This document shows, one piece after another, positions 1-64,000 of a stretch of DNA of 64,000 bases (within the stretch, counting starts at the first letter, position 1; every line of letters starts with the position of its first letter). Both the position numbers and the translations under genes were made by a program. This stretch comes from Chitinophaga pinensis (lineage in GTDB: Bacteria > Bacteroidota > Bacteroidia > NS11-12g > UBA9320). The notes below the pieces were generated by a model. That model was not told the origin of the DNA. It saw only the letters and a program-made list of their open reading frames with translations, and made no database searches. The DNA is taken from positions 577 through 64,576 of the forward strand of contig CAMDSC010000012.1 of NCBI GenBank assembly GCA_945907065.1, given 5' to 3'.

Positions 1-201
1 GTGCAGCGTGGCGAACCAGCTGTATTTAAAGTAAATCAAGTTATTCCAGGATGGACAGAAGCTTTAAAACTTATGCCAGTAGGTTCTAAATGGGAGTTAT
101 ATATTCCATCTGCACTTGCTTATGGTGAGCAAGGTAACCAAGGAATTCCCGGCAATAGTGTTCTTATATTTGAAGTAGAACTTTTAGGTATAGAAAAGTA
201 A
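1..201 (+). CDS. FKBP-type peptidyl-prolyl isomerase (3' part, truncated by window edge)
   Basis: [46 protein letters not shown]-terminal signature. Confidence 0.93.
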
Positions 202-220
202 TTTTTATTTAATTTTTAAA

Positions 221-901
221 TTGAAAACTAAATTCACAATATTCGTCGCCTTGTTTGCTTTTGCTTTCGTAAGTAATGCTCAAAAAGGTTCGGTTGAAAA
301 TCCTAAAATAAAAACCAATGTTGACTCCATAAGCTATGCTTTAGGCTCATTAATTGGTGCCGATTTAAAAAACGGTGGTTTTTCAGAAATTAATTATAAA
401 GTGATGAATGCTGCGATGCAACGTGCTATCAAAGGGGATTCACTTATTATGTCTAAAGAGCTTTCAAATTCTTTACTGCAAGCTGCAGCCATGGCTGAAA
501 TGAAAAAAAAATCAGCCGAAACTGAAAAACTTTGTGCCACCTTTTTTGAAAAGAACAAAACTGCTCCCGGAGTAGTTACTACTGAATCAGGGTTGCAATA
601 TAAAATTATCAAACCAGGTACCGGTTCTAAACCTACCCTCGAGCAAAAAGTGAAAGTACATTATACCGGAAAATTATTGGATGGTAAAGTATTTGACAGC
701 TCTGTAGAACGTGGCGAACCTGCAGTATTTGGAGTTGGTCAGGTAATCCGTGGATGGACAGAAGCTTTGCAATTAATGCAGGTAGGCTCTAAATGGGAAC
801 TTTATATTCCATCAGATTTAGCTTATGGCCCACAAGGAACTCAGGGAATTCCAGGAGGAAGCCTTTTAATATTTGAAGTAGAACTTTTAGGAATAGAATA
901 A
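221..901 (+). CDS. FKBP-type peptidyl-prolyl isomerase (FkpA/FklB-like) with signal peptide
   Basis: DSISYALG N-domain, TTESGLQY, HYTGKLLDGKVFDSS, VIRGWTEAL motifs; TTG start. Confidence 0.95.
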   Translation: MKTKFTIFVALFAFAFVSNAQKGSVENPKIKTNVDSISYALGSLIGADLKNGGFSEINYKVMNAAMQRAIKGDSLIMSKELSNSLLQAAAMAEMKKKSAETEKLCATFFEKNKTAPGVVTTESGLQYKIIKPGTGSKPTLEQKVKVHYTGKLLDGKVFDSSVERGEPAVFGVGQVIRGWTEALQLMQVGSKWELYIPSDLAYGPQGTQGIPGGSLLIFEVELLGIE

Positions 902-912
902 CTTAAAAATTT

Positions 913-956
913 AATAAAAAAGCCCCAAGATTTTAAAATCTTGGGGCTTTTTTATT
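913..956. terminator. Bidirectional intrinsic terminator (perfect 44-bp palindrome)
   Basis: aataaaaaagccccaagatttt / aaaatcttggggcttttttatt between convergent FKBP and ruvB genes. Confidence 0.85.
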
Positions 957-958
957 TT

Positions 959-1030
959 ATCCATTGACTGAAATCAACGCCAATGGATTTAGATTTATTA
1001 ATTCATTGCCTTCAGATTTATCTGACGGAT
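959..1030. repeat. Inverted pair of degenerate 30-bp REP-like palindromic elements
   Basis: 959-988 atccattgactgaaatcaacgccaatggat; reverse complement of 1001-1030 is atccgtcagataaatctgaaggcaatgaat. Confidence 0.55.
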
Positions 1031-1041
1031 TAAAAAAGGAT

Positions 1042-2070
1042 TTAAAACAATGAAGGATTATTACCATTCATCCGTATCCTACCCAAATGTTCGTATGCTA
1101 AAGCTGTAGCTTCTCGGCCTCTTGCAGTTCGCATAAGCAATCCCTGCTGAATAAGGAAAGGTTCATACACTTCTTCAATCGTTCCTCCTTCTTCTCCCAC
1201 CGCTGTGGCAATTGTATTTAAACCTACCGGCCCACCTTTAAATTTATCAATAATGGTTACCAGTATTTTATTATCCATTTCATCCAATCCCAGTTTATCT
1301 ACATTCAAGGCATCTAATGAATAGCGGGCAATATCAAGAGTAATTACTCCATTGCCTTTAATCTGAGCAAAATCTCGGGTACGACGAAGTAATGAATTGG
1401 CCACACGAGGGGTTCCTCGACTTCTTCGGGCTATTTCATAAGCCGCTTCATCTTCAATAGGCGTATTAATAATTTTGGAAGAACGCTTTATAATGGTTTG
1501 TAAAAGTTTTGAGTCATAATATTCCAATCGGCAATTAATACCAAACCTTGCCCGCAAAGGCGAAGTGAGCAAGCCCGAACGGGTGGTAGCTCCAATCAAG
1601 GTAAACGGATTTAAACTAATTTGAACCGAACGGGCATTTGGGCCCGTGTCAATCATTATATCAATTTTATAATCCTCCATGGCACTGTAAAGGTATTCTT
1701 CCACAACATTACTCAGTCGATGAATTTCATCAATAAAAAGCACATCGCCTTTTTCTAAATTAGTAAGTAAACCCGCCAAATCGCCTGGCTTTTCAATTAC
1801 AGGGCCAGAGGTAATTCTGATATTGGTTTTTAATTCGTTGGCTATAATATTAGAAAGGGTGGTTTTACCCAATCCCGGAGGGCCATGAAGCAAAACATGA
1901 TCGAGTGCCTCGCCTCTTAAAACTGCGGCTTTAACAAACACGCGCAAATTTTCCATAATTTTATCCTGCCCCGAGAAATCATTAAAGTTAGAGGGGCGTA
2001 AAACTTTTTCTAATTCCTGTTCTTGTGGCGAAAGATTTTCTTTATTGGGGTCAAGTACGTTATTTTGCAC
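1042..2070 (-). CDS. ruvB: Holliday junction branch migration helicase RuvB
   Basis: [21 protein letters not shown] Walker [25 protein letters not shown]. Confidence 0.98.
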
Positions 2071-2217
2071 CTCACAAAATTAAATAATATTAACAGGCAA
2101 CCCACTACCTATATTACACATCTTTTTAGTATCGCATGAAATGCCCGAAGTACAATCTACAAACCATATAAAAGCGGATATCGGGCATTCTTTATCACCT
2201 TATTTTAAAAATTAGAA

Positions 2218-3312
2218 ATGAAATTGAATATAAAATATAATTTTTTAACACTATTACTTCTATCTGTAACCCTTCCACTTTATTCACAAGATGCCAAAAC
2301 TACACTTCAGGTAGATAAACGTTTTCATGATTTTGGAAAAATAAAAGAAGATGGCGGAAAAGTAAGAGCTGTATTTACTTTTAAAAATACCGGCTCGTCT
2401 GAACTAATCATTCAAAATGTAGAATCCTCATGTGGCTGCACAATTGGAGAATGGACTAAAGGTCCAATTGCTCCAGGAAATACAGGGATTGTTACAGGAA
2501 TTTATGACCCTAAAAATTTGATTGGAATTATTGACAAAACCCTTGGTGTATATACGAATGCTAAATTTGCAAAGGTTGTAATTTTAGAACTTAGAGGGGA
2601 AGTAATTCCTCGGGACAAAACAATGGATGATATATTTCCTTATCGCGCCGGAAACTTAATGTTTGATAAAGAAATGTTTGAATTTGGAGATGTGTTGAAC
2701 GACAAAAAGGATTCGGCATTTATAGTGATGTATAACGATGGCCAATATCCAATCAAGATAAATAACACATCGTCACTGCCTACTGGTTATATGATACGGC
2801 CTGAAAAAAGCATAATTGAGCCCAATGAAGAGGTAAGACTTTATGCAATTGTTGATGGAAATATATTTCAGGATTTTGGGCCGTTTAACAAAAATTTTAG
2901 ATTGATTACGGATGACCCTGAATATTCAGAAAAACCTTTGTATATGTTGGGAACCATTAAGTATAATTTTGGTAACCTTTCAAAAAAGGAAAAAAAAGAT
3001 GCTCCAAAATTTAGCATTGATAAACGTGAAAAAGATTTTGGAACACAACCTATCGGAGGTTTTGTATCTACTACTTTTATTATAACCAATAAGGGTAAAA
3101 ATGATTTAAAAATTTTGAGTCTTAAAGCACAATGCCATTGCACCGAGCCAAACATTGATAAAACTTTATTAAAGAAAGGGGAAACGGCTACCTTAACCGT
3201 AAAATTTGATTTATTAGGAAATATGGGAAGCACCCAAAAACCAGTTACTATTTATACTAACGACCCAAAAAAACCTACGGTTGATATATTATTAAAGGCC
3301 AACCTTTACTAA
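2218..3312 (+). CDS. DUF1573-family secreted protein with three Ig-like domains
   Basis: Signal peptide; HDFGKI..FTFKNTG..SSCGCT and DFG..ITNKG..AQCHCT repeats. Confidence 0.8.
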   Translation: MKLNIKYNFLTLLLLSVTLPLYSQDAKTTLQVDKRFHDFGKIKEDGGKVRAVFTFKNTGSSELIIQNVESSCGCTIGEWTKGPIAPGNTGIVTGIYDPKNLIGIIDKTLGVYTNAKFAKVVILELRGEVIPRDKTMDDIFPYRAGNLMFDKEMFEFGDVLNDKKDSAFIVMYNDGQYPIKINNTSSLPTGYMIRPEKSIIEPNEEVRLYAIVDGNIFQDFGPFNKNFRLITDDPEYSEKPLYMLGTIKYNFGNLSKKEKKDAPKFSIDKREKDFGTQPIGGFVSTTFIITNKGKNDLKILSLKAQCHCTEPNIDKTLLKKGETATLTVKFDLLGNMGSTQKPVTIYTNDPKKPTVDILLKANLY

Positions 3313-4721
3313 TTATTTTTAGGTTTCAGTCCTATTTCTGTTCCTTTTTTAATTATAAACTCCAACCCTTCGTTGTAGTCATTCTTTATTTCTCCGTCCA
3401 AAATTGCCTCGCGCAAAGCATTTTTCAGCACCCCTATTTCACGGCCTGCCCCAATTCCAAATAGTTCCATTATTTCAATCCCGTCAATTGGTGGTTGCCA
3501 ATTTCTAACACGGTCCCTTTCTTCTACATCTCTTATTTTATCCTCCACCACTTTCAGATTATTCAAAAACTTTCTAACCTTTAACTCATTTTTTGTTGTT
3601 ATGTCAGCTCTACAAAGTTTTAAAAGACTAAAAATATCTTCCCCTGCATCAAAAATCAACCGTCTAACGGCTGAATCGGTAACTATTTCCTGAGATAGCA
3701 CAATAGGCCGCAAATGAAGCTGAACCATTTTTTCAACGAATTTCATTTTTTCATTTAGTGGCAAACGCAACCGTTTAAAAATCCCTTTCACCATTCGTGC
3801 CCCTTTATCTTCATGACCATGAAAAGTCCACCCTTCACCTTTATAAAAGCGTTTGGTTTGTGGTTTAGCAATATCATGAAGTATGGCAGACCATCGCAAC
3901 CAAATATCATCTGATTCACGGCACAAATTATCAAGTACTTGAATGGTATGGTAAAAATTATCTTTATGCGAAAGTCCGTCAATGGTTTCCACCCCATGCA
4001 ATAAAGCCATTTCGGGAAAAACCAATTGCAATAAACCGGTATCAAATAATAAACTGAACCCTACGGATGGTTTGGGTGATAAAATTATCTTATTAATTTC
4101 ATCTGAAACACGCTCCATAGATACAATTTCAATCCTATGAGAATTATCTTTTATCCCCTGCAAGGTTTCGGGATGTAATGTAAAGTTGAGTTGCGAAGCA
4201 AACCGAATGGCCCGCATCATTCGCAAAGGATCATCGCTAAACGTAATTCCGGGAGCCAATGGCGTTTTTATTATCCCATCGTTCAAATCCTGCATTCCGT
4301 TATAAAAATCAATTAACTGACCATAGTCATCAGCATTCATGCTAATTGCCAAGGTGTTTATAGTAAAATCACGACGACTTAAATCATCTTCAAACGAACC
4401 GGGAGATACCAATGGTTTTCTACTTTCTGACTGATACGATTCTTTTCGGGCTCCCACAAATTCAATATCCCAATCCTCGTTTTTTATCATGGCCGTGCCA
4501 AAATTTTTAAAAACATGAACGTCCGAATTATCCCCTAATTTTTTAGCTACAGCCTGAGCAAAATCTATCCCATCACCAATCACCGTAAAATCGATATCCT
4601 TGGATGGACGCTTTAAAAAAATATCACGAACATACCCACCTACCACGTAGGCTTTCACCCCGGTTTCGGCAGCCACCTGTGCCACTACTCCAAAAACTTT
4701 ATGCCCTAGTGAATCCTGCAT
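3309..4721 (-). CDS. cca: CCA tRNA nucleotidyltransferase / poly(A) polymerase family with HD domain
   Basis: VGGYVRD, DIDF, DLSRRDFTIN, DDPLRMMRAIRF, LHDIAKP motifs. Confidence 0.9.
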   Translation of the reverse strand: MQDSLGHKVFGVVAQVAAETGVKAYVVGGYVRDIFLKRPSKDIDFTVIGDGIDFAQAVAKKLGDNSDVHVFKNFGTAMIKNEDWDIEFVGARKESYQSESRKPLVSPGSFEDDLSRRDFTINTLAISMNADDYGQLIDFYNGMQDLNDGIIKTPLAPGITFSDDPLRMMRAIRFASQLNFTLHPETLQGIKDNSHRIEIVSMERVSDEINKIILSPKPSVGFSLLFDTGLLQLVFPEMALLHGVETIDGLSHKDNFYHTIQVLDNLCRESDDIWLRWSAILHDIAKPQTKRFYKGEGWTFHGHEDKGARMVKGIFKRLRLPLNEKMKFVEKMVQLHLRPIVLSQEIVTDSAVRRLIFDAGEDIFSLLKLCRADITTKNELKVRKFLNNLKVVEDKIRDVEERDRVRNWQPPIDGIEIMELFGIGAGREIGVLKNALREAILDGEIKNDYNEGLEFIIKKGTEIGLKPKNN

Positions 4722-4826
4722 TGGGCGGCAAAAATAACTCTGAAAAATGAGTAATGAATGGTTAATTATTAATGGTTAATGGTTAATTAATAATTCGAAG
4801 GTAAAGATTCACTAGCTTTGTGCATT

Positions 4827-6326
4827 ATGTTGCCCATTTACACAGCTTCTACTATTCGTCAATGGGATGAATACACCATTAAAAATGAACCTGTAAATTC
4901 CATTGACTTAATGGAAAGAGCTGCCAAAGCTTGTGTCGTTTGGCTTGTAAAAAACATTTCAATCGAACACCCCATTGAAATTGTTTGCGGAAACGGTAAT
5001 AATGGTGGTGACGGATTGGCCATAGCCCGATGGCTTCTTTTTTATAACTATAATGTAAGGGTTTTTATAAAAAATGATTTAAAAAAATCAGAGGATAATT
5101 TAACAAACCTTAAAAGGCTGAAAGAGTGTGGATTTACTGAAATAATAAACCTTAATGAAAATACTGATATAAATTTTCAAAACAATTCAGTAATTATCGA
5201 CTGTATTTTTGGGACAGGATTAGACCGACCTGTAGAAGGATTTTGGATGAATGTTATTAATCAAATCAACCAATCCAACTGCCGGGTTATTAGTATTGAC
5301 ATAACTTCCGGTTTATTTTCAGAACCATCCATTACCGTTGACTTAAGTCAACGACAATTGACAATACAAGCCACAGCTACTTTAACGTTTAAAACCCCAA
5401 AACTTGGTATGTTGATTCCCGGCTGGGGAAACTACTGCGGGCAACTGGAAATTTTGGATATTGGTTTAAGTCAAAATTTTATTGATGAAAACGCTTCAAA
5501 ACAGTTTTTTGTAACCTTTGATGACATTGCAAAAAGGTTCAAAAAAAAGGAGAAATTTTCACACAAAGGAACTTACGGTCACGCCTTAATGGTTGCAGGA
5601 AATAAGGGCAAATGCGGAGCGGCTATTTTAAGTTCAAAGGCTTGTTTAAAAAGTGGAGTAGGCTTGGTTACTGTTCATAATATTGATGAATGTTCTTTTG
5701 CTATTCATACCTCAATTCCTGAAGTTATGATGGATAACTCACCTATGGAATCTTTGGACGTAAAGTGTTTTTCAGCCATTGGCATAGGGCCGGGAATTGG
5801 GACCGAAAACAACCAAAAGGAGTTATTACAAACTATTCTTAAAAATGCCGAATGCCCTTTGTTATTGGATGCCGATGCTTTAACCCTCTATTCAAAAAAT
5901 CCCAACAATTATCAATTACCTACCAATTCAATTCTTACCCCACATCTCAAGGAGTTTGATAGATTAGCCGGAGAATCTAAAAATGCTTATGAACGCTTAA
6001 CAAAGGCTCAAAATTTTGCAAAAGAAAACAATGTAATTTTGGTTTTAAAAGGGGCTTACACTGCCATTTGCAATGTGGATGGAAAGGTGTTTTTTAACAG
6101 TACCGGAAATGCCGGAATGGCCACAGCTAGAAGCGGCGATGTGCTTTCAGGAATTATTACATCATTATTGGCTCAGGGCTATTTGCCGATTGAAGCTGCA
6201 ATTATTGGGGTATTTATTCACGGAGCTGCGGGTGATTTTGCTGCCAAAAATAAATCCATAACCAGCATGATTGCTTCGGATATTATTGAAAATTTAGATT
6301 TGGTTTTTAGGGAATTGGAGGGGTAA
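4827..6326 (+). CDS. nnr: Bifunctional NAD(P)HX epimerase/dehydratase
   Basis: LMERAA, GNNGGDG, HKGTYGH, GPGIG, LDADAL, TPHLKEF; start moved to ATG 4827 because the TTG at 4818 lies inside a -7 promoter box. Confidence 0.93.
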   Translation: MLPIYTASTIRQWDEYTIKNEPVNSIDLMERAAKACVVWLVKNISIEHPIEIVCGNGNNGGDGLAIARWLLFYNYNVRVFIKNDLKKSEDNLTNLKRLKECGFTEIINLNENTDINFQNNSVIIDCIFGTGLDRPVEGFWMNVINQINQSNCRVISIDITSGLFSEPSITVDLSQRQLTIQATATLTFKTPKLGMLIPGWGNYCGQLEILDIGLSQNFIDENASKQFFVTFDDIAKRFKKKEKFSHKGTYGHALMVAGNKGKCGAAILSSKACLKSGVGLVTVHNIDECSFAIHTSIPEVMMDNSPMESLDVKCFSAIGIGPGIGTENNQKELLQTILKNAECPLLLDADALTLYSKNPNNYQLPTNSILTPHLKEFDRLAGESKNAYERLTKAQNFAKENNVILVLKGAYTAICNVDGKVFFNSTGNAGMATARSGDVLSGIITSLLAQGYLPIEAAIIGVFIHGAAGDFAAKNKSITSMIASDIIENLDLVFRELEG

Positions 6327-6330
6327 TCCT

Positions 6331-7215
6331 TTAAATGGCATCCACTTTTACCGAAGTCATACTCAACGATCCCGCTAATAATTTATCATTAAAAAAGGAA
6401 ACCTTGTCTTTTTCCTCTACCAATCCTAAAATGTAAAGCAAAGGATAATAATGGTCAGGCGTTGGGATAGCATTGCGGCCTGCTGTGCCAAAATTTTGGT
6501 AATTTATTAATGCTTTGTGGTCGCCACTCAGAATGGCGGTTTTAAATTTTTCATTCATTTCTATGGCCCAGTCAAAGCCATAATTGGGTTCATTCATTTT
6601 ATCCCAAGCCACCATTCCCAAATTATGAACCATATTGCCGCTGCCAATTATTAGCACTCCTTTTTTTCTTAAAGTTTCCAATTCTTTGGCTAATTCATAA
6701 TGGTATTGGGCGGGTTGGTTATAGTCAATACTTAATTGTAAAACCGGAATGTCGGCATCGGGATACATATTTTTAGTAATGCTCCACGTGCCGTGGTCAA
6801 GCCCCCAATCGTGGTCAAGCCCTACCGTTGTTTTTTTGAATAAGGCGGCTGTTTCTTTAGCCAGTTCAGGATTTCCTGGTGCAGGATACTGAACATCAAA
6901 CAAGGCTTTTGGAAATCCCCCAAAATCATGAATTGTTGGGGGATTAACCATTGCCGTAATATGCGTACCCTTAGTTAGCCAGTGGGCCGAAATACACAAC
7001 ACCGCTTTTGGTTTTGGTATTTCTTTGCCCATGGCTTTCCAGCGTTGCGAAAACTCATTGTCTTCAATGCCATTCATTGGCGACCCATGCCCTACAAACA
7101 ATAAAGGAAGTTTTTCATCCTGCTCAGGCAGGCTATCGGTGAGTGAATTAAACGATCCTAGTGTTGTCATTGCTGTAGCTGCTGAAATTAATTTTATAAA
7201 ATCTTTGCGTTGCAT
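6331..7215 (-). CDS. ygiD: 4,5-DOPA extradiol dioxygenase (LigB family)
   Basis: FVGHGSPMN, ISAHW, TIHDFGGFP, GLDHGTW, GSGNMVHNL, PTPDHYYPL. Confidence 0.92.
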   Translation of the reverse strand: MQRKDFIKLISAATAMTTLGSFNSLTDSLPEQDEKLPLLFVGHGSPMNGIEDNEFSQRWKAMGKEIPKPKAVLCISAHWLTKGTHITAMVNPPTIHDFGGFPKALFDVQYPAPGNPELAKETAALFKKTTVGLDHDWGLDHGTWSITKNMYPDADIPVLQLSIDYNQPAQYHYELAKELETLRKKGVLIIGSGNMVHNLGMVAWDKMNEPNYGFDWAIEMNEKFKTAILSGDHKALINYQNFGTAGRNAIPTPDHYYPLLYILGLVEEKDKVSFFNDKLLAGSLSMTSVKVDAI

Positions 7216-7238
7216 GGTGATGCCGTGTGGCAAGTTTA

Positions 7239-7910
7239 CTACTTACTTTTTATATCCAAAGAAATATTTACTACTTCAGAAATAAATTTATCCTTCAATG
7301 ACTTATCGTTACCATACTTTATGCCCCATAAGGTGCGGTCGATATTGAAACTACCAACTACGGAGTAAATACCATTGGTGTTTTCAATTTTGGCAGGGAA
7401 CGACACATTTTTAGTGGCGTCTTTCAACGTTAAGTTACCACTTACTTTGTAATTGGCTCCATCTGTTACAGAGCTATCAGTGGCTGTGGCAGTATATGGT
7501 TCAACAGAAGTTATTTCAAATTTTGCAGTTGGAAATATTTCAGCATCAAAAAAATCAGCACTTAATAAATGAGGTAATAATTTGGCTTGAAACATTTCTT
7601 CTTTTTGATCCAATACCAAAGATTTTATATCAATAACTACTGTTCCGCCGTTAACTTTACCTTCGGCAGCTGTTAAATTACCTGATGATACTTTAAAAAA
7701 TCCCGGATGATTTTTTCCTACACCGTTTCCTACAAAACCTACTTTTGAGGTTTCAATATTAATCAGGACTTCATTTCCTAATGTTGAATCTACAACTTGT
7801 TCGTCAGTAATCTTAGCTTCATCACCCTTTGGGGTGTTAGAACATGATGCTACAAATAAGGAACCCACTATCAAAGCCATTCCTGCTAATGATTTTATGT
7901 TTATTTTCAT
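7239..7910 (-). CDS. YceI-family lipoprotein
   Basis: Lipobox LFVASC; HLLSADFFD..FPTAKF, GNLTLKD, IDRTLWGIKYG. Confidence 0.88.
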   Translation of the reverse strand: MKINIKSLAGMALIVGSLFVASCSNTPKGDEAKITDEQVVDSTLGNEVLINIETSKVGFVGNGVGKNHPGFFKVSSGNLTAAEGKVNGGTVVIDIKSLVLDQKEEMFQAKLLPHLLSADFFDAEIFPTAKFEITSVEPYTATATDSSVTDGANYKVSGNLTLKDATKNVSFPAKIENTNGIYSVVGSFNIDRTLWGIKYGNDKSLKDKFISEVVNISLDIKSK

Positions 7911-7929
7911 TTTTTTAATTATTAAATAA

Positions 7930-8478
7930 TTAAGCTTGTTTTGAAAATTGAACTTCGGCATGAATTCTTACTTCTTCACTTACCAATAATCCTCCTGCTG
8001 CCAATGGTGCATTCCAGCTTAGGTTCCACTCTGTTCTGTTTATTTTACCATTTAAAGTAAAACCAACTTTTTGGTTTCCCCATGGATCGATACCCATTCC
8101 ACCAAATTCTACACTTAAAATTGCAGGCTTAGTGATTGCGTTAATGGTTAATTTGCCGTGCAATTCATAATTGTCGTTACCTAAATTTTTCAATTCCGAA
8201 GAAACAAATTTCATTTCAGGATAATTGGCAATGTCAAAAAAATCAGGAGATTTAATGTGACCATCGCGTTGTTCACTGCCGGTAGTAAAGGAAGCTACAT
8301 CGGCATTAAAGTTAATTTTTGCAGTTGAAAAATCGTCACCGTCGGTTTCTACGTTTACATCAAATTTTCCGAATGAACCGGAAACGTTGGTAATCATCAT
8401 GTGTTTTACTTTAAACCCAAGTTCACTGTGTGATGCATCTAGGTTCCAAATTGTTTTCGCTGTTGCTGTTGTTGTCAT
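7930..8478 (-). CDS. YceI-family protein
   Basis: WNLDASHSELGFKVKHMMI, RDGHIKSPDFFD, DPWGNQKVGF. Confidence 0.93.
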   Translation of the reverse strand: MTTTATAKTIWNLDASHSELGFKVKHMMITNVSGSFGKFDVNVETDGDDFSTAKINFNADVASFTTGSEQRDGHIKSPDFFDIANYPEMKFVSSELKNLGNDNYELHGKLTINAITKPAILSVEFGGMGIDPWGNQKVGFTLNGKINRTEWNLSWNAPLAAGGLLVSEEVRIHAEVQFSKQA

Positions 8479-8533
8479 AATTTTTTGTTTAAATATTATG
8501 ATACTAAATTACAACGGGCATTAAGCATCAATC

Positions 8534-8571
8534 CTTGATGTAAGCCAAGAAATGCTATTGATGTAGGTTAA
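8534..8571. promoter_or_regulatory. Two tandem Crp/Fnr-type operator boxes
   Basis: TTGATGTAAGCCAA (8535-8548) and TTGATGTAGGTTAA (8558-8571), FNR-box-like TTGA-N6-TCAA, between the regulator gene and yceI. Confidence 0.6.
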
Positions 8572-8580
8572 GAAAAAAGG

Positions 8581-9156
8581 CTACTTAGCCAATTGCTTGC
8601 GGATGCGACTTAGGCTTTCGGGAGCAATACCAAGATAAGATGCAATAACAAGTTGAGGAACACGCTGCACTATTTGAGGATATTTTTTTATAAAAGCTAA
8701 ATATCGCTCCTCTGCAGAACTTGATAGCATGGAATTGACTCGGCGTTGGGTGGCCATATAATTATTTTCTAAAAGTATTCGGTGAAACCGCTCGTAACCC
8801 GGGACCTCCTTTAAAATCTTTTCACGTGCTTCTATATCCATAACTACAATTTCACAATCTTCCAACGCTTCAATAGTAAAATTGGCCGGTTCACCTGTTA
8901 AATGGCTATACATATCACTTATCCACCAGCCCTCAAGAGCAATTTGAAAAACATGCTCGTCACCATTTTTATCAATTGTATAGGTTTTTAAACAGCCCTT
9001 ACTAACAAATCCGGCATACCTGCACACATTGCCTTCTTGTAAAAAAAACTGCCGTTTTTTTAACTTCGTTACCAAACAATTATTTATAAAAACTTCTTTG
9101 TCAGCCTGTGTTAATTGAATAGTTTTCGAAATAGTATCTATGAAAAATTCCATCAT
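8581..9156 (-). CDS. Crp/Fnr family transcriptional regulator
   Basis: cNMP-binding-like domain (LQEGNVC..FVSKGCLK) and HTH (IASYLGIAPESLSRIRK). Confidence 0.92.
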   Translation of the reverse strand: MMEFFIDTISKTIQLTQADKEVFINNCLVTKLKKRQFFLQEGNVCRYAGFVSKGCLKTYTIDKNGDEHVFQIALEGWWISDMYSHLTGEPANFTIEALEDCEIVVMDIEAREKILKEVPGYERFHRILLENNYMATQRRVNSMLSSSAEERYLAFIKKYPQIVQRVPQLVIASYLGIAPESLSRIRKQLAK

Positions 9157-9288
9157 CTGCAATTATTTAAACGCCAAACAAAGTTATTAGTTTTTAATAT
9201 TTACAAAATCTTTAACCCAAATTTTATACAATAATTAAATTTTAATCGTAATTTGAATTAAGTTTCTAATAAATCACATCCAATAGAG

Positions 9289-9317
9289 TGTCACATATTT
9301 CAAACAACTTGCGTCTA
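9289..9317 (+). promoter_or_regulatory. Putative ECF-sigma autoregulatory promoter
   Basis: TGTCAC-N17-CGTCTA about 20 nt upstream of the ECF sigma start. Confidence 0.5.
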
Positions 9318-9337
9318 TACCACTATTAAATAAGCTT

Positions 9338-9889
9338 TTGGACGAAAAAAACCTCATAAAAGCATGTGCAAAAGGTGACTCAACAGCTCACCGAATGGTA
9401 TATGATAAATATGGACCTCAACTTATGGGCCTGTGCATGAGGTATGCCGGAAACAGAGAGGATGCCGAAGAGATTTTTCACGATAGTTTGATAAAGGTTT
9501 TCAATAATATTAAAACCTTTAAATATGAAAGTAGTTTAAAAACATGGATTTGTAGAATAGGAATTAATACAGCACTAGATTTTTTAAGAAAAAGAAAAAA
9601 GACATTATTTCTTAGCCATATTTCAGATTATGACCATGAAATAGTTGACAGCGATATTCCTTCAGAAGTTAGCCTTGAAGCCGAAACCGCTATGAAATTG
9701 TTAAAAACTATGCCTGTAAATCAGCAGGTTATTATCAATTTATTTATAATAGAAGAAATGAGCCATAGGGAAATAGCAGCCCAATTAGGAATAAGTGAAG
9801 AGGCCAGCAGAGTGCAATTGAGCCGAGCAAAACGAGTATTATCAAATATAATAAATACAAATATTACAAGAAATGAACACCAAAAATAA
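9338..9889 (+). CDS. ECF RNA polymerase sigma-70 factor
   Basis: DAEEIFHD, LKTWICRIGINTALD region 2; MSHREIAAQLGISEEASRVQLSRAK region 4. Confidence 0.93.
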   Translation: MDEKNLIKACAKGDSTAHRMVYDKYGPQLMGLCMRYAGNREDAEEIFHDSLIKVFNNIKTFKYESSLKTWICRIGINTALDFLRKRKKTLFLSHISDYDHEIVDSDIPSEVSLEAETAMKLLKTMPVNQQVIINLFIIEEMSHREIAAQLGISEEASRVQLSRAKRVLSNIINTNITRNEHQK

Positions 9890-11219
9890 TCTTCATACTG
9901 CCTTGAATAAGGCATTTGAAAACCATGAAGAACCTCTTAATGAAGCTCAATGGACGAGGCTTGAGGGGGCTATTGTTACCAGAAAGAAAAAAAGGTGGTT
10001 GCCTTTCTTTTTAATCTTTATGATTATGTGCATTACATCTGGTACAACTTACCTACTTACCCTTAATTATGGTTTAAATACTCATCGCATTTCGTCCAAT
10101 GTGTTGACACAAAAAACCCGTTTTAATAAAAAATCAATTGCATCAAATAATACAAAAGTTGATTTGCCATTAGCAGCCAGTTCTTATAATATTAATAATT
10201 TAAGTTTGAATGCAACGATTGCTAGCCGAAAACACTCTACTTACAAAACCAATGATTATGTTACTGATATAATTATTGCTAATAACGAAGCTATAACTCC
10301 TTCAAATAATGAATTAATAATAGAAACGCTCAGTAATATGCCAGTTGAAGAAAGTATTATTGATCTGCCCTTGATAGAAGATAAAACACTGGAAACTATA
10401 GCTTTAGAAAAAGAGACTAAAATGGATATTGCCCTTAAAAATAATGATACTAACTATTCTTCCAAGGCAGCTAAAGAGGAAATTGAGGACACTAAACAAC
10501 GTCCATCTAAAATTGCTTTTTCAATAACCAGTGGATATTCAAAAATGAATGTAAAAGTTTCTTCTCTCGAAAATGCCGAGAAGTTACATAAAGACACAAA
10601 GAAAATTTTTGAAGAAAGCAATAAAAATTTAAAAACCGAATATATTAACCTTGGGGTTGATTACACTATTTTAGCACGATTTAGGATTGGCATAAACACT
10701 GGGTTGCAATACCTTAGAATTGCTTCACCCATTAATATAAATTATAAACTTACTGAAGTTCCATTTTGGGATCACAGACATACTCAAATTGAAGGTTATT
10801 TAACAAAAGATACTTCTTCTGCCATTCAATTTAATTCAAATACTACAAATTACACAACCTATATTAATCTTCCTATCCGAGGTAATTATTCCATTCCATT
10901 AAACGCCAAAAATGAAATATTAATTACTGCCGGAGGCAGTTTTAGTATTCTTGCTTCAGCCAAAGGGCAAAATATTAATATTAATAAAGAACTAAATATT
11001 GAGCCAGGCACCAGAACTTTGAATAGGGACATGTATAGAAAAATTAATGCAGGATTGGCTGGTGGAATACAATATAATACAAAACTTAAAGATGCATGCT
11101 GGATAGGGATTGAAAACTTATGGCAAACCAATCCTATGAAGTATAAAACAGGATATGGAAGTGTTAAAAATAAATTACAGGGCTATAGTGTTAATTTTAT
11201 TATTAAATACAAAATCTAA
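9873..11219 (+). CDS. Probable dual-membrane-spanning anti-sigma factor (N-terminal anti-sigma domain, TM helix, linker, C-terminal OM beta-barrel)
   Basis: Overlaps the sigma gene; AFENHEEP..WTRLE N-domain, KKKR plus hydrophobic TM, low-complexity linker, alternating beta-strand C-terminal half. Confidence 0.65.
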   Translation: MNTKNNLHTALNKAFENHEEPLNEAQWTRLEGAIVTRKKKRWLPFFLIFMIMCITSGTTYLLTLNYGLNTHRISSNVLTQKTRFNKKSIASNNTKVDLPLAASSYNINNLSLNATIASRKHSTYKTNDYVTDIIIANNEAITPSNNELIIETLSNMPVEESIIDLPLIEDKTLETIALEKETKMDIALKNNDTNYSSKAAKEEIEDTKQRPSKIAFSITSGYSKMNVKVSSLENAEKLHKDTKKIFEESNKNLKTEYINLGVDYTILARFRIGINTGLQYLRIASPININYKLTEVPFWDHRHTQIEGYLTKDTSSAIQFNSNTTNYTTYINLPIRGNYSIPLNAKNEILITAGGSFSILASAKGQNININKELNIEPGTRTLNRDMYRKINAGLAGGIQYNTKLKDACWIGIENLWQTNPMKYKTGYGSVKNKLQGYSVNFIIKYKI

Positions 11220-13666
11220 TGCTTATGAAAAAAACTACTATAGCCTTATATCTTATTTTGTTACCATTTATAAGCTTTTCTCAAATTCCCTTTATCAAAA
11301 ATCTTGATAAAGGAATAAATCAAAAAATAGAATGTTCTTGCATTGATAAAGATGAAAACCTCACCGTTGCTTATTATGAATCACCACTGAAGGAAACTTT
11401 AATTTTTGATAAATGGGATATATCACTTAACAAATGGATAAGAAAAATTAATACCATTTCTAGTGTAAGAATGGAATACCGCAATTTCAATAAATGTATA
11501 TATAAAGGAGATTCTTTACTATTAATAACTGCCTACCGAGATGGAAGCATAAACCGAACAGGCCTTTTTTATATACCTAATAATATCAATTTTAAACCTC
11601 AAAAAATGAGTGATTTTAGATCCTTGAAAGGTGGTGAAGTTTTTATTTCTGATGCTAAAATTATTCACAGAAAACTAATTTTGTTAGGAAGATTTGATAC
11701 CATCATTAATACCCAATCCAAAATAAGATACGCTTATTCTAATGCTGTAATATTTGAATATGAAGATATTACTGACAACTGGGGCTTTAAGGCTTCAGGG
11801 CAAATAAAAAACTTTACAATTGCTAATTTATCTGCCGCAATTAATGACAATAGCGATACAGCAATTATTATAGCCAGCGACAACTCACCAATTATACTTA
11901 GATATATTTTTCCTGATAAATTAGAACCAATTCTAAAATCTAATTCTAATTTACCTTACTCAAGTGTGGCTTTTATTGATAAAAAATGGTTAATAACTCT
12001 TGTAAATTCTGATTCGGTAATATATTCTTCAAATACAAAAGATTTTTTTGGAAAAAAACTTGATAAGAAATTGGGCTATTATGTTAGTATAATTAACACA
12101 CCCAAAGGCATTTTAATATCTGAAGACAATGCCCAAATAAGCATAATATATAAGTTGGATTTAAGTTTAAATAAGTTGGCTAATATTTACCAATCTCCGC
12201 CTTCTTTTGGCAGTTTACCATTAAGCGGATTGATAAATTCTAAAGCATCGTTGTTTTATTATACTAATATTCCAATTTTATTTAGAAACAAAATATTCGG
12301 AAATATTGTAGAATTGAATTTGGATTTTGATAGGACTATTAAATTTATTCCTGTTACAGCATATATTTTTTATGATAAAAATAACAACTTTAAAAAAGAT
12401 ATTGATGAAGACTTGGTATCAGGTAAAATATTAAACCGTACTTATAATTATTTTTTAACTAGCACCACCGGAAAATTTGAAGATAATGTGCCATATTATA
12501 ATGATGTAGAATATGAACTGGTTAGTAATAATTATGGTCAATGCCTAAAACTTCCTTTTTCAGGCGCTTTAAAAAGCAATACGCTTCTCGGCACAAACTC
12601 TGATTTATATTTTCCGCTACAAAGTGCATTATTCCCCAAAAATATTAATGTAAAAAGTTGGGGAACAGCTACTGCTCGATTAATGGATACAATTCCACTT
12701 GCAATTACTATATCAAATCACGACTGCAATATAAACCCATCTAATGCTAGTGTTATTTTGGTACTTGATTCCAACACAACCTTAATTAATTCAAGTCCTG
12801 CTTATAATTTTAAAAACGGGAATACTATTTATTATAATTTAACCAATATTAAAGCCAACCGAGATAGTATTATAAAACTAAATATTTTATATCCCTATTC
12901 TAAGTTTAAAATCGGTGAGTATGTAAAACATTATGTAAATATGTTTACTGCTTATAAAGATGATACCCTTGATAACAATGACAGTATTGTTCAAAAAATG
13001 GTATATAGTTATGATCCAAATGCAAAATATAGCATTCCACAAGGTACCATTACCTCTGACCTTAAAAATATTCGATACTATATCGAATTTCAAAACGAAG
13101 GAAATGATGTAGCCAGAAGAGTTGTGATAATGGATACTTTAGATACTAAGATTCCTGTTTATGAATTTCAGATGGTAGCAAGTAGCCATGCTTATAAAGT
13201 TTCTTTGCAAAATAATGTGGTAACATGGGAATTTGATAATATTAATTTACCTCCAAAATCACTTGACCTGAAAGGCAGTCAGGGCTATGTTATTTTTGAT
13301 GCTCATATTATTAGTAATGTTGGTGTTGGTGATAGCATTAGAAATAAGGCTTTTATTTATTTTGACTTTAATGAACCAATTGTTACCAATTTAGCAATTA
13401 TCAAACGTATTGAAGATCTTCCTTTCGTTGATGAAAATGAAAATACTTTCAGAGTATTTCCTAATCCGGCCATGGAAATAGTAACTATTGAAAACAAAAT
13501 AAATATTAATCAAAATATTAAAATATATAATATGCTAGGCCAGGAAATAATGGATGTTAAATTAGACCCTATTGGTAAAACCATGCAGTCTATTTCATCA
13601 TGGCCAAGAGGAATGTATTTTATAAAGTCGAGTAAAGGAGGCTTTCAGAAGTTTTTGGTTCACTAA
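11219..13666 (+). CDS. T9SS type A sorting-domain protein with SYDPN-type Ig domain
   Basis: SYDPNAK..YYIEFQNEG..IRNKAFIYFDFNEPIVTN; C-terminal VFPNPA..IYNMLGQEI..GMYFIK..KFLV. Confidence 0.82.
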   Translation: MLMKKTTIALYLILLPFISFSQIPFIKNLDKGINQKIECSCIDKDENLTVAYYESPLKETLIFDKWDISLNKWIRKINTISSVRMEYRNFNKCIYKGDSLLLITAYRDGSINRTGLFYIPNNINFKPQKMSDFRSLKGGEVFISDAKIIHRKLILLGRFDTIINTQSKIRYAYSNAVIFEYEDITDNWGFKASGQIKNFTIANLSAAINDNSDTAIIIASDNSPIILRYIFPDKLEPILKSNSNLPYSSVAFIDKKWLITLVNSDSVIYSSNTKDFFGKKLDKKLGYYVSIINTPKGILISEDNAQISIIYKLDLSLNKLANIYQSPPSFGSLPLSGLINSKASLFYYTNIPILFRNKIFGNIVELNLDFDRTIKFIPVTAYIFYDKNNNFKKDIDEDLVSGKILNRTYNYFLTSTTGKFEDNVPYYNDVEYELVSNNYGQCLKLPFSGALKSNTLLGTNSDLYFPLQSALFPKNINVKSWGTATARLMDTIPLAITISNHDCNINPSNASVILVLDSNTTLINSSPAYNFKNGNTIYYNLTNIKANRDSIIKLNILYPYSKFKIGEYVKHYVNMFTAYKDDTLDNNDSIVQKMVYSYDPNAKYSIPQGTITSDLKNIRYYIEFQNEGNDVARRVVIMDTLDTKIPVYEFQMVASSHAYKVSLQNNVVTWEFDNINLPPKSLDLKGSQGYVIFDAHIISNVGVGDSIRNKAFIYFDFNEPIVTNLAIIKRIEDLPFVDENENTFRVFPNPAMEIVTIENKININQNIKIYNMLGQEIMDVKLDPIGKTMQSISSWPRGMYFIKSSKGGFQKFLVH

Positions 13667-14526
13667 ATATTTACTTCCATATCAAACGATTTTTCAATTC
13701 GTTCATTTGCTGGCAGCATTAGAATTCCTTCTTTTTGCGAAACATCACCTTCAAAATCTACTAAATCGGCTATGCCTTGCCAAGGCTCAATACATATAAA
13801 ATTGGCTCCGTGTTTAGCCCATATTCCCAAATAAGGCCAACCTTCAAAATTTACTTTTATACTTCTTCCAGTAGACTTGAATTGAAGTTTAACCCAATCG
13901 GATTTTAAATATTTAAATATTAAAGCATCTTTAGAAAATGTATCCTCATTCACTAAAATATGACTGTTTCCATCGGTTACTTGTTTTTTTCTATTCGAAA
14001 TAAAATTTTCATCCAACATCCATGATAAAGGATTTCTATCCTTTTCAAAAACTATTATGGTATCGTTCGGCTCCGAAATATTAAATGCAGGATGACCACC
14101 AAATGAAACAGGCATAGGAGTTAACCCTAAATTAATGACATCAAAACTCATGGTTAGTTTATTGCCAACTAAGGTATATTTAACCTTAAAACTGAATCGA
14201 AAAGGATAACGTTGCCAAGTATGATTATTATCTTTCAATTCCAGAATTGCACAATTTTCAGTTTGTTCAATTACCTCAAACATCAAGTCACGAGCGAAAC
14301 CATGCTGTTCTATAGTATGTAAATTTCCGTCATAGCTATATTCAAAATTTTTAAGCCTACCTACAAATGGAAACAATACAGGAGCATGCCTTGGCCAAAC
14401 TGATTTATCAGCTTGCCAAATGAATTCTGTATCTGTAGGTAAATGTTTAAAGCTGCACAACTCTGCCCCAAAAGGAAGAATAGAAGCGGTATATTCGCCA
14501 GACTTTAAATCAACAGGATTATCCAA
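13663..14526 (-). CDS. Aldose 1-epimerase (LacX-like) family protein
   Basis: GAELCS, WQAD..W..HAPVLFPFVGRL, HGFARD, GGHPAF, FICIEPW. Confidence 0.9.
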   Translation of the reverse strand: MDNPVDLKSGEYTASILPFGAELCSFKHLPTDTEFIWQADKSVWPRHAPVLFPFVGRLKNFEYSYDGNLHTIEQHGFARDLMFEVIEQTENCAILELKDNNHTWQRYPFRFSFKVKYTLVGNKLTMSFDVINLGLTPMPVSFGGHPAFNISEPNDTIIVFEKDRNPLSWMLDENFISNRKKQVTDGNSHILVNEDTFSKDALIFKYLKSDWVKLQFKSTGRSIKVNFEGWPYLGIWAKHGANFICIEPWQGIADLVDFEGDVSQKEGILMLPANERIEKSFDMEVNI

Positions 14527-14530
14527 AACT

Positions 14531-15655
14531 TTATAGATTTCCGCGTTTGGCTTGTTCCAATTCTATGGATTCAAACAAAGCTTTAAAATTCCCTTTACCA
14601 AATGATTTGGCACCTTTGCGTTGTATTATTTCAAAAAACAAAGTAGGTCTGTCTTCCACTGGTTTTGTAAATATTTGCAATAAATAGCCTTCATCATCTC
14701 TATCTACTAATATTCCTAATTTTCTTAGTGGCTCAATATCCTCATCTATTTCACCTACTCTATCTATTAACTCATCGTAATAGGATGATGGTATAGTTAA
14801 AAATTCTATTCCACGACTTTTAAGTTTGGTAACGGTGTCAACAATATCTAAAGTGGCCACTGCAATGTGCTGCACACCTTCACCTTCATAAAAATCTAAA
14901 TATTCTTCTACTTGTGATTTCTTTTTTCCTTCGGCTGGTTCGTTTATCGGAAACTTTACATACCCGTTTCCATTACTCATTACCTTACTCATAAGGGCTG
15001 AGTATTCAGTTGAAATATCTTTATCATCAAAACTTAAGATATTTTTAAATCCCATCACATCCTCATAAAATTTAACCCAAGGATTCATCTGGTTCCAATC
15101 AACATTACCAACGCAATGATCCACATATAAGAGGCCTACCTCTGTTGGATTATAGGTTGATTCCCATTTAACAAAACCCGGCATGAACGGCCCATTGTAA
15201 TTTTTGCGTTCCACAAATAAATGAACGGTATCCCCATAAGTATGAATACCAGACATTTTAACTTCTCCGTTTTCGTCATTTAGTGTTTGAGGTTCCATAT
15301 AGACTTTGGCACCACGCTTTACGGTTTGTTCAAAAGCATCATAAGCATCATCAACCCATAGTGCTAAGGAATGGACACCATCGCCATGTTTTTGAATGTG
15401 TTGGTTTATGGGGTCACCGGACTTAAGCGGAGTTGTAAGCATTATCCTCATTTTGCCTTGTATCAAAACATAGGAAGACCTGTCTCTTACTCCGGTTTCA
15501 GGACCTGCATAGGCCAAACTTTGAAAACCGAAAGCAGTTTTATAAAAGTGGGCAGCCTGTTTGGCATTGCCTACGTAAAACTCAATAAAATCGGTTCCTT
15601 TAAGAGGAAGAAAATCGGTAACGGTTTCCGGTTGAAGTTGACTAGTGGTTTGCAT
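14531..15655 (-). CDS. hppD: 4-hydroxyphenylpyruvate dioxygenase
   Basis: HGDGV, DHCVGNV, PINEPA, GVQHIA, LLQIFTKP, FFEIIQRKGAKSFGKGNFKALF. Confidence 0.97.
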   Translation of the reverse strand: MQTTSQLQPETVTDFLPLKGTDFIEFYVGNAKQAAHFYKTAFGFQSLAYAGPETGVRDRSSYVLIQGKMRIMLTTPLKSGDPINQHIQKHGDGVHSLALWVDDAYDAFEQTVKRGAKVYMEPQTLNDENGEVKMSGIHTYGDTVHLFVERKNYNGPFMPGFVKWESTYNPTEVGLLYVDHCVGNVDWNQMNPWVKFYEDVMGFKNILSFDDKDISTEYSALMSKVMSNGNGYVKFPINEPAEGKKKSQVEEYLDFYEGEGVQHIAVATLDIVDTVTKLKSRGIEFLTIPSSYYDELIDRVGEIDEDIEPLRKLGILVDRDDEGYLLQIFTKPVEDRPTLFFEIIQRKGAKSFGKGNFKALFESIELEQAKRGNL

Positions 15656-15768
15656 AGTTGGTTTGCAAAATTAAAGTTTATGAACGGATTAATGCAAATG
15701 AAAAGTGTTTATCTTCATTTCCTGTTTCAATAGGTGTTTTCGAACTTTTAGTATTGTATTAAACCCAT

Positions 15769-15793
15769 AAAAAAAGAGGCCTAAGCCTCTTTT
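15769..15793 (-). terminator. Intrinsic terminator at the end of the ribosomal/alpha operon
   Basis: aaaagaggc-ctaa-gcctctttt hairpin followed by a U-tract on the minus strand. Confidence 0.75.
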
Positions 15794-15817
15794 AAATATT
15801 TAATACTTTAATTGTAA

Positions 15818-16441
15818 TTATTCTTCTGTTTTTGGTTTTTCTTCACCTTCTACTTCAGCAGTTGGTTCAGCTTCCATTTCGGCAGTTGGTTCTACTACTT
15901 CTGTCTCTACTACAACCTCTGTTTCCTGTATCTCTTCTGTAAATTCCATAACAATTGGTGCAGCTTTAGGTGCTTTAGCAGCAGGAGTTTCAGTGATAGC
16001 TGTTGTTTCTTTTTTCGAACCTCTTCGGGTACGTTTAGCAGTTGCAGCTTCTTTAGCCACCAATTTACCTCCACCTAGTGTTTCGTTAAAATCAACAAAC
16101 TCCATCATACACATTTCGGCATTATCTCCCAATCGGTTACCAGTTTTTAATATTCGGGTGTATCCTCCCGGTCTGTCAGCTACTTTTGTTGCTACGTTTC
16201 CAAATAGTTCTTTAACTCCATCCTTATTTTGTAAATAACTAAATACAATCCTCCGTGAATGGGTGCTATCGTCTTTAGCTTTAGTTACCAAGGGTTCAAT
16301 ATACTTACGCAATTCTTTAGCTTTGGCAAGAGTTGTAATAATGCGTTTACTAATAATTAGCGAGGTAGCCATATTTGAAAGCATGGCATGACGATGACTG
16401 GTAGTTCTGCCTAAATGATTTATTTTATTTCCGTGTCTCAT
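15818..16441 (-). CDS. rplQ: 50S ribosomal protein L17 with long Ala/Glu-rich C-terminal extension
   Basis: [23 protein letters not shown]. Confidence 0.97.
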
Positions 16442-16448
16442 CTCTTAT

Positions 16449-17441
16449 TTAGTCTTCGTTTAGGTTATATTTTGCGACGTCCATTCCAAAGTTTAATCCT
16501 TTTTCACGAACAAATTCTTCCAATTCAGTTAATGATTTTTTACCAAAGTTTCTAAATTTTAATAGATCTTCGATATGGAAACTTACCAATTCACCAAGTG
16601 TTCTGATTTCAGCCGCTTTCAAACAATTATAAGCTCTAACAGAAAGATCAAGATCAGATAGCGGGGTTTTAAGAATCTTACGCATCTGAAGTAAATTTTC
16701 ATCTACTTCCTGAGCTTTAGATTTCACCTGTGTATCCAACAACATATTATCATCCGAGAACAATAAGTAGTGCTGTATTAGTATTTTGGCTGCCTCTTTA
16801 AGTGCATTTTCAGGATTGATAGAACCATCAGTACTAATTTCAATCATCAGTTTCTCATAATCCGTTCTACCTTCAACACGGTAATCTTCAACACTGAACT
16901 TAACATTTTTCACCGGAGTGTAAATTGAATCTACAGGGATTAGTCCAATCACTGCATCATTTGGCAGGTTTTCTTCGGCAGGAACATATCCACGACCTTT
17001 ATCGATAACCATTTCCAATTCTAAATTCACAAATTGCTCCATATTACAAATCACTAAATCAGGATTTAGTATTTCGAACATAGAAGAAAAACGGCTAATA
17101 TCTCCAGCTGTAAATTGATCTTGGCCTTTAATATTTATGTAAACCTTTTCAGAATTTGAACCACCACCAATCTTTTTAAAACGTACTTGTTTTAAGTTAA
17201 GAATAATTTCGGTCACATCTTCCACAACACCTTTCATACTGCTGAACTCATGGTCAACACCAGGCATTTTAATAGAAGTAATTGCATAACCTTCTAGTGA
17301 AGATAACAATATTCGACGAAGTGAATTACCGATGGTAACACCATATCCTTTTTCTAAAGGACGAAATTCGAACAAACCATAAAAGTCTGTTTCTTTATGC
17401 ATTATAACCTTATCCGGTCTTTGAAATGCTAATATTGACAT
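16449..17441 (-). CDS. rpoA: RNA polymerase alpha subunit
   Basis: [39 protein letters not shown]. Confidence 0.98.
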
Positions 17442-17466
17442 ATTTATTTTTTAGTTTGTTTAATTA

Positions 17467-18069
17467 TTATTTTGAATAAAGTTCAACAATAAGTTGTTCT
17501 TTTATTTTCTCTGGAATATCCTCACGTTCAGGAAGTGCTAAAAATGTTCCCTGATAGTTAGTTGCGTCCCATTGTAACCAATTGTAGGTTTTTCTTCGGG
17601 CCAAAGCATTATTTATATTCTCTAGTGATTTTGATTGTTCACGAACGGTTATTACATCACCAGGTTTTAATAGGTAAGATGGAATGTTTAATAAACTACC
17701 ATTTACCAAAATATGCTTATGAGAAACCAACTGACGGGCACCATCTCTAGTAGGAGAAAGTCCTAATCTGAAACATGTATTATCTAAGCGAGCCTCCAAA
17801 AACTTAAGAAGGTTTTCACCTGTAATACCGTGTTTACGAGCAGCTTTATCAAACAAGTTAGCAAATTGACGCTCCAATACACCATACGTGTACTTAGCCT
17901 TTTGTTTTTCACCTAGCTGAATTGCATATTCAGACTGCTTGGAACGACGACGGGAATTTCCGTGCATTCCTGGCTTGTAATTTTTTTTGTCCAATGCTTT
18001 ATCAGGGCCGAATATTGGCTCTTTAAAACGTCGGGCGATTTTGGATTTAGGTCCTGTATATCTTGCCAT
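17467..18069 (-). CDS. rpsD: 30S ribosomal protein S4
   Basis: [26 protein letters not shown]. Confidence 0.98.
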
Positions 18070-18115
18070 TTCTTATTATTCTTTATTGAAATTTTAAATC
18101 TAAAATCTAAAATTA

Positions 18116-18505
18116 TTAAACTCTTCTTCTTTTTGGAGGACGACAACCGTTATGCGGCATTGGGGTAATATCCTTAATTGACATTACTTCTATTCCTGCT
18201 GCCTGTAAGGTACGAATAGCTGATTCACGACCAGCTCCTGGTCCTTTAACAAACACATCTACTTTTTTCACTCCCAGGTCGGTTGCCACTTTACAGCAAT
18301 CCTGACTTGATACCTGACCTGCATAGGGTGTATTTTTCTTTGAGCCACGAAAGCCCATTTTACCAGCACTAGACCAAGATATAACTTGTCCTTGATTATT
18401 TGTTATTGAAATAATAATATTATTGAAAGAGGCCTTGATGTGAGCTTGACCATAAGCTTCAATAATTACTTTTCTTTTTTTAACAACTTTTTTTCCTGTA
18501 GCCAT
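18116..18505 (-). CDS. rpsK: 30S ribosomal protein S11
   Basis: [28 protein letters not shown]. Confidence 0.98.
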
Positions 18506-18526
18506 TTAATTTTTTTTTGCTATTTA

Positions 18527-18904
18527 TTACTTAGTTACCTTCTTTTTGTTTGCTACAGTCTTACGTTTTCCTTTACGGGTACGTGCATTGTTTTTTGTAG
18601 ATTGCCCCCTTACAGGTAAACCTTTTCTGTGACGCAAACCTCTATAACAACCGATATCCATAAGTCGTTTAATATTGGTTTGAACCTCCGAACGCAACTC
18701 ACCTTCCACCTTATGACCTTCAGTAATAATTTTACGAATAGCTGTAAGATCTTCATCACCCCATTCGCTAACTTTTTTATTTACGTCCACTCCTGCACTA
18801 TTTAAAATAGTAACAGCATTAAAACGACCAATACCATATATATATGATAATCCAATTGGTCCTACTTTGTTTCTTGGTAAATCAATACCTGCAATCCTGG
18901 CCAT
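18527..18904 (-). CDS. rpsM: 30S ribosomal protein S13
   Basis: [25 protein letters not shown]. Confidence 0.98.
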
Positions 18905-18907
18905 TAC

Positions 18908-19024
18908 TTATCCTTGTCTTTGTTTAAATTTAGGGTTCTTTTTATTCACAACGTAAACCACACCTTTGCGTTTTACAATTTTGCAATCAACACTTCTTTT
19001 CTTAACCGATGATGTTACTTTCAT
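18908..19024 (-). CDS. rpmJ: 50S ribosomal protein L36 (38 aa; absent from ORF track)
   Basis: Manual translation [38 protein letters not shown]; lies between infA and rpsM. Confidence 0.95.
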
Positions 19025-19028
19025 TTTA

Positions 19029-19247
19029 TTATTTGTATCTAAAGCTGATTCTTCCTCTTGTTAAATCATATGGTGACATTTCAACCTGAACCTTGTCACC
19101 GGGCAGAATTCGAATGTAGTGCATCCTCATTTTACCACTGATTGTTGCTATAATTTTATGTCCGTTCTTCAATTCTACTCTAAACATTGCATTAGACAGG
19201 GCTTCAATAATCATACCATCCTGTTTAATCGAATCTTGTTTAGACAT
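19029..19247 (-). CDS. infA: Translation initiation factor IF-1
   Basis: [37 protein letters not shown]. Confidence 0.98.
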
Positions 19248-19266
19248 GTCTTTTTTTTACGGGCTG

Positions 19267-19300
19267 CAAATATAGTAATTTAAATTTTATTTTAATCAAA
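19267..19300 (-). promoter_or_regulatory. Internal Bacteroidota sigma-A promoter upstream of infA
   Basis: -7 TATATTTG (19274-19267) and a TTTG 22 nt upstream. Confidence 0.6.
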
Positions 19301-19302
19301 TA

Positions 19303-20670
19303 TTATGTCATTGAACCACCTGTTGCAGTTCTCCCTTTTATTCGTCCATACTTCATTAATCCATCATACTTACGCATTGATAAATGAGTATCAATTTGTG
19401 CTAATGTATCCAATACTACACCTACCATAATTAGTAGTGAAGTACCTCCAAAAAACTGTGCAAACTGGTCATTTACTCCAAATATTATAGCTATAGCAGG
19501 CATTATTGCAACAAAACCAATAAAAATAGCACCTGGAAAAGTAATACGCGAAATGATTGTATCTATAAAGTCAGCTGTCTTTTTCCCTGGTTTGATTCCT
19601 GGTATAAAACCACTATTACGTTTTAAATCTTCTGAAATTTGAACTGGATTATAAGTAATAGCTGTATAAAAATAGGTAAAAAGCATTATCAGGGTAAAAA
19701 ATAAAGCGTTATACCCAAACGAGGTAATATCCATAAATTTAGAAAAGAAATTAGACGCTGATGAAGACGTATTAGATAAAAGTCCTGTAAGAGTAGAAGG
19801 AATGAACATTAATGCTTGAGCAAAAATAATTGGCATTACTCCTGCTCCATTTATTTTTAATGGTAAATACTGACGAACTCCTCCATATTGTTTATTACCA
19901 ACTATTCTTTTGGCATACTGGACAGGAACTCGTCGAGTACCTTGAATTAATAATATAACACTTAAAATTACAACTAGCCATATAACTAATTCTACTAAGA
20001 AAATAATTGGCCCACCTGCACCACCTAATCTACTATTCAATTCACCTAATAAAGCAAAAGGTAATCTTGAAATAATACCGACCATGATGATAAGTGATAT
20101 TCCGTTTCCAAGTCCTCTATCAGTAATCCTTTCACCAAGCCACATTGTAAACATTGTACCTGCAATAAGTGTTACTACTGCTATAAAGGTAAATGTTGCT
20201 ATTGAAATTGGGGCACCTTGCTGCAAGGCATAAATGGCATCTGTTTTTGATGACTTTAATTGAACTATATAAGCAATCGCCTGAACTCCAGATACAGCTA
20301 TTGTTAAATAGCGGGTAATCTGATTGATTTTACGACGACCATCTTCACCTTCCTTAGACATTCGTTGAAACGAAGGCAATGCGAAAGTCAATAACTGCAC
20401 AATAATAGAAGCCGAAATATAAGGCATTATACCTAATGCGAAGATGGAAGCTCTGTTAAATGCTCCACCCGAAAAAGTATTAATAAGACCTAGAAGGCCA
20501 TCCTGAGTAGAATTGCCATATTTAGCATCCATTACTACCGGATCAATACCAGGCAAGTAAATAAATGTTCCAATGCGATAAACTGCAAGTAGTAAAAGAG
20601 TCTGAAGAATCCTTGAACGCAATTCTTCAATACTCCAAATATTTTTAAAGGTAGATATTAGCTTTTTCAT
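19303..20670 (-). CDS. secY: Preprotein translocase SecY
   Basis: SIFALGIMPYISASII, WLGERIT..GLGNGISL, GVMPIIFA, FIPGIKPG, GGTSLLI. Confidence 0.98.
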   Translation of the reverse strand: MKKLISTFKNIWSIEELRSRILQTLLLLAVYRIGTFIYLPGIDPVVMDAKYGNSTQDGLLGLINTFSGGAFNRASIFALGIMPYISASIIVQLLTFALPSFQRMSKEGEDGRRKINQITRYLTIAVSGVQAIAYIVQLKSSKTDAIYALQQGAPISIATFTFIAVVTLIAGTMFTMWLGERITDRGLGNGISLIIMVGIISRLPFALLGELNSRLGGAGGPIIFLVELVIWLVVILSVILLIQGTRRVPVQYAKRIVGNKQYGGVRQYLPLKINGAGVMPIIFAQALMFIPSTLTGLLSNTSSSASNFFSKFMDITSFGYNALFFTLIMLFTYFYTAITYNPVQISEDLKRNSGFIPGIKPGKKTADFIDTIISRITFPGAIFIGFVAIMPAIAIIFGVNDQFAQFFGGTSLLIMVGVVLDTLAQIDTHLSMRKYDGLMKYGRIKGRTATGGSMT

Positions 20671-20678
20671 CAGGCGGA

Positions 20679-21125
20679 TTAAATGATTTGAGTGGTTCCT
20701 CCTGCATTTTCAATTGCCGATTTTGCTGCATCTGAAAATGCATGAGCAGTAACGTTCAATTTTAATGTTAATTCGCCTCGTCCTAATATTTTAACCCGTT
20801 CGGTTTTACTTACAATTCTTCCTTTTAGAAAATCTTCATGAGATATTGTATCTGTATTTAAGCTTTGAGCAAATTCTTGCAATCTGTCCAAATTCATACT
20901 TGTATATTCAACTCTGAATGGATTTTTAAATCCAACTTTTGGAACACGCCTTTGCAATGGCATTTGACCACCTTCGAAACCTACTTTTTTGGAGTGACCT
21001 GAACGAGATCCGGCACCCTTATGTCCCCGTGTGGATGTTCCACCCGTACCTGAACCGTTTCCGCGTCCTTTGCGTTTTCTATCGCGAACTGAGCCTGGGG
21101 CTGGTTTTAAATTACTTAAGTTCAT
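20679..21125 (-). CDS. rplO: 50S ribosomal protein L15
   Basis: GRGNGSG, FEGGQMPLQRRVPK. Confidence 0.98.
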   Translation of the reverse strand: MNLSNLKPAPGSVRDRKRKGRGNGSGTGGTSTRGHKGAGSRSGHSKKVGFEGGQMPLQRRVPKVGFKNPFRVEYTSMNLDRLQEFAQSLNTDTISHEDFLKGRIVSKTERVKILGRGELTLKLNVTAHAFSDAAKSAIENAGGTTQII

Positions 21126-21127
21126 TT

Positions 21128-21307
21128 CTAAACGTTTTCTACTTTTAATAAATGCTTTACTGAATTAATCATTCCTACCAAGGCAGGATTTGCTTCCACT
21201 TCTTTAGTGCGATGCATTCTTGTTAAACCTAAGGCTACTAACGTTCTTTTATCACGTTCAGTACGGTCAATACCACTTTTTATTTGTGTAATTCTAATCT
21301 TTGCCAT
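21128..21307 (-). CDS. rpmD: 50S ribosomal protein L30 (59 aa; absent from ORF track)
   Basis: Manual translation MAKIRITQIKSGIDR..TLVALGL..GMINSVKHLLKVE; lies between rpsE and rplO. Confidence 0.95.
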   Translation of the reverse strand: MAKIRITQIKSGIDRTERDKRTLVALGLTRMHRTKEVEANPALVGMINSVKHLLKVENV

Positions 21308-21313
21308 TTTTAA

Positions 21314-21832
21314 TTAACCGTTAAATAATTTATCTAATGAAATTCCCCGTTGTTCTGCAATTGTATATGGGTCACGTAACTTTGCTAATGCATCTATTGT
21401 TGCTTTCACTACGTTATGAGGATTTGAAGATCCTTTTGATTTTGCCAATACATCATGTACGCCAGCACTTTCAAGCACAGCACGCATAGCACCACCAGCA
21501 ATTACACCAGTACCGTGTGAGGCGGGCGTAATAAATACACGTCCACCACCAAACTTTCCGATTTGCTCATGAGGTACTGTTCCGTTTATAACTGGAACTT
21601 TAATAAGATTTTTCTTAGCATCTTCAATTCCCTTTGCTATTGCATCAGTTACTTCACTTGCTTTTCCAAGACCATGACCAACAATACCTTTTCCATTTCC
21701 TACAACAATAATTGCTGTAAAACTAAATGTACGTCCCCCTTTAGTAACTTTGGCTACTCTGTTTATATTTACTACAGTTTCTTTTAACTCAATATCTGTA
21801 GCTCTGACTCTTAATAATGTTTGTGTTGCCAT
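21314..21832 (-). CDS. rpsE: 30S ribosomal protein S5
   Basis: [24 protein letters not shown]. Confidence 0.98.
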
Positions 21833-21835
21833 TTC

Positions 21836-22192
21836 TTAAAAAATTAATCCTGCTTCTCTTGCTCCGTCTGCAAGACTCTTAACGCGACCATGATATAAAT
21901 AACCATTACGGTCAAAAACAACTTTAGTGATACCGTTAGCTAAGGCGGCCTCTCCTACTTTTTTACCTACTTCAAAAGATTTTTGGGTTTTGGTAGCCTT
22001 TGAAGTTTCTATTTCTTTAGATCTTGATGAAAATGACAATAATGTCTTTCCTGCTGTATCATCTATTAATTGGGCATAAACATCATTGTTGCTTCGATAA
22101 ACAGACAACCTTGGTTTTTCGGCACTACCAAAAACCTTAGCCCTCACCCTTCTTTTTATTTTTAATCTACTTAATACTTTATCAGTTGCCAT
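21836..22192 (-). CDS. rplR: 50S ribosomal protein L18
   Basis: [23 protein letters not shown]. Confidence 0.98.
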
Positions 22193-22197
22193 ATCCT

Positions 22198-22752
22198 TTA
22201 TTTTTTACTTGCTGATTTACCGGCTTTTCTTCTCAACTGCTCACCTTGGAATTTAATACCTTTTCCTTTGTATGGTTCAGGCTTGCGCATTGATCTAATT
22301 TTAGCAGCTACCTGTCCAATCAATTGTTTATCGCTTCCTTCTAAAATGATAAGTGGATTTTTTCCTTTTTCACTTTCTGTACTTACTTTAATTTCTTTAG
22401 GTACTTCGATAAAAATATTATGTGAAAATCCTAAATTCAATTCAAGCAAATTACCTACGTTACTAGCTTTATAACCAACACCAACAACTTCTTGCTTTAT
22501 AACATATCCTTCACTCACACCTTTCACCATATTATTGATAAGAGAACGGTATAACCCATGAAGAGATCTTTGACTTTTACTTTCGTTACTTCTGTTTACC
22601 TGAACAATTCCATCATTCAATTCAATTGAAATTCCTTCCAATAGTTTTTGTGAAAGCTGGCCTTTTGCTCCTTTAATTGTAACCGTATCACCTGACGTTT
22701 GTATTTCTACGCCTTTAGGTAAGCTGATTGGGTTTTTTCCTACACGTGACAT
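22198..22752 (-). CDS. rplF: 50S ribosomal protein L6
   Basis: [17 protein letters not shown]. Confidence 0.98.
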
Positions 22753-22773
22753 TTTATTTTATTTGTCTAATTT

Positions 22774-23169
22774 TTATGATACGTAACAAATTAATTCACC
22801 ACCAACATTTTGCTTTTTAGCTTCTTTGTCAGTCATTACTCCATGTGATGTGGTAACAATTGCTATACCTAAACCATTCTTCACACGTGGCATATCTTCT
22901 GAAGAAGTATATTGGCGTGAACCAGGTTTACTAACACGACTTATTTCGTTTATGGCTGAAAGCTTTGTTATTGGGTGATATTTTAACGCTATTTTAATAA
23001 CTCCTCCTATAGTATTATCTTCAAATTTATAGTTCAAAATATAGCCCTTTTCAAACAATACTTTTGTTATCTCCTTCTTAATGTTAGAAGCAGGTATTTC
23101 TACTATTCGGTGGTTTGCCTTTATGGCATTTCTTACTCTTGTTAAGTAATCTGCAATTGGATCTGTCAT
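22774..23169 (-). CDS. rpsH: 30S ribosomal protein S8
   Basis: MTDPIADYLTRVRNA, SKPGSRQY, GGELIC. Confidence 0.98.
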   Translation of the reverse strand: MTDPIADYLTRVRNAIKANHRIVEIPASNIKKEITKVLFEKGYILNYKFEDNTIGGVIKIALKYHPITKLSAINEISRVSKPGSRQYTSSEDMPRVKNGLGIAIVTTSHGVMTDKEAKKQNVGGELICYVS

Positions 23170-23192
23170 GATTCTTTTCTTTTAATTAATGA

Positions 23193-23462
23193 TTACCAAC
23201 TTGCTTTTGTTACTCCCGGAATTTTGCCATTTGAGGCCATTTCACGAAATTGATTTCTACATAATCCGAATATACGGATATAACCTCTTGGCTTTCCAGT
23301 AATGGAACAGCGATTGCGTAACCTTACTGGTGAAGAATTACGTGGCAACAATTGCAACGCATCAAAATTCCCGTCAGCCTTTAGTTTGGCACGCTTTTCA
23401 GCATACCTGGCTACCAATTTCTCCCGTTTTCTTTGGCGGGCTTTCATTGACTCTTTTGCCAT
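23193..23462 (-). CDS. rpsN: 30S ribosomal protein S14 (89-aa type)
   Basis: [23 protein letters not shown]. Confidence 0.97.
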
Positions 23463-23465
23463 GTC

Positions 23466-24020
23466 TTATTTATTTTGATTTTTAAATGGTAATCCAAATT
23501 CTTTTAACAACTCTAAACATTCCACATCATTTTTTGCAGTAGTTACAAATGTGATGTTATATCCGTTTATCTTATTCGTTTTATCGATGTTTATTTCAGG
23601 GAATATCAACTGCTCGGTTACACCAAAAGTGTAATTTCCACGACCATCAAATCCTTTATCGTTTATTCCTTGAAAATCACGTACACGTGGCAGAGCTATA
23701 GAAATAAGACGATCTAAAAATTCGTACATATTATCTTTTCGCAATGTTACCTTGGTACCGATAGGCATTTTAGAACGTAATTTAAAGTTCGAAATATCCT
23801 TACGTGAATAAGTTGGAACTGCCTTCTGTCCTGCAATTACAGATAATTCAAGCACTGCAGTATCAACAAGTTTTTTGTCGGAAACTGCTGCACCAACTCC
23901 TTGGTTAATAGAAATTTTAACCATCTTCGGAATTTCCATAACGTTTTTATAACCAAACTTTTCTTTAAGAGCGGGTACAACGCTAGCTTTATATTTTTCT
24001 TTTAATCTTGGTGAATACAT
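23466..24020 (-). CDS. rplE: 50S ribosomal protein L5
   Basis: [23 protein letters not shown]. Confidence 0.98.
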
Positions 24021-24027
24021 CTTTCTA

Positions 24028-24363
24028 CTATTTTATAAAATCACCTGTTTTCTTTGAAAATCTCTGCAATTTACCATCTGCATTAAGCTTGCGACCAATG
24101 CGAGTAGGCTTTCCTGCTTCCATAAGCATTAACTTGCAAATATGAAGAGGTGCTTCTAATTTTATAATGGAACCGTTTGGATTATTAGCATCTGGTTTTT
24201 TATGTTTAGTAACCATATTGATTCCTTCCACAACAGCTCTTTGTTCTTTTACTATTACACGTAATATTCTTCCTGACTTATTTTTGTCATCTCCGGCTAA
24301 TACCTTAACTGTATCACCTTTTTTTACATGCAGTTTTTGTATTTTATTAAATCTACGTTCCAT
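24028..24363 (-). CDS. rplX: 50S ribosomal protein L24
   Basis: [26 protein letters not shown]. Confidence 0.97.
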
Positions 24364-24366
24364 AAT

Positions 24367-24735
24367 CTATAAAACTTCTGGGGCTAATGATACAATTTTC
24401 ATAAACTGTTTTTCGCGCAATTCACGAGCAACTGGGCCAAAAATACGCGTTGCTCTCGGCTCATCGTCTTTGTTTAACAACACACACGAGTTATCATCAA
24501 AACGAATATATGATCCGTCGGCGCGACGAACTTGCTTTTTTGTTCTAACTATAACTGCCTTGGATACAGTTCCTTTTTTTACCCCGCCTGAAGGAATTGC
24601 TTCTTTAATAGAAACAACTATTTTATCGCCTAATGAGGCGTAACGACTACGGGTTCCTCCAAGCACTCTTATACAAAGTACTTCTTTAGCTCCACTATTA
24701 TCAGCTACTCTAAGTCTTGATTCTTGTTGTATCAT
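24367..24735 (-). CDS. rplN: 50S ribosomal protein L14
   Basis: [26 protein letters not shown]. Confidence 0.98.
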
Positions 24736-24989
24736 TATTTAGCCTTTTCAATTATTTCAACTACTCTCCAACGCTTGCTTTTACTAAGCGGACGAGTTTC
24801 CATTATTTTAACAACATCGCCAATTCCACATTCTTCCTTTTCATCATGAGCCATAAACTTCGAAGTGGCCTTTACGAATTTGTGGTATTTGGCGTGTTTC
24901 TTTTTACGCTCAATAGTAACAGTAACTGATTTTTGCATTTTGTTACTGGCTACTACACCTATTATTTCTTTTCTGGAGTTTCTTTCCAT
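24735..24989 (-). CDS. rpsQ: 30S ribosomal protein S17
   Basis: [26 protein letters not shown]. Confidence 0.97.
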
Positions 24990-24993
24990 TTTA

Positions 24994-25200
24994 TTAATCA
25001 ATACTTTTTAATTCGTTTTTGCGACGGTTGATTTCAGTAAGATACTTTGCAACTAAACGTCTTGAAAACGTGATTTTACCTGGGTTCTCTATTTGAGATA
25101 CTGTATGGCTAAATTTAAGCTTTTGCAATTGTAAACGCTCATCACGCAATACACTATGAAGCTCTTTATTAGACAATTCTTTTATTTTATCGTAATCCAT
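24994..25200 (-). CDS. rpmC: 50S ribosomal protein L29
   Basis: Position between rplP and rpsQ; LKF.H..QIENP..RR.VAK..T. Confidence 0.92.
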
Positions 25201-25205
25201 AACAA

Positions 25206-25625
25206 TTATTCTGCGTAATTTGGTTTAACAACAAATCTTGTAACAACTGGTAACTTTTGAGCTGCTAGGCGCATAGCCTCTTTTGCAACTTCTTGTGGCA
25301 CACCTTCTACTTCAAAAATAATGGTACCAGGTTTTATTACAGCCACCCAATATTCAGGAGCTCCTTTACCTTTACCCATCCTTACTTCAGCCGGCTTTTT
25401 AGTTACAGGTTTGTCTGGAAAAATTCTAATCCATACTTTACCTTCCCTTTTCATAAAACGGTTTAAAGCTATACGGGCTGCTTCAATTTGACGGCCGGTT
25501 ATCCATTTAGGTTCCATAGATTTCAAACCGAAATCTCCGAACTCTATTTGGGCGCCACGGGTAGCCAAACCTTTCACACGTCCTTTTTGTTGTTTTCTAA
25601 ATTTGGTACGTTTTGGTAGTAACAT
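25206..25625 (-). CDS. rplP: 50S ribosomal protein L16
   Basis: [24 protein letters not shown]. Confidence 0.98.
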
Positions 25626-25648
25626 TTCTTCTCCTTATTTATTTAATA

Positions 25649-26476
25649 TTAAGCCCTATCGTTTCTAGGTCTAGGTCCACCAGCGTTTCCACTACCTGTT
25701 CTAGGTCCTCTATTATTATCGCGTCTTTCTCCTCCACGGCTATCACGGTCTCTACCTCCACTTCGTCTCTTATCTCTGTCTCCACCTGGTCCACCTGGTC
25801 TGCGATCGGCACTTGCATTAGTAGGTCCTACATTCATTGAAAGATCTCTCTTACCATAAATTTCGCCTCTCATTATCCAAACCTTTACACCTATTTTACC
25901 ATACACAGTTAATGCTTCAGCTATATGATAATCAATATCTGCACGGAAAGTATGCAATGGAATTCTACCATCTTTGTATTGTTCACTGCGAGCCATCTCA
26001 GCTCCATTTAAACGGCCTGAAAGCATTACTTTTATTCCTTCAGCTCCCATTCTCATGGTTGAAGCTATTGACATTTTTGTAGCACGCTTGTATGAAACAC
26101 GTCCTTCTATTTGTTGTGCAATAGATTCAGCAACTAATCTAGCTTCTGTTTCCGGACGTTTAATTTCAAAAATATTTATTTGAACGTCTTTTTTAGTAAG
26201 CTTCTTAATTTCTTCTTTTATTTTATCAACTTCCGAACCACCTTTTCCTATTACAATACCTGGACGAGCGGTGTGAACCGTAATAATGATGCGCTTCAAT
26301 GTACGCTCAATCACTATTTTGGAAATACCACCACGTTGAATACGTGCATGAAGGTACTTGCGGATTTTATAATCTTCGGCTAATTTTTCGCCAAAGTTTT
26401 TTCCACCGAACCAATTAGATTCCCATCCACGGATGATACCTAATCTTATACTTATCGGATTTACTTTTTGACCCAT
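25649..26476 (-). CDS. rpsC: 30S ribosomal protein S3 with Arg/Gly-rich tail
   Basis: [39 protein letters not shown]. Confidence 0.98.
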
Positions 26477-26494
26477 TATTACTTGTTATACCTT

Positions 26495-26863
26495 TTAATT
26501 TACGTTTTCAATTGTTTCACCAACCACATCAACTACAAGTGTAATATGGTTTGAACGTTTGCGAATTCTATATGCCCTTCCTTGCGGTGCAGGACTTAAA
26601 CGCTTCACGGTTCTTCCCTGATTTACAAATATTGATTTTACAACCAATCCTGTTTCATCATCTACTTTAGCATCATTTTTCAATTGCCAATTTGCTATAG
26701 CTGATAATAATAGCTTTTCTACTAAAAGAGCATAAGCTTGTTTTTGGTTAAATTTTAAAATACTTAATGCCTTGTTTACATTCTCGCCACGAATTTGGTC
26801 TACTACCAAACGCATTTTACGAGGTGATAAAGGGCAATTATTTAATTTAGCTACTGCTTCCAT
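26495..26863 (-). CDS. rplV: 50S ribosomal protein L22
   Basis: [28 protein letters not shown]; start refined to 26863. Confidence 0.97.
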
Positions 26864-26864
26864 A

Positions 26865-27128
26865 TTATCTATTTCCTGAGTGTCCTTTGAAAGTTCGTGT
26901 TGGGGCAAATTCGCCTAATTTATGACCTACCATATTTTCAGTTACATATACAGGAATAAACTTATTTCCGTTATAAACTGCAAATGTATGACCTATAAAA
27001 TCTGGTGTAATCAACGAGCGACGACTCCATGTTTTTATTACATTTTTCTTCTTTGCTTCGTTCATGGTATCAATCTTTTTGAAAAGCTTGACATCAACGA
27101 ATGGACCTTTTTTAAGCGACCTTGGCAT
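26865..27128 (-). CDS. rpsS: 30S ribosomal protein S19
   Basis: [23 protein letters not shown]. Confidence 0.98.
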
Positions 27129-27130
27129 AA

Positions 27131-27955
27131 TTATTTCTTCCTTCTTTCTATGATAAACTTATTTGAACTCTTATTAGGATTACGTGTCTTATGACCTTTA
27201 AGACCTGTTCCTTTTCTTGTGCGGGCCTGACCACCTTTTGCTCTACCTTCACCTCCACCCATTGGATGATCCACTGGATTCATTGCTGCCGGACGAGTTC
27301 TTGGTCTACGTCCCAACCAACGATTTCTTCCTGCTTTACCTTTATTTTCAAGGCTATGATCAGGATTACTTAATGAACCGATTGTAGCTGAACATGTAGA
27401 CAATATCATGCGTGTTTCACTTGAAGGCAATTTAATTACTACATATTTTCCATCACGTGCAACAAGCTGTGCATTTGAACCTGCACTACGTACAATTTTT
27501 CCGCCTTGTCCTGGATTTAATTCAATATTATGAACAATACTTCCCAATGGCATTTCACTAAGAGGTAAAGAATTTCCTAAATCTGGAGTTGAGCCTGAAC
27601 CGGAAGTTATTTTTTGTCCAACCTTAATTCCGTTGGGTGCCAAAATATATCTTTTTTCACCATCAGTATATTCAATTAAAGCTATGAAACAAGTTCTGTT
27701 AGGATCATATTCTACAGTTTTAACCTCACCAACTACTCCAGTTTTATCGCGTTTAAAATCTATTATCCTATATTGTTGCTTATGGCCACCACCTATATAG
27801 CGCATGGTCATAGTACCTTGATTATTACGTCCACCTGATTTTTTAATGGAAATAATAAGGCTTTTCTCTGGTTTATCGCCAGTTAGTTCCTCAAATGTAT
27901 TAGCAACTCTAAATCGTGTTCCCGGTGTTACCGGATTTAATCTTTTAACTCCCAT
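27131..27955 (-). CDS. rplB: 50S ribosomal protein L2
   Basis: [25 protein letters not shown]. Confidence 0.98.
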
Positions 27956-27957
27956 GA

Positions 27958-28248
27958 CTATATATTCTCAAAGAAATCTATTTTTTGTCCCTCCTTTAAA
28001 TGTACAATAGCCTTTTTGTAATTAGGCTTTTTGCCATTTATAACACCAGATTTAGTAAAACGTGATTTTCGTTTTCCTCTTACTAAAATAGTATTCACTC
28101 GTTCTACTTCCACATTGTAAACCTTTTCTATTAAAGCTTTGATTTCATCTTTGGAAGCATTTTTATCTACTACAAAACCAACTTGCTCAGTTTTATCAGC
28201 AATTTTGGTCATTTTTTCCGTTAATAACGGTCGTTTTAAAATACTCAT
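27958..28248 (-). CDS. rplW: 50S ribosomal protein L23
   Basis: PLLTEK, VNT, YKKAIV. Confidence 0.97.
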
Positions 28249-28252
28249 ATTA

Positions 28253-28882
28253 TTAGGCGGTTAAAACTTCTTCTAATTTTACAACTGAATTTTCCACTAA
28301 TACAACTCTTGCTGCTTTCATAATTTGATATGTATTCAAATCTGATGCAATCATAACCTCTGATTTTGGAAGGTTACGTGCTGAAAGGTGTATATTCTTA
28401 TTATATTCTGGCACAACGAATAAAGTACGTTTGTCAGACATATTTAAAGCGCCAATTAGCACATTAAATTCTTTTGTATTAGGTTTATCAAAATTGAAAG
28501 ACTCAATAATGGTAATATTATTATCTTTTAATTTATAAGCTAAAGCCGACATACGAGCTAGCTTTTTTAGTTTTTTATTTAATTTAAAACTATAATCTCT
28601 TGGGCGAGGTCCATGAATACGACCACCACCAACTCTGGTTCCAGATTTTAAACTACCCGCACGAGCAGTTCCTGTTCCTTTTTGACGCTTAATCTTTTTT
28701 GTTGAAGCTGTAACTTCAGACTTATCTTTGGATTTATGAGTTCCTTGGCGTTGATTTGCTAAGTATTGTTTAACATCTAAATAAATAGCATGGTCATTCG
28801 GCTCGATACCAAATACTCCATCATTTAATTCAACTTGACGACCTGTATCGTTTCCTTTAATATCTATTACGTTCAGTTTCAT
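28253..28882 (-). CDS. rplD: 50S ribosomal protein L4
   Basis: RQGTHK, RQKGTGTARAGS, GGGRIHGPRPR. Confidence 0.98.
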   Translation of the reverse strand: MKLNVIDIKGNDTGRQVELNDGVFGIEPNDHAIYLDVKQYLANQRQGTHKSKDKSEVTASTKKIKRQKGTGTARAGSLKSGTRVGGGRIHGPRPRDYSFKLNKKLKKLARMSALAYKLKDNNITIIESFNFDKPNTKEFNVLIGALNMSDKRTLFVVPEYNKNIHLSARNLPKSEVMIASDLNTYQIMKAARVVLVENSVVKLEEVLTA

Positions 28883-28883
28883 C

Positions 28884-29501
28884 TTATTTTTCAATTATAA
28901 CCATGGAACCATTAAACCCAGGTATTGCACCTTTAACAACTATAAGATTGAGTTCAGCATCAACCTTTAAAACTTCTAGGTTTGTTATTTTAACTCTGTC
29001 ACCACCCATTCTACCACCCATCCTCATCCCTTTAAATACCTTTGAAGGATATGAAGATGCGCCCAAAGATCCAGGTGCTCTTAATCTGTTATGCTGCCCA
29101 TGGGTAGCTCCACCAACTCCTGAAAATCCGTGACGCTTCACAACTCCTTGGAAACCCTTTCCTTTTGAAGTTCCTATTACATCCACAAATTCTCCAACTT
29201 CAAAACCGCTTACATCCAATGAATCGCCAAGGCTTAACTCTCTTTCAAAATGGGCGAATTCTACCACTTTTGTTTTAGGAGCTGTATTTGCTTTCGCAAA
29301 ATGACCTATCAGCGGTTTGGGTGTATTCTTTACCTTACGGTCACCAAATCCAACTTGAACTGCATTATATCCATCAGTTTCTTTAGTTTTAATTTGGGTA
29401 ACAACGCATGGTCCTGCTTCTATTACTGTGCACGGAATTAATTTTCCGCTATCAGCAAAGACGCTAGTCATACCTACTTTTTTACCTATTATTCCAAACA
29501 T
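28884..29501 (-). CDS. rplC: 50S ribosomal protein L3
   Basis: [29 protein letters not shown]. Confidence 0.98.
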
Positions 29502-29532
29502 GATTAATTATTCTTTTAATATTTTATTTCTA

Positions 29533-29841
29533 TCACACTTTAATTTCAACGTCTACACCACTTGGTAGCTCAAGTTTCATAAGTGCATCTACTGTTTTGG
29601 CAGTTGAACTATAGATATCTAGCAACCTTTTGTAAGAACACGTTTGAAATTGCTCACGAGCTTTTTTATTAACGTGCGGTGATCTTAACACTGTAAAAAT
29701 CCTTTTTTCAGTAGGTAATGGTATTGGACCATTAACTATTGCGCCTGTGGCTTTTACAGATCGAACAATCTTCTCAGCTGATTTATCAATCAATGTGTGA
29801 TCGAACGATTTTAATTTTATTCTTATTTTCTGGTTCACCAT
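29533..29841 (-). CDS. rpsJ: 30S ribosomal protein S10
   Basis: [29 protein letters not shown]. Confidence 0.98.
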
Positions 29842-29848
29842 TTTTAAA

Positions 29849-31987
29849 TTATGCGTTTGCTCTAACTCCTTTAACTTTTTCTATTATTTCCTCAGCCATA
29901 TTTTTAGGGACTTCATGGTAATGTGAAAATTCCATTGACGAAGTTGCTCTTCCTGAAGTAATGGTTCTAAGGGTGGTTACATAACCAAACATTTCTGATA
30001 ATGGAACTTTACCTTTAATAACTTGAGATCCAGCTCTTTCTTCCAATCCTTCAATTAATCCACGACGACGATTTAAATCTCCTTGAACATCTCCCATATA
30101 ATCAGCTGGAGTAACAATCTCAATTTTCATTATCGGTTCTAATATTATTGGATTAGCATGTTTTGCTGCATCCCTGTATCCCTGCTTTGCAGCTAATTCG
30201 AATGATATTGAATCAGAGTCAACCGCGTGAAAAGAACCATCATATAATCTTATTTTCATGGTTTCAAGAGGATAACCTGCAAGAACACCATTCTTCATTG
30301 ATTCTCTAAATCCTTTTTCTACTGAAGGGATAAATTCACGTGGAATTGCTCCACCCACAATTTGATTAACAAACTGTAAGCCTTCACCAACAAAATCAGC
30401 ATCAACAGGAGAAATTTCAAACTGAATATCAGCAAATTTTCCACGTCCACCTGTTTGCTTCTTAAATGTTTCGCGATGTTTTAATGTCCCTTTTAAAGCT
30501 TCTTTATAAGCAACCTGAGGTGCTCCCTGATTAATCTCAACCTTAAATTCACGGCGTAAACGGTCAACAATAATTTCAAGGTGAAGTTCACCCATTCCAC
30601 TGATAATTGTTTGACCTGTTTCCTCATCTGTTTTAACTTGGAATGTAGGATCCTCTTCAGATAATTTACCTAAAGAAACTCCTAATCTATCAGAATCCGC
30701 TTGAGTTTTTGGCTCAATAGCTAAACCAATAACAGGTTTTGGAAAATTCATTGCCTCTAATACAATCGGATTTTTTTCATCACATAAAGTATCGCCTGTC
30801 TTAATATCTTTGAATCCAACAGCAGCTCCAATATCCCCAGCTTCTAAACAATCTATTGGATTTTGTTTATTGGCATGCATTTGGAATATTCGAGATATAC
30901 GTTCCTTATTTCCACTGCGAGTATTTAAAACATATGAACCAGCATCTAATTTACCAGAATATGCTCTTATAAAAGCCAAACGCCCCACAAAAGGGTCTGT
31001 TGCAATTTTAAAAGCTAACGCTGCAAATGGTTCTTTTACATCTGGTTTACGAGAAACCTCCTCTTCAGTATCAGGATTTATACCTATAACTTCACTTCGG
31101 TCAAGCGGACTTGGCATAAGTTCCATTACAAGGTCAAGCATGGTTTGAACTCCTTTATTTTTGAAAGATGAACCACAAACCATTGGTACAATCTTCATAT
31201 CTAAACATGCCTTACGTAAGGCCTCTAAAATTTCTCTTTCTGTAATAGAAGCAGGATCTTCAAAAAATTTTTCCATTAGGCGGTCATCATATTCTGAAAC
31301 CGCTTCAAGTAATTTTTCCCTCCACTCATTAGCCTCCTCAATCATATCATCAGGAATTGGAATGGTTTTATAAGTCATCCCTTTGTCTGCTTCATTCCAG
31401 ATCATTCCTCGATAATTTATCAAATCCACAACACCGGTAAATCCATCTTCTGCACCAATTGGCAACTGAAGTGGTACTGCATTGCTTCCTAACATTTCTC
31501 TAACTTGTTTAACAACCATTAAAAAGTCGGCACCCGAACGATCCATTTTATTTACGAATCCAATACGAGCTACATTATAATTGTTAGCTAATCTCCAATT
31601 GGTTTCAGATTGTGGCTCAACACCATCAACTGCACTAAATAAGAAAACTAAACCATCAAGTACACGTAATGAACGATTTACTTCGACAGTAAAATCAACG
31701 TGCCCTGGTGTATCAATAATATTTATATGATATTCTTTTGTTTCTGGGAGTTTTAAACCATCCTTCATAGGATAATTCCATGCAACTGTAGTAGCTGCTG
31801 AAGTTATAGTAATTCCACGTTCTTGCTCTTGCGCCATCCAATCCATTGTAGCTGCACCATCATGTACTTCTCCAATTTTATGATTAACACCCGCATAATA
31901 TAATATCCGCTCGGTAGTTGTTGTTTTACCGGCGTCAATATGGGCAGCAATCCCAATGTTTCTAGTATATTTTAAATCTCTTGCCAT
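29849..31987 (-). CDS. fusA: Elongation factor G
   Basis: [35 protein letters not shown]. Confidence 0.98.
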
Positions 31988-31994
31988 AATTTAG

Positions 31995-32465
31995 TTACAC
32001 TCTGAAATGTGAAAATGCTTTATTGGCATCGGCCATTTTGTGTGTATCTTCTTTTTTCTTAACTGATGAACCTTCACCTTTTGCAGCAGCTAATATTTCT
32101 CCTGCTAATTTCTCAGCCATTGACTTTTCATTTCTCTTGCGGCAATAGGTTAACATCCATTTAGTTCCTAATGCTACTCTTCTTTCAGGCTTTACTTCAG
32201 TTGGTATCTGAAAAGTAGAACCACCTACACGACGAGCTTTCACTTCCACTGTAGGCATAATATTATTAAGTGCTCTTCTAAACACTTCTACTCCTTCTTC
32301 CTCAGGTAACTTACCTCCAACTATATCTATTGCATCGTAAAATATTTTACGGGCTTGGCCTTTTTTACCATCCTCCATCATACAATTGATAAACCTTGAA
32401 ATCAACACATCGTTAAAACGTGGATCTGGGGTTTGAATTCGTTTTTTAGCTCTGGCCTTTCTCAT
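31995..32465 (-). CDS. rpsG: 30S ribosomal protein S7
   Basis: RRVGGSTFQIP, HKMADANKAFSHF. Confidence 0.98.
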   Translation of the reverse strand: MRKARAKKRIQTPDPRFNDVLISRFINCMMEDGKKGQARKIFYDAIDIVGGKLPEEEGVEVFRRALNNIMPTVEVKARRVGGSTFQIPTEVKPERRVALGTKWMLTYCRKRNEKSMAEKLAGEILAAAKGEGSSVKKKEDTHKMADANKAFSHFRV

Positions 32466-32845
32466 TATTTTTTAACTTTTGGTCTCTTGGCACCGTATTT
32501 TGATCTTCGTTGTTTTCTTCCTTCAACTCCTGCCGTGTCTAATGCACCACGAATAATGTGATAACGAACACCCGGTAAATCCTTTACTCTACCCCCACGC
32601 ACTAATACGATGGAGTGTTCTTGTAGGTTATGTCCTTCACCTGGTATATAGGCGTTAACCTCTTTGCTATTGGTCAATCTTACCCTAGCTACTTTACGCA
32701 TGGCAGAGTTTGGCTTCTTTGGAGTAGTCGTATATACCCTAGTACATACACCCCTTCTTTGAGGGCATGAATCAAGGGCAGGTGATTTGCTCTTGAACTT
32801 GGGAGCTACACGGCCTTTACGGACTAATTGTTGAATGGTCGGCAT
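32465..32845 (-). CDS. rpsL: 30S ribosomal protein S12
   Basis: [30 protein letters not shown]. Confidence 0.99.
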
Positions 32846-32877
32846 TTGCTTTTTGTGTACAATTTTTTAACGGACTG

Positions 32878-32908
32878 CAAAAGTAAGATTTTTCAAATAA
32901 AATCCAAA
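32878..32908 (-). promoter_or_regulatory. Consensus Bacteroidota sigma-A promoter of the str operon
   Basis: TTTG-N19-TACTTTTG on the minus strand, matching the -33/-7 consensus. Confidence 0.8.
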
Positions 32909-33251
32909 TCTGTTTTAATATATTTTTAAAATAATCCTTCTTAATTACTTTAAAGACCTAAATCCTATTCAATATGTTGAATTTCAGATGTAACAATATA
33001 AGTATTTAGCGTGCTTTATTTCATATCCTATCTATTAACCCTGTCAATTAAAAAAAAATTTAAGTAAATCCATTTCAAAAAGAAACTTATTTAGCATTTT
33101 TATAAGTTTAAATTTTAGCAGATTTAGCAATTACCTTCTTGTTTTATATCTTTTTATCGAGCCTCAATTATTTCTACTTCAATCCAATATTTGGGATTAA
33201 ATTTTAATTATGTTTGCCGCCAATATTAAAATCTATTTTAAACAAAAAATT

Positions 33252-34925
33252 ATGTTATCAGATATAGAAATAGCACAGTCAACGACTCCAAAGCACATTA
33301 AGCTAATTGCCGAAAAATTAAACATTGATGCCGACGATCTTGAATATTATGGAAAGTATAAATGTAAACTTCCACTAAATTTAATAAACCATGAAAATTT
33401 AACCAAAAGCAATCTGATATTAGTTACTGCTATTAATCCAACACCGGCGGGTGAAGGCAAAACCACTATGAGTATTGGTCTTACTGAAGGATTAAATAAA
33501 ATTGGCAAAAAAGCTGTGGCAGTATTGCGTGAGCCTTCTTTAGGTCCTGTATTTGGGGTAAAAGGTGGCGCTGCCGGTGGTGGTTACAGCCAAGTAATTC
33601 CTATGGAAGACATCAATCTTCATTTTACCGGCGATTTTTCGGCGGTTGAAAAAGCAAATAATTTGCTTTCAGCATTGATTGATAATAATATTCAGAATAA
33701 AAAAGAAAACAACCTGAATATTGACCCAAGAACTGTTGTTTGGAAACGGGTAATGGATATGAATGACCGTTCATTAAGGCAAATGATAATTGCTTTGGGT
33801 GGCAAAAATGGAGGTATCCCGCGTGAAACAGGATTTAATATTACTGCGGCATCTGAGGTGATGGCAATTTTATGCATGTCAAAGGATTTGAAAGACCTGA
33901 AACAAAAATGCGGTAATATATATATGGGTAATACATTTGATGGTCAACCTGTATTTGCCCGTCAATTGAATGCCCAAGGAGCAATGGCGGCTTTACTTAA
34001 GGATGCTATAAAACCTAATTTGGTGCAAACCCTGGAAGGCAATCCTGCAATTTTACATGGTGGCCCGTTTGCAAATATTGCACAAGGAACCAATACTATT
34101 TTGGCTACCAAAATGGGAATGAGTTTGGCCGACTATGTAGTAACTGAAGCTGGTTTTGGTGCTGATTTAGGTGCTGAAAAATTTTTAAATATAAAATGTG
34201 GTTATGCCGGAGTTACACCAAAGTGTGTAATGATTGTAGCTACAATTCGTGCTTTAAAATATCATGGTGGCGTGGATGTTAAGGAATTAAAAAATGAAAA
34301 TGTTGAAGCATTAAAAAAAGGATTTTGTAACCTTGAAAAGCATCTTGAAAACATTAAATCATTTGGGATTCCTCCGGTAGTGGTTATCAATAAATTTTAT
34401 GCCGACTCAGCAGCAGAAGTTGACACCTTAATTAAATTAGTAGAAGGCAAAGGTGTTGCTATTGCTATTGGTGCAGGATTTGAGCACGGTGGTGAAGGTA
34501 TGAAAGAAATAGCCCAAAAAGTGGTAGATACTATTGCAAATTCTACTGGCTCATTTTTAGGAACGTATGATTGGAATGATACCGTGGAAAATAAATTAGA
34601 GGCTATTGCAAAAAAAATATACGGAGCTGATGGGGTGGATTATACTGCCAAAGCACTCACCGATCTTAAAAAAATATATAAAATGGGATTTGATAAATTA
34701 CCAATTTGTATGGCCAAAACTCAGTATTCATTAACGGATGATCCGAAAAAAATAGGACGTCCGACTAATTTCAGACTTACCGTTCGCGAATTTGAATTTG
34801 CTAACGGGGCAGGATTTATTATACCAGTATGTGGTGAAATGATGCGTATGCCGGGCTTGCCGCAAATACCTGCCGCTGAAGCTATTGATATAGATGATGA
34901 CGGAAAAATTTTAGGCTTGTTTTAA
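33252..34925 (+). CDS. fhs: Formate--tetrahydrofolate ligase
   Basis: SDIEIA, PTPAGEGKTT, GVKGGAAGGGY, HGGPFANIA, TEAGFGADLG, CMAKTQYS. Confidence 0.97.
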   Translation: MLSDIEIAQSTTPKHIKLIAEKLNIDADDLEYYGKYKCKLPLNLINHENLTKSNLILVTAINPTPAGEGKTTMSIGLTEGLNKIGKKAVAVLREPSLGPVFGVKGGAAGGGYSQVIPMEDINLHFTGDFSAVEKANNLLSALIDNNIQNKKENNLNIDPRTVVWKRVMDMNDRSLRQMIIALGGKNGGIPRETGFNITAASEVMAILCMSKDLKDLKQKCGNIYMGNTFDGQPVFARQLNAQGAMAALLKDAIKPNLVQTLEGNPAILHGGPFANIAQGTNTILATKMGMSLADYVVTEAGFGADLGAEKFLNIKCGYAGVTPKCVMIVATIRALKYHGGVDVKELKNENVEALKKGFCNLEKHLENIKSFGIPPVVVINKFYADSAAEVDTLIKLVEGKGVAIAIGAGFEHGGEGMKEIAQKVVDTIANSTGSFLGTYDWNDTVENKLEAIAKKIYGADGVDYTAKALTDLKKIYKMGFDKLPICMAKTQYSLTDDPKKIGRPTNFRLTVREFEFANGAGFIIPVCGEMMRMPGLPQIPAAEAIDIDDDGKILGLF

Positions 34926-35022
34926 ACACTCATTTCCCCTAAACTATACACTCCATTTGGCTGTGGATATATGAATCCATGCTGTTTCACGCTAAAAAAA
35001 TAAATTTGTCGTTTATATTTCA

Positions 35023-36645
35023 ATGACAGCTCGTTTTTTCAAATTACTTACAATCCTATTATTGCTTGTTCCAATAGCCGTGAATGCCCAGCGCGACACG
35101 GTAAAAGATTTAGACAAGGTAGATATTTACACCAAATACCGCCCAGTTCTAAGCGATGCCAAACGTGTGGAATCGGCTCCTGAAATGAAAGAGCCCGAAA
35201 TAAAAGCTTTAAATTTTACCTATTCATTTCCAGACTTGCGTTATAAAGTACAATCTGCTTTTACAGCTATTTCGGCTCAGGAATACCGCACCAAAAATGA
35301 CGCATTTGTTAATGGTAATTTTATAAAAGCGGGATTTGGAAATTATACAACTCCTTTGCTTCACATAGAATTGCACAATGGCAAAAGTAATAATTATGCC
35401 TACGGTGTTTCTGCGCATCATCTGTCTTCAAACGGAACATCTTTCAAATCATTTATGGATGATAACATTTCTGTTCATGGGGCTAAATTTATGCGAGGAA
35501 ATACATTGAGTGGCCAATTGGGTTATTCACGGTTTGGTTATAATTATTATGGCTACAATCATGATTCGGATAATTTCAAAAAGGATTCCGTAAAACAAGC
35601 TATTAATAATATTACCGCCAATGTGCATTATGATAATATCAAAACATCTAAAAAATTAAAAACCACTTTTGATGTAGATGCATATCGGTTTTCTATTGTG
35701 CAACAAAACGAAATTGGCTATCGATTAAGTAATAAAACCGGGGGGAAAGTGGGCAATGGCGAATTGTACGTAAATACTGCTTTTGAAGGATTTGCGTCGG
35801 GGCCAGATTCAGTAGTGTATAAAAGGAATTTTATTGATATAAACCCAGTTTACAAAATGCGTTACAAAGAAGTGGATTTAACAATGGGTGCATTTGCATC
35901 CATAATGCTTGACTCCTTGGATAGCCGCTTTTATTTATATCCCGAATTTAGGGTAGATTATTATGTAGCGCCCGAAAAAATGAAAGCCTATGCAGGATTG
36001 GGCGGTGGCCTTACCAAAGGTTCCACAAGAACACTTTATAATGAAAATGCGTTCCTTGCCGAAAATCAAGCTTTAAAAAATCAATATACTCCTTATATTA
36101 TTTTTGGTGGGATAAAAGGCAAACTTGGCAGTGGGTTTGATTACATGCTTGAACTATCGCAACAAACCATTAATAATCTTCCGATGTATTTGAGCGATAC
36201 TCTTGCCTTGCACAAATTTGTAATACTTTATGAAAATGTAGGACTCTTCAAATTCAACGTAGGACTTAACTACAACCGTTTTGAAAAATTCAAAATCGGA
36301 ACCAACTTTACTTATTTTTCATATAATCCATCTTCGTCAGTCCACGCTATTCAGCGTCCCGACTTTGAGTGGAACACAAAAATATCAGGAACTATTGCTA
36401 ATAAATTAGCCCTTCATTCAAAAATATATGTGATAGGAACCCGCTATGCCAAATATATATGGAGCAATGAAAGCCAAAAACTTCCAATAATTGCGGATAT
36501 AAATATTGGTGCTGACTACCGTTTTAGTAAGGACATTTCGTTTTTTATAGATGTAAATAACCTTACCAATCAAACCTATCAGCGTTGGTTTAATTATCCT
36601 TCGTATGGCCTGAATGGAATTGCAGGAGTTACCTTTATTTTTTAA
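35023..36645 (+). CDS. Outer-membrane beta-barrel protein (TonB-dependent-receptor-like, no obvious plug)
   Basis: Signal peptide, alternating aromatic beta-strands, NNLTNQTYQRW..YP..G..AGVTFIF terminal strand. Confidence 0.7.
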   Translation: MTARFFKLLTILLLLVPIAVNAQRDTVKDLDKVDIYTKYRPVLSDAKRVESAPEMKEPEIKALNFTYSFPDLRYKVQSAFTAISAQEYRTKNDAFVNGNFIKAGFGNYTTPLLHIELHNGKSNNYAYGVSAHHLSSNGTSFKSFMDDNISVHGAKFMRGNTLSGQLGYSRFGYNYYGYNHDSDNFKKDSVKQAINNITANVHYDNIKTSKKLKTTFDVDAYRFSIVQQNEIGYRLSNKTGGKVGNGELYVNTAFEGFASGPDSVVYKRNFIDINPVYKMRYKEVDLTMGAFASIMLDSLDSRFYLYPEFRVDYYVAPEKMKAYAGLGGGLTKGSTRTLYNENAFLAENQALKNQYTPYIIFGGIKGKLGSGFDYMLELSQQTINNLPMYLSDTLALHKFVILYENVGLFKFNVGLNYNRFEKFKIGTNFTYFSYNPSSSVHAIQRPDFEWNTKISGTIANKLALHSKIYVIGTRYAKYIWSNESQKLPIIADINIGADYRFSKDISFFIDVNNLTNQTYQRWFNYPSYGLNGIAGVTFIF

Positions 36646-36786
36646 GATATTTCTAAATTTTAGCGAACACTTTCAAATCTTACACTATTTATAACTAGCA
36701 ACTTACAATCTCCAATCGAAAATAATTGTTAATTTTTAAATCAATTTGACCCGTTTATAATTAAATTGCACTTTTGTTTTAAAACA

Positions 36787-37842
36787 ATGGAATTTATAAA
36801 TTTAATAGAAAGTGTTTCTGAATTGCTTTACAAGCACAACTGTGTTATTATTCCAGGCTTTGGGGGATTTATAACAAATTATAAACCTTCAGGTTTTGAA
36901 GAAAGCCGCAATTTAATTAGTCCTTCCAGCAAAAAAGTAGCATTTAATCAATTACTGATTGAAAACGATGGATTGCTGATAAACAGTTGGTCACAAAAAA
37001 ACGAAATCTCCTATCAGGAAGCCGAAGAAGACATTTTGGCCTTTTCCGCTTATTTAAAAGATAAAATAACCATAAACAAAAGCTTTGATTTTGAAAATAT
37101 TGGAACCTTTTATTCCAATGCTGAAGGCAAAATAATTTTTGTTCCTTATCAAGGCTTTAATTTTTTAGAATCAAGTTATGGATTATTCCCAATTAAGATA
37201 AAACCCCTTGCAGCTCAAGTTGTAGTTTCAAATTTAAAAGTTGTTGAAGAAATCCAAGAGCCTATTACTGCATTTAAAGAGGAAGTAATTGGCAACAAAA
37301 AAGCTACTAAACAATTTCATTTCAACACTATGTTTTTAATGAAGGCTGCTTCCTTGTTACTAATGGCAGCAGTTGCCGTTTTTGTTTTATACTATTTAGG
37401 AAATAACAACAAAAATAAAGGAACTGCTTATCAGCCAAAAAGCGAACAAAATGCTTCTTTTATTCATATTGACACCAACCACAAAAAACCTTCGAAAGCA
37501 AAAGAAGTTTCAATTGCAGGACTTGAATATAAAGCTGAACGAAAAAAGATAAATGAACTAAAAACCCAATTAAATTCTTTCTCTGAACTAAATTCACCCA
37601 AACAAGAAACCTACAATGTAGTAGTAGGTTATTACAAAAATGAAACTCAGGCAAATAAAATATTAATCAAACTTCAAATTGATTATTCAAATGCAATACT
37701 TGCTGAACCAACAAATGAAGGATATGCAATAGTGGTTGAATCATTTTTTAAACATACTACGGCCGAGGCTTTCAGCGTTATGCTAAAACAAAACGGTTTT
37801 AAAAACATAAGCATTGAAAAACACGTTGTGTTTGGACAATAG
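36787..37842 (+). CDS. HU-like (CCDC81-type) domain + TM + SPOR domain protein
   Basis: ELLYKHNCVIIPGFGGF..FNQLLIENDGLL N-domain; one TM; C-terminal YNVVVG..F..A SPOR-like region. Confidence 0.8.
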   Translation: MEFINLIESVSELLYKHNCVIIPGFGGFITNYKPSGFEESRNLISPSSKKVAFNQLLIENDGLLINSWSQKNEISYQEAEEDILAFSAYLKDKITINKSFDFENIGTFYSNAEGKIIFVPYQGFNFLESSYGLFPIKIKPLAAQVVVSNLKVVEEIQEPITAFKEEVIGNKKATKQFHFNTMFLMKAASLLLMAAVAVFVLYYLGNNNKNKGTAYQPKSEQNASFIHIDTNHKKPSKAKEVSIAGLEYKAERKKINELKTQLNSFSELNSPKQETYNVVVGYYKNETQANKILIKLQIDYSNAILAEPTNEGYAIVVESFFKHTTAEAFSVMLKQNGFKNISIEKHVVFGQ

Positions 37843-37876
37843 ATTTAAGACCTAATATTTTATATAAATTTAAACA

Positions 37877-38737
37877 ATGGACTCAGAAAATCAAAAAGGA
37901 TTTATAGGAACCATACTTTTTCACGGGTTGCTACTTTTGTGTGTATTTCTTATGAGTTTTGCCAATGGCGGCGGTGGCGGTGGTGATAACGGGACAGGTG
38001 AAGCATTAGGTGGCCTTGAAGTTTCATTGGGCGAACCTGACCTTGGAGGCCCCGATATGGAAGCTGGCTATACTCCCGAACAAGAAGAAGTAACGCTTGA
38101 AAAAACTGTAGATGAAGAAACATTAACCGATGATAACTCGGTGGCTCCTGAAGTGGTGAGCAAAAAACCTGAAGTAAAAACTGAAGCCCCTAAAATAACT
38201 GCTCCAGTATTTAAAAAAACTGTCCCTAACCCAACTCCTAAAAAAATGCCAGATTCAAAAGGACTTTTTTCTAAAAAAGGTGGTAATAAAGGTGATGGCA
38301 CAACTCCCGGTAACCAAGGGGAAGACGATGGTAGCATAAACGGCCATAACGGAGATGGAAACAGCCCAGGTGATGGAAATGGTAAACCGGGAAATGGCCC
38401 AGGTGACGGACCTGGCAATGGCCCCGGAAACGGACCTAGTGATGGCCCTGGAAATGGTAAAGGGAAAGATGTTACCTTTGGGCTTCGTGGTTTTAAAGCC
38501 GCTAACCCTTTTAAAATAGATGCAAATAAATCAGGTTCTGGAACTGTTGTAATAAAACTTTGTGTAGAAAAAGATGGTTCAATAAAAAGTGTTGAAAAAA
38601 CACTAAAGGGCAATATCACTGACCCATATTTTATTAATTTAGCATACCAAGCTGTAAAAAATAACACTTATACCCCAACAGGAAGTAGTGTTTCAGACCC
38701 ATGCGGGTATGTTACTTTTACTTTCAAAGCGCGTTAA
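37877..38737 (+). CDS. TonB/TolA-family energy transducer with Gly-rich linker
   Basis: N-terminal TM with conserved His (TILFHG), GNQG and GNGPGDG repeats, C-terminal GTVVIKLCVEKDG domain. Confidence 0.75.
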   Translation: MDSENQKGFIGTILFHGLLLLCVFLMSFANGGGGGGDNGTGEALGGLEVSLGEPDLGGPDMEAGYTPEQEEVTLEKTVDEETLTDDNSVAPEVVSKKPEVKTEAPKITAPVFKKTVPNPTPKKMPDSKGLFSKKGGNKGDGTTPGNQGEDDGSINGHNGDGNSPGDGNGKPGNGPGDGPGNGPGNGPSDGPGNGKGKDVTFGLRGFKAANPFKIDANKSGSGTVVIKLCVEKDGSIKSVEKTLKGNITDPYFINLAYQAVKNNTYTPTGSSVSDPCGYVTFTFKAR

Positions 38738-38781
38738 AAGAACCAGATTTCTGCAATGGTTTAACCATCTTCAATTAATCT

Positions 38782-40026
38782 TTGAATTACGATTCCACTT
38801 TAGAATATTTATATGCCCGGTTACCCATGTTTCATCGTATTGGGGCGGCGGCTTATAAGGCGGATTTAACCAACACCATTTTGTTATGCAATGCTTTAGG
38901 AAATCCTGAATCAAAATTTAGAAGCATTCACATAGCCGGAACTAATGGCAAAGGCTCTACATCCCATGCATTGGCAGCTATTTTTCAGCATATTGGATAT
39001 AAAACAGGACTTTATACATCACCTCATTTGGTAGATTTTAGAGAAAGAATTCGTATCAACGGGCAGATGATTCCCAAACAAAATGTTGTAGATTTTATTA
39101 AAACTCATCGTGATTTAATTGAAATTATAAATCCTTCTTTTTTTGAAGCAACCGTGGGAATGGCTTTTGATTATTTTGCAAAAGAAAAAGTAGATATTGC
39201 CATAATAGAAACTGGACTTGGCGGAAGATTAGACAGCACCAACATTATAAATCCTCTCATGTCTGTTATAACAAATATAAGTTTTGACCACACTGATTTG
39301 TTAGGAGATACTTTGCAAAAAATAGCAAGCGAAAAAGCGGGCATCATAAAGCCCGGAACTCCTGTGGTGATTGGCGAAACACATCCTGAAACAGCTGATA
39401 TTTTTATACAAAAAGCTTTAAAAAATCAATCTGAAATATACTTTGCTGATACCAACCCTAATTATTTTAATACTGAAATATCTACGGACCTTTTAGGCGA
39501 GTATCAACAAAAAAATATGATAACTGTGATGCAAGTCATTGAGGTTTTAAAAACAAAAGGATTTGACATATCCAATTTTGAAGTAGCCCGTGCATTGCAA
39601 AATATTAAAGGACTTACAGGTTTGCGTGGCCGATGGGAAATATTGGGAAATAAACCCTTTGTAGTTTGCGATACAGGCCACAACCTGGCAGGATTGGGAG
39701 TGGCAATGCATGAATTATCAAAAGTAAAATACAACAAACTATTTATAGTTTTTGGGGTGGTAAAAGAAAAAGAAACTTCGGCTATTTGGTCATTGCTTCC
39801 GCAAAATGCCACTTACTTTTTTTGTACTCCAGCCATTCCCAGAGGAAGAAACGACCAAGACCTTTGCGCTGAAGCCAATCAAAATGGTGTTAATGGCAAA
39901 GCTTACGGTAGTGTAATAAATGCATTTAATCAGGCTTTAAAAATGGCAGAACCTGATGATGCGATATTTATAGGTGGAAGTACTTTTGTGGTAGCGGATT
40001 ATCTTACTTCGGTAACTGAAATTTAA
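38782..40026 (+). CDS. folC: Folylpolyglutamate synthase / dihydrofolate synthase
   Basis: HIAGTNGKGS, YTSPHL..FRERI, ETGLGGRLDSTN, EKAGIIK, GRWE, DTGHN. Confidence 0.96.
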   Translation: MNYDSTLEYLYARLPMFHRIGAAAYKADLTNTILLCNALGNPESKFRSIHIAGTNGKGSTSHALAAIFQHIGYKTGLYTSPHLVDFRERIRINGQMIPKQNVVDFIKTHRDLIEIINPSFFEATVGMAFDYFAKEKVDIAIIETGLGGRLDSTNIINPLMSVITNISFDHTDLLGDTLQKIASEKAGIIKPGTPVVIGETHPETADIFIQKALKNQSEIYFADTNPNYFNTEISTDLLGEYQQKNMITVMQVIEVLKTKGFDISNFEVARALQNIKGLTGLRGRWEILGNKPFVVCDTGHNLAGLGVAMHELSKVKYNKLFIVFGVVKEKETSAIWSLLPQNATYFFCTPAIPRGRNDQDLCAEANQNGVNGKAYGSVINAFNQALKMAEPDDAIFIGGSTFVVADYLTSVTEI

Positions 40027-40040
40027 TTTTCTACAAAAAA

Positions 40041-40076
40041 AAAGACCTGACAGGTTTTAAAATCTGCCAGGTCTTT
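40041..40076. terminator. Palindromic REP-like element probably acting as a terminator between convergent genes
   Basis: aaagacctgacaggttt-taaaat-ctgccaggtcttt imperfect inverted repeat with flanking A-tract. Confidence 0.65.
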
Positions 40077-40094
40077 ACTTATATTTTTTTTAAA

Positions 40095-43000
40095 TTATCT
40101 TAACACTGTAAGAATCATATTTTTTACAAATAATCTTGGATATCCACCTGTTGTTTTTCTATAGCTAATGGTCATTGGATAAACACCATCTGGAACAATT
40201 GTATCTCCTGATTTTCCATTCCATCCTTTATTTGGATCCCCCTTATAAATTATTTCACCCCAACGATTGTAAACCACAAGTTCGACCCATTCAAGTACTT
40301 GCCCCATAGGTTTCCATACATCATTTATATTATCGCCATTAGGTGAAAAAACACTCGGAAAATGCAATTGACATCCTAATTCATCTATGGTAATATTTAC
40401 AGTAGCTGTATCTGCACCGCATCTATTTTCAGCTATTACCCCATATAATCCCGGAGTTTTAATTTTTCGGGTTGGTAAATTATAACCATCAAGCCAAGTA
40501 AATGTGGTATTATCCGCATAAAAACTAAAATCGTAACTAAGGTTAGGACTTTCACAGAAAACAGAATCTGTAAATCCAAAATCAACTACTGGAGGTATTG
40601 AAAAATAAACCCATATTGAATCGCCTTTTGTACAATTACCATTGGATGCCTTAACCCAATACAAAGTCTTTGGTTGGTTAGGCGCACTTATTGAAGGAGT
40701 GCTTGCTCCGGTATTCCAAGTATATGATAAAGCAGCTGCAGACGATGCATCTAAAGTGGGTGAAACCCCATTACATACATCAATATCTGCACCCAAATTA
40801 ACAATTGGAGTGGCTTGATAAATAATTACTACTGTGTCTTTTTTGAAACAAGTTCCATCCGAAATTATTCCTACAAACGAACCACCCGGATTATTTACTG
40901 TATATTTAGCAGTTGTGGCCAACTGAGCTCCAATAAGGGTTTCCCATTCATAAACGGTGGCATTGGTAGCTGTAATATCCAAAGACCATGTAGCATTATC
41001 ACACAATTGCATATCAGCACCCAATGAAGGAATAAATAATTCAGGACGGTAGGTTACTTTAATACTATCACGACTCTTACAAATACCATCATCTCCTTCT
41101 ACCCAATGAATACCTCCAGCAGGTGTTGCGTTTTTGCGAATGCCGGGGGCAGTAGCATTATCCCACCACTTATAGGACTTAAACGCATATTTAGCCACAT
41201 TCAAATCAATGGTTTGATTTACACATAAGATAGTATCTCGACCCAAATTTATTTTTACAGGACTTTGGAATGTTACATTTATTGTATCCGAAGTTTTACA
41301 AACTTTCTTTGGTAAATCACGAAGGTCAACATAATATTTACCGGTTGTAGTAATTGGATAACTATAATTAACCGTGCTACCCATCCAAGTATATTCCACA
41401 TTATTAAGGGTTGAAGATATGGCATTAAATGTAATACCATTGCAAAGTGTAGTATCATTTCCTAGCGTAAACGCCGGAATACTGTATGTCTTTATATCGA
41501 TGGTATCACTCACTTCACAGGTACCGTTGGACACAGTAACCCATTGCTTTCCTGCGGTAGTGGCCTTATAAGTACTAAGCGTAGAATTATCTTTCCATTT
41601 CCAAGTTTTGGTGCCTGCAAGGGCTGCATTTACTAAATAAAAGCCACCTGCACAAAAGGAAGTATCTTTACCTAAACTGAAAGATGCTTTGGATTGGAAC
41701 GTTACATTTACCGTATCGCGAGTACTATAGCACATGGTATCTTTTATCCTTGCCCAATAGAGTCCGGTAGCTTTCACTTTTAATATTGAATCGGTGGTTA
41801 AACCTTTCCATAAATAGGATTTTGAAGTGGTAGTTTTTGCACTCAACGTAACACTGTCACCTAAGCAAAGTAATGTATCCTTTCCAATATTTAAAGTAGG
41901 TATTGCCCTTGTTGCTACGACTACAGTATCATAAGTGTAACATCCAGGTTTATTTTCTGCTCGGACCCATATAGTACCCGATTTTTTGGCATAAGCCGTA
42001 GCCGTGGTATCACCCAAACTCCAAAGGTATTTTTCACCTTTAGAAGCAGTTAACATCACACTATCTCCTGCACAAAACAAAGTATCATTTCCCAATTTAA
42101 ATTTAGGATATTGAATTACATCTACATAAAAGGAATCAGTGCCAGTGCAGCCTCCTACCTTTGCAGCTAACCAATGCCATCCTTTTTTATTGGCAATATA
42201 GGCCGGCACTGTAGAATTGTCATTCCACAGATAGGTGGCATTTGTAATATTCACAACTTTTACGGCTTCTCCCCCTTGGCATATTACAGTATCATTTCCT
42301 AAATCTACTTTTGGGTTAGGAAAAATAGTCAACAGCTTTCGTGCTGTATCTGCATAGCAATCTGGGCTAGCTGTTTTTCTATAAAATTGAACAAAAACAC
42401 TGTAGGTTTTAGCACTTGAAAAGGTATGATACACCACAAAACCTTTTGCTTTATTTTTGACTCCCGTGCTTGGATCTCCAAAATTCCAAACTGCAGAATC
42501 GACTCCGGCTGAGTCAGTAGCAAATAATTTGGTTGACGCCTTTTCACATAAATTGGCTGCATTGCTACCAAAATCAAATTCAGATTTATTAAAAAACGAA
42601 TTTATAAATGTAGGAATGCCCCATTGAGCATATCTGCCTGACCCAAGATCAACGGAGTTCAAAACAAAACTGCACGCCGTTCCTGTACAATTTGGCTTTT
42701 CAATACAAGATAGATATTGAGATCCAGAACCTAAGCGTCCCCTTGTAAGGTAAATTTTACCATCTAAAGCAAGCTGCATTCCCCCACCTGAATTAGTGGT
42801 AAAAGAATTTACAACTTTTATACAACTTGCGCCAATTGCATTAGCATTACCTGCTAACATATCCAATTGCCATAACCCATCGCCACCATCGCTTCCTCCA
42901 ACAATATATGAGGGCAAATAAAAACTAATATAAAGATAACGTGCATTCGGTGAAAGCTCCATTCCATACAAGCTACTGATATTACCAACTCCTGATTTGA

Positions 43001-43826
43001 TATTTGTTTTATCTATAACCTGAGGATTGGATAACTTACCAGTCAAATTATCGAAATCATATATTTCTATCCTACCAGAATTTCCATAATATTGATTACC
43101 CCCGTTTTGTTGGCCGGCAATTAGAGCTATTAACTTGGTACCATCCGGGGTAAACTTCATATACCCTTTTCCATACCCCCTAGCTCCTCCTCCTGTGCAA
43201 GCCCAAGTAGGACCTACTGCTGAAATAACAGGGGAACCAAGTCCGGTTGCATTCAACTTATAAGCATAAAATTTATTATCATCTCCAGTGTGGGATAGCA
43301 CCCAAGTATCCACCTTATTGGCATGCTTGATAGCGCATACCTTTTCGGCAGCTAAATTATTGGTAGTGGCTTTGCTAAGTAAAGGCACATTTTTAGTCAC
43401 CACTTGGCCCATTCCACCATTCAAAGAAGTATCTACAATTGAATATTGAAAACCATCGTTTCCCCATTCAGCGTCAGCTGTAAAAATCCAATACCTATTT
43501 GATCGCACCGGTTGCTGAACAATAATAGCACTTTGAGTGGAATTAACATCACCCTTTAAGCCTGTGCCATTCGACATACCGCCATGTGCCTTGGTCCACA
43601 CATTAACACCATTGGTATAAAAAAGCAACCTGCCTTTAGAGTCAGATATTGATGCTACACCATCTAGGGAGTTCATCACACCATTGGATTGTGCCACAGG
43701 TGCATTCGCTGTTCCATTAAAAGCAACACCTGCTTTATTTCCAAAATACCACCATGTGGCTTCCTTTTGGGCAAATGAATTAAGAGTTAAAATTGAAAAA
43801 AGTAGGAGTAAATAAGACCTTTTCAT
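40095..43826 (-). CDS. T9SS type B (gliding-motility-associated CTD) surface protein: beta-propeller-like N-terminus, PKD domain, tandem Ig-like repeats
   Basis: WYFG N-terminus, WNFGDP PKD, repeated LGxDTxxCxG units, C-terminal PSVFSPNGDNIND..YNRWGE..WNG..PDGVY. Confidence 0.88.
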   Translation of the reverse strand: MKRSYLLLLFSILTLNSFAQKEATWWYFGNKAGVAFNGTANAPVAQSNGVMNSLDGVASISDSKGRLLFYTNGVNVWTKAHGGMSNGTGLKGDVNSTQSAIIVQQPVRSNRYWIFTADAEWGNDGFQYSIVDTSLNGGMGQVVTKNVPLLSKATTNNLAAEKVCAIKHANKVDTWVLSHTGDDNKFYAYKLNATGLGSPVISAVGPTWACTGGGARGYGKGYMKFTPDGTKLIALIAGQQNGGNQYYGNSGRIEIYDFDNLTGKLSNPQVIDKTNIKSGVGNISSLYGMELSPNARYLYISFYLPSYIVGGSDGGDGLWQLDMLAGNANAIGASCIKVVNSFTTNSGGGMQLALDGKIYLTRGRLGSGSQYLSCIEKPNCTGTACSFVLNSVDLGSGRYAQWGIPTFINSFFNKSEFDFGSNAANLCEKASTKLFATDSAGVDSAVWNFGDPSTGVKNKAKGFVVYHTFSSAKTYSVFVQFYRKTASPDCYADTARKLLTIFPNPKVDLGNDTVICQGGEAVKVVNITNATYLWNDNSTVPAYIANKKGWHWLAAKVGGCTGTDSFYVDVIQYPKFKLGNDTLFCAGDSVMLTASKGEKYLWSLGDTTATAYAKKSGTIWVRAENKPGCYTYDTVVVATRAIPTLNIGKDTLLCLGDSVTLSAKTTTSKSYLWKGLTTDSILKVKATGLYWARIKDTMCYSTRDTVNVTFQSKASFSLGKDTSFCAGGFYLVNAALAGTKTWKWKDNSTLSTYKATTAGKQWVTVSNGTCEVSDTIDIKTYSIPAFTLGNDTTLCNGITFNAISSTLNNVEYTWMGSTVNYSYPITTTGKYYVDLRDLPKKVCKTSDTINVTFQSPVKINLGRDTILCVNQTIDLNVAKYAFKSYKWWDNATAPGIRKNATPAGGIHWVEGDDGICKSRDSIKVTYRPELFIPSLGADMQLCDNATWSLDITATNATVYEWETLIGAQLATTAKYTVNNPGGSFVGIISDGTCFKKDTVVIIYQATPIVNLGADIDVCNGVSPTLDASSAAALSYTWNTGASTPSISAPNQPKTLYWVKASNGNCTKGDSIWVYFSIPPVVDFGFTDSVFCESPNLSYDFSFYADNTTFTWLDGYNLPTRKIKTPGLYGVIAENRCGADTATVNITIDELGCQLHFPSVFSPNGDNINDVWKPMGQVLEWVELVVYNRWGEIIYKGDPNKGWNGKSGDTIVPDGVYPMTISYRKTTGGYPRLFVKNMILTVLR

Positions 43827-43874
43827 AATTGATATAAAGGTCGAAAATAATTAATAAATAAGTAACAAACAAGA

Positions 43875-45641
43875 TTAATCTATTCCTATAAGAAACGGCA
43901 CCCGTGCTTGTATTCCCGAGATTTTTGATAAGGATTGCAGTGTTTTGTGCAAAGTATAAAATTCTCCAAATTCTGCTTTCAAAGCTGCCTTGGTTTGCTC
44001 ATCCCCTGAAAACATTGTGAGTATTTCTTCATATTGGCTCTTTGGCTGAGGATATTCTACAATACGGTAGTCTTTAAGTTTGGCTTTCCATTTGGCTATG
44101 GCAACGGCTTTATCCATTCCGCCAAGCACATCTACCAAGTTTATTTCTTTACCTTGCTCGCCCGTCCACACTCTGCCTTGCCCAATAGAATCAACCATGT
44201 TCTTAGGCATATTGCGCCCTTTGGATACCCGTGTCAAAAATTTGTCATAAATATTTTCAACTAAATGCTGAATCACCTGATACTCAGCCGGAGTCAATGC
44301 TCTATCGATTCGGCCAAAATCTGAAAATTCACCAGTTTTTACATAATCATAGTTAATTCCAAGCTTGTCGTTCAGCAATTTTTGCATGTTGGGCAACAAC
44401 CCAAAAACACCAATACTTCCTGTTAAAGTATAAGGATGAGCCACAATGGTATCAGCAGGAGCAGCAATATAATACCCCCCAGATGCAGCCACTTCAGCCA
44501 TAGATACTATCAATGGTTTTTGGGCTTTTAATAATTCCAACTCACGCCAAATTACATCACTGGCTTGAGCACTTCCTCCCGGTGAATTGATACGAAGCAC
44601 TACTGCTTTTACTCTTTCATCTTCCCGCAGTTTGCGTATCATTTCCGAAAATTTTTCGCTACCTATTTGGTCTTTTTCGCCTTTGCCCATCACTATTTCA
44701 CCATCGGCATATACTACAGCTATTCTATCCTTGCCGCTTCCTTTTCGGTTTTTTAAAGTCTTTTTATATTTATCAAGAGTTATAAAACTAATATCTTTAG
44801 ATTTTTGATTTTTAATTCCAAGCCTATTTTGTATTTCCTGCAATACTTCATCCTTATAAAGTAGCTTATCAATCAATCCAAATTTCACAGCTTCTTCAGG
44901 AGTTTTGGCCAACCATTTATTAGCAATTTCATTTACTCGCGTTGGTGTTAAATTGCGACTAACTGCAATTTTATTTTCCAAGTTATTCATTATGGAATGT
45001 AAATATTCATCTATTTGCTTGCGGTTTTCTGGACTTAGTTTATCTAAAATAAATGGCTCAACAGCGCCTTTAAATTTACCATGACGAATCACTTGCATTT
45101 CTACTCCAAGTTTATCTAGAGCATTTTTAAAGAAAGTAACATTGGCCGAAAGACCATTGAACATCACTTCACCTTCTGGATTTAAAAATACCTTATCAGC
45201 TACAGAAGCAAGGTAGTATGTATTTTCATAGTAATAATCACCGTAGGCATATACAAATTTTCCTGATTTTTTAAAATCAAGAATGGCTTCTCTAATTTCT
45301 TCTATTTTGGCAAATCCGGCTCCTATAAAGTTTAGGTCTAAAAAAATACCTTTAATATTCGGGTCGGTTTTAGCATTTTGAATGGAAGCAACAGTTTCAT
45401 TTAATCCTACTGCTTTGCCAACATTGGGCGACATACCACCAAAAAGATTGAACGGTTTTTCTACATCCTGATCATCAATAGTATAGTTAAAACTGAGTTT
45501 CAAAACTGAATTTTTTTCAACTGTAACCTCATCATCCTTCGAAAAACTTGAAGCAACACCTATCATTACTAAAATGAAAAGGAAAAAAATAATAATGTAG
45601 GCAGTAATGGCTGCTAAAACGTATTTAAAAAATTGTCTCAT
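43875..45641 (-). CDS. sppA: Signal peptide peptidase SppA (67K type)
   Basis: YYLASVAD, LRINSPGGS, AASGGYYIA, TGSIGVFG, GQGRVWTG. Confidence 0.96.
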   Translation of the reverse strand: MRQFFKYVLAAITAYIIIFFLFILVMIGVASSFSKDDEVTVEKNSVLKLSFNYTIDDQDVEKPFNLFGGMSPNVGKAVGLNETVASIQNAKTDPNIKGIFLDLNFIGAGFAKIEEIREAILDFKKSGKFVYAYGDYYYENTYYLASVADKVFLNPEGEVMFNGLSANVTFFKNALDKLGVEMQVIRHGKFKGAVEPFILDKLSPENRKQIDEYLHSIMNNLENKIAVSRNLTPTRVNEIANKWLAKTPEEAVKFGLIDKLLYKDEVLQEIQNRLGIKNQKSKDISFITLDKYKKTLKNRKGSGKDRIAVVYADGEIVMGKGEKDQIGSEKFSEMIRKLREDERVKAVVLRINSPGGSAQASDVIWRELELLKAQKPLIVSMAEVAASGGYYIAAPADTIVAHPYTLTGSIGVFGLLPNMQKLLNDKLGINYDYVKTGEFSDFGRIDRALTPAEYQVIQHLVENIYDKFLTRVSKGRNMPKNMVDSIGQGRVWTGEQGKEINLVDVLGGMDKAVAIAKWKAKLKDYRIVEYPQPKSQYEEILTMFSGDEQTKAALKAEFGEFYTLHKTLQSLSKISGIQARVPFLIGID

Positions 45642-45778
45642 TGTCTAAATTGATAAATTGTTAATTTTAAAAAACCTTAAAGGTTTAAATTTATAGGGCA
45701 AAGTAAAGTGATGATTGATTGCCACAAATTTCTATATCGTTTAATTACAAATTTATTTCGGTAAAACACGAATCAATT

Positions 45779-45845
45779 GTAGAGACGCAATATTTTGCTT
45801 CTCCATGATATATTCCTATAGAGAAGCAAAATATTGCGTCTCTAC
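45779..45845. repeat. GTAG-type REP doublet (perfect 25-bp inverted repeat)
   Basis: gtagagacgcaatattttgcttctc-N17-gagaagcaaaatattgcgtctctac; each arm is itself an imperfect palindrome. Confidence 0.75.
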
Positions 45846-45904
45846 GTTTTTCTAAAAATCCTTATATTTGTTTAAATTATTTTAACCTTAAAAAAATAAA
45901 ATCT

Positions 45905-46411
45905 ATGGCACTAAACGCTTATTTAAAACTCAAAGGACAAAAACAGGGCGACATTAAAGGCTCGGTTACTCAAAAAGGTAGAGAAAACAAAATCATGGTA
46001 ATTGCAGTTAGTCATGAGGTGGTTTCACCAAGAGATATGGCTTCAGGATTACCTTCAGGCAAACGACAACACAAACCGTTTGTAATTACAAAAGAATTGG
46101 ATAAATCCAGCCCATTGCTTTATAAAGCGCTATGCACTAACGAAAATATTACCGAATGGGAATTGCAGTTTTGGACTACACAAATGACAGGAGCCATTGG
46201 TGGTGCAGGGATAGAGAGACAGCATTACACTGTAAAACTTACTAATGCAAAAATTTGTGATATAAAGTTTAGCATGCTAAATAATAAAAATCCTGATTTG
46301 ATGAGGTATGCCGAATATGAAGAGATAGCTTTTACTTATCAAAAAATAAGCTGGACAATTTTGGATGGTGGAATTACTGCTCAAGATGACTGGGAAGCAC
46401 CGATTGTTTAA
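45905..46411 (+). CDS. hcp: Hcp1-family type VI secretion tube protein (orphan)
   Basis: AYLKLKGQKQGDI, PRD..SGLPSGKRQHKPF..TKELDKSSPLL, HYTVKL.NA, EEIAFTYQKISW; own TATATTTG promoter at 45863-45870. Confidence 0.92.
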   Translation: MALNAYLKLKGQKQGDIKGSVTQKGRENKIMVIAVSHEVVSPRDMASGLPSGKRQHKPFVITKELDKSSPLLYKALCTNENITEWELQFWTTQMTGAIGGAGIERQHYTVKLTNAKICDIKFSMLNNKNPDLMRYAEYEEIAFTYQKISWTILDGGITAQDDWEAPIV

Positions 46412-46420
46412 ATTTTATAT

Positions 46421-46457
46421 AAAAAAGCCCGATAAAATTATTTATCGGGCTTTTTTT
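46421..46457. terminator. Bidirectional intrinsic terminator
   Basis: aaaaaagcccgataaa-atta-tttatcgggctttttt between convergent hcp and TBDR genes. Confidence 0.85.
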
Positions 46458-46474
46458 ATTGAGAAAATTTTACC

Positions 46475-48685
46475 TTAGTAAGAATATCTTATTGCTAAAT
46501 AGAAGTTCCTTCCGGGAGCATTAATACCGGAAGCAAAAACACGGTACTGGGTATCCAAAATATTTTCGATACCACCTTGAACTACAAAATTATTAGGTAA
46601 TTTATAAGCTAATCTTAAGTTTAAAGTCATCCAAGCCGGAATGCCGCTTTTTGGCGCATATTGCTGATTATCTTCTCCACTGTTGGAATAATTTTTAATA
46701 TCCTTTTTACCATTAAAATTTACAATTCCCTCCCCAGTAAACTTATTGATTGTTTTACTATAACCTAAATTTGAGGTAATTGGGGCAATATGATCAAGTG
46801 GCTGATGGGTTGGGGTAGAAGTTATTGTCCCTTTAGTATAACTAAAATTCATATACAATTGTGAACCACCTGTAAGATTAGCAATCAGATTGGCTGAGTA
46901 TCCATAAATTATAGCCGTTTGCGAATTTTGATTAGCAAATACTTTACTCATCTGCCCATCATAAAGTATTGAATCATTTCCATTAAGTTTTGCTGGCCCT
47001 GTAGTAATGGCATTCTTAAAATTGGTGAACCAAACTGTAGTTTCGATTCGAATTGATTTTGTTGGTTTGTAACTAATTCCAATTTCATTGGTTAAAGTTT
47101 GCTCAGGATTTAAATCGGGATTTGGAACAATTACAATTCCTTTAGCAGTTTCAAATATTTTTGATAAATCATCAATATTAGGAACCCGATAGCCTGCAGA
47201 AACTTGGTAAGAAAGCTTTAAATTTTTTAAAGGATTATAAATAATGCCCGCATATGCCGAGCGGGTAATATTGGTTTGCTCTGTCGATGTTTGCGGTAAA
47301 TTAAAAAATGAATTATCAATAATGGTTGAATTAAGTTTTGAAATACCAATTCGTACCCCTTCGTTAAACGTCAGTTTTCCGGAAGGCAATTCAATGGTAT
47401 GTGTAAAATACAAGGCATTATGATTTAATGTGTTATTTCCGTTGGGATAGCGTGTATCTAAGGGCGTTTCAATCTCACTTTTTATATTGGTTTTTTTAGC
47501 GGTAGATATAAGTGTATTGGCTTGCCCGTCAAAACCAAACCTAAATTTATTCTTACTTGATCCTTTTTGAAAATCAAGATTATAACCAATTACCCCAACC
47601 TCTTCAATTCGTGTACTTAAATTATAACTACCAAAATTACGTGTAATCCGGCTTTCCTGAACTTTTTGACCACTTATCCCTAAGTGAATGAAGTTAAAAC
47701 CAAATTTATTTTTAAGATTTAAATCATATGCTACTAATGATCTGGTTTGAGGCCCATAATACCATTCAGCAAATTTTGGCTTACCACTGCTTAATTCAGA
47801 AAGTCTGTCGTACCTTGGAATATTGCTCGAATTTGAAAATTGAAAGTTTAATTGGTGCTCTATACTTTTATTTTGTTGGTATAAAAATTTTTGCAACAAA
47901 TCCACTTGGCTATAACCACTCTGGGTTTGTAAATATATATTACTGTTAGTTATAGTTGAATCTACTCCATTTAAATTTTGAGCATAAATGGTTCGCAAGC
48001 CATAGATGGAATCAAAAAAGACATTTTTACTCCTACCCATTTTCAAGTCTCTGAATTTGTTGTAGGTAATGGAAGTTAAACTGGCAAATTTTTTAAACCC
48101 CAAATTGAAATTCATATGTGTTGACACCCCATTATTTACTGAAGAAAAACGTTGCATCGCATTTACACTCAAGGTCTTTTTACCGGTTGCATCCAATTTT
48201 GGTTTTTTAGTCATAAAATGAATGGTTCCTCCCAAGGCATCACTTCCATATACCGTGGATGTAGGACCAAAGTAAACTTCCACTTTATCAAGTATACTGG
48301 GGTCGAGGGTTATAACACTTTGAAGATGCCCTCCCCTATATATTAAATTGTTCATTCTCACGCCATCTATTACCAATAATATTCTACTTGCTTCAAAACC
48401 TCTAATCACTGGACTTCCGCCACCTTGTTGGCTTTTTTGAACCAATATTTGTCCGGTATTTGACAGAATATCGGCACTTGTTTGAGGATTATCAAATTGA
48501 ATTTGTTTTGATGAAATTACTGAAATTTGCGCAGCAACTTGCCGCTTCATTTCTTCCGTTTTATTTACTGAAACAACTATTTCATCTAAATCAACCGATT
48601 TTTTTATACTATCCCTTACATCCGTTTGAGCTTTTAAGGATAACGTTACTAATACTATAATTATAAAAGTTATTGTAAAACGCAT
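46475..48685 (-). CDS. TonB-dependent receptor (heme/metal-uptake-like)
   Basis: LDEIVVS TonB box, SQQGGGSPVIRGF, YGSDALGG plug, PNPDLNPE, ENILD..APGRNF terminal strand. Confidence 0.9.
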   Translation of the reverse strand: MRFTITFIIIVLVTLSLKAQTDVRDSIKKSVDLDEIVVSVNKTEEMKRQVAAQISVISSKQIQFDNPQTSADILSNTGQILVQKSQQGGGSPVIRGFEASRILLVIDGVRMNNLIYRGGHLQSVITLDPSILDKVEVYFGPTSTVYGSDALGGTIHFMTKKPKLDATGKKTLSVNAMQRFSSVNNGVSTHMNFNLGFKKFASLTSITYNKFRDLKMGRSKNVFFDSIYGLRTIYAQNLNGVDSTITNSNIYLQTQSGYSQVDLLQKFLYQQNKSIEHQLNFQFSNSSNIPRYDRLSELSSGKPKFAEWYYGPQTRSLVAYDLNLKNKFGFNFIHLGISGQKVQESRITRNFGSYNLSTRIEEVGVIGYNLDFQKGSSKNKFRFGFDGQANTLISTAKKTNIKSEIETPLDTRYPNGNNTLNHNALYFTHTIELPSGKLTFNEGVRIGISKLNSTIIDNSFFNLPQTSTEQTNITRSAYAGIIYNPLKNLKLSYQVSAGYRVPNIDDLSKIFETAKGIVIVPNPDLNPEQTLTNEIGISYKPTKSIRIETTVWFTNFKNAITTGPAKLNGNDSILYDGQMSKVFANQNSQTAIIYGYSANLIANLTGGSQLYMNFSYTKGTITSTPTHQPLDHIAPITSNLGYSKTINKFTGEGIVNFNGKKDIKNYSNSGEDNQQYAPKSGIPAWMTLNLRLAYKLPNNFVVQGGIENILDTQYRVFASGINAPGRNFYLAIRYSY

Positions 48686-48800
48686 TATTTATTTTTTTTA
48701 AATGAATGAATAATACCCTCATTAACAGGGTATCGCAAAAAAAATTAACCATTATATTCCCTCTCTAAAAAAGGAATTACCAAATGGTATATTGAAATTT

Positions 48801-49334
48801 TTAAACTTTTTCTGGAGGAGGTACCGACGGTGCCGGGGTATTAAGGCTATAGATAGTATTATTAAACCAATAATACGAATTGCTTTTATTTATTTGATAA
48901 AATTCAATGAAACTAAAAGTATTTTCATGAAACAGCTTTTGATAAAAACTGACTAACCGCTTTTGATTTTCCTTATTTTGAGGGTTATTTCCTATAATAT
49001 CACCTATCAAATGTGCTAACTGTTTATTTAGTTTTGTTTCCTTATTATCCCACCAGCAAGTGTAAAGAATTGTATCACCCTTTACTATAGATTTTACAAC
49101 ATCATACATCTCACCTTCATACTCAAATTCCTTTGAATGTTTCCACTTTAAATTACTCTTAGTGTTAGATATTTTAAATTTCAGGATAATCAATTCTCTA
49201 TCATCCAATCCGGCAATCATTTGCTGTTTTACTTCTTTCTTAATTAATTTCACTTCATGCCGCAACCATATATAGGTTCCTGTAATAGGAGCTATAAGGC
49301 ATACTAAAAGAAATATGGAAATAAGCTTTTTCAA
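48801..49334 (-). CDS. Hypothetical membrane-anchored protein upstream of TBDR, ending in PSVPPP
   Basis: Hydrophobic N-terminus (likely TTG start at 49334), EFEYEGEMYDVV..CWWD.KE core, C-terminal polyproline. Confidence 0.7.
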   Translation of the reverse strand: MKKLISIFLLVCLIAPITGTYIWLRHEVKLIKKEVKQQMIAGLDDRELIILKFKISNTKSNLKWKHSKEFEYEGEMYDVVKSIVKGDTILYTCWWDNKETKLNKQLAHLIGDIIGNNPQNKENQKRLVSFYQKLFHENTFSFIEFYQINKSNSYYWFNNTIYSLNTPAPSVPPPEKV

Positions 49335-49430
49335 AAAATAAAATCTTGCAACATTAATCAATCAAATTTTAAAAACACAACCGAATTTACAAATGGTCTG
49401 TTTAATCCAAACAAATGATAGTATTTTCGC

Positions 49431-49592
49431 TTTTGAAAAAACCGGTGAAAGGGAATCCCGTGAAATTCGGGGACAGTGCCCGCTGCTGTATATTCCACCA
49501 CAATGTTTTGCATACCTTAAAGCCACTGTTTTAGCCTAAAAGCAAAATGGGAAGGCTGCAAAAACATGGAATGAGTCAGAAAACCTGCCGTT
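49431..49592 (+). promoter_or_regulatory. Cobalamin (AdoCbl) riboswitch
   Basis: GGTGAAAGGGAAtcccGTGAAAttcgggGACAGTGCCCGCTGCTGTA, AGCCACTG, TGGGAAGG and GAGTCAGAAAACCTGCC conserved blocks, upstream of a BtuB-like gene. Confidence 0.93.
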
Positions 49593-49647
49593 TTTTTTAC
49601 AACTTTTTAAAAACGCTTTGCTTTCGGGAATAAAAGCAACGGTATTT

Positions 49648-51567
49648 ATGAACAGATATATAATTATCTCTTTTTTGTTCTCCCTTGGTTTGCCTGCCGC
49701 AGCGCAAAAGGATTCACTATGGAAAAAAAATCTAAAGGAAATTACCATAACTACTGACCGGGTTGAATTATACACCTTAGGAAACAGAATTGATAAACCC
49801 GACAGCCTTTTACAACGTATTTTTAAATCATCACCCATAGGTTCATTACTTGATGCCTCAAGTGGTTTGGTTATTCGTAGTTACGGGCCGGGAATATTGG
49901 CCACTTCATCCCTGAGGGGAGGAAATGCCCAACAAACTGCAATGTCCTGGAACGGATTATCAATCAACAGTCCTGTAAACGGATTGAGTGATTTAAATCT
50001 TATACCTTCCTTTTTATTTGACGGGATTTCTGTTTTACCGGGATTGGCCGGTAGCTTGCAAGGAAGTGGCGCTATTGGCGGTGGAATAAATTTAAACAAT
50101 TCTGCCTTAAAAAAAGAAGGATTTTCAGCCGAGCTAATGCAAACCGCTGGAAGTTTTGGAACTTATACAGGAGGGTTTAAATTTAATTATACAAAAAAGA
50201 AATGGAGCCATTCTGTAAAAGGTTTTTATTCAAAAACCAACAATAATTATTCATTTATAAACCGTGCCGAAGCTGGAAATCCAAAAGAAAATTTGACAAA
50301 TGCCGAAGGCAAAAATTATTCGGTTTTGCATCAAACTGCCTATCAATCCGCAAAGGCCGGAATTTTTAAAATTAACTATTGGGGAACCTTCGCCAATCGC
50401 CAAATACCTCCTACCCTATTGATGGAAAATACGACAGCCCGACAACTCGACAATATTCAAAAAACAATGGTACAATGGGACAAATCGTTTAAAAAAGTAA
50501 GTTTAAAATTTCATTCTCTATTTCAAAATGATTATTTAAAATACAGTGAAAAAGAGTTAGACATCAATTCCATCTCCAAGTCTATATTTATTACCAATGA
50601 TGCTGAATTGCGATTTAAAAGCTTTAAAAATTCTACCTCAAGCATTGGTGCTGTTCATTCGTTTACCAAAGCTAATGTAGCTAATGTTTTAAATACAGGA
50701 ACTACCACCTTAAATGAATCTGAAAGAAATCAAGTGGCATTTTGGGCAAGTCATTTTCATCAGATTGTTAAACTTAGAACCAGTATTTCAGCCAGCGTGA
50801 GGCAAGAATTGGTTGATACAAAATTTTTACCTTTAATTCCTGCACTTGGGTTTAAAACCCACCTTCATAAAACCCTTGATATTTATGGTCAAACAAGCAA
50901 GGTTTACAGAATTCCAACCTTAAACGACCTGAATTGGATTCCGGGAGGAAACCCTGAATTAAAACCAGAATCTGGATGGGCCAACGAACTTAGTGCCGAG
51001 TTAAATAAAAAAAATAAACAGCTTTATTTCACAACTTCTGTCACCGGATATAGCCGCCTTATTACCAATTGGATTCAGTGGCAACCGGTATCTTCGCAAA
51101 TTTGGAGTCCCATAAATATTGGTAAAGTAAACAGCCGTGGGCTGGAACTAAGAAGTACTCTAAAGATTAGTATTACCAATAAAATTTATAGCAAAACAGG
51201 TCTCAATTTTGATTATACCAAATCCGAAAATGTGGATGCCACTAACCCAAACTACAAAAAGCAGTTGCTCTATATCCCCTATTTTAAATCCTCAGGCTTT
51301 ATTGCCTTTGGGATAAAAAATACAGTTTTGCTCTTACAAGGAGTTTGGGTTGGTAAACGGTATACCGGTTCTGACAATTTAGATTCAATACCGCACTACG
51401 GCTTAATAAATTTAGCATTGAATCATAACTTAAACTTAAAAAAAACGAATGGCAATGCATTTTTAAGAGTTAATAATATTTTAAATAAAAGCTATGAAGC
51501 CATTGTTTGGCGGCCAATGCCGAGTATTAATTTTGAATTTGGAATAAATATATGTTTTAACAACTGA
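49648..51567 (+). CDS. btuB: TonB-dependent cobalamin receptor BtuB-like
   Basis: IRSYGPGILATSSLRGG..WNG..INS plug, GSGAIGG, YRIPTLNDLNW..GNPELKPE; directly under a B12 riboswitch. Confidence 0.8.
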   Translation: MNRYIIISFLFSLGLPAAAQKDSLWKKNLKEITITTDRVELYTLGNRIDKPDSLLQRIFKSSPIGSLLDASSGLVIRSYGPGILATSSLRGGNAQQTAMSWNGLSINSPVNGLSDLNLIPSFLFDGISVLPGLAGSLQGSGAIGGGINLNNSALKKEGFSAELMQTAGSFGTYTGGFKFNYTKKKWSHSVKGFYSKTNNNYSFINRAEAGNPKENLTNAEGKNYSVLHQTAYQSAKAGIFKINYWGTFANRQIPPTLLMENTTARQLDNIQKTMVQWDKSFKKVSLKFHSLFQNDYLKYSEKELDINSISKSIFITNDAELRFKSFKNSTSSIGAVHSFTKANVANVLNTGTTTLNESERNQVAFWASHFHQIVKLRTSISASVRQELVDTKFLPLIPALGFKTHLHKTLDIYGQTSKVYRIPTLNDLNWIPGGNPELKPESGWANELSAELNKKNKQLYFTTSVTGYSRLITNWIQWQPVSSQIWSPINIGKVNSRGLELRSTLKISITNKIYSKTGLNFDYTKSENVDATNPNYKKQLLYIPYFKSSGFIAFGIKNTVLLLQGVWVGKRYTGSDNLDSIPHYGLINLALNHNLNLKKTNGNAFLRVNNILNKSYEAIVWRPMPSINFEFGINICFNN

Positions 51568-51589
51568 TTAAACTGATTGATTTGATATA

Positions 51590-52582
51590 ATGATTTTAGA
51601 TAAAAAAATATATTTAGTATTTACCCTTTCATTTCTCTTTTGGGGAATGAAAGGATTTTCACAATATGCTCCTGCAGCAGGAAAGTTAGGAAGTTCGGCA
51701 CTTTTTAAAGATTCATCCATTTTTGTAAATTGGGCCAAGCAATGCACTATTTACAGAGGGTGGAAAAACATTGCTCAAAAAGATTCAGGTTATGCCACCA
51801 TTGGCGATAGCACTTCAGCAACTGGCAAAGCAGGAGAAAACGGAATAGTGAGCTTGGGAGATAGCGGTATTGCAATTTGTCAATTTTACAAACCTTTAAT
51901 AAATGGTGATGGATGGGATTTTGCTGTATTTGAAAACACTTTTGACGACCGCTATTTAGAACTTGCCTTTGTGGAGGTGAGTTCTGACGGGTGGAGATAC
52001 TTTAAGTTTCCATGCCATTCTTTAACCGACACGTTAAATCAAACTGGAGCCTTCGGCTATACCGAACCTGAAAATATTAATAACCTTGCTGGGAAATATA
52101 GGGCGGGATATGGAACACCATTTGACATCGGCGACATTCCCGATTACAAAGACTTAAATAAAAACAATATACGGTTTGTAAAAATTTTAGATATTGTGGG
52201 AAGTTTAAACTCAAAATTTGCAAGCTTAGATACAGCCATGCGAAAAATAAATGACCCATGGCCTACCCCATTTACATCCAGTGGCTTTGATTTGGATGCC
52301 ATTGGAGTTATTCATGAACAAGCCACCTCGGAGATTATTTCAATTAATTCGAATCAATTTATTATAGGCCCTAATCCTATTAAAGAATCTCAAAAATTAA
52401 GAATTGATAATTCTGAAAATCTAATTTCAACTATAAAAATTTTTGATACCGTTGGTAAATTATATAAAGAAATAAGTATTTCATCCCCACTAATTGAGAC
52501 CACTGATTTGCCATCCGGATTATTTTTTATTCATTTTTCAGGAACATCTATTACCAGCATTTATAAAGGTTTAAAATTATGA
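51590..52582 (+). CDS. Putative BtuH-like cobalamin-binding protein with T9SS type A sorting domain
   Basis: VSLGDSG..F...NGDGWDFAVFEN..ELAFVEVSSDG..FDI..IRFVKI.D..SGFDLDA; C-terminal IGPNP..KIFD..G..LPSGLFFI. Confidence 0.55.
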   Translation: MILDKKIYLVFTLSFLFWGMKGFSQYAPAAGKLGSSALFKDSSIFVNWAKQCTIYRGWKNIAQKDSGYATIGDSTSATGKAGENGIVSLGDSGIAICQFYKPLINGDGWDFAVFENTFDDRYLELAFVEVSSDGWRYFKFPCHSLTDTLNQTGAFGYTEPENINNLAGKYRAGYGTPFDIGDIPDYKDLNKNNIRFVKILDIVGSLNSKFASLDTAMRKINDPWPTPFTSSGFDLDAIGVIHEQATSEIISINSNQFIIGPNPIKESQKLRIDNSENLISTIKIFDTVGKLYKEISISSPLIETTDLPSGLFFIHFSGTSITSIYKGLKL

Positions 52583-53640
52583 GAAAAAAAATAATCTCTA
52601 CAAAATTTTATATTCTCATTGCCCTCAGTGCCTCCGTGTTAATTTTATATAGTTGCAAAGATGAGCCACCCAAAACACATCCAACCCAATTAGGTCAAGG
52701 GAAAGGTTTGTTTGTTTCTAACGAAGGTACTTTTGGAATGGGCAACGCTTCGTTAACGTATATTAATCTTGAAAACGATTCACTAAACACAGATGTAGAC
52801 CTATTTAAAACCAGTAACAACCGTTCTTTAGGTGATGTTTTTCAAAGCATGAGTTTGATAAATAAATATGCTTGGTTGGTGGTAAATAATTCAGGAAAAA
52901 TTGAAGTAATAAATCCGGAAACCTCCAAATCCGTTGCTACTATCAAAAATCTTAAATCCCCACGCTATGCCTTGGAAGTGCAACCCGGAAAAGTGTATGT
53001 TTCTGACCTTTACTCCAATTCTATAAGCATAGTTGATGCTAATTCCTTTACCAAAACCAGAGAAATTAAATGCAAAGGCTGGACAGAAGAAATGATTTTA
53101 TTTCAAAACAAAGTATGGGTAACCAATCATAACAGCGATTATCTTTACATTATTAATCCATCCACCGACATTATTACTGACAGCATTGCTCTGGCTTATG
53201 GTGGCTCAAGTTTAGTATCTGATAAGGATGGAAAAATTTGGGTTTTATGTTCGGGCGATTTGATAAAAAAACGTACCGGAGGACTTTTTTGCATTAATCC
53301 TACTACCCTAAAAATTGAAAAACAATGGCAATTTGCTAAAGATGATTACAACCCTGTAAAGCTGAAACAAAACCCAGCTAATGATAGTTTGTATTTTATT
53401 AATCAAGGAATTTTTGGGTTTCCAAAAACGGCAGCTAATCTCCCTGTCAATCCTATAATATCGCAACCTTCAGGCACATCATTTTATGGACTAACCATTC
53501 AATTATCTACAGGAAATCTTTTTGTATCGGATGCTATAGATTTTGTAAGCCGTGGTAAAGTTTCCGTCTATTCACCTAAAGGTATTTTCATTAAGTCTTA
53601 TAAAACCGGAGTCGTTCCGGGGGAGTTTTTGTGGTGGTAA
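52579..53640 (+). CDS. btuG: BtuG-like (YncE-family) beta-propeller lipoprotein
   Basis: Lipobox ILYSC; NEGTFGMGNASL, LGDVFQSM, VVNNSGKIEV, SPRY, FYGL, DAIDF. Confidence 0.8.
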   Translation: MRKKIISTKFYILIALSASVLILYSCKDEPPKTHPTQLGQGKGLFVSNEGTFGMGNASLTYINLENDSLNTDVDLFKTSNNRSLGDVFQSMSLINKYAWLVVNNSGKIEVINPETSKSVATIKNLKSPRYALEVQPGKVYVSDLYSNSISIVDANSFTKTREIKCKGWTEEMILFQNKVWVTNHNSDYLYIINPSTDIITDSIALAYGGSSLVSDKDGKIWVLCSGDLIKKRTGGLFCINPTTLKIEKQWQFAKDDYNPVKLKQNPANDSLYFINQGIFGFPKTAANLPVNPIISQPSGTSFYGLTIQLSTGNLFVSDAIDFVSRGKVSVYSPKGIFIKSYKTGVVPGEFLWW

Positions 53641-53646
53641 ATAAAT

Positions 53647-53680
53647 AAAAAACGGTCTCAAGAAATCTTGAGACCGTTTT
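53647..53680. terminator. Bidirectional intrinsic terminator
   Basis: aaaacggtctcaaga-aa-tcttgagaccgtttt between convergent operons. Confidence 0.85.
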
Positions 53681-53703
53681 AATAAATTGAGATTTTTTAT
53701 ATT

Positions 53704-56700
53704 CTATTTTATCTTAAAATCGAAGCAGCCTATAATTTCACATTCCTTACAATTTGCATCTCTAAATGTAAACTTCACACAAATCTTTCCTTTTAGTTCG
53801 CAACAGTCAATAGCTGGTTTTGGGGGTAATATAAAGGTCATTCCAATATTGGTAATATTTGGAGCATTTAAATTACTTCCGTTATTCCAAATTACTTCTC
53901 TTGGATTTTGATAAACTCCAGTGCTGCTTCCATTAAATGAAGGAACCGTTGTGCCACCATACATTGTAATTTTAGGAGGAGCCGCATTTATATTTAAAGC
54001 TGAAGCCACACTTGCCCACGTAAAAGGAAGATTAACACATTGCATACATTCCTTTTTGTAATTATCATCAATGGTATAGCTTACCACATTAGCTCTCACC
54101 TCGGTAATATTAACTGTAGCCGGTATAGATATCGAGAAATTGTTACTAACTAAAGTTGAATTTATCCCTGCAGTATAGGTTGGATTTTTAGGGTTTACTT
54201 TAATTTCATAAGGGCAGCAAGAACTACTGTCGCAATTCGTTTTAAATTTGATAACACAACTGTCACAGATCTTATCACCGCACCATCCATAAAGTGTTAA
54301 AATATAAACACCAGGCAAACTTGGAACAAAGTTAAGTTGCAAATTACCGGTAGTTATTCCTCCACTTGGTGGTTGTAGTTTATATTTCACAACCCCGTTG
54401 CATGTGGAATCGGCACATTTATACTTGCCATTTATTAAATAGGTTTGATTGCATGCTACATCATATGTTTTTTTGCATTCTAGTTTTTTAGAATTCCCCA
54501 CTCCAATATTTGCTTTCATATCAGGATTGTCGGTTTTATTCATGGTTATTTCACCCCAACTGCTGCCTTTACAACTGCAATTACAGTTTTTTATAAATAA
54601 ATCATACTTGCCTGATTTTGCAGCACAGCTATCGGTAAGATAAGTTACCTGAATTGTGATTTGGTGTTGACCTAAAGACAAACCTGTAAGGCTTAAAAAA
54701 GGGCCTGTTGAATGGTAATTTCCATCTACAAACCATCTAATATTATACACTCCGTTGTATGTTTGTCCGGGGCCTAAAGGTAGAGGAGGAATTATTTTAG
54801 CGGTATCGCATAAAGTATCGCAACCAATAGGAAACAAAGCCAAATAGGGACGTTTTTTAATAGTAACCATATTACTTGTACCAAAACATCCACTTATTGG
54901 ATCAACAACTGTTACATAATAGTTTCCTGCCTGTGCCGTGGTCATAGTTTGCCCGCTAGCACCATTACTCCATTGATAAATATAATTAGGATTGGTAGGA
55001 GTAGCTGTTGCGGTATAGGTATGATTTATTCCTTCACATAAATAACCAGTTGGGGCTATAGTTACTGATGGACTTAAATATAAATAAACACAGAAAGTAT
55101 CTTTAGCTACACAGCCCGTTGTAATATCTGTTACTGTTAAAATAAACTGATAAGTTCCCAATTGTGTAACTGCTGCACTCGCATAAAATTGAAGATTATC
55201 CGGACTAAAAGTTACACTTCCTGGTCCTGTGCAAGTCCAGTTATAGGTGTAATTTGGATTATTTCCACCGGTATTTTGCACACTTATAGTCCATGGCGAA
55301 CTTCCACTCGCACATTGAACGGTTTGCCCCTGAATATCAGCCAAAGGTTTTGGTAAATAAATAACCATTACAGTATCTGATTTTACAGGACAACCATTGT
55401 TATTACTAATGGCTGTTACTGTATAATTCCCCGATGCATTAAAATTGCATAACTGATAGGTTGAATTAGTTGCTCCGCTAATTGCAGCCCCATTTTGATA
55501 CCATTGAAAACCTGTAAAACTAGCAGCAGGATTGGTATTTAAAGTAAGTGGTGGTAGGCAATCAGGGCAAATTTTTACTATTGGTGAAGGAGTAATAGTT
55601 AATGCCGTTGGAATTAATACAGTAATAGGCTTTGAAGTAGTAAAAATACATCCATACCGATCCTTTATAGTTAATGAAATGGTAGGATTAATTGGTGTTC
55701 CATTATAGGCATGAGTTATAGGATTGGTAACACCAGTTGTGGCGTCACCAAAATTCCATGCATATGAAATCACTCCTGCGGTATAGCTGCTGTTAAAAAC
55801 TGTTTGAGCATCTTTACACACATTGGGTCCTCCAAGTATAGAAAATGTAGTTGTTGGAAAATTAAATGTAAACGATTTGGTAAGAGTACAACCATTTTTA
55901 GAGATGGTAAGTGTAATTGTAGGATTACAACCAAATGGAACGGTTAATATTGGGTTAGGTATGTTTGTAGCACTTAAAGAACCACAGGTAGTTGACCAAG
56001 TAATCGAATATCCTGCATAAGCAGCCAAAAATCTGGAAGCATCCTGCAATTGAATACTCCAAGCATTTACACCACAACTTATCACACTTGTAAATGAATC
56101 TACCATTGGCACAGTAACAATAACTGTATCACAATGTTTAGTTCCATTGCTGCAGGTCATTACTGCATAAACTTGATAAGCTCCGGCATCAGCATAAAGA
56201 TGATTACCGGTTGGGCCACTAAAGCCATCTCCGTAATACCACGCTGTTGAAACAGGAGTACATCCGGCAGGAATATTTGTGGTTAAAGAAACTGGATTTG
56301 GGCAATTGCTTGTGCTTATTACTAAATCAGGAATACAACCCGGTGCAGGCACACAAGGACTTACAACTATCACATTAGATACATCAGTGCATCCATTGCT
56401 GCAACTCACTGTTACAAAATAACTACCTGGTAAATTTGTGGTCATTGTTGGGCCGGTAGCTCCATTGCTCCATAAAAATGTAGCTCCTGGGCAATTTGCA
56501 GGTATGGGGGCTTGCATAGTTACCGAACCACCATTACATATATTTCCAATTGCAGAAATGGTAGCTATTACTGGGGTTATACCCGTTACAATAATTTGAT
56601 TTGTTGCAATACAAGGGCCTGGATAAGTGGCTTGTAACACATAGGTTCCATTTTGGGTAACCGTAAATGGGCTTCCTGAACCAACAGGACTTCCATTTAA

Positions 56701-58740
56701 AAACCAATTGTAGGTTCCTCCGCTTGGTGCGGCAGTTAAAGTTGCTGAACAAGCACCATTAACTTTTGTAATAGTAACGGTTGCTGCTGTAGCTGTTAAA
56801 TTTATAGAACTGCTTCCACCACAACTTGTAATTGTAAGAGTAGCATTGCTGTTAATTGTAAAAGTGGCTGAATTAGTTCCTTGACCTCCTGTAAGCACAG
56901 CTCCAGGTGTAGCACTCCACACATATCCTCCTGGAGGAATGGCTCCTGCCACAGTTGCTGTAATAGTTCCACCGCTGCAAGTGCTAGCACCCGGTGAAAG
57001 TGTAATCGCAGGTGGTGCAGGTACTTTTGTTATAGAAAGCGTTTTTGTTCCTGTACAACCTGCCACAGTTTGTGAAGCCTGCAAAGTCCAAGGGCCAGCA
57101 CCTGTAAACAAGACAGATGCTAATGAATTATTGGCTCCATAAGGCGCTATATTTCCTGTACCTGCAGTAAAACTCCAAGCAAAATTTCCTCCTGCAACAT
57201 TACTACTTACAGAATAGGCATATAATTGATTTGGGCAAATAATAATATTACCAACTATTGGATTTAAAATAGGAGTTGGATTTACTATTACATTTAGCAA
57301 ATCGGAAGGTGTGCAATAGTTTGCAGCATTAATTGGAACTGCATAAATGTTATAGCTTCCAGCTACATTCCAAGTAAGAGAAATACTTGAAACACTTGAA
57401 AATGTTCCTGCAGGAATACCTGGAGGCGTATAACCTGAAGTTGGGGTAATATTCCAGTTAGCATTGCCACCACCATTCACAAAATAGGATGATGTAGAAT
57501 TTGTGCAAACTGGTGAAAGTCCTGAAATTTGAAATTTAGGTTTTATATAAATTTTTATTGTGCTAGAGCCACTGCATCCGCTATATGGATTTTTATAATT
57601 ACAAACTAAATAATAAGGACCTCCTGGTGAAGAATTCCAAGTAACATTTATTATATTATGATTGCTATCTACCCCGGCAATTGTCCCTCCTCCGCTTAAT
57701 GTCCATTTATAAAATGTACCCGGCAAGGCTGGCAAAGAATAAGAAGTTGTAGAACTTGGACATACCGGTGTAGGTCCTTGAATTGGCAAATTCGGATAAA
57801 GTACAGGAACATTAATAGTAGATGAGTTACCACAAGTATTTGGGCAAGTAGCATTTAGGGTTACAGTTGTGGGATAAGTACTTGGCATATTCCAAACCAC
57901 CTTTACACATGTTGTACCTTGTCCACTGACTATTGTTCCGCCATTCACTACCCAATTTAATCCTGTGCATCCAACTGTACTGGTACAATATTTTATTGTA
58001 TCTCCCGGGCATAGCATCTTTCGGCAATCATCTGTATGAATATCAATTCCTTTTTTAGTGCCTACAGTAATTTTTACCATAGCTGTATCCTTACAACCAC
58101 ATTCTACAAGTTCGCCTTTGCTATTTAGAATAAGATTAAAAACTGTTAAAATAACTATTTTTACACCACTTGTAGCATAAATATGTGGAGGTGGATTTTG
58201 AACATTATCAAAAGTACCATCCCCAAAATCCCAATAATATCCGGATGCGCCAATGGATGTTGCTCCGCTAAAATTCACAGGAGTTAAGGCACAAACAGGG
58301 TTAGGATTAAAAGTGATTCCGGCGGTTGGGCCATCTACCAAACATACAGTCATTCGTATTGTATCTCTACATTTTCCATCAGCACTTGAAACAATTACTT
58401 GAATAAAGCCTTGAGAATTGTTTCCCCAAGTTATTATTCCAGGATTAGCTGGAGTAACCGCTATAGAACCACCAACAACTGTCCAGCTATATGTAAATCC
58501 TGTAAGGTTGGGAACTACTAAATAACTTTGTTGTTGATTTTTACAAGCTATCAATATTCTACCGGGACTGCCAGCTCCTCCATCAGGATTGGCATGAATT
58601 TGTTTGCATGCGTAATCATCACATGGACGAATAGCGTTTGATACCAATTCAAATTTTGGACAACAGCCAGCTGGCTGATTCTGAGCATTTGTATTTACAA
58701 AAGACAACAGTAATATCAGGATAAATAATAAGTTCTTCAT
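53704..58740 (-). CDS. Giant Cys-rich PKD/Ig-repeat secreted protein (adhesin-like) with unassigned Cys-rich C-terminal domain
   Basis: Sec signal; PKD motifs YYWDFGDG, WYYGDG, YAWNFGD; many Ig-like repeats; no T9SS CTD; ends CCELKGKICVKFTFRDANCKECEIIGCFDFKIK. Confidence 0.75.
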   Translation of the reverse strand: MKNLLFILILLLSFVNTNAQNQPAGCCPKFELVSNAIRPCDDYACKQIHANPDGGAGSPGRILIACKNQQQSYLVVPNLTGFTYSWTVVGGSIAVTPANPGIITWGNNSQGFIQVIVSSADGKCRDTIRMTVCLVDGPTAGITFNPNPVCALTPVNFSGATSIGASGYYWDFGDGTFDNVQNPPPHIYATSGVKIVILTVFNLILNSKGELVECGCKDTAMVKITVGTKKGIDIHTDDCRKMLCPGDTIKYCTSTVGCTGLNWVVNGGTIVSGQGTTCVKVVWNMPSTYPTTVTLNATCPNTCGNSSTINVPVLYPNLPIQGPTPVCPSSTTSYSLPALPGTFYKWTLSGGGTIAGVDSNHNIINVTWNSSPGGPYYLVCNYKNPYSGCSGSSTIKIYIKPKFQISGLSPVCTNSTSSYFVNGGGNANWNITPTSGYTPPGIPAGTFSSVSSISLTWNVAGSYNIYAVPINAANYCTPSDLLNVIVNPTPILNPIVGNIIICPNQLYAYSVSSNVAGGNFAWSFTAGTGNIAPYGANNSLASVLFTGAGPWTLQASQTVAGCTGTKTLSITKVPAPPAITLSPGASTCSGGTITATVAGAIPPGGYVWSATPGAVLTGGQGTNSATFTINSNATLTITSCGGSSSINLTATAATVTITKVNGACSATLTAAPSGGTYNWFLNGSPVGSGSPFTVTQNGTYVLQATYPGPCIATNQIIVTGITPVIATISAIGNICNGGSVTMQAPIPANCPGATFLWSNGATGPTMTTNLPGSYFVTVSCSNGCTDVSNVIVVSPCVPAPGCIPDLVISTSNCPNPVSLTTNIPAGCTPVSTAWYYGDGFSGPTGNHLYADAGAYQVYAVMTCSNGTKHCDTVIVTVPMVDSFTSVISCGVNAWSIQLQDASRFLAAYAGYSITWSTTCGSLSATNIPNPILTVPFGCNPTITLTISKNGCTLTKSFTFNFPTTTFSILGGPNVCKDAQTVFNSSYTAGVISYAWNFGDATTGVTNPITHAYNGTPINPTISLTIKDRYGCIFTTSKPITVLIPTALTITPSPIVKICPDCLPPLTLNTNPAASFTGFQWYQNGAAISGATNSTYQLCNFNASGNYTVTAISNNNGCPVKSDTVMVIYLPKPLADIQGQTVQCASGSSPWTISVQNTGGNNPNYTYNWTCTGPGSVTFSPDNLQFYASAAVTQLGTYQFILTVTDITTGCVAKDTFCVYLYLSPSVTIAPTGYLCEGINHTYTATATPTNPNYIYQWSNGASGQTMTTAQAGNYYVTVVDPISGCFGTSNMVTIKKRPYLALFPIGCDTLCDTAKIIPPLPLGPGQTYNGVYNIRWFVDGNYHSTGPFLSLTGLSLGQHQITIQVTYLTDSCAAKSGKYDLFIKNCNCSCKGSSWGEITMNKTDNPDMKANIGVGNSKKLECKKTYDVACNQTYLINGKYKCADSTCNGVVKYKLQPPSGGITTGNLQLNFVPSLPGVYILTLYGWCGDKICDSCVIKFKTNCDSSSCCPYEIKVNPKNPTYTAGINSTLVSNNFSISIPATVNITEVRANVVSYTIDDNYKKECMQCVNLPFTWASVASALNINAAPPKITMYGGTTVPSFNGSSTGVYQNPREVIWNNGSNLNAPNITNIGMTFILPPKPAIDCCELKGKICVKFTFRDANCKECEIIGCFDFKIK

Positions 58741-58745
58741 AATAA

Positions 58746-60362
58746 CTATTTTATGTTTTTATTTAATGGATCATGATCTATCTGGTCATTACAACCCTCT
58801 TTTTTCTTTTCATAACAAACTAATTTGTTACAAGTAGTACAATCGGTAAATTCAATTTTGTATCGAATACACCACCTGAATACTGCACTGCAACACGGAG
58901 TTAGTTGAGGCGTGGTAATATTAATATTTAATGGTGGTGGGTTGTTGCCAGTATTCCAAGCAAGGCTGTTAGTGCCATTTGTAAAATGACCATATGTAGC
59001 TGCATCCTTATTGCAAGGTATACAAAAATTATTTTCAGGAGTCATTTCAAAATAAACCAGTTCGGCCTTAATATTTTTAATGGTTTTAGGCGGGGCTGTG
59101 GTAATTGAAACTGATTGAGAATAAGAAAGTATATTGTTCGTATAATTTATTTGAGCTGGAGCATTTGCTGTTAATGTAAAATGTTTATCATCACAATCTG
59201 CACATCGGCAGGGTTTAACCGTGTCACACAAATAATCTTCGGCATTTTTGTTCGGGTCACCTTGTTTTTGTATTCTTGTTTTTATACAAATATAACTTAG
59301 TGAGCTACTGGCAGTGATGGTTCCGCTTACGAGGAGTATACCACCCGATGCCGCGATGGATACTACTGGGTTCGGCACTGTGCTGGCAATAGTGGCACCT
59401 CCCGGAGTACTTGTGGTTATGCTGATATTTGTAAATTCAGCCACAGTGTTATTCAGATTCGTAATTATATACGAATAGGTGTAAAGACCTGGAGTAGATG
59501 TACATTTTACTTTTAATGAATCTAGTTGAATGATATATTGAGTTTGCATACTAAATGCAAAAGGTTGAGCAAACCCAAGTCCATCCACTAATTTCCGCCC
59601 CTGATCATCTAAAGGAGTAACTGTCCAAACATAATTTTTACCCATTTCAGGCATTGCAAATTCTACCGGCCATTGGGTTTGAAGTACTCCTTTCAAATCT
59701 TTTTCAACAATGGGTTGGTTGCTTCGTAAGGCTGTCATACTATTTTGCCCTTCCAATACCTCCCATACCTGCAGGCGATATGTAACTATTGTTGAAGGTG
59801 CTGGAGTAACCGGTGTCCACCTAAAAACTATTCCTTTCATCCCCGATTCAGAAATAGCTTCTTTGTCTTTAGGATTAACAAGCGTTGGAGCCTGATAAGC
59901 CATAATGCTAAAAGTTTTACAAACTGTTCCTGAAGTTCCAACCGGGGCACCAGTCACAGGATCTATAAGGGCGACACAAATTCTATAATTATCATCCGGT
60001 ATTCGGCCTGTGGTTATTGCAGATTTCTCTAAATTACCTTTATAATTTACCACATTGGATGGAATTATATCCTCTGGATTATAAGTTGAACTACCAGGAG
60101 GAACCGTTAATACTGGCATTTTTGCCGCATCAGTATTTGCTACCAATGTTCCTTTACCATCAAATAGTTCTGTTTTTATTTTCACTTGAATATCCTTTGT
60201 ACTCGAGTTAATTATTAAAAGTTTAACTGTTTCAGTTCGTTGCTGCCAATCGGATATATAAGGCGATGGTTTTGGACTCATCAGCAACTGAATGTTTTGA
60301 GCCTTGAGACCACCCGCTGACAAGAAGATTAGAACTACAAGTAATTTAAATTTTTTATACAT
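58746..60362 (-). CDS. Secreted TANFOR-like / FN3-like protein with the same Cys-rich C-terminal domain
   Basis: PSPYISDW..GRIPDDNYRICV N-domain; PTLVNP..IVFRWTP..YRLQVWE..GKNYVWTV second domain; C-terminal CCSAVFRWCIRYKIEFTDCTTCNKLVC. Confidence 0.6.
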   Translation of the reverse strand: MYKKFKLLVVLIFLSAGGLKAQNIQLLMSPKPSPYISDWQQRTETVKLLIINSSTKDIQVKIKTELFDGKGTLVANTDAAKMPVLTVPPGSSTYNPEDIIPSNVVNYKGNLEKSAITTGRIPDDNYRICVALIDPVTGAPVGTSGTVCKTFSIMAYQAPTLVNPKDKEAISESGMKGIVFRWTPVTPAPSTIVTYRLQVWEVLEGQNSMTALRSNQPIVEKDLKGVLQTQWPVEFAMPEMGKNYVWTVTPLDDQGRKLVDGLGFAQPFAFSMQTQYIIQLDSLKVKCTSTPGLYTYSYIITNLNNTVAEFTNISITTSTPGGATIASTVPNPVVSIAASGGILLVSGTITASSSLSYICIKTRIQKQGDPNKNAEDYLCDTVKPCRCADCDDKHFTLTANAPAQINYTNNILSYSQSVSITTAPPKTIKNIKAELVYFEMTPENNFCIPCNKDAATYGHFTNGTNSLAWNTGNNPPPLNINITTPQLTPCCSAVFRWCIRYKIEFTDCTTCNKLVCYEKKKEGCNDQIDHDPLNKNIK

Positions 60363-60366
60363 AATG

Positions 60367-62103
60367 TTATAATTTATAGGTTATGGAAGTTCTTAAAAGA
60401 TTTTCACGATAGGATATTCCAGGACGGCTATCGCCAAATTCAAAAAGATTAATTGAGCCGTTTAATGAAAACGATACTTTCTTTTTCACAGTGAGTTTCA
60501 CTCCAATTAAGGTCATTATTTGTGAGCCGAATGAAGTGGCACCTAAAGTATTCTCAGCATAAGTAAGACCTAAAGTTGTGCTTAGTTTTTTCTTAAATAA
60601 TTTATATCCAACACCCACATTTACGGCTTTGGTCATTAATTTTCCATAAGAAGTATTATTATCAAAATAGCTAATTAAAGTAGTTGCTGAAAAAGGCGAT
60701 TTTAACATAGAAAGCATATACGAAAATGCTCCATTGCTGGCATCGTTATTATTTACAGCACCCGTTATTGTATTAAAATCATTGAAAACATTTTGAGCAT
60801 ACATAAGTGTAAAATTATGCATACTTGATTTGGTTATAAAATTATACGATGGACTGACACTCCAAGATTCCGTCACCATTTCAACTCTAAATGTGTCATT
60901 CAATACTGAGTTTCTAAACCCAAAGTTGGAATAAGAGCCTGCCAGAGACAAATTATCTGTTAACTGTAAATTGAGGTTGGCGGAACCTATAGTTTGGGTT
61001 GTGGTTGTTGCTCGGATACCTGAAAGATTATTCACTCGTCGTCCAATAGAACCAGAAAGCTGAACCTTGTTTTTAAATAACATAAATCGCGGGTCAATGG
61101 TTGCCTCCAATCGGTCGGTTTGTAAAAAAGGATAACCCAATGGTACAAAACCATCGCCGTAGTAACGACCTGTTAATTTTAATCCGAAGTTTTTTCCATC
61201 TCTTCCTATAGATAATACCGATGCATAATCCAATCGGCTGGATTCTTTGGGTATAAAAACAGTTTTTGGTGGCGATAGTGAAAAAGATGGCAACTCATTG
61301 GAACGCATATCTCTTGTAAAAGCAGAACCAGCAACCTCTCCTTTTATATAAGTTTTTTTACTTAATTTAATCCTAAAATCAATTGAACTTAAAATACCTG
61401 TTTGGGGCATAACATTTATTGGTTTAGTAACCAAAGATGCTGTGTCATCTTGCATCATACTGGCAATTATGTATAGATGGGAAGAATCTTCATAGCCAAA
61501 TCCAATTTTGGCTGAATGGATTTTTCGAGCATAAATACCTTGGATATTTTTAGTTGTATCCTGCTTTACCGCCATTTGTGATGTACCTGAAAAAACTGAG
61601 AGTCTAAATTTACCCGGAGTTAAATTTAATCCTGCCCCATATACCGCCAAATCGCCAACACTCAATTCAGAATATTGAGGAATTTGAGAACCCAATAAAA
61701 CTTGGCACCATTTATATTTTGGAGCAATACCAATGCGGTTTAACGGATTTTTTACAAGTTCTTTAAAATTCAAGTAGGGAGCATTTGGTATTTTAGGAAC
61801 ACTGGGAAGTATAACCCCAAATTGTCCTGTTGGTAAAGCCATTGATATTGGCATTGAAAAATCTTTAATATTTATTGAAACATTTACAACTAATCTACCC
61901 AAAGCATCAGGCCTACGAGGAGCTACAGCCCCTAATGTATCCGAATTCATGTGATAAAAATCACCATAAACTCCCATATCTCCTGAAATATTTATTGGTT
62001 TATTTTTTTGTTGGCCAAAAGTAAATTGAGAGAATAAAGTAACTAAGTACAGTAAAAAGATTAACCTTTTTGGCAACAATAATATAAGTTGTAGATTAAT
62101 CAT
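60367..62103 (-). CDS. Outer-membrane beta-barrel protein of unknown function
   Basis: Signal peptide; NRIGIAPKYKW..YSELS..GAGLNLTPGKF motif; alternating strands; terminal TSITYKL; TATATTTG promoter 9 nt before ATG 62103. Confidence 0.72.
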   Translation of the reverse strand: MINLQLILLLPKRLIFLLYLVTLFSQFTFGQQKNKPINISGDMGVYGDFYHMNSDTLGAVAPRRPDALGRLVVNVSINIKDFSMPISMALPTGQFGVILPSVPKIPNAPYLNFKELVKNPLNRIGIAPKYKWCQVLLGSQIPQYSELSVGDLAVYGAGLNLTPGKFRLSVFSGTSQMAVKQDTTKNIQGIYARKIHSAKIGFGYEDSSHLYIIASMMQDDTASLVTKPINVMPQTGILSSIDFRIKLSKKTYIKGEVAGSAFTRDMRSNELPSFSLSPPKTVFIPKESSRLDYASVLSIGRDGKNFGLKLTGRYYGDGFVPLGYPFLQTDRLEATIDPRFMLFKNKVQLSGSIGRRVNNLSGIRATTTTQTIGSANLNLQLTDNLSLAGSYSNFGFRNSVLNDTFRVEMVTESWSVSPSYNFITKSSMHNFTLMYAQNVFNDFNTITGAVNNNDASNGAFSYMLSMLKSPFSATTLISYFDNNTSYGKLMTKAVNVGVGYKLFKKKLSTTLGLTYAENTLGATSFGSQIMTLIGVKLTVKKKVSFSLNGSINLFEFGDSRPGISYRENLLRTSITYKL

Positions 62104-62228
62104 AGGGTTACACAAATATAATTTTATTAAATACATTTCAAAATTTTGTTGGTTTTATTAAGGTCTTTTTAATCTTTTATATTCTCACTTTTATTAACCC
62201 GTCATTAAAACTTATCTTTGCCCACGTC

Positions 62229-63569
62229 ATGCAATTGAATGAACTAACAGCCATAAGCCCAATAGACGGGCGCTACCGAAAAGCCACTTCTGATTTGGCC
62301 CCCTATCTTTCTGAGTGGGGACTTATTAAATATCGGGTGCAAGTAGAAATCGAATATTTTACACAGTTATGTAAAACGGTTCCACAGTTAGCTTCTATAA
62401 ATATTTCAGAGGTATATCCAAAACTGAAAACTGTTTACGAAAATTTTTCAGAAACCGATGCTTTAGAAATTAAAGCTACCGAAAAAATAACTAACCACGA
62501 TGTAAAAGCGGTTGAGTATTTTGTAAAGAAAAAACTCGAAGAACTTGGTTTGGGAGCTTATGTGGAATTTGTGCATTTTGGACTTACCTCTCAGGATATC
62601 AATAATACTGCTATTCCTTTGTCGTTTATGGAAGCTAATAATTCAACTATTTTCCCAGCTTTGGATGATTTGCTTATTAAACTTCAATCATTATCAGCCG
62701 AATGGGCAAACATTTCATTATTGGCTCGAACTCATGGACAGCCGGCTTCTCCTACCCGATTGGGAAAAGAAATGGATGTATTCACCAATCGACTGATTGC
62801 ACAAATTGAGCAATTTAATAACATTCCCTACAGCGCTAAATTTGGCGGAGCCACCGGAAATTTAAATGCTCATTACATAGCCTATCCTGATAAAAACTGG
62901 CACAGTTTCGCCAATTCTTTTGTTGAACGTTTAGGATTAAAACGTTCGTTTCCTACCACACAAATTGAACATTACGATAATTTAGCCGCTCAATGCGATA
63001 CTTTTAAGCGTATCAATACAATTCTTATTGATTTGTGCCGCGATATTTGGAGTTATATTTCCTTTGATTATTTTAAACAAAAAATAAAAGAAGGTGAAAT
63101 TGGAAGCTCGGCCATGCCACACAAAGTAAATCCTATTGATTTTGAAAATGCGGAAGGAAACCTGATGATGGCCAACAGCATTTTTGAATTTTTGGCTGCC
63201 AAACTTCCTATATCACGACTGCAAAGAGATTTAACAGATTCTACAGTTTTAAGAAATCTTGGAGTTCCATTGGCTCTCTCACTTATAGCTTATAAATCGG
63301 TTATGAAAGGATTGAACAAGCTAATAGTAAATACTGCTAAAATTGAAGAAGATTTGGATAATAACTGGGCAGTAGTGGCCGAAGCCATTCAAACTATATT
63401 GAGACGGGAACAGATAGAAAAACCTTACGAATTATTAAAAGATTTAACCCGAACCAATTCTAAAATAACCAAAGAATCGATTCAAGAATTTATTCAAAAT
63501 TTGAAGGTTTCGGATTCTGTTAAAATTGAATTGATGAACATTTCACCCTTTAATTTTGTTGGTAAATAG
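62229..63569 (+). CDS. purB: Adenylosuccinate lyase
   Basis: LTAISPIDGRY, TNHDVKAVEY, ARTHGQPA, GSSAMPHKVNPIDFEN. Confidence 0.98.
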   Translation: MQLNELTAISPIDGRYRKATSDLAPYLSEWGLIKYRVQVEIEYFTQLCKTVPQLASINISEVYPKLKTVYENFSETDALEIKATEKITNHDVKAVEYFVKKKLEELGLGAYVEFVHFGLTSQDINNTAIPLSFMEANNSTIFPALDDLLIKLQSLSAEWANISLLARTHGQPASPTRLGKEMDVFTNRLIAQIEQFNNIPYSAKFGGATGNLNAHYIAYPDKNWHSFANSFVERLGLKRSFPTTQIEHYDNLAAQCDTFKRINTILIDLCRDIWSYISFDYFKQKIKEGEIGSSAMPHKVNPIDFENAEGNLMMANSIFEFLAAKLPISRLQRDLTDSTVLRNLGVPLALSLIAYKSVMKGLNKLIVNTAKIEEDLDNNWAVVAEAIQTILRREQIEKPYELLKDLTRTNSKITKESIQEFIQNLKVSDSVKIELMNISPFNFVGK

Positions 63570-63938
63570 ATGAACAAACCAACGGTAGTTTTAGGAGCCA
63601 ATACCAATCCTGAAAAATATGCCTATCGGGCAGTTGAATTTTTACAATCCATCTATCAGCCTGTTTTTCCTGTGGGGATAAGACCGGGAGAAGTTAAAGG
63701 TTTACCAATTTTCCAAGATTTTTCACATCTTAAAAATGAGGATATACATACAGTTACTCTTTACCTTAATCCAAGTAATCAAACTCACTGGTATAAGCAA
63801 ATTTTACATTTAAACCCAAAGCGTGTTATCTTTAATCCCGGAACTGAAAACCCTGAATTTGAAGAAATGCTAGAAGAAAAAGGAATTGAAGTGGAGGAAG
63901 CTTGCACTTTGGTAATGGTGAGAACCGGCGTTTACTAG
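63570..63938 (+). CDS. CoA-binding protein
   Basis: TVVLGA..NPEKYA, IHTVTLYL, PKRVIFNPGTEN, ACTLVM. Confidence 0.88.
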   Translation: MNKPTVVLGANTNPEKYAYRAVEFLQSIYQPVFPVGIRPGEVKGLPIFQDFSHLKNEDIHTVTLYLNPSNQTHWYKQILHLNPKRVIFNPGTENPEFEEMLEEKGIEVEEACTLVMVRTGVY

Positions 63939-64000
63939 ACCCCTTTATACTTTTCTACCAAACTTATAAAAGAAGGAAAGGGTTGGAATAAAAAATTGTC

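Follow-up and report, generated by a model that had tools for sequence, protein, structure and literature searches.

Small module pairs that clip interchangeable passengers to an anchored scaffold are exemplified by the cohesin-dockerin system of cellulosomes, in which the dockerins are helical and calcium-binding. Two-partner secretion relies on TpsB, a 16-strand Omp85 barrel with POTRA domains. Chaperone-usher pili depend on an usher that has plug and periplasmic domains, on a chaperone, and on subunits whose Ig fold is incomplete. Cargo of T9SS type B is held by PorP/SprF barrels, and its uncleaved C-terminal domain has been proposed to act as the anchor (PMC9143113, PMC10202324). For the TANFOR proteins, T9SS export has been proposed, together with the suggestion that a separately encoded downstream protein may bind the TANFOR protein; a barrel is never mentioned in the main text of that study (Jana, Salomon, Bosis 2020; PMC7073777).

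The locus described here was found in a 64,000-nucleotide stretch of Bacteroidota DNA (hereafter the window) and lies on the minus strand. The first gene of the run, P0003 (60367..62136), encodes a predicted outer-membrane barrel of 589 aa, modelled with ~26 strands that begin directly after the signal peptide, and without a plug domain. Its true start is probably the ATG at 62103. A candidate promoter, TTTG-N18-TATATTTG (62113..62142, minus strand), resembles the Bacteroidota housekeeping promoter consensus; the match is weak, as eight of these are present on the minus strand of the window. P0002 (58746..60362) encodes a likely adaptor of 538 aa, with a Sec signal peptide (by a simple heuristic) followed by four domains. 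These are a TANFOR-like N-terminal domain (residues 22-153; 59904..60299), recognised through profile homology to sub-cut-off TIGR02542 proteins; an FN3-like domain (156-272; 59547..59897), named from PF00041 matches of relatives and from the TANFOR paper; a middle domain (274-384; 59211..59543), which can also be recognised in adaptors with a small barrel at their N-terminus (see below); and the type B copy of a ten-cysteine domain (385-524; 58791..59210). The FN3-like domain is present one to three times in the loci examined, matching length steps of ~127 aa. P0001 (53704..58740) encodes a 1678-aa passenger with a signal peptide, PKD/Ig-like repeats and 78 cysteines, ending in the type A copy of the domain (1506-1678; 53707..54225), a predicted all-beta sandwich. 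A Cys-rich module of ~125 aa (1379-1505; 54226..54606) lies immediately N-terminal to the latter, and has this position in 71 of 150 relatives. Beyond P0001 lies a convergent gene for a DUF5074 propeller. Four RNA runs of one study contain short exact pieces of the P0001 and P0002 sequences but nothing from the barrel; as these are contigs with uncontrolled DNA carry-over, no expression is inferred.

Comparison with TANFOR proteins reveals that giant proteins with weak TIGR02542 matches have N-termini homologous to the first 275 aa of P0002 (99.8%), while P0002 itself does not match TIGR02542, even below cut-off. The Sec signal, the FN3-like domain that comes next and the PKD neighbours are further points of likeness. 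In contrast to TANFOR proteins, the passenger would be coupled in trans by the paired domain, and neither P0001 nor P0002 matches a toxin family in Pfam or NCBIfam; no immunity-like gene was found downstream of P0001, where the next gene is convergent. The clustering of a cargo gene with its own outer-membrane barrel, and the OmpA-C-like neighbours seen in some loci, are reminiscent of T9SS type B. However, the domain spans ~170 aa and has ten cysteines, it is predicted to pair with a paralogous domain and not with the barrel, and the barrel here has 589 aa and ~26 strands. Neither PF13585/TIGR04131 nor PF18962/TIGR04183 was found in P0001 or P0002; other window proteins match both types, and the T9SS translocon is represented in the genome by SprA (TIGR04189, above cut-off).

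By analogy, the two domains may be likened to cohesin-dockerin modules. The predicted beta-sandwich resembles cohesins with Z 8.1-8.2 and rmsd 3.5-3.7 over ~126 aligned residues, which is within the range of common arrangements. Unlike cohesin and dockerin, the two partners have the same predicted fold, are cysteine-rich and belong to a Gram-negative bacterium, and Pfam gave no cohesin or dockerin match for P0001, for P0002 or for a set of 29 segments of type B and related kinds. The best fold match of P0003 is the MtrB porin (PDB 6r2q; Z 20.4, rmsd 5.5, 458 aligned, next row 16.5), with 11% identity, a shared fold that shows no function. The likeness lies in a wide, plug-less barrel that might enclose a partner protein as a sheath; the barrel has no PDB sequence match. 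Fimbrial ushers also rank in a Foldseek search with P0003, ushers and pilins being only middling fold matches. No heme or usher domains were found in the barrel (Pfam, NCBIfam), and there is no Pfam chaperone or usher match at the locus, the barrel model being without a plug. P0003 does not resemble the barrel of two-partner secretion, having ~26 modelled strands straight after the signal peptide and no Omp85/POTRA match.

An initial annotation of this DNA held that two otherwise unrelated proteins, P0001 and P0002, end in a common domain of no recognised family. Both open reading frames were confirmed on the minus strand, and all of the motif pairs it quoted are present in the two translations. 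The exact cysteine spacing it described, CC-x6-C-x9-C-x2-C-x4-C, occurs in exactly two of the 7884 stop-to-stop segments of the genome, P0001 and P0002. Pairwise evidence alone is weak, with BLASTP giving E=0.009, phmmer across the genome E=0.87, and an HMM from the close P0002 family reaching P0001 only at E=0.15; the local alignment score is 78 against a shuffle mean of 34, with 0 of 2000 shuffles as high. The homology is made firm by the relatives. An HMM of 146 P0001-type segments detects P0002 in the genome at E=7.3e-11 and matches 113 of 120 P0002-family proteins. Profile-profile comparison of the two domain families gives a probability of 99.35% (E=6.6e-21), the second alignment also including some single and tandem copies. 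No significant likeness extends outside the domain (next BLASTP segment E=0.014).

The domain contains ten conserved cysteines, not six, and has 239 related clusters. Pattern and profile searches of its own genome found no copies beyond these two. Searches of Pfam, NCBIfam, PDB sequences and the ESM Atlas matched no known family, a blank that signifies neither novelty nor absence. Nor was the domain, the A/B pair or the barrel found described in the literature searched, subscription papers and bioRxiv supplements aside. Judged by sequence, the shared region is an undescribed ten-cysteine domain. As had been anticipated, relatives differ in their N-termini, carry signal peptides and mostly have the domain at the C-terminus; it lies ≤50 aa from the protein end in 112 of 149 matches, and is thus not always terminal. 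Among 160 sequences, 14 of 16 cases of loss at Cys149 or Cys167 affect both residues. This co-loss, from which the pairing is proposed, is as expected of a disulfide pair, metal binding by the domain being a less favoured alternative.

Two subtypes of the domain can be distinguished, type A ending variable adhesin-like passengers and type B ending the adaptor. All 47 of 47 thinned sequences have their nearest neighbour within their own type, and identity is 19% between partners compared to 27% for A-A and 29% for B-B. The A/B split in a quick tree has a weak support of 77, with one second-position copy (L093) on the other side. Among the 56 genome loci with the domain, 41 are adjacent two-gene pairs and six are singles; eight are cut upstream by a contig end and one has two-copy proteins. 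The B gene directly precedes the A gene in 42 of 75 metagenome loci, and in 42 of the 44 whose upstream gene could be seen. In another 30 the A gene is at, or within ~520 bases of, the contig start, two represent a broken locus without a B gene, and one is without a domain call. Two copies in one chain were seen in six proteins, plus two more in one locus. Six loci have a single internal copy, and no second copy was found in five of the five such genomes searched, hence an A:B partner is not always needed.

Mirror trees of the partners correlate (Mantel r 0.64); both this and the gene order are also expected from plain co-inheritance, and most loci sampled are close Chitinophagaceae-type relatives. 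In 5/40 pairs, all of one clade, both partners have lost a Cys of the middle CxxC, and in 1/40 both have lost a Cys of the CC, compared to 0/40 pairs with such a loss in one partner alone; the mirrored losses represent two events only. The many unrelated passengers carry PKD, SdrD_B, DUF11, SprB, RCC1, NHL and IgGFc-binding domains, a set typical of surface proteins.

The A and B domains of the window were predicted to bind each other with a score of 0.92, compared to 0.00 for the best of three controls. The score mark used is reached by 116/157 solved and 2/215 mismatched pairs, counts that are rough with the alignments used. At least 77% of contacts are shared between runs, the partner pLDDT is at least 85 and the model has 115 contacts. 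No similar complex was found in the PDB by sequence or fold. The predicted interface is slightly more conserved than the rest of each domain (0.44 vs 0.36; 0.43 vs 0.36) and involves largely equivalent faces, with 25 equivalent positions of 44 and 41. As the tool itself cautions, near relatives of a genuine partner may pass as well; an A:A or B:B dimer might therefore score equally. Overall, type A and type B domains likely form an A:B dimer.

The domain had also been proposed as a targeting signal for the adjacent barrel, with its distribution expected to track the barrel gene. The mostly terminal position, the presence of the large barrel within the fetched stretch of 53/75 metagenome loci and the lack of a T9SS tail in 96 of 99 scanned would agree with this. 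However, a barrel match is missing from 9 of 28 domain-bearing genomes, one of which is a single contig, and of the 401 sampled Bacteroidota genomes 68 have a strong barrel match, with the domain adjoining in only four. Some proteins that end in a T9SS type A tail of their own also carry the domain internally. Tracking of the barrel was hence not borne out, and a direct targeting signal seems very improbable. It is the N-terminal TANFOR-like domain, not the cysteine domain, that follows the barrel. A TANFOR gene is ≤160 bases away from, or fused to, 46/55 barrel genes, and adjacent in only 12/21 barrel loci without the domain, as counted with a profile partly built from the same loci; the profile matches 0/5 barrel-less genomes compared to 5/5 controls. 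Ten pair loci have no intact large barrel next to them. Their B protein is without TANFOR and begins instead with a predicted small barrel (Atlas 0.97 for the one of ten tested; the others by alignment), followed by FN3-like and middle domains of the same kind (97.9%; reversed control 1.6%). In these loci TANFOR appears to have been replaced by a small outer-membrane barrel, and the docking pair does not need the large barrel. A Pfam search of the ten small-barrel N-termini found nothing, and PDB sequence searches with barrel, TANFOR and small-barrel alignments gave nothing useful. A class-wide search with alignment A9 was set aside, having mostly matched unrelated N-terminal repeats.

Other roles for the domain itself can be envisaged. 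A and B might merely be old paralogues of a self-associating module that builds fibres or separate homodimers, as the pseudo-symmetry of the interface, the single-copy genomes and the three-gene A-B-A loci (L081, L112, L117) could suggest. This appears quite unlikely in view of the B-then-A pairing with stable subtypes across many passengers, the mirrored cysteine losses, and a type A model that is a complete sandwich (pLDDT 93.9) with a symmetric interface closing on itself. Of the earlier notion of a polymerisation/docking module linking subunits, docking gains support from the paired genes, the two subtypes and the complex prediction, while polymerisation is disfavoured because largely equivalent faces would close as a dimer. 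Fold searches gave no clear relative (best Z 9.1), with YcnI, cohesins, pilins and staphylococcal adhesin domains as neighbours and no clear winner. Such a mixture, and the single internal copies in T9SS cargo, would fit a ligand-binding or stabilising tip domain, duplicated once, with both proteins acting independently; the complex score relative to controls and the strict gene pairing make that equally doubtful. The same A:B dimer could also remain periplasmic, attached to the inside of the outer membrane, where it would serve as a sensor or as a scaffold of the envelope without outside display. In the OmpA-type topology, an eight-strand barrel with C-terminal domains puts these in the periplasm, which would make the type B domain of the ten small-barrel adaptors periplasmic. 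P0001 and P0002 are both without a T9SS tail, and OmpA-C-like genes occur in 7/56 loci. We nevertheless consider a periplasmic location unlikely, given that the passenger domains are of surface type, that single copies within T9SS type A cargo imply the domain can be outside, and that TANFOR proteins elsewhere bear nuclease toxins that must exit the cell (PMC7073777).

We therefore favour an A:B docking pair, a predicted pseudo-symmetric dimer that likely couples the variable passenger P0001 to the adaptor P0002, the latter probably held at the outer membrane. Both proteins would be taken across the inner membrane by Sec and acquire disulfides. The TANFOR-like domain of P0002 may dock on or in the 26-strand barrel, and we lean towards the adaptor being held by the barrel in this way, while an eight-strand barrel at the adaptor N-terminus would serve as anchor in barrel-less loci. 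The type A domain of P0001 is predicted to lock onto the type B domain of P0002, and the passenger would then be displayed, on balance at the surface rather than in the periplasm.

A small docking pair of this kind would make large passengers swappable on one anchor and, as a disulfide-stabilised plug and socket, is possibly useful for surface display. The widespread unannotated barrel is a likely partner of TANFOR domains, whose export route stayed open in 2020. More tentatively, the 26-strand plug-less barrel and TANFOR could constitute an unrecognised, T9SS-independent export and display system of Bacteroidota with the A/B pair as its universal coupler, any type A protein being captured by a type B adaptor, possibly via an inter-chain disulfide, and displayed through the barrel. 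If true, this would supply the missing exit route for TANFOR toxins.

P0003 (589 aa, a predicted large barrel), P0002 (538 aa, a likely adaptor) and P0001 (1678 aa, an adhesin-like passenger) are encoded head-to-tail on the minus strand, separated by 4 and 5 bases. The cysteine pattern quoted in the initial annotation is present in exactly two of the 7884 stop-to-stop segments of the genome, those of P0001 and P0002. Pairwise likeness of the two proteins is weak (BLASTP E=0.009; phmmer E=0.87), as is detection of P0001 by a tight P0002-family HMM (E=0.15). An HMM built from 146 P0001-type segments retrieves P0002 at E=7.3e-11, together with 113 of 120 P0002 relatives, and profile-profile alignment reaches 99.35%. 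By these profiles the copies, referred to as type A (P0001 residues 1506-1678) and type B (P0002 residues 385-524), are homologous, and the claim of a common Cys-rich domain is borne out.

A search of 1.84 billion representatives for the domain returned 239 clusters at E<=0.001, of which the 150 listed supply the following statistics. Among the matches listed, 149 have a domain call; the distance of the domain from the C-terminus is at most 50 aa in 112 of them, 51-200 aa in 25 and greater in 12. A signal-like N-terminus was found by a simple heuristic in 94 of 125 listed domain proteins (those starting with Met, of at least 380 aa) versus 6 of 625 interior windows. Pfam analysis of 99 of the 150 revealed PKD, RCC1, NHL, SprB, SdrD_B, DUF11, FG-GAP, IgGFc-binding, PA14 and TSP1 passenger domains, with a T9SS type A sorting tail in 3 of the 99. 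The mostly C-terminal position, the signal peptides and the variable N-terminal parts foreseen for such proteins are thus all observed, the signal peptides within the reach of the heuristic. Three relatives (L033:5452-9549, P0229 and P0230) have tails beyond the domain without a Pfam or NCBIfam match, ending in a motif that, by eye, we take to resemble T9SS type B signals.

Neither Pfam nor NCBIfam has a family that matches the domain, and no description of it was found in the literature searched. AlphaFold2 predicts an all-beta sandwich (pLDDT 93.9). Its top fold matches, YcnI (Z 9.1, rmsd 3.2, 119 aligned) and cohesins (Z 8.1-8.2), do not stand out clearly from the background. Conservation extends to ten cysteines; in 160 sequences, 14 of the 16 losses at Cys149 or Cys167 (A-domain numbering) affect both residues at once, suggesting they form a disulfide pair.

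The domain commonly occurs in pairs. Of 56 genome loci (duplicates removed), 41 consist of two adjacent genes each carrying it, one has two double-copy proteins, eight are cut upstream by a contig end and six are singles. A second, separate set comprises 75 metagenome loci located via type A, mostly close relatives rather than independent. The type B gene is directly upstream of the A gene in 42 of them; the A gene is at or near the contig start in 30, two are broken loci without B and one gave no call. These two are degraded (L138, L140), with a 142-aa barrel fragment, two reversed ORFs and a shortened A gene. A quick tree with weak support (77) mostly separates first from second genes, the exceptions being L081, with order A-B-A, and one L093 second copy on the opposite side. 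All 47 thinned sequences have a nearest neighbour of their own type, using position-based labels with L081 relabelled from the tree and the deviant L093 copy omitted. Partners share only 19% identity, and the A passengers of 40 pairs form eight BLAST clusters, two of them very short. Some pairs lie behind regulators, namely a histidine kinase with LytTR regulator (L038:920-4593) or a sigma-70 region 2 gene with a TPR gene (L031:4566-6009); neither combination adjoins the window locus.

Two functions had been envisaged for the domain, a targeting signal for the adjacent barrel or a docking module. Docking gains support from modelling: the predicted A + B complex scores 0.92 versus 0.00 for the best of three controls. 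The mark is attained by 116 of the 157 solved complexes against 2 of the 215 mismatched pairs, a calibration roughly valid with our own alignments. Runs share at least 77% of contacts, with partner pLDDT of at least 85, and the tightest predicted contacts enclose P0002 Tyr437 between A-domain residues 87-89 and 105-110. In the alignment, 25 of the interface positions (44 and 41 on the two partners) correspond to each other, which makes the modelled dimer pseudo-symmetric; no similar complex was found in the PDB. The prediction supports binding of the A and B domains to each other. Of 40 pairs, 5 (one clade) lack a cysteine of the middle CxxC in both partners and 1 lacks a cysteine of the CC in both; neither is ever missing from one partner alone. 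These mirrored losses represent two events. Cys149/167 losses are, in contrast, one-sided within pairs. An inter-chain disulfide is possible from this pattern.

The targeting alternative fares worse. P0003 is modelled as a barrel of ~26 strands (counted from predicted elements) without a plug (pLDDT 79.7, pTM 0.65), with MtrB as best fold match (Z 20.4). Of 401 genomes sampled from the phylum, 68 match the barrel at E<=1e-30 and 12 the domain (13 rows minus one matching the flanking module only, by a type A profile that divergent copies may escape), the two being adjacent in 4. A barrel match is absent from 9 of 28 domain-bearing genomes, one of these a single contig and one fragmented, and the supposed tie of domain to barrel does not hold. 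For five TANFOR-type pairs, the fetched stretch shows no barrel but the genome has one at another site. P0002 itself does not match the TANFOR model TIGR02542; its N-terminal 275 aa align (99.8%) with giant proteins matching that model below cut-off. A TANFOR-like gene is within 160 bases of, or fused to, 46 of 55 non-duplicate barrel genes, and this holds for 12 of the 21 in loci that lack the ten-cysteine domain, with a profile built partly from the counted loci themselves. The profile matches none of five barrel-less genomes versus five of five barrel genomes. Hence, the large barrel accompanies TANFOR, not the ten-cysteine domain.

Variants of the barrel locus were also seen. In L034 (13540-14478), L035 (15197-16063) and most Chitinophagaceae-type loci, a separate ~300-aa TANFOR-FN3 protein comes after the barrel, a candidate plug or lid. 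L037:15639-18479 fuses barrel and TANFOR-like domain (947 aa) upstream of two double-copy domain proteins. Close relatives, in L013/L014 (G006:C20), L012 and L015, have second barrels with as many as three TANFOR proteins behind them, which differ in their C-terminal halves and lack the ten-cysteine domain. A distant barrel relative of 800-920 aa, without Pfam or NCBIfam match (L044:4885-7638, L045:3693-6425, L046:3983-6382, L047:4562-7042), sits in a conserved run of alike gene sizes, flanked in L044 by FecR-domain and CHASE2 adenylate cyclase genes; the run is possibly an undescribed trans-envelope signalling system. Weak barrel matches of this kind are frequent in certain families (in f32, 56 of 61 genomes have a match).

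In ten pair loci lacking an adjacent intact large barrel, TANFOR is missing from the B protein. The N-terminus of this protein has no Pfam match and resembles an outer-membrane barrel of eight strands, with an Atlas score of 0.97 in the single case tested and the remainder assigned from alignment and strand pattern; the FN3-like and middle domains of the P0002 kind come next (97.9%; reversed control 1.6%). The B protein thus looks like an anchor, spacer and socket, the anchor being either TANFOR or the small barrel. This argues for B on the membrane side and A on the cargo side. Domains following an eight-strand barrel of OmpA-type topology face the periplasm, which casts doubt on the location of the B domain. 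Six loci hold a single internal copy, with a T9SS type A tail in all five scanned, and a second copy was absent from all five single-copy genomes searched. Pairing is therefore not obligate; single copies may homodimerise or serve another use.

PMC7073777 defines TANFOR proteins as polymorphic toxins with proposed T9SS export, and the word barrel is absent from its main text; 11 of 14 Chitinophaga and Tannerella rows examined in its supplement 1 include an unannotated upstream protein of 548-593 aa, similar to P0003 in length. PorP/SprF barrels hold T9SS type B cargo, according to PMC10202324 and PMC9143113. The locus works similarly to TANFOR toxins, PorP/SprF-held cargo and cohesin-dockerin, but is a member of none. 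The host genome, whose closest named relatives are Bacteroidota, encodes the T9SS translocon protein SprA. A conventional counterpart of P0001 is the 1243-aa PKD protein with a T9SS type B tail at 40095-43826 (-). A stretch at 49618-53640 (+) that converges on P0001 and resembles a cluster for vitamin B12 uptake encodes a TonB receptor (BtuB-like, below cut-off), a T9SS type A protein and a DUF5074 propeller. An Hcp/TssD tube gene (45905-46411, +; PF05638 and TIGR03344 above cut-off) stands alone, with no VipB-type sheath match in the host genome.

Homology of the copies, their division into two subtypes, the gene order, the range of passengers and independence from the large barrel are observed, and the fold and A:B contact are predicted. 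P0001 and P0002 would be exported by Sec, with disulfides forming in the exported proteins; the TANFOR domain would dock on the large barrel and, through A:B coupling, the passenger would be displayed. The passenger may cross the outer membrane via the barrel, by riding on the T9SS, or not at all. We consider this mechanism as a whole somewhat favoured. The undescribed domain family is real, and its two types likely work as plug and socket within a TANFOR-type cassette.
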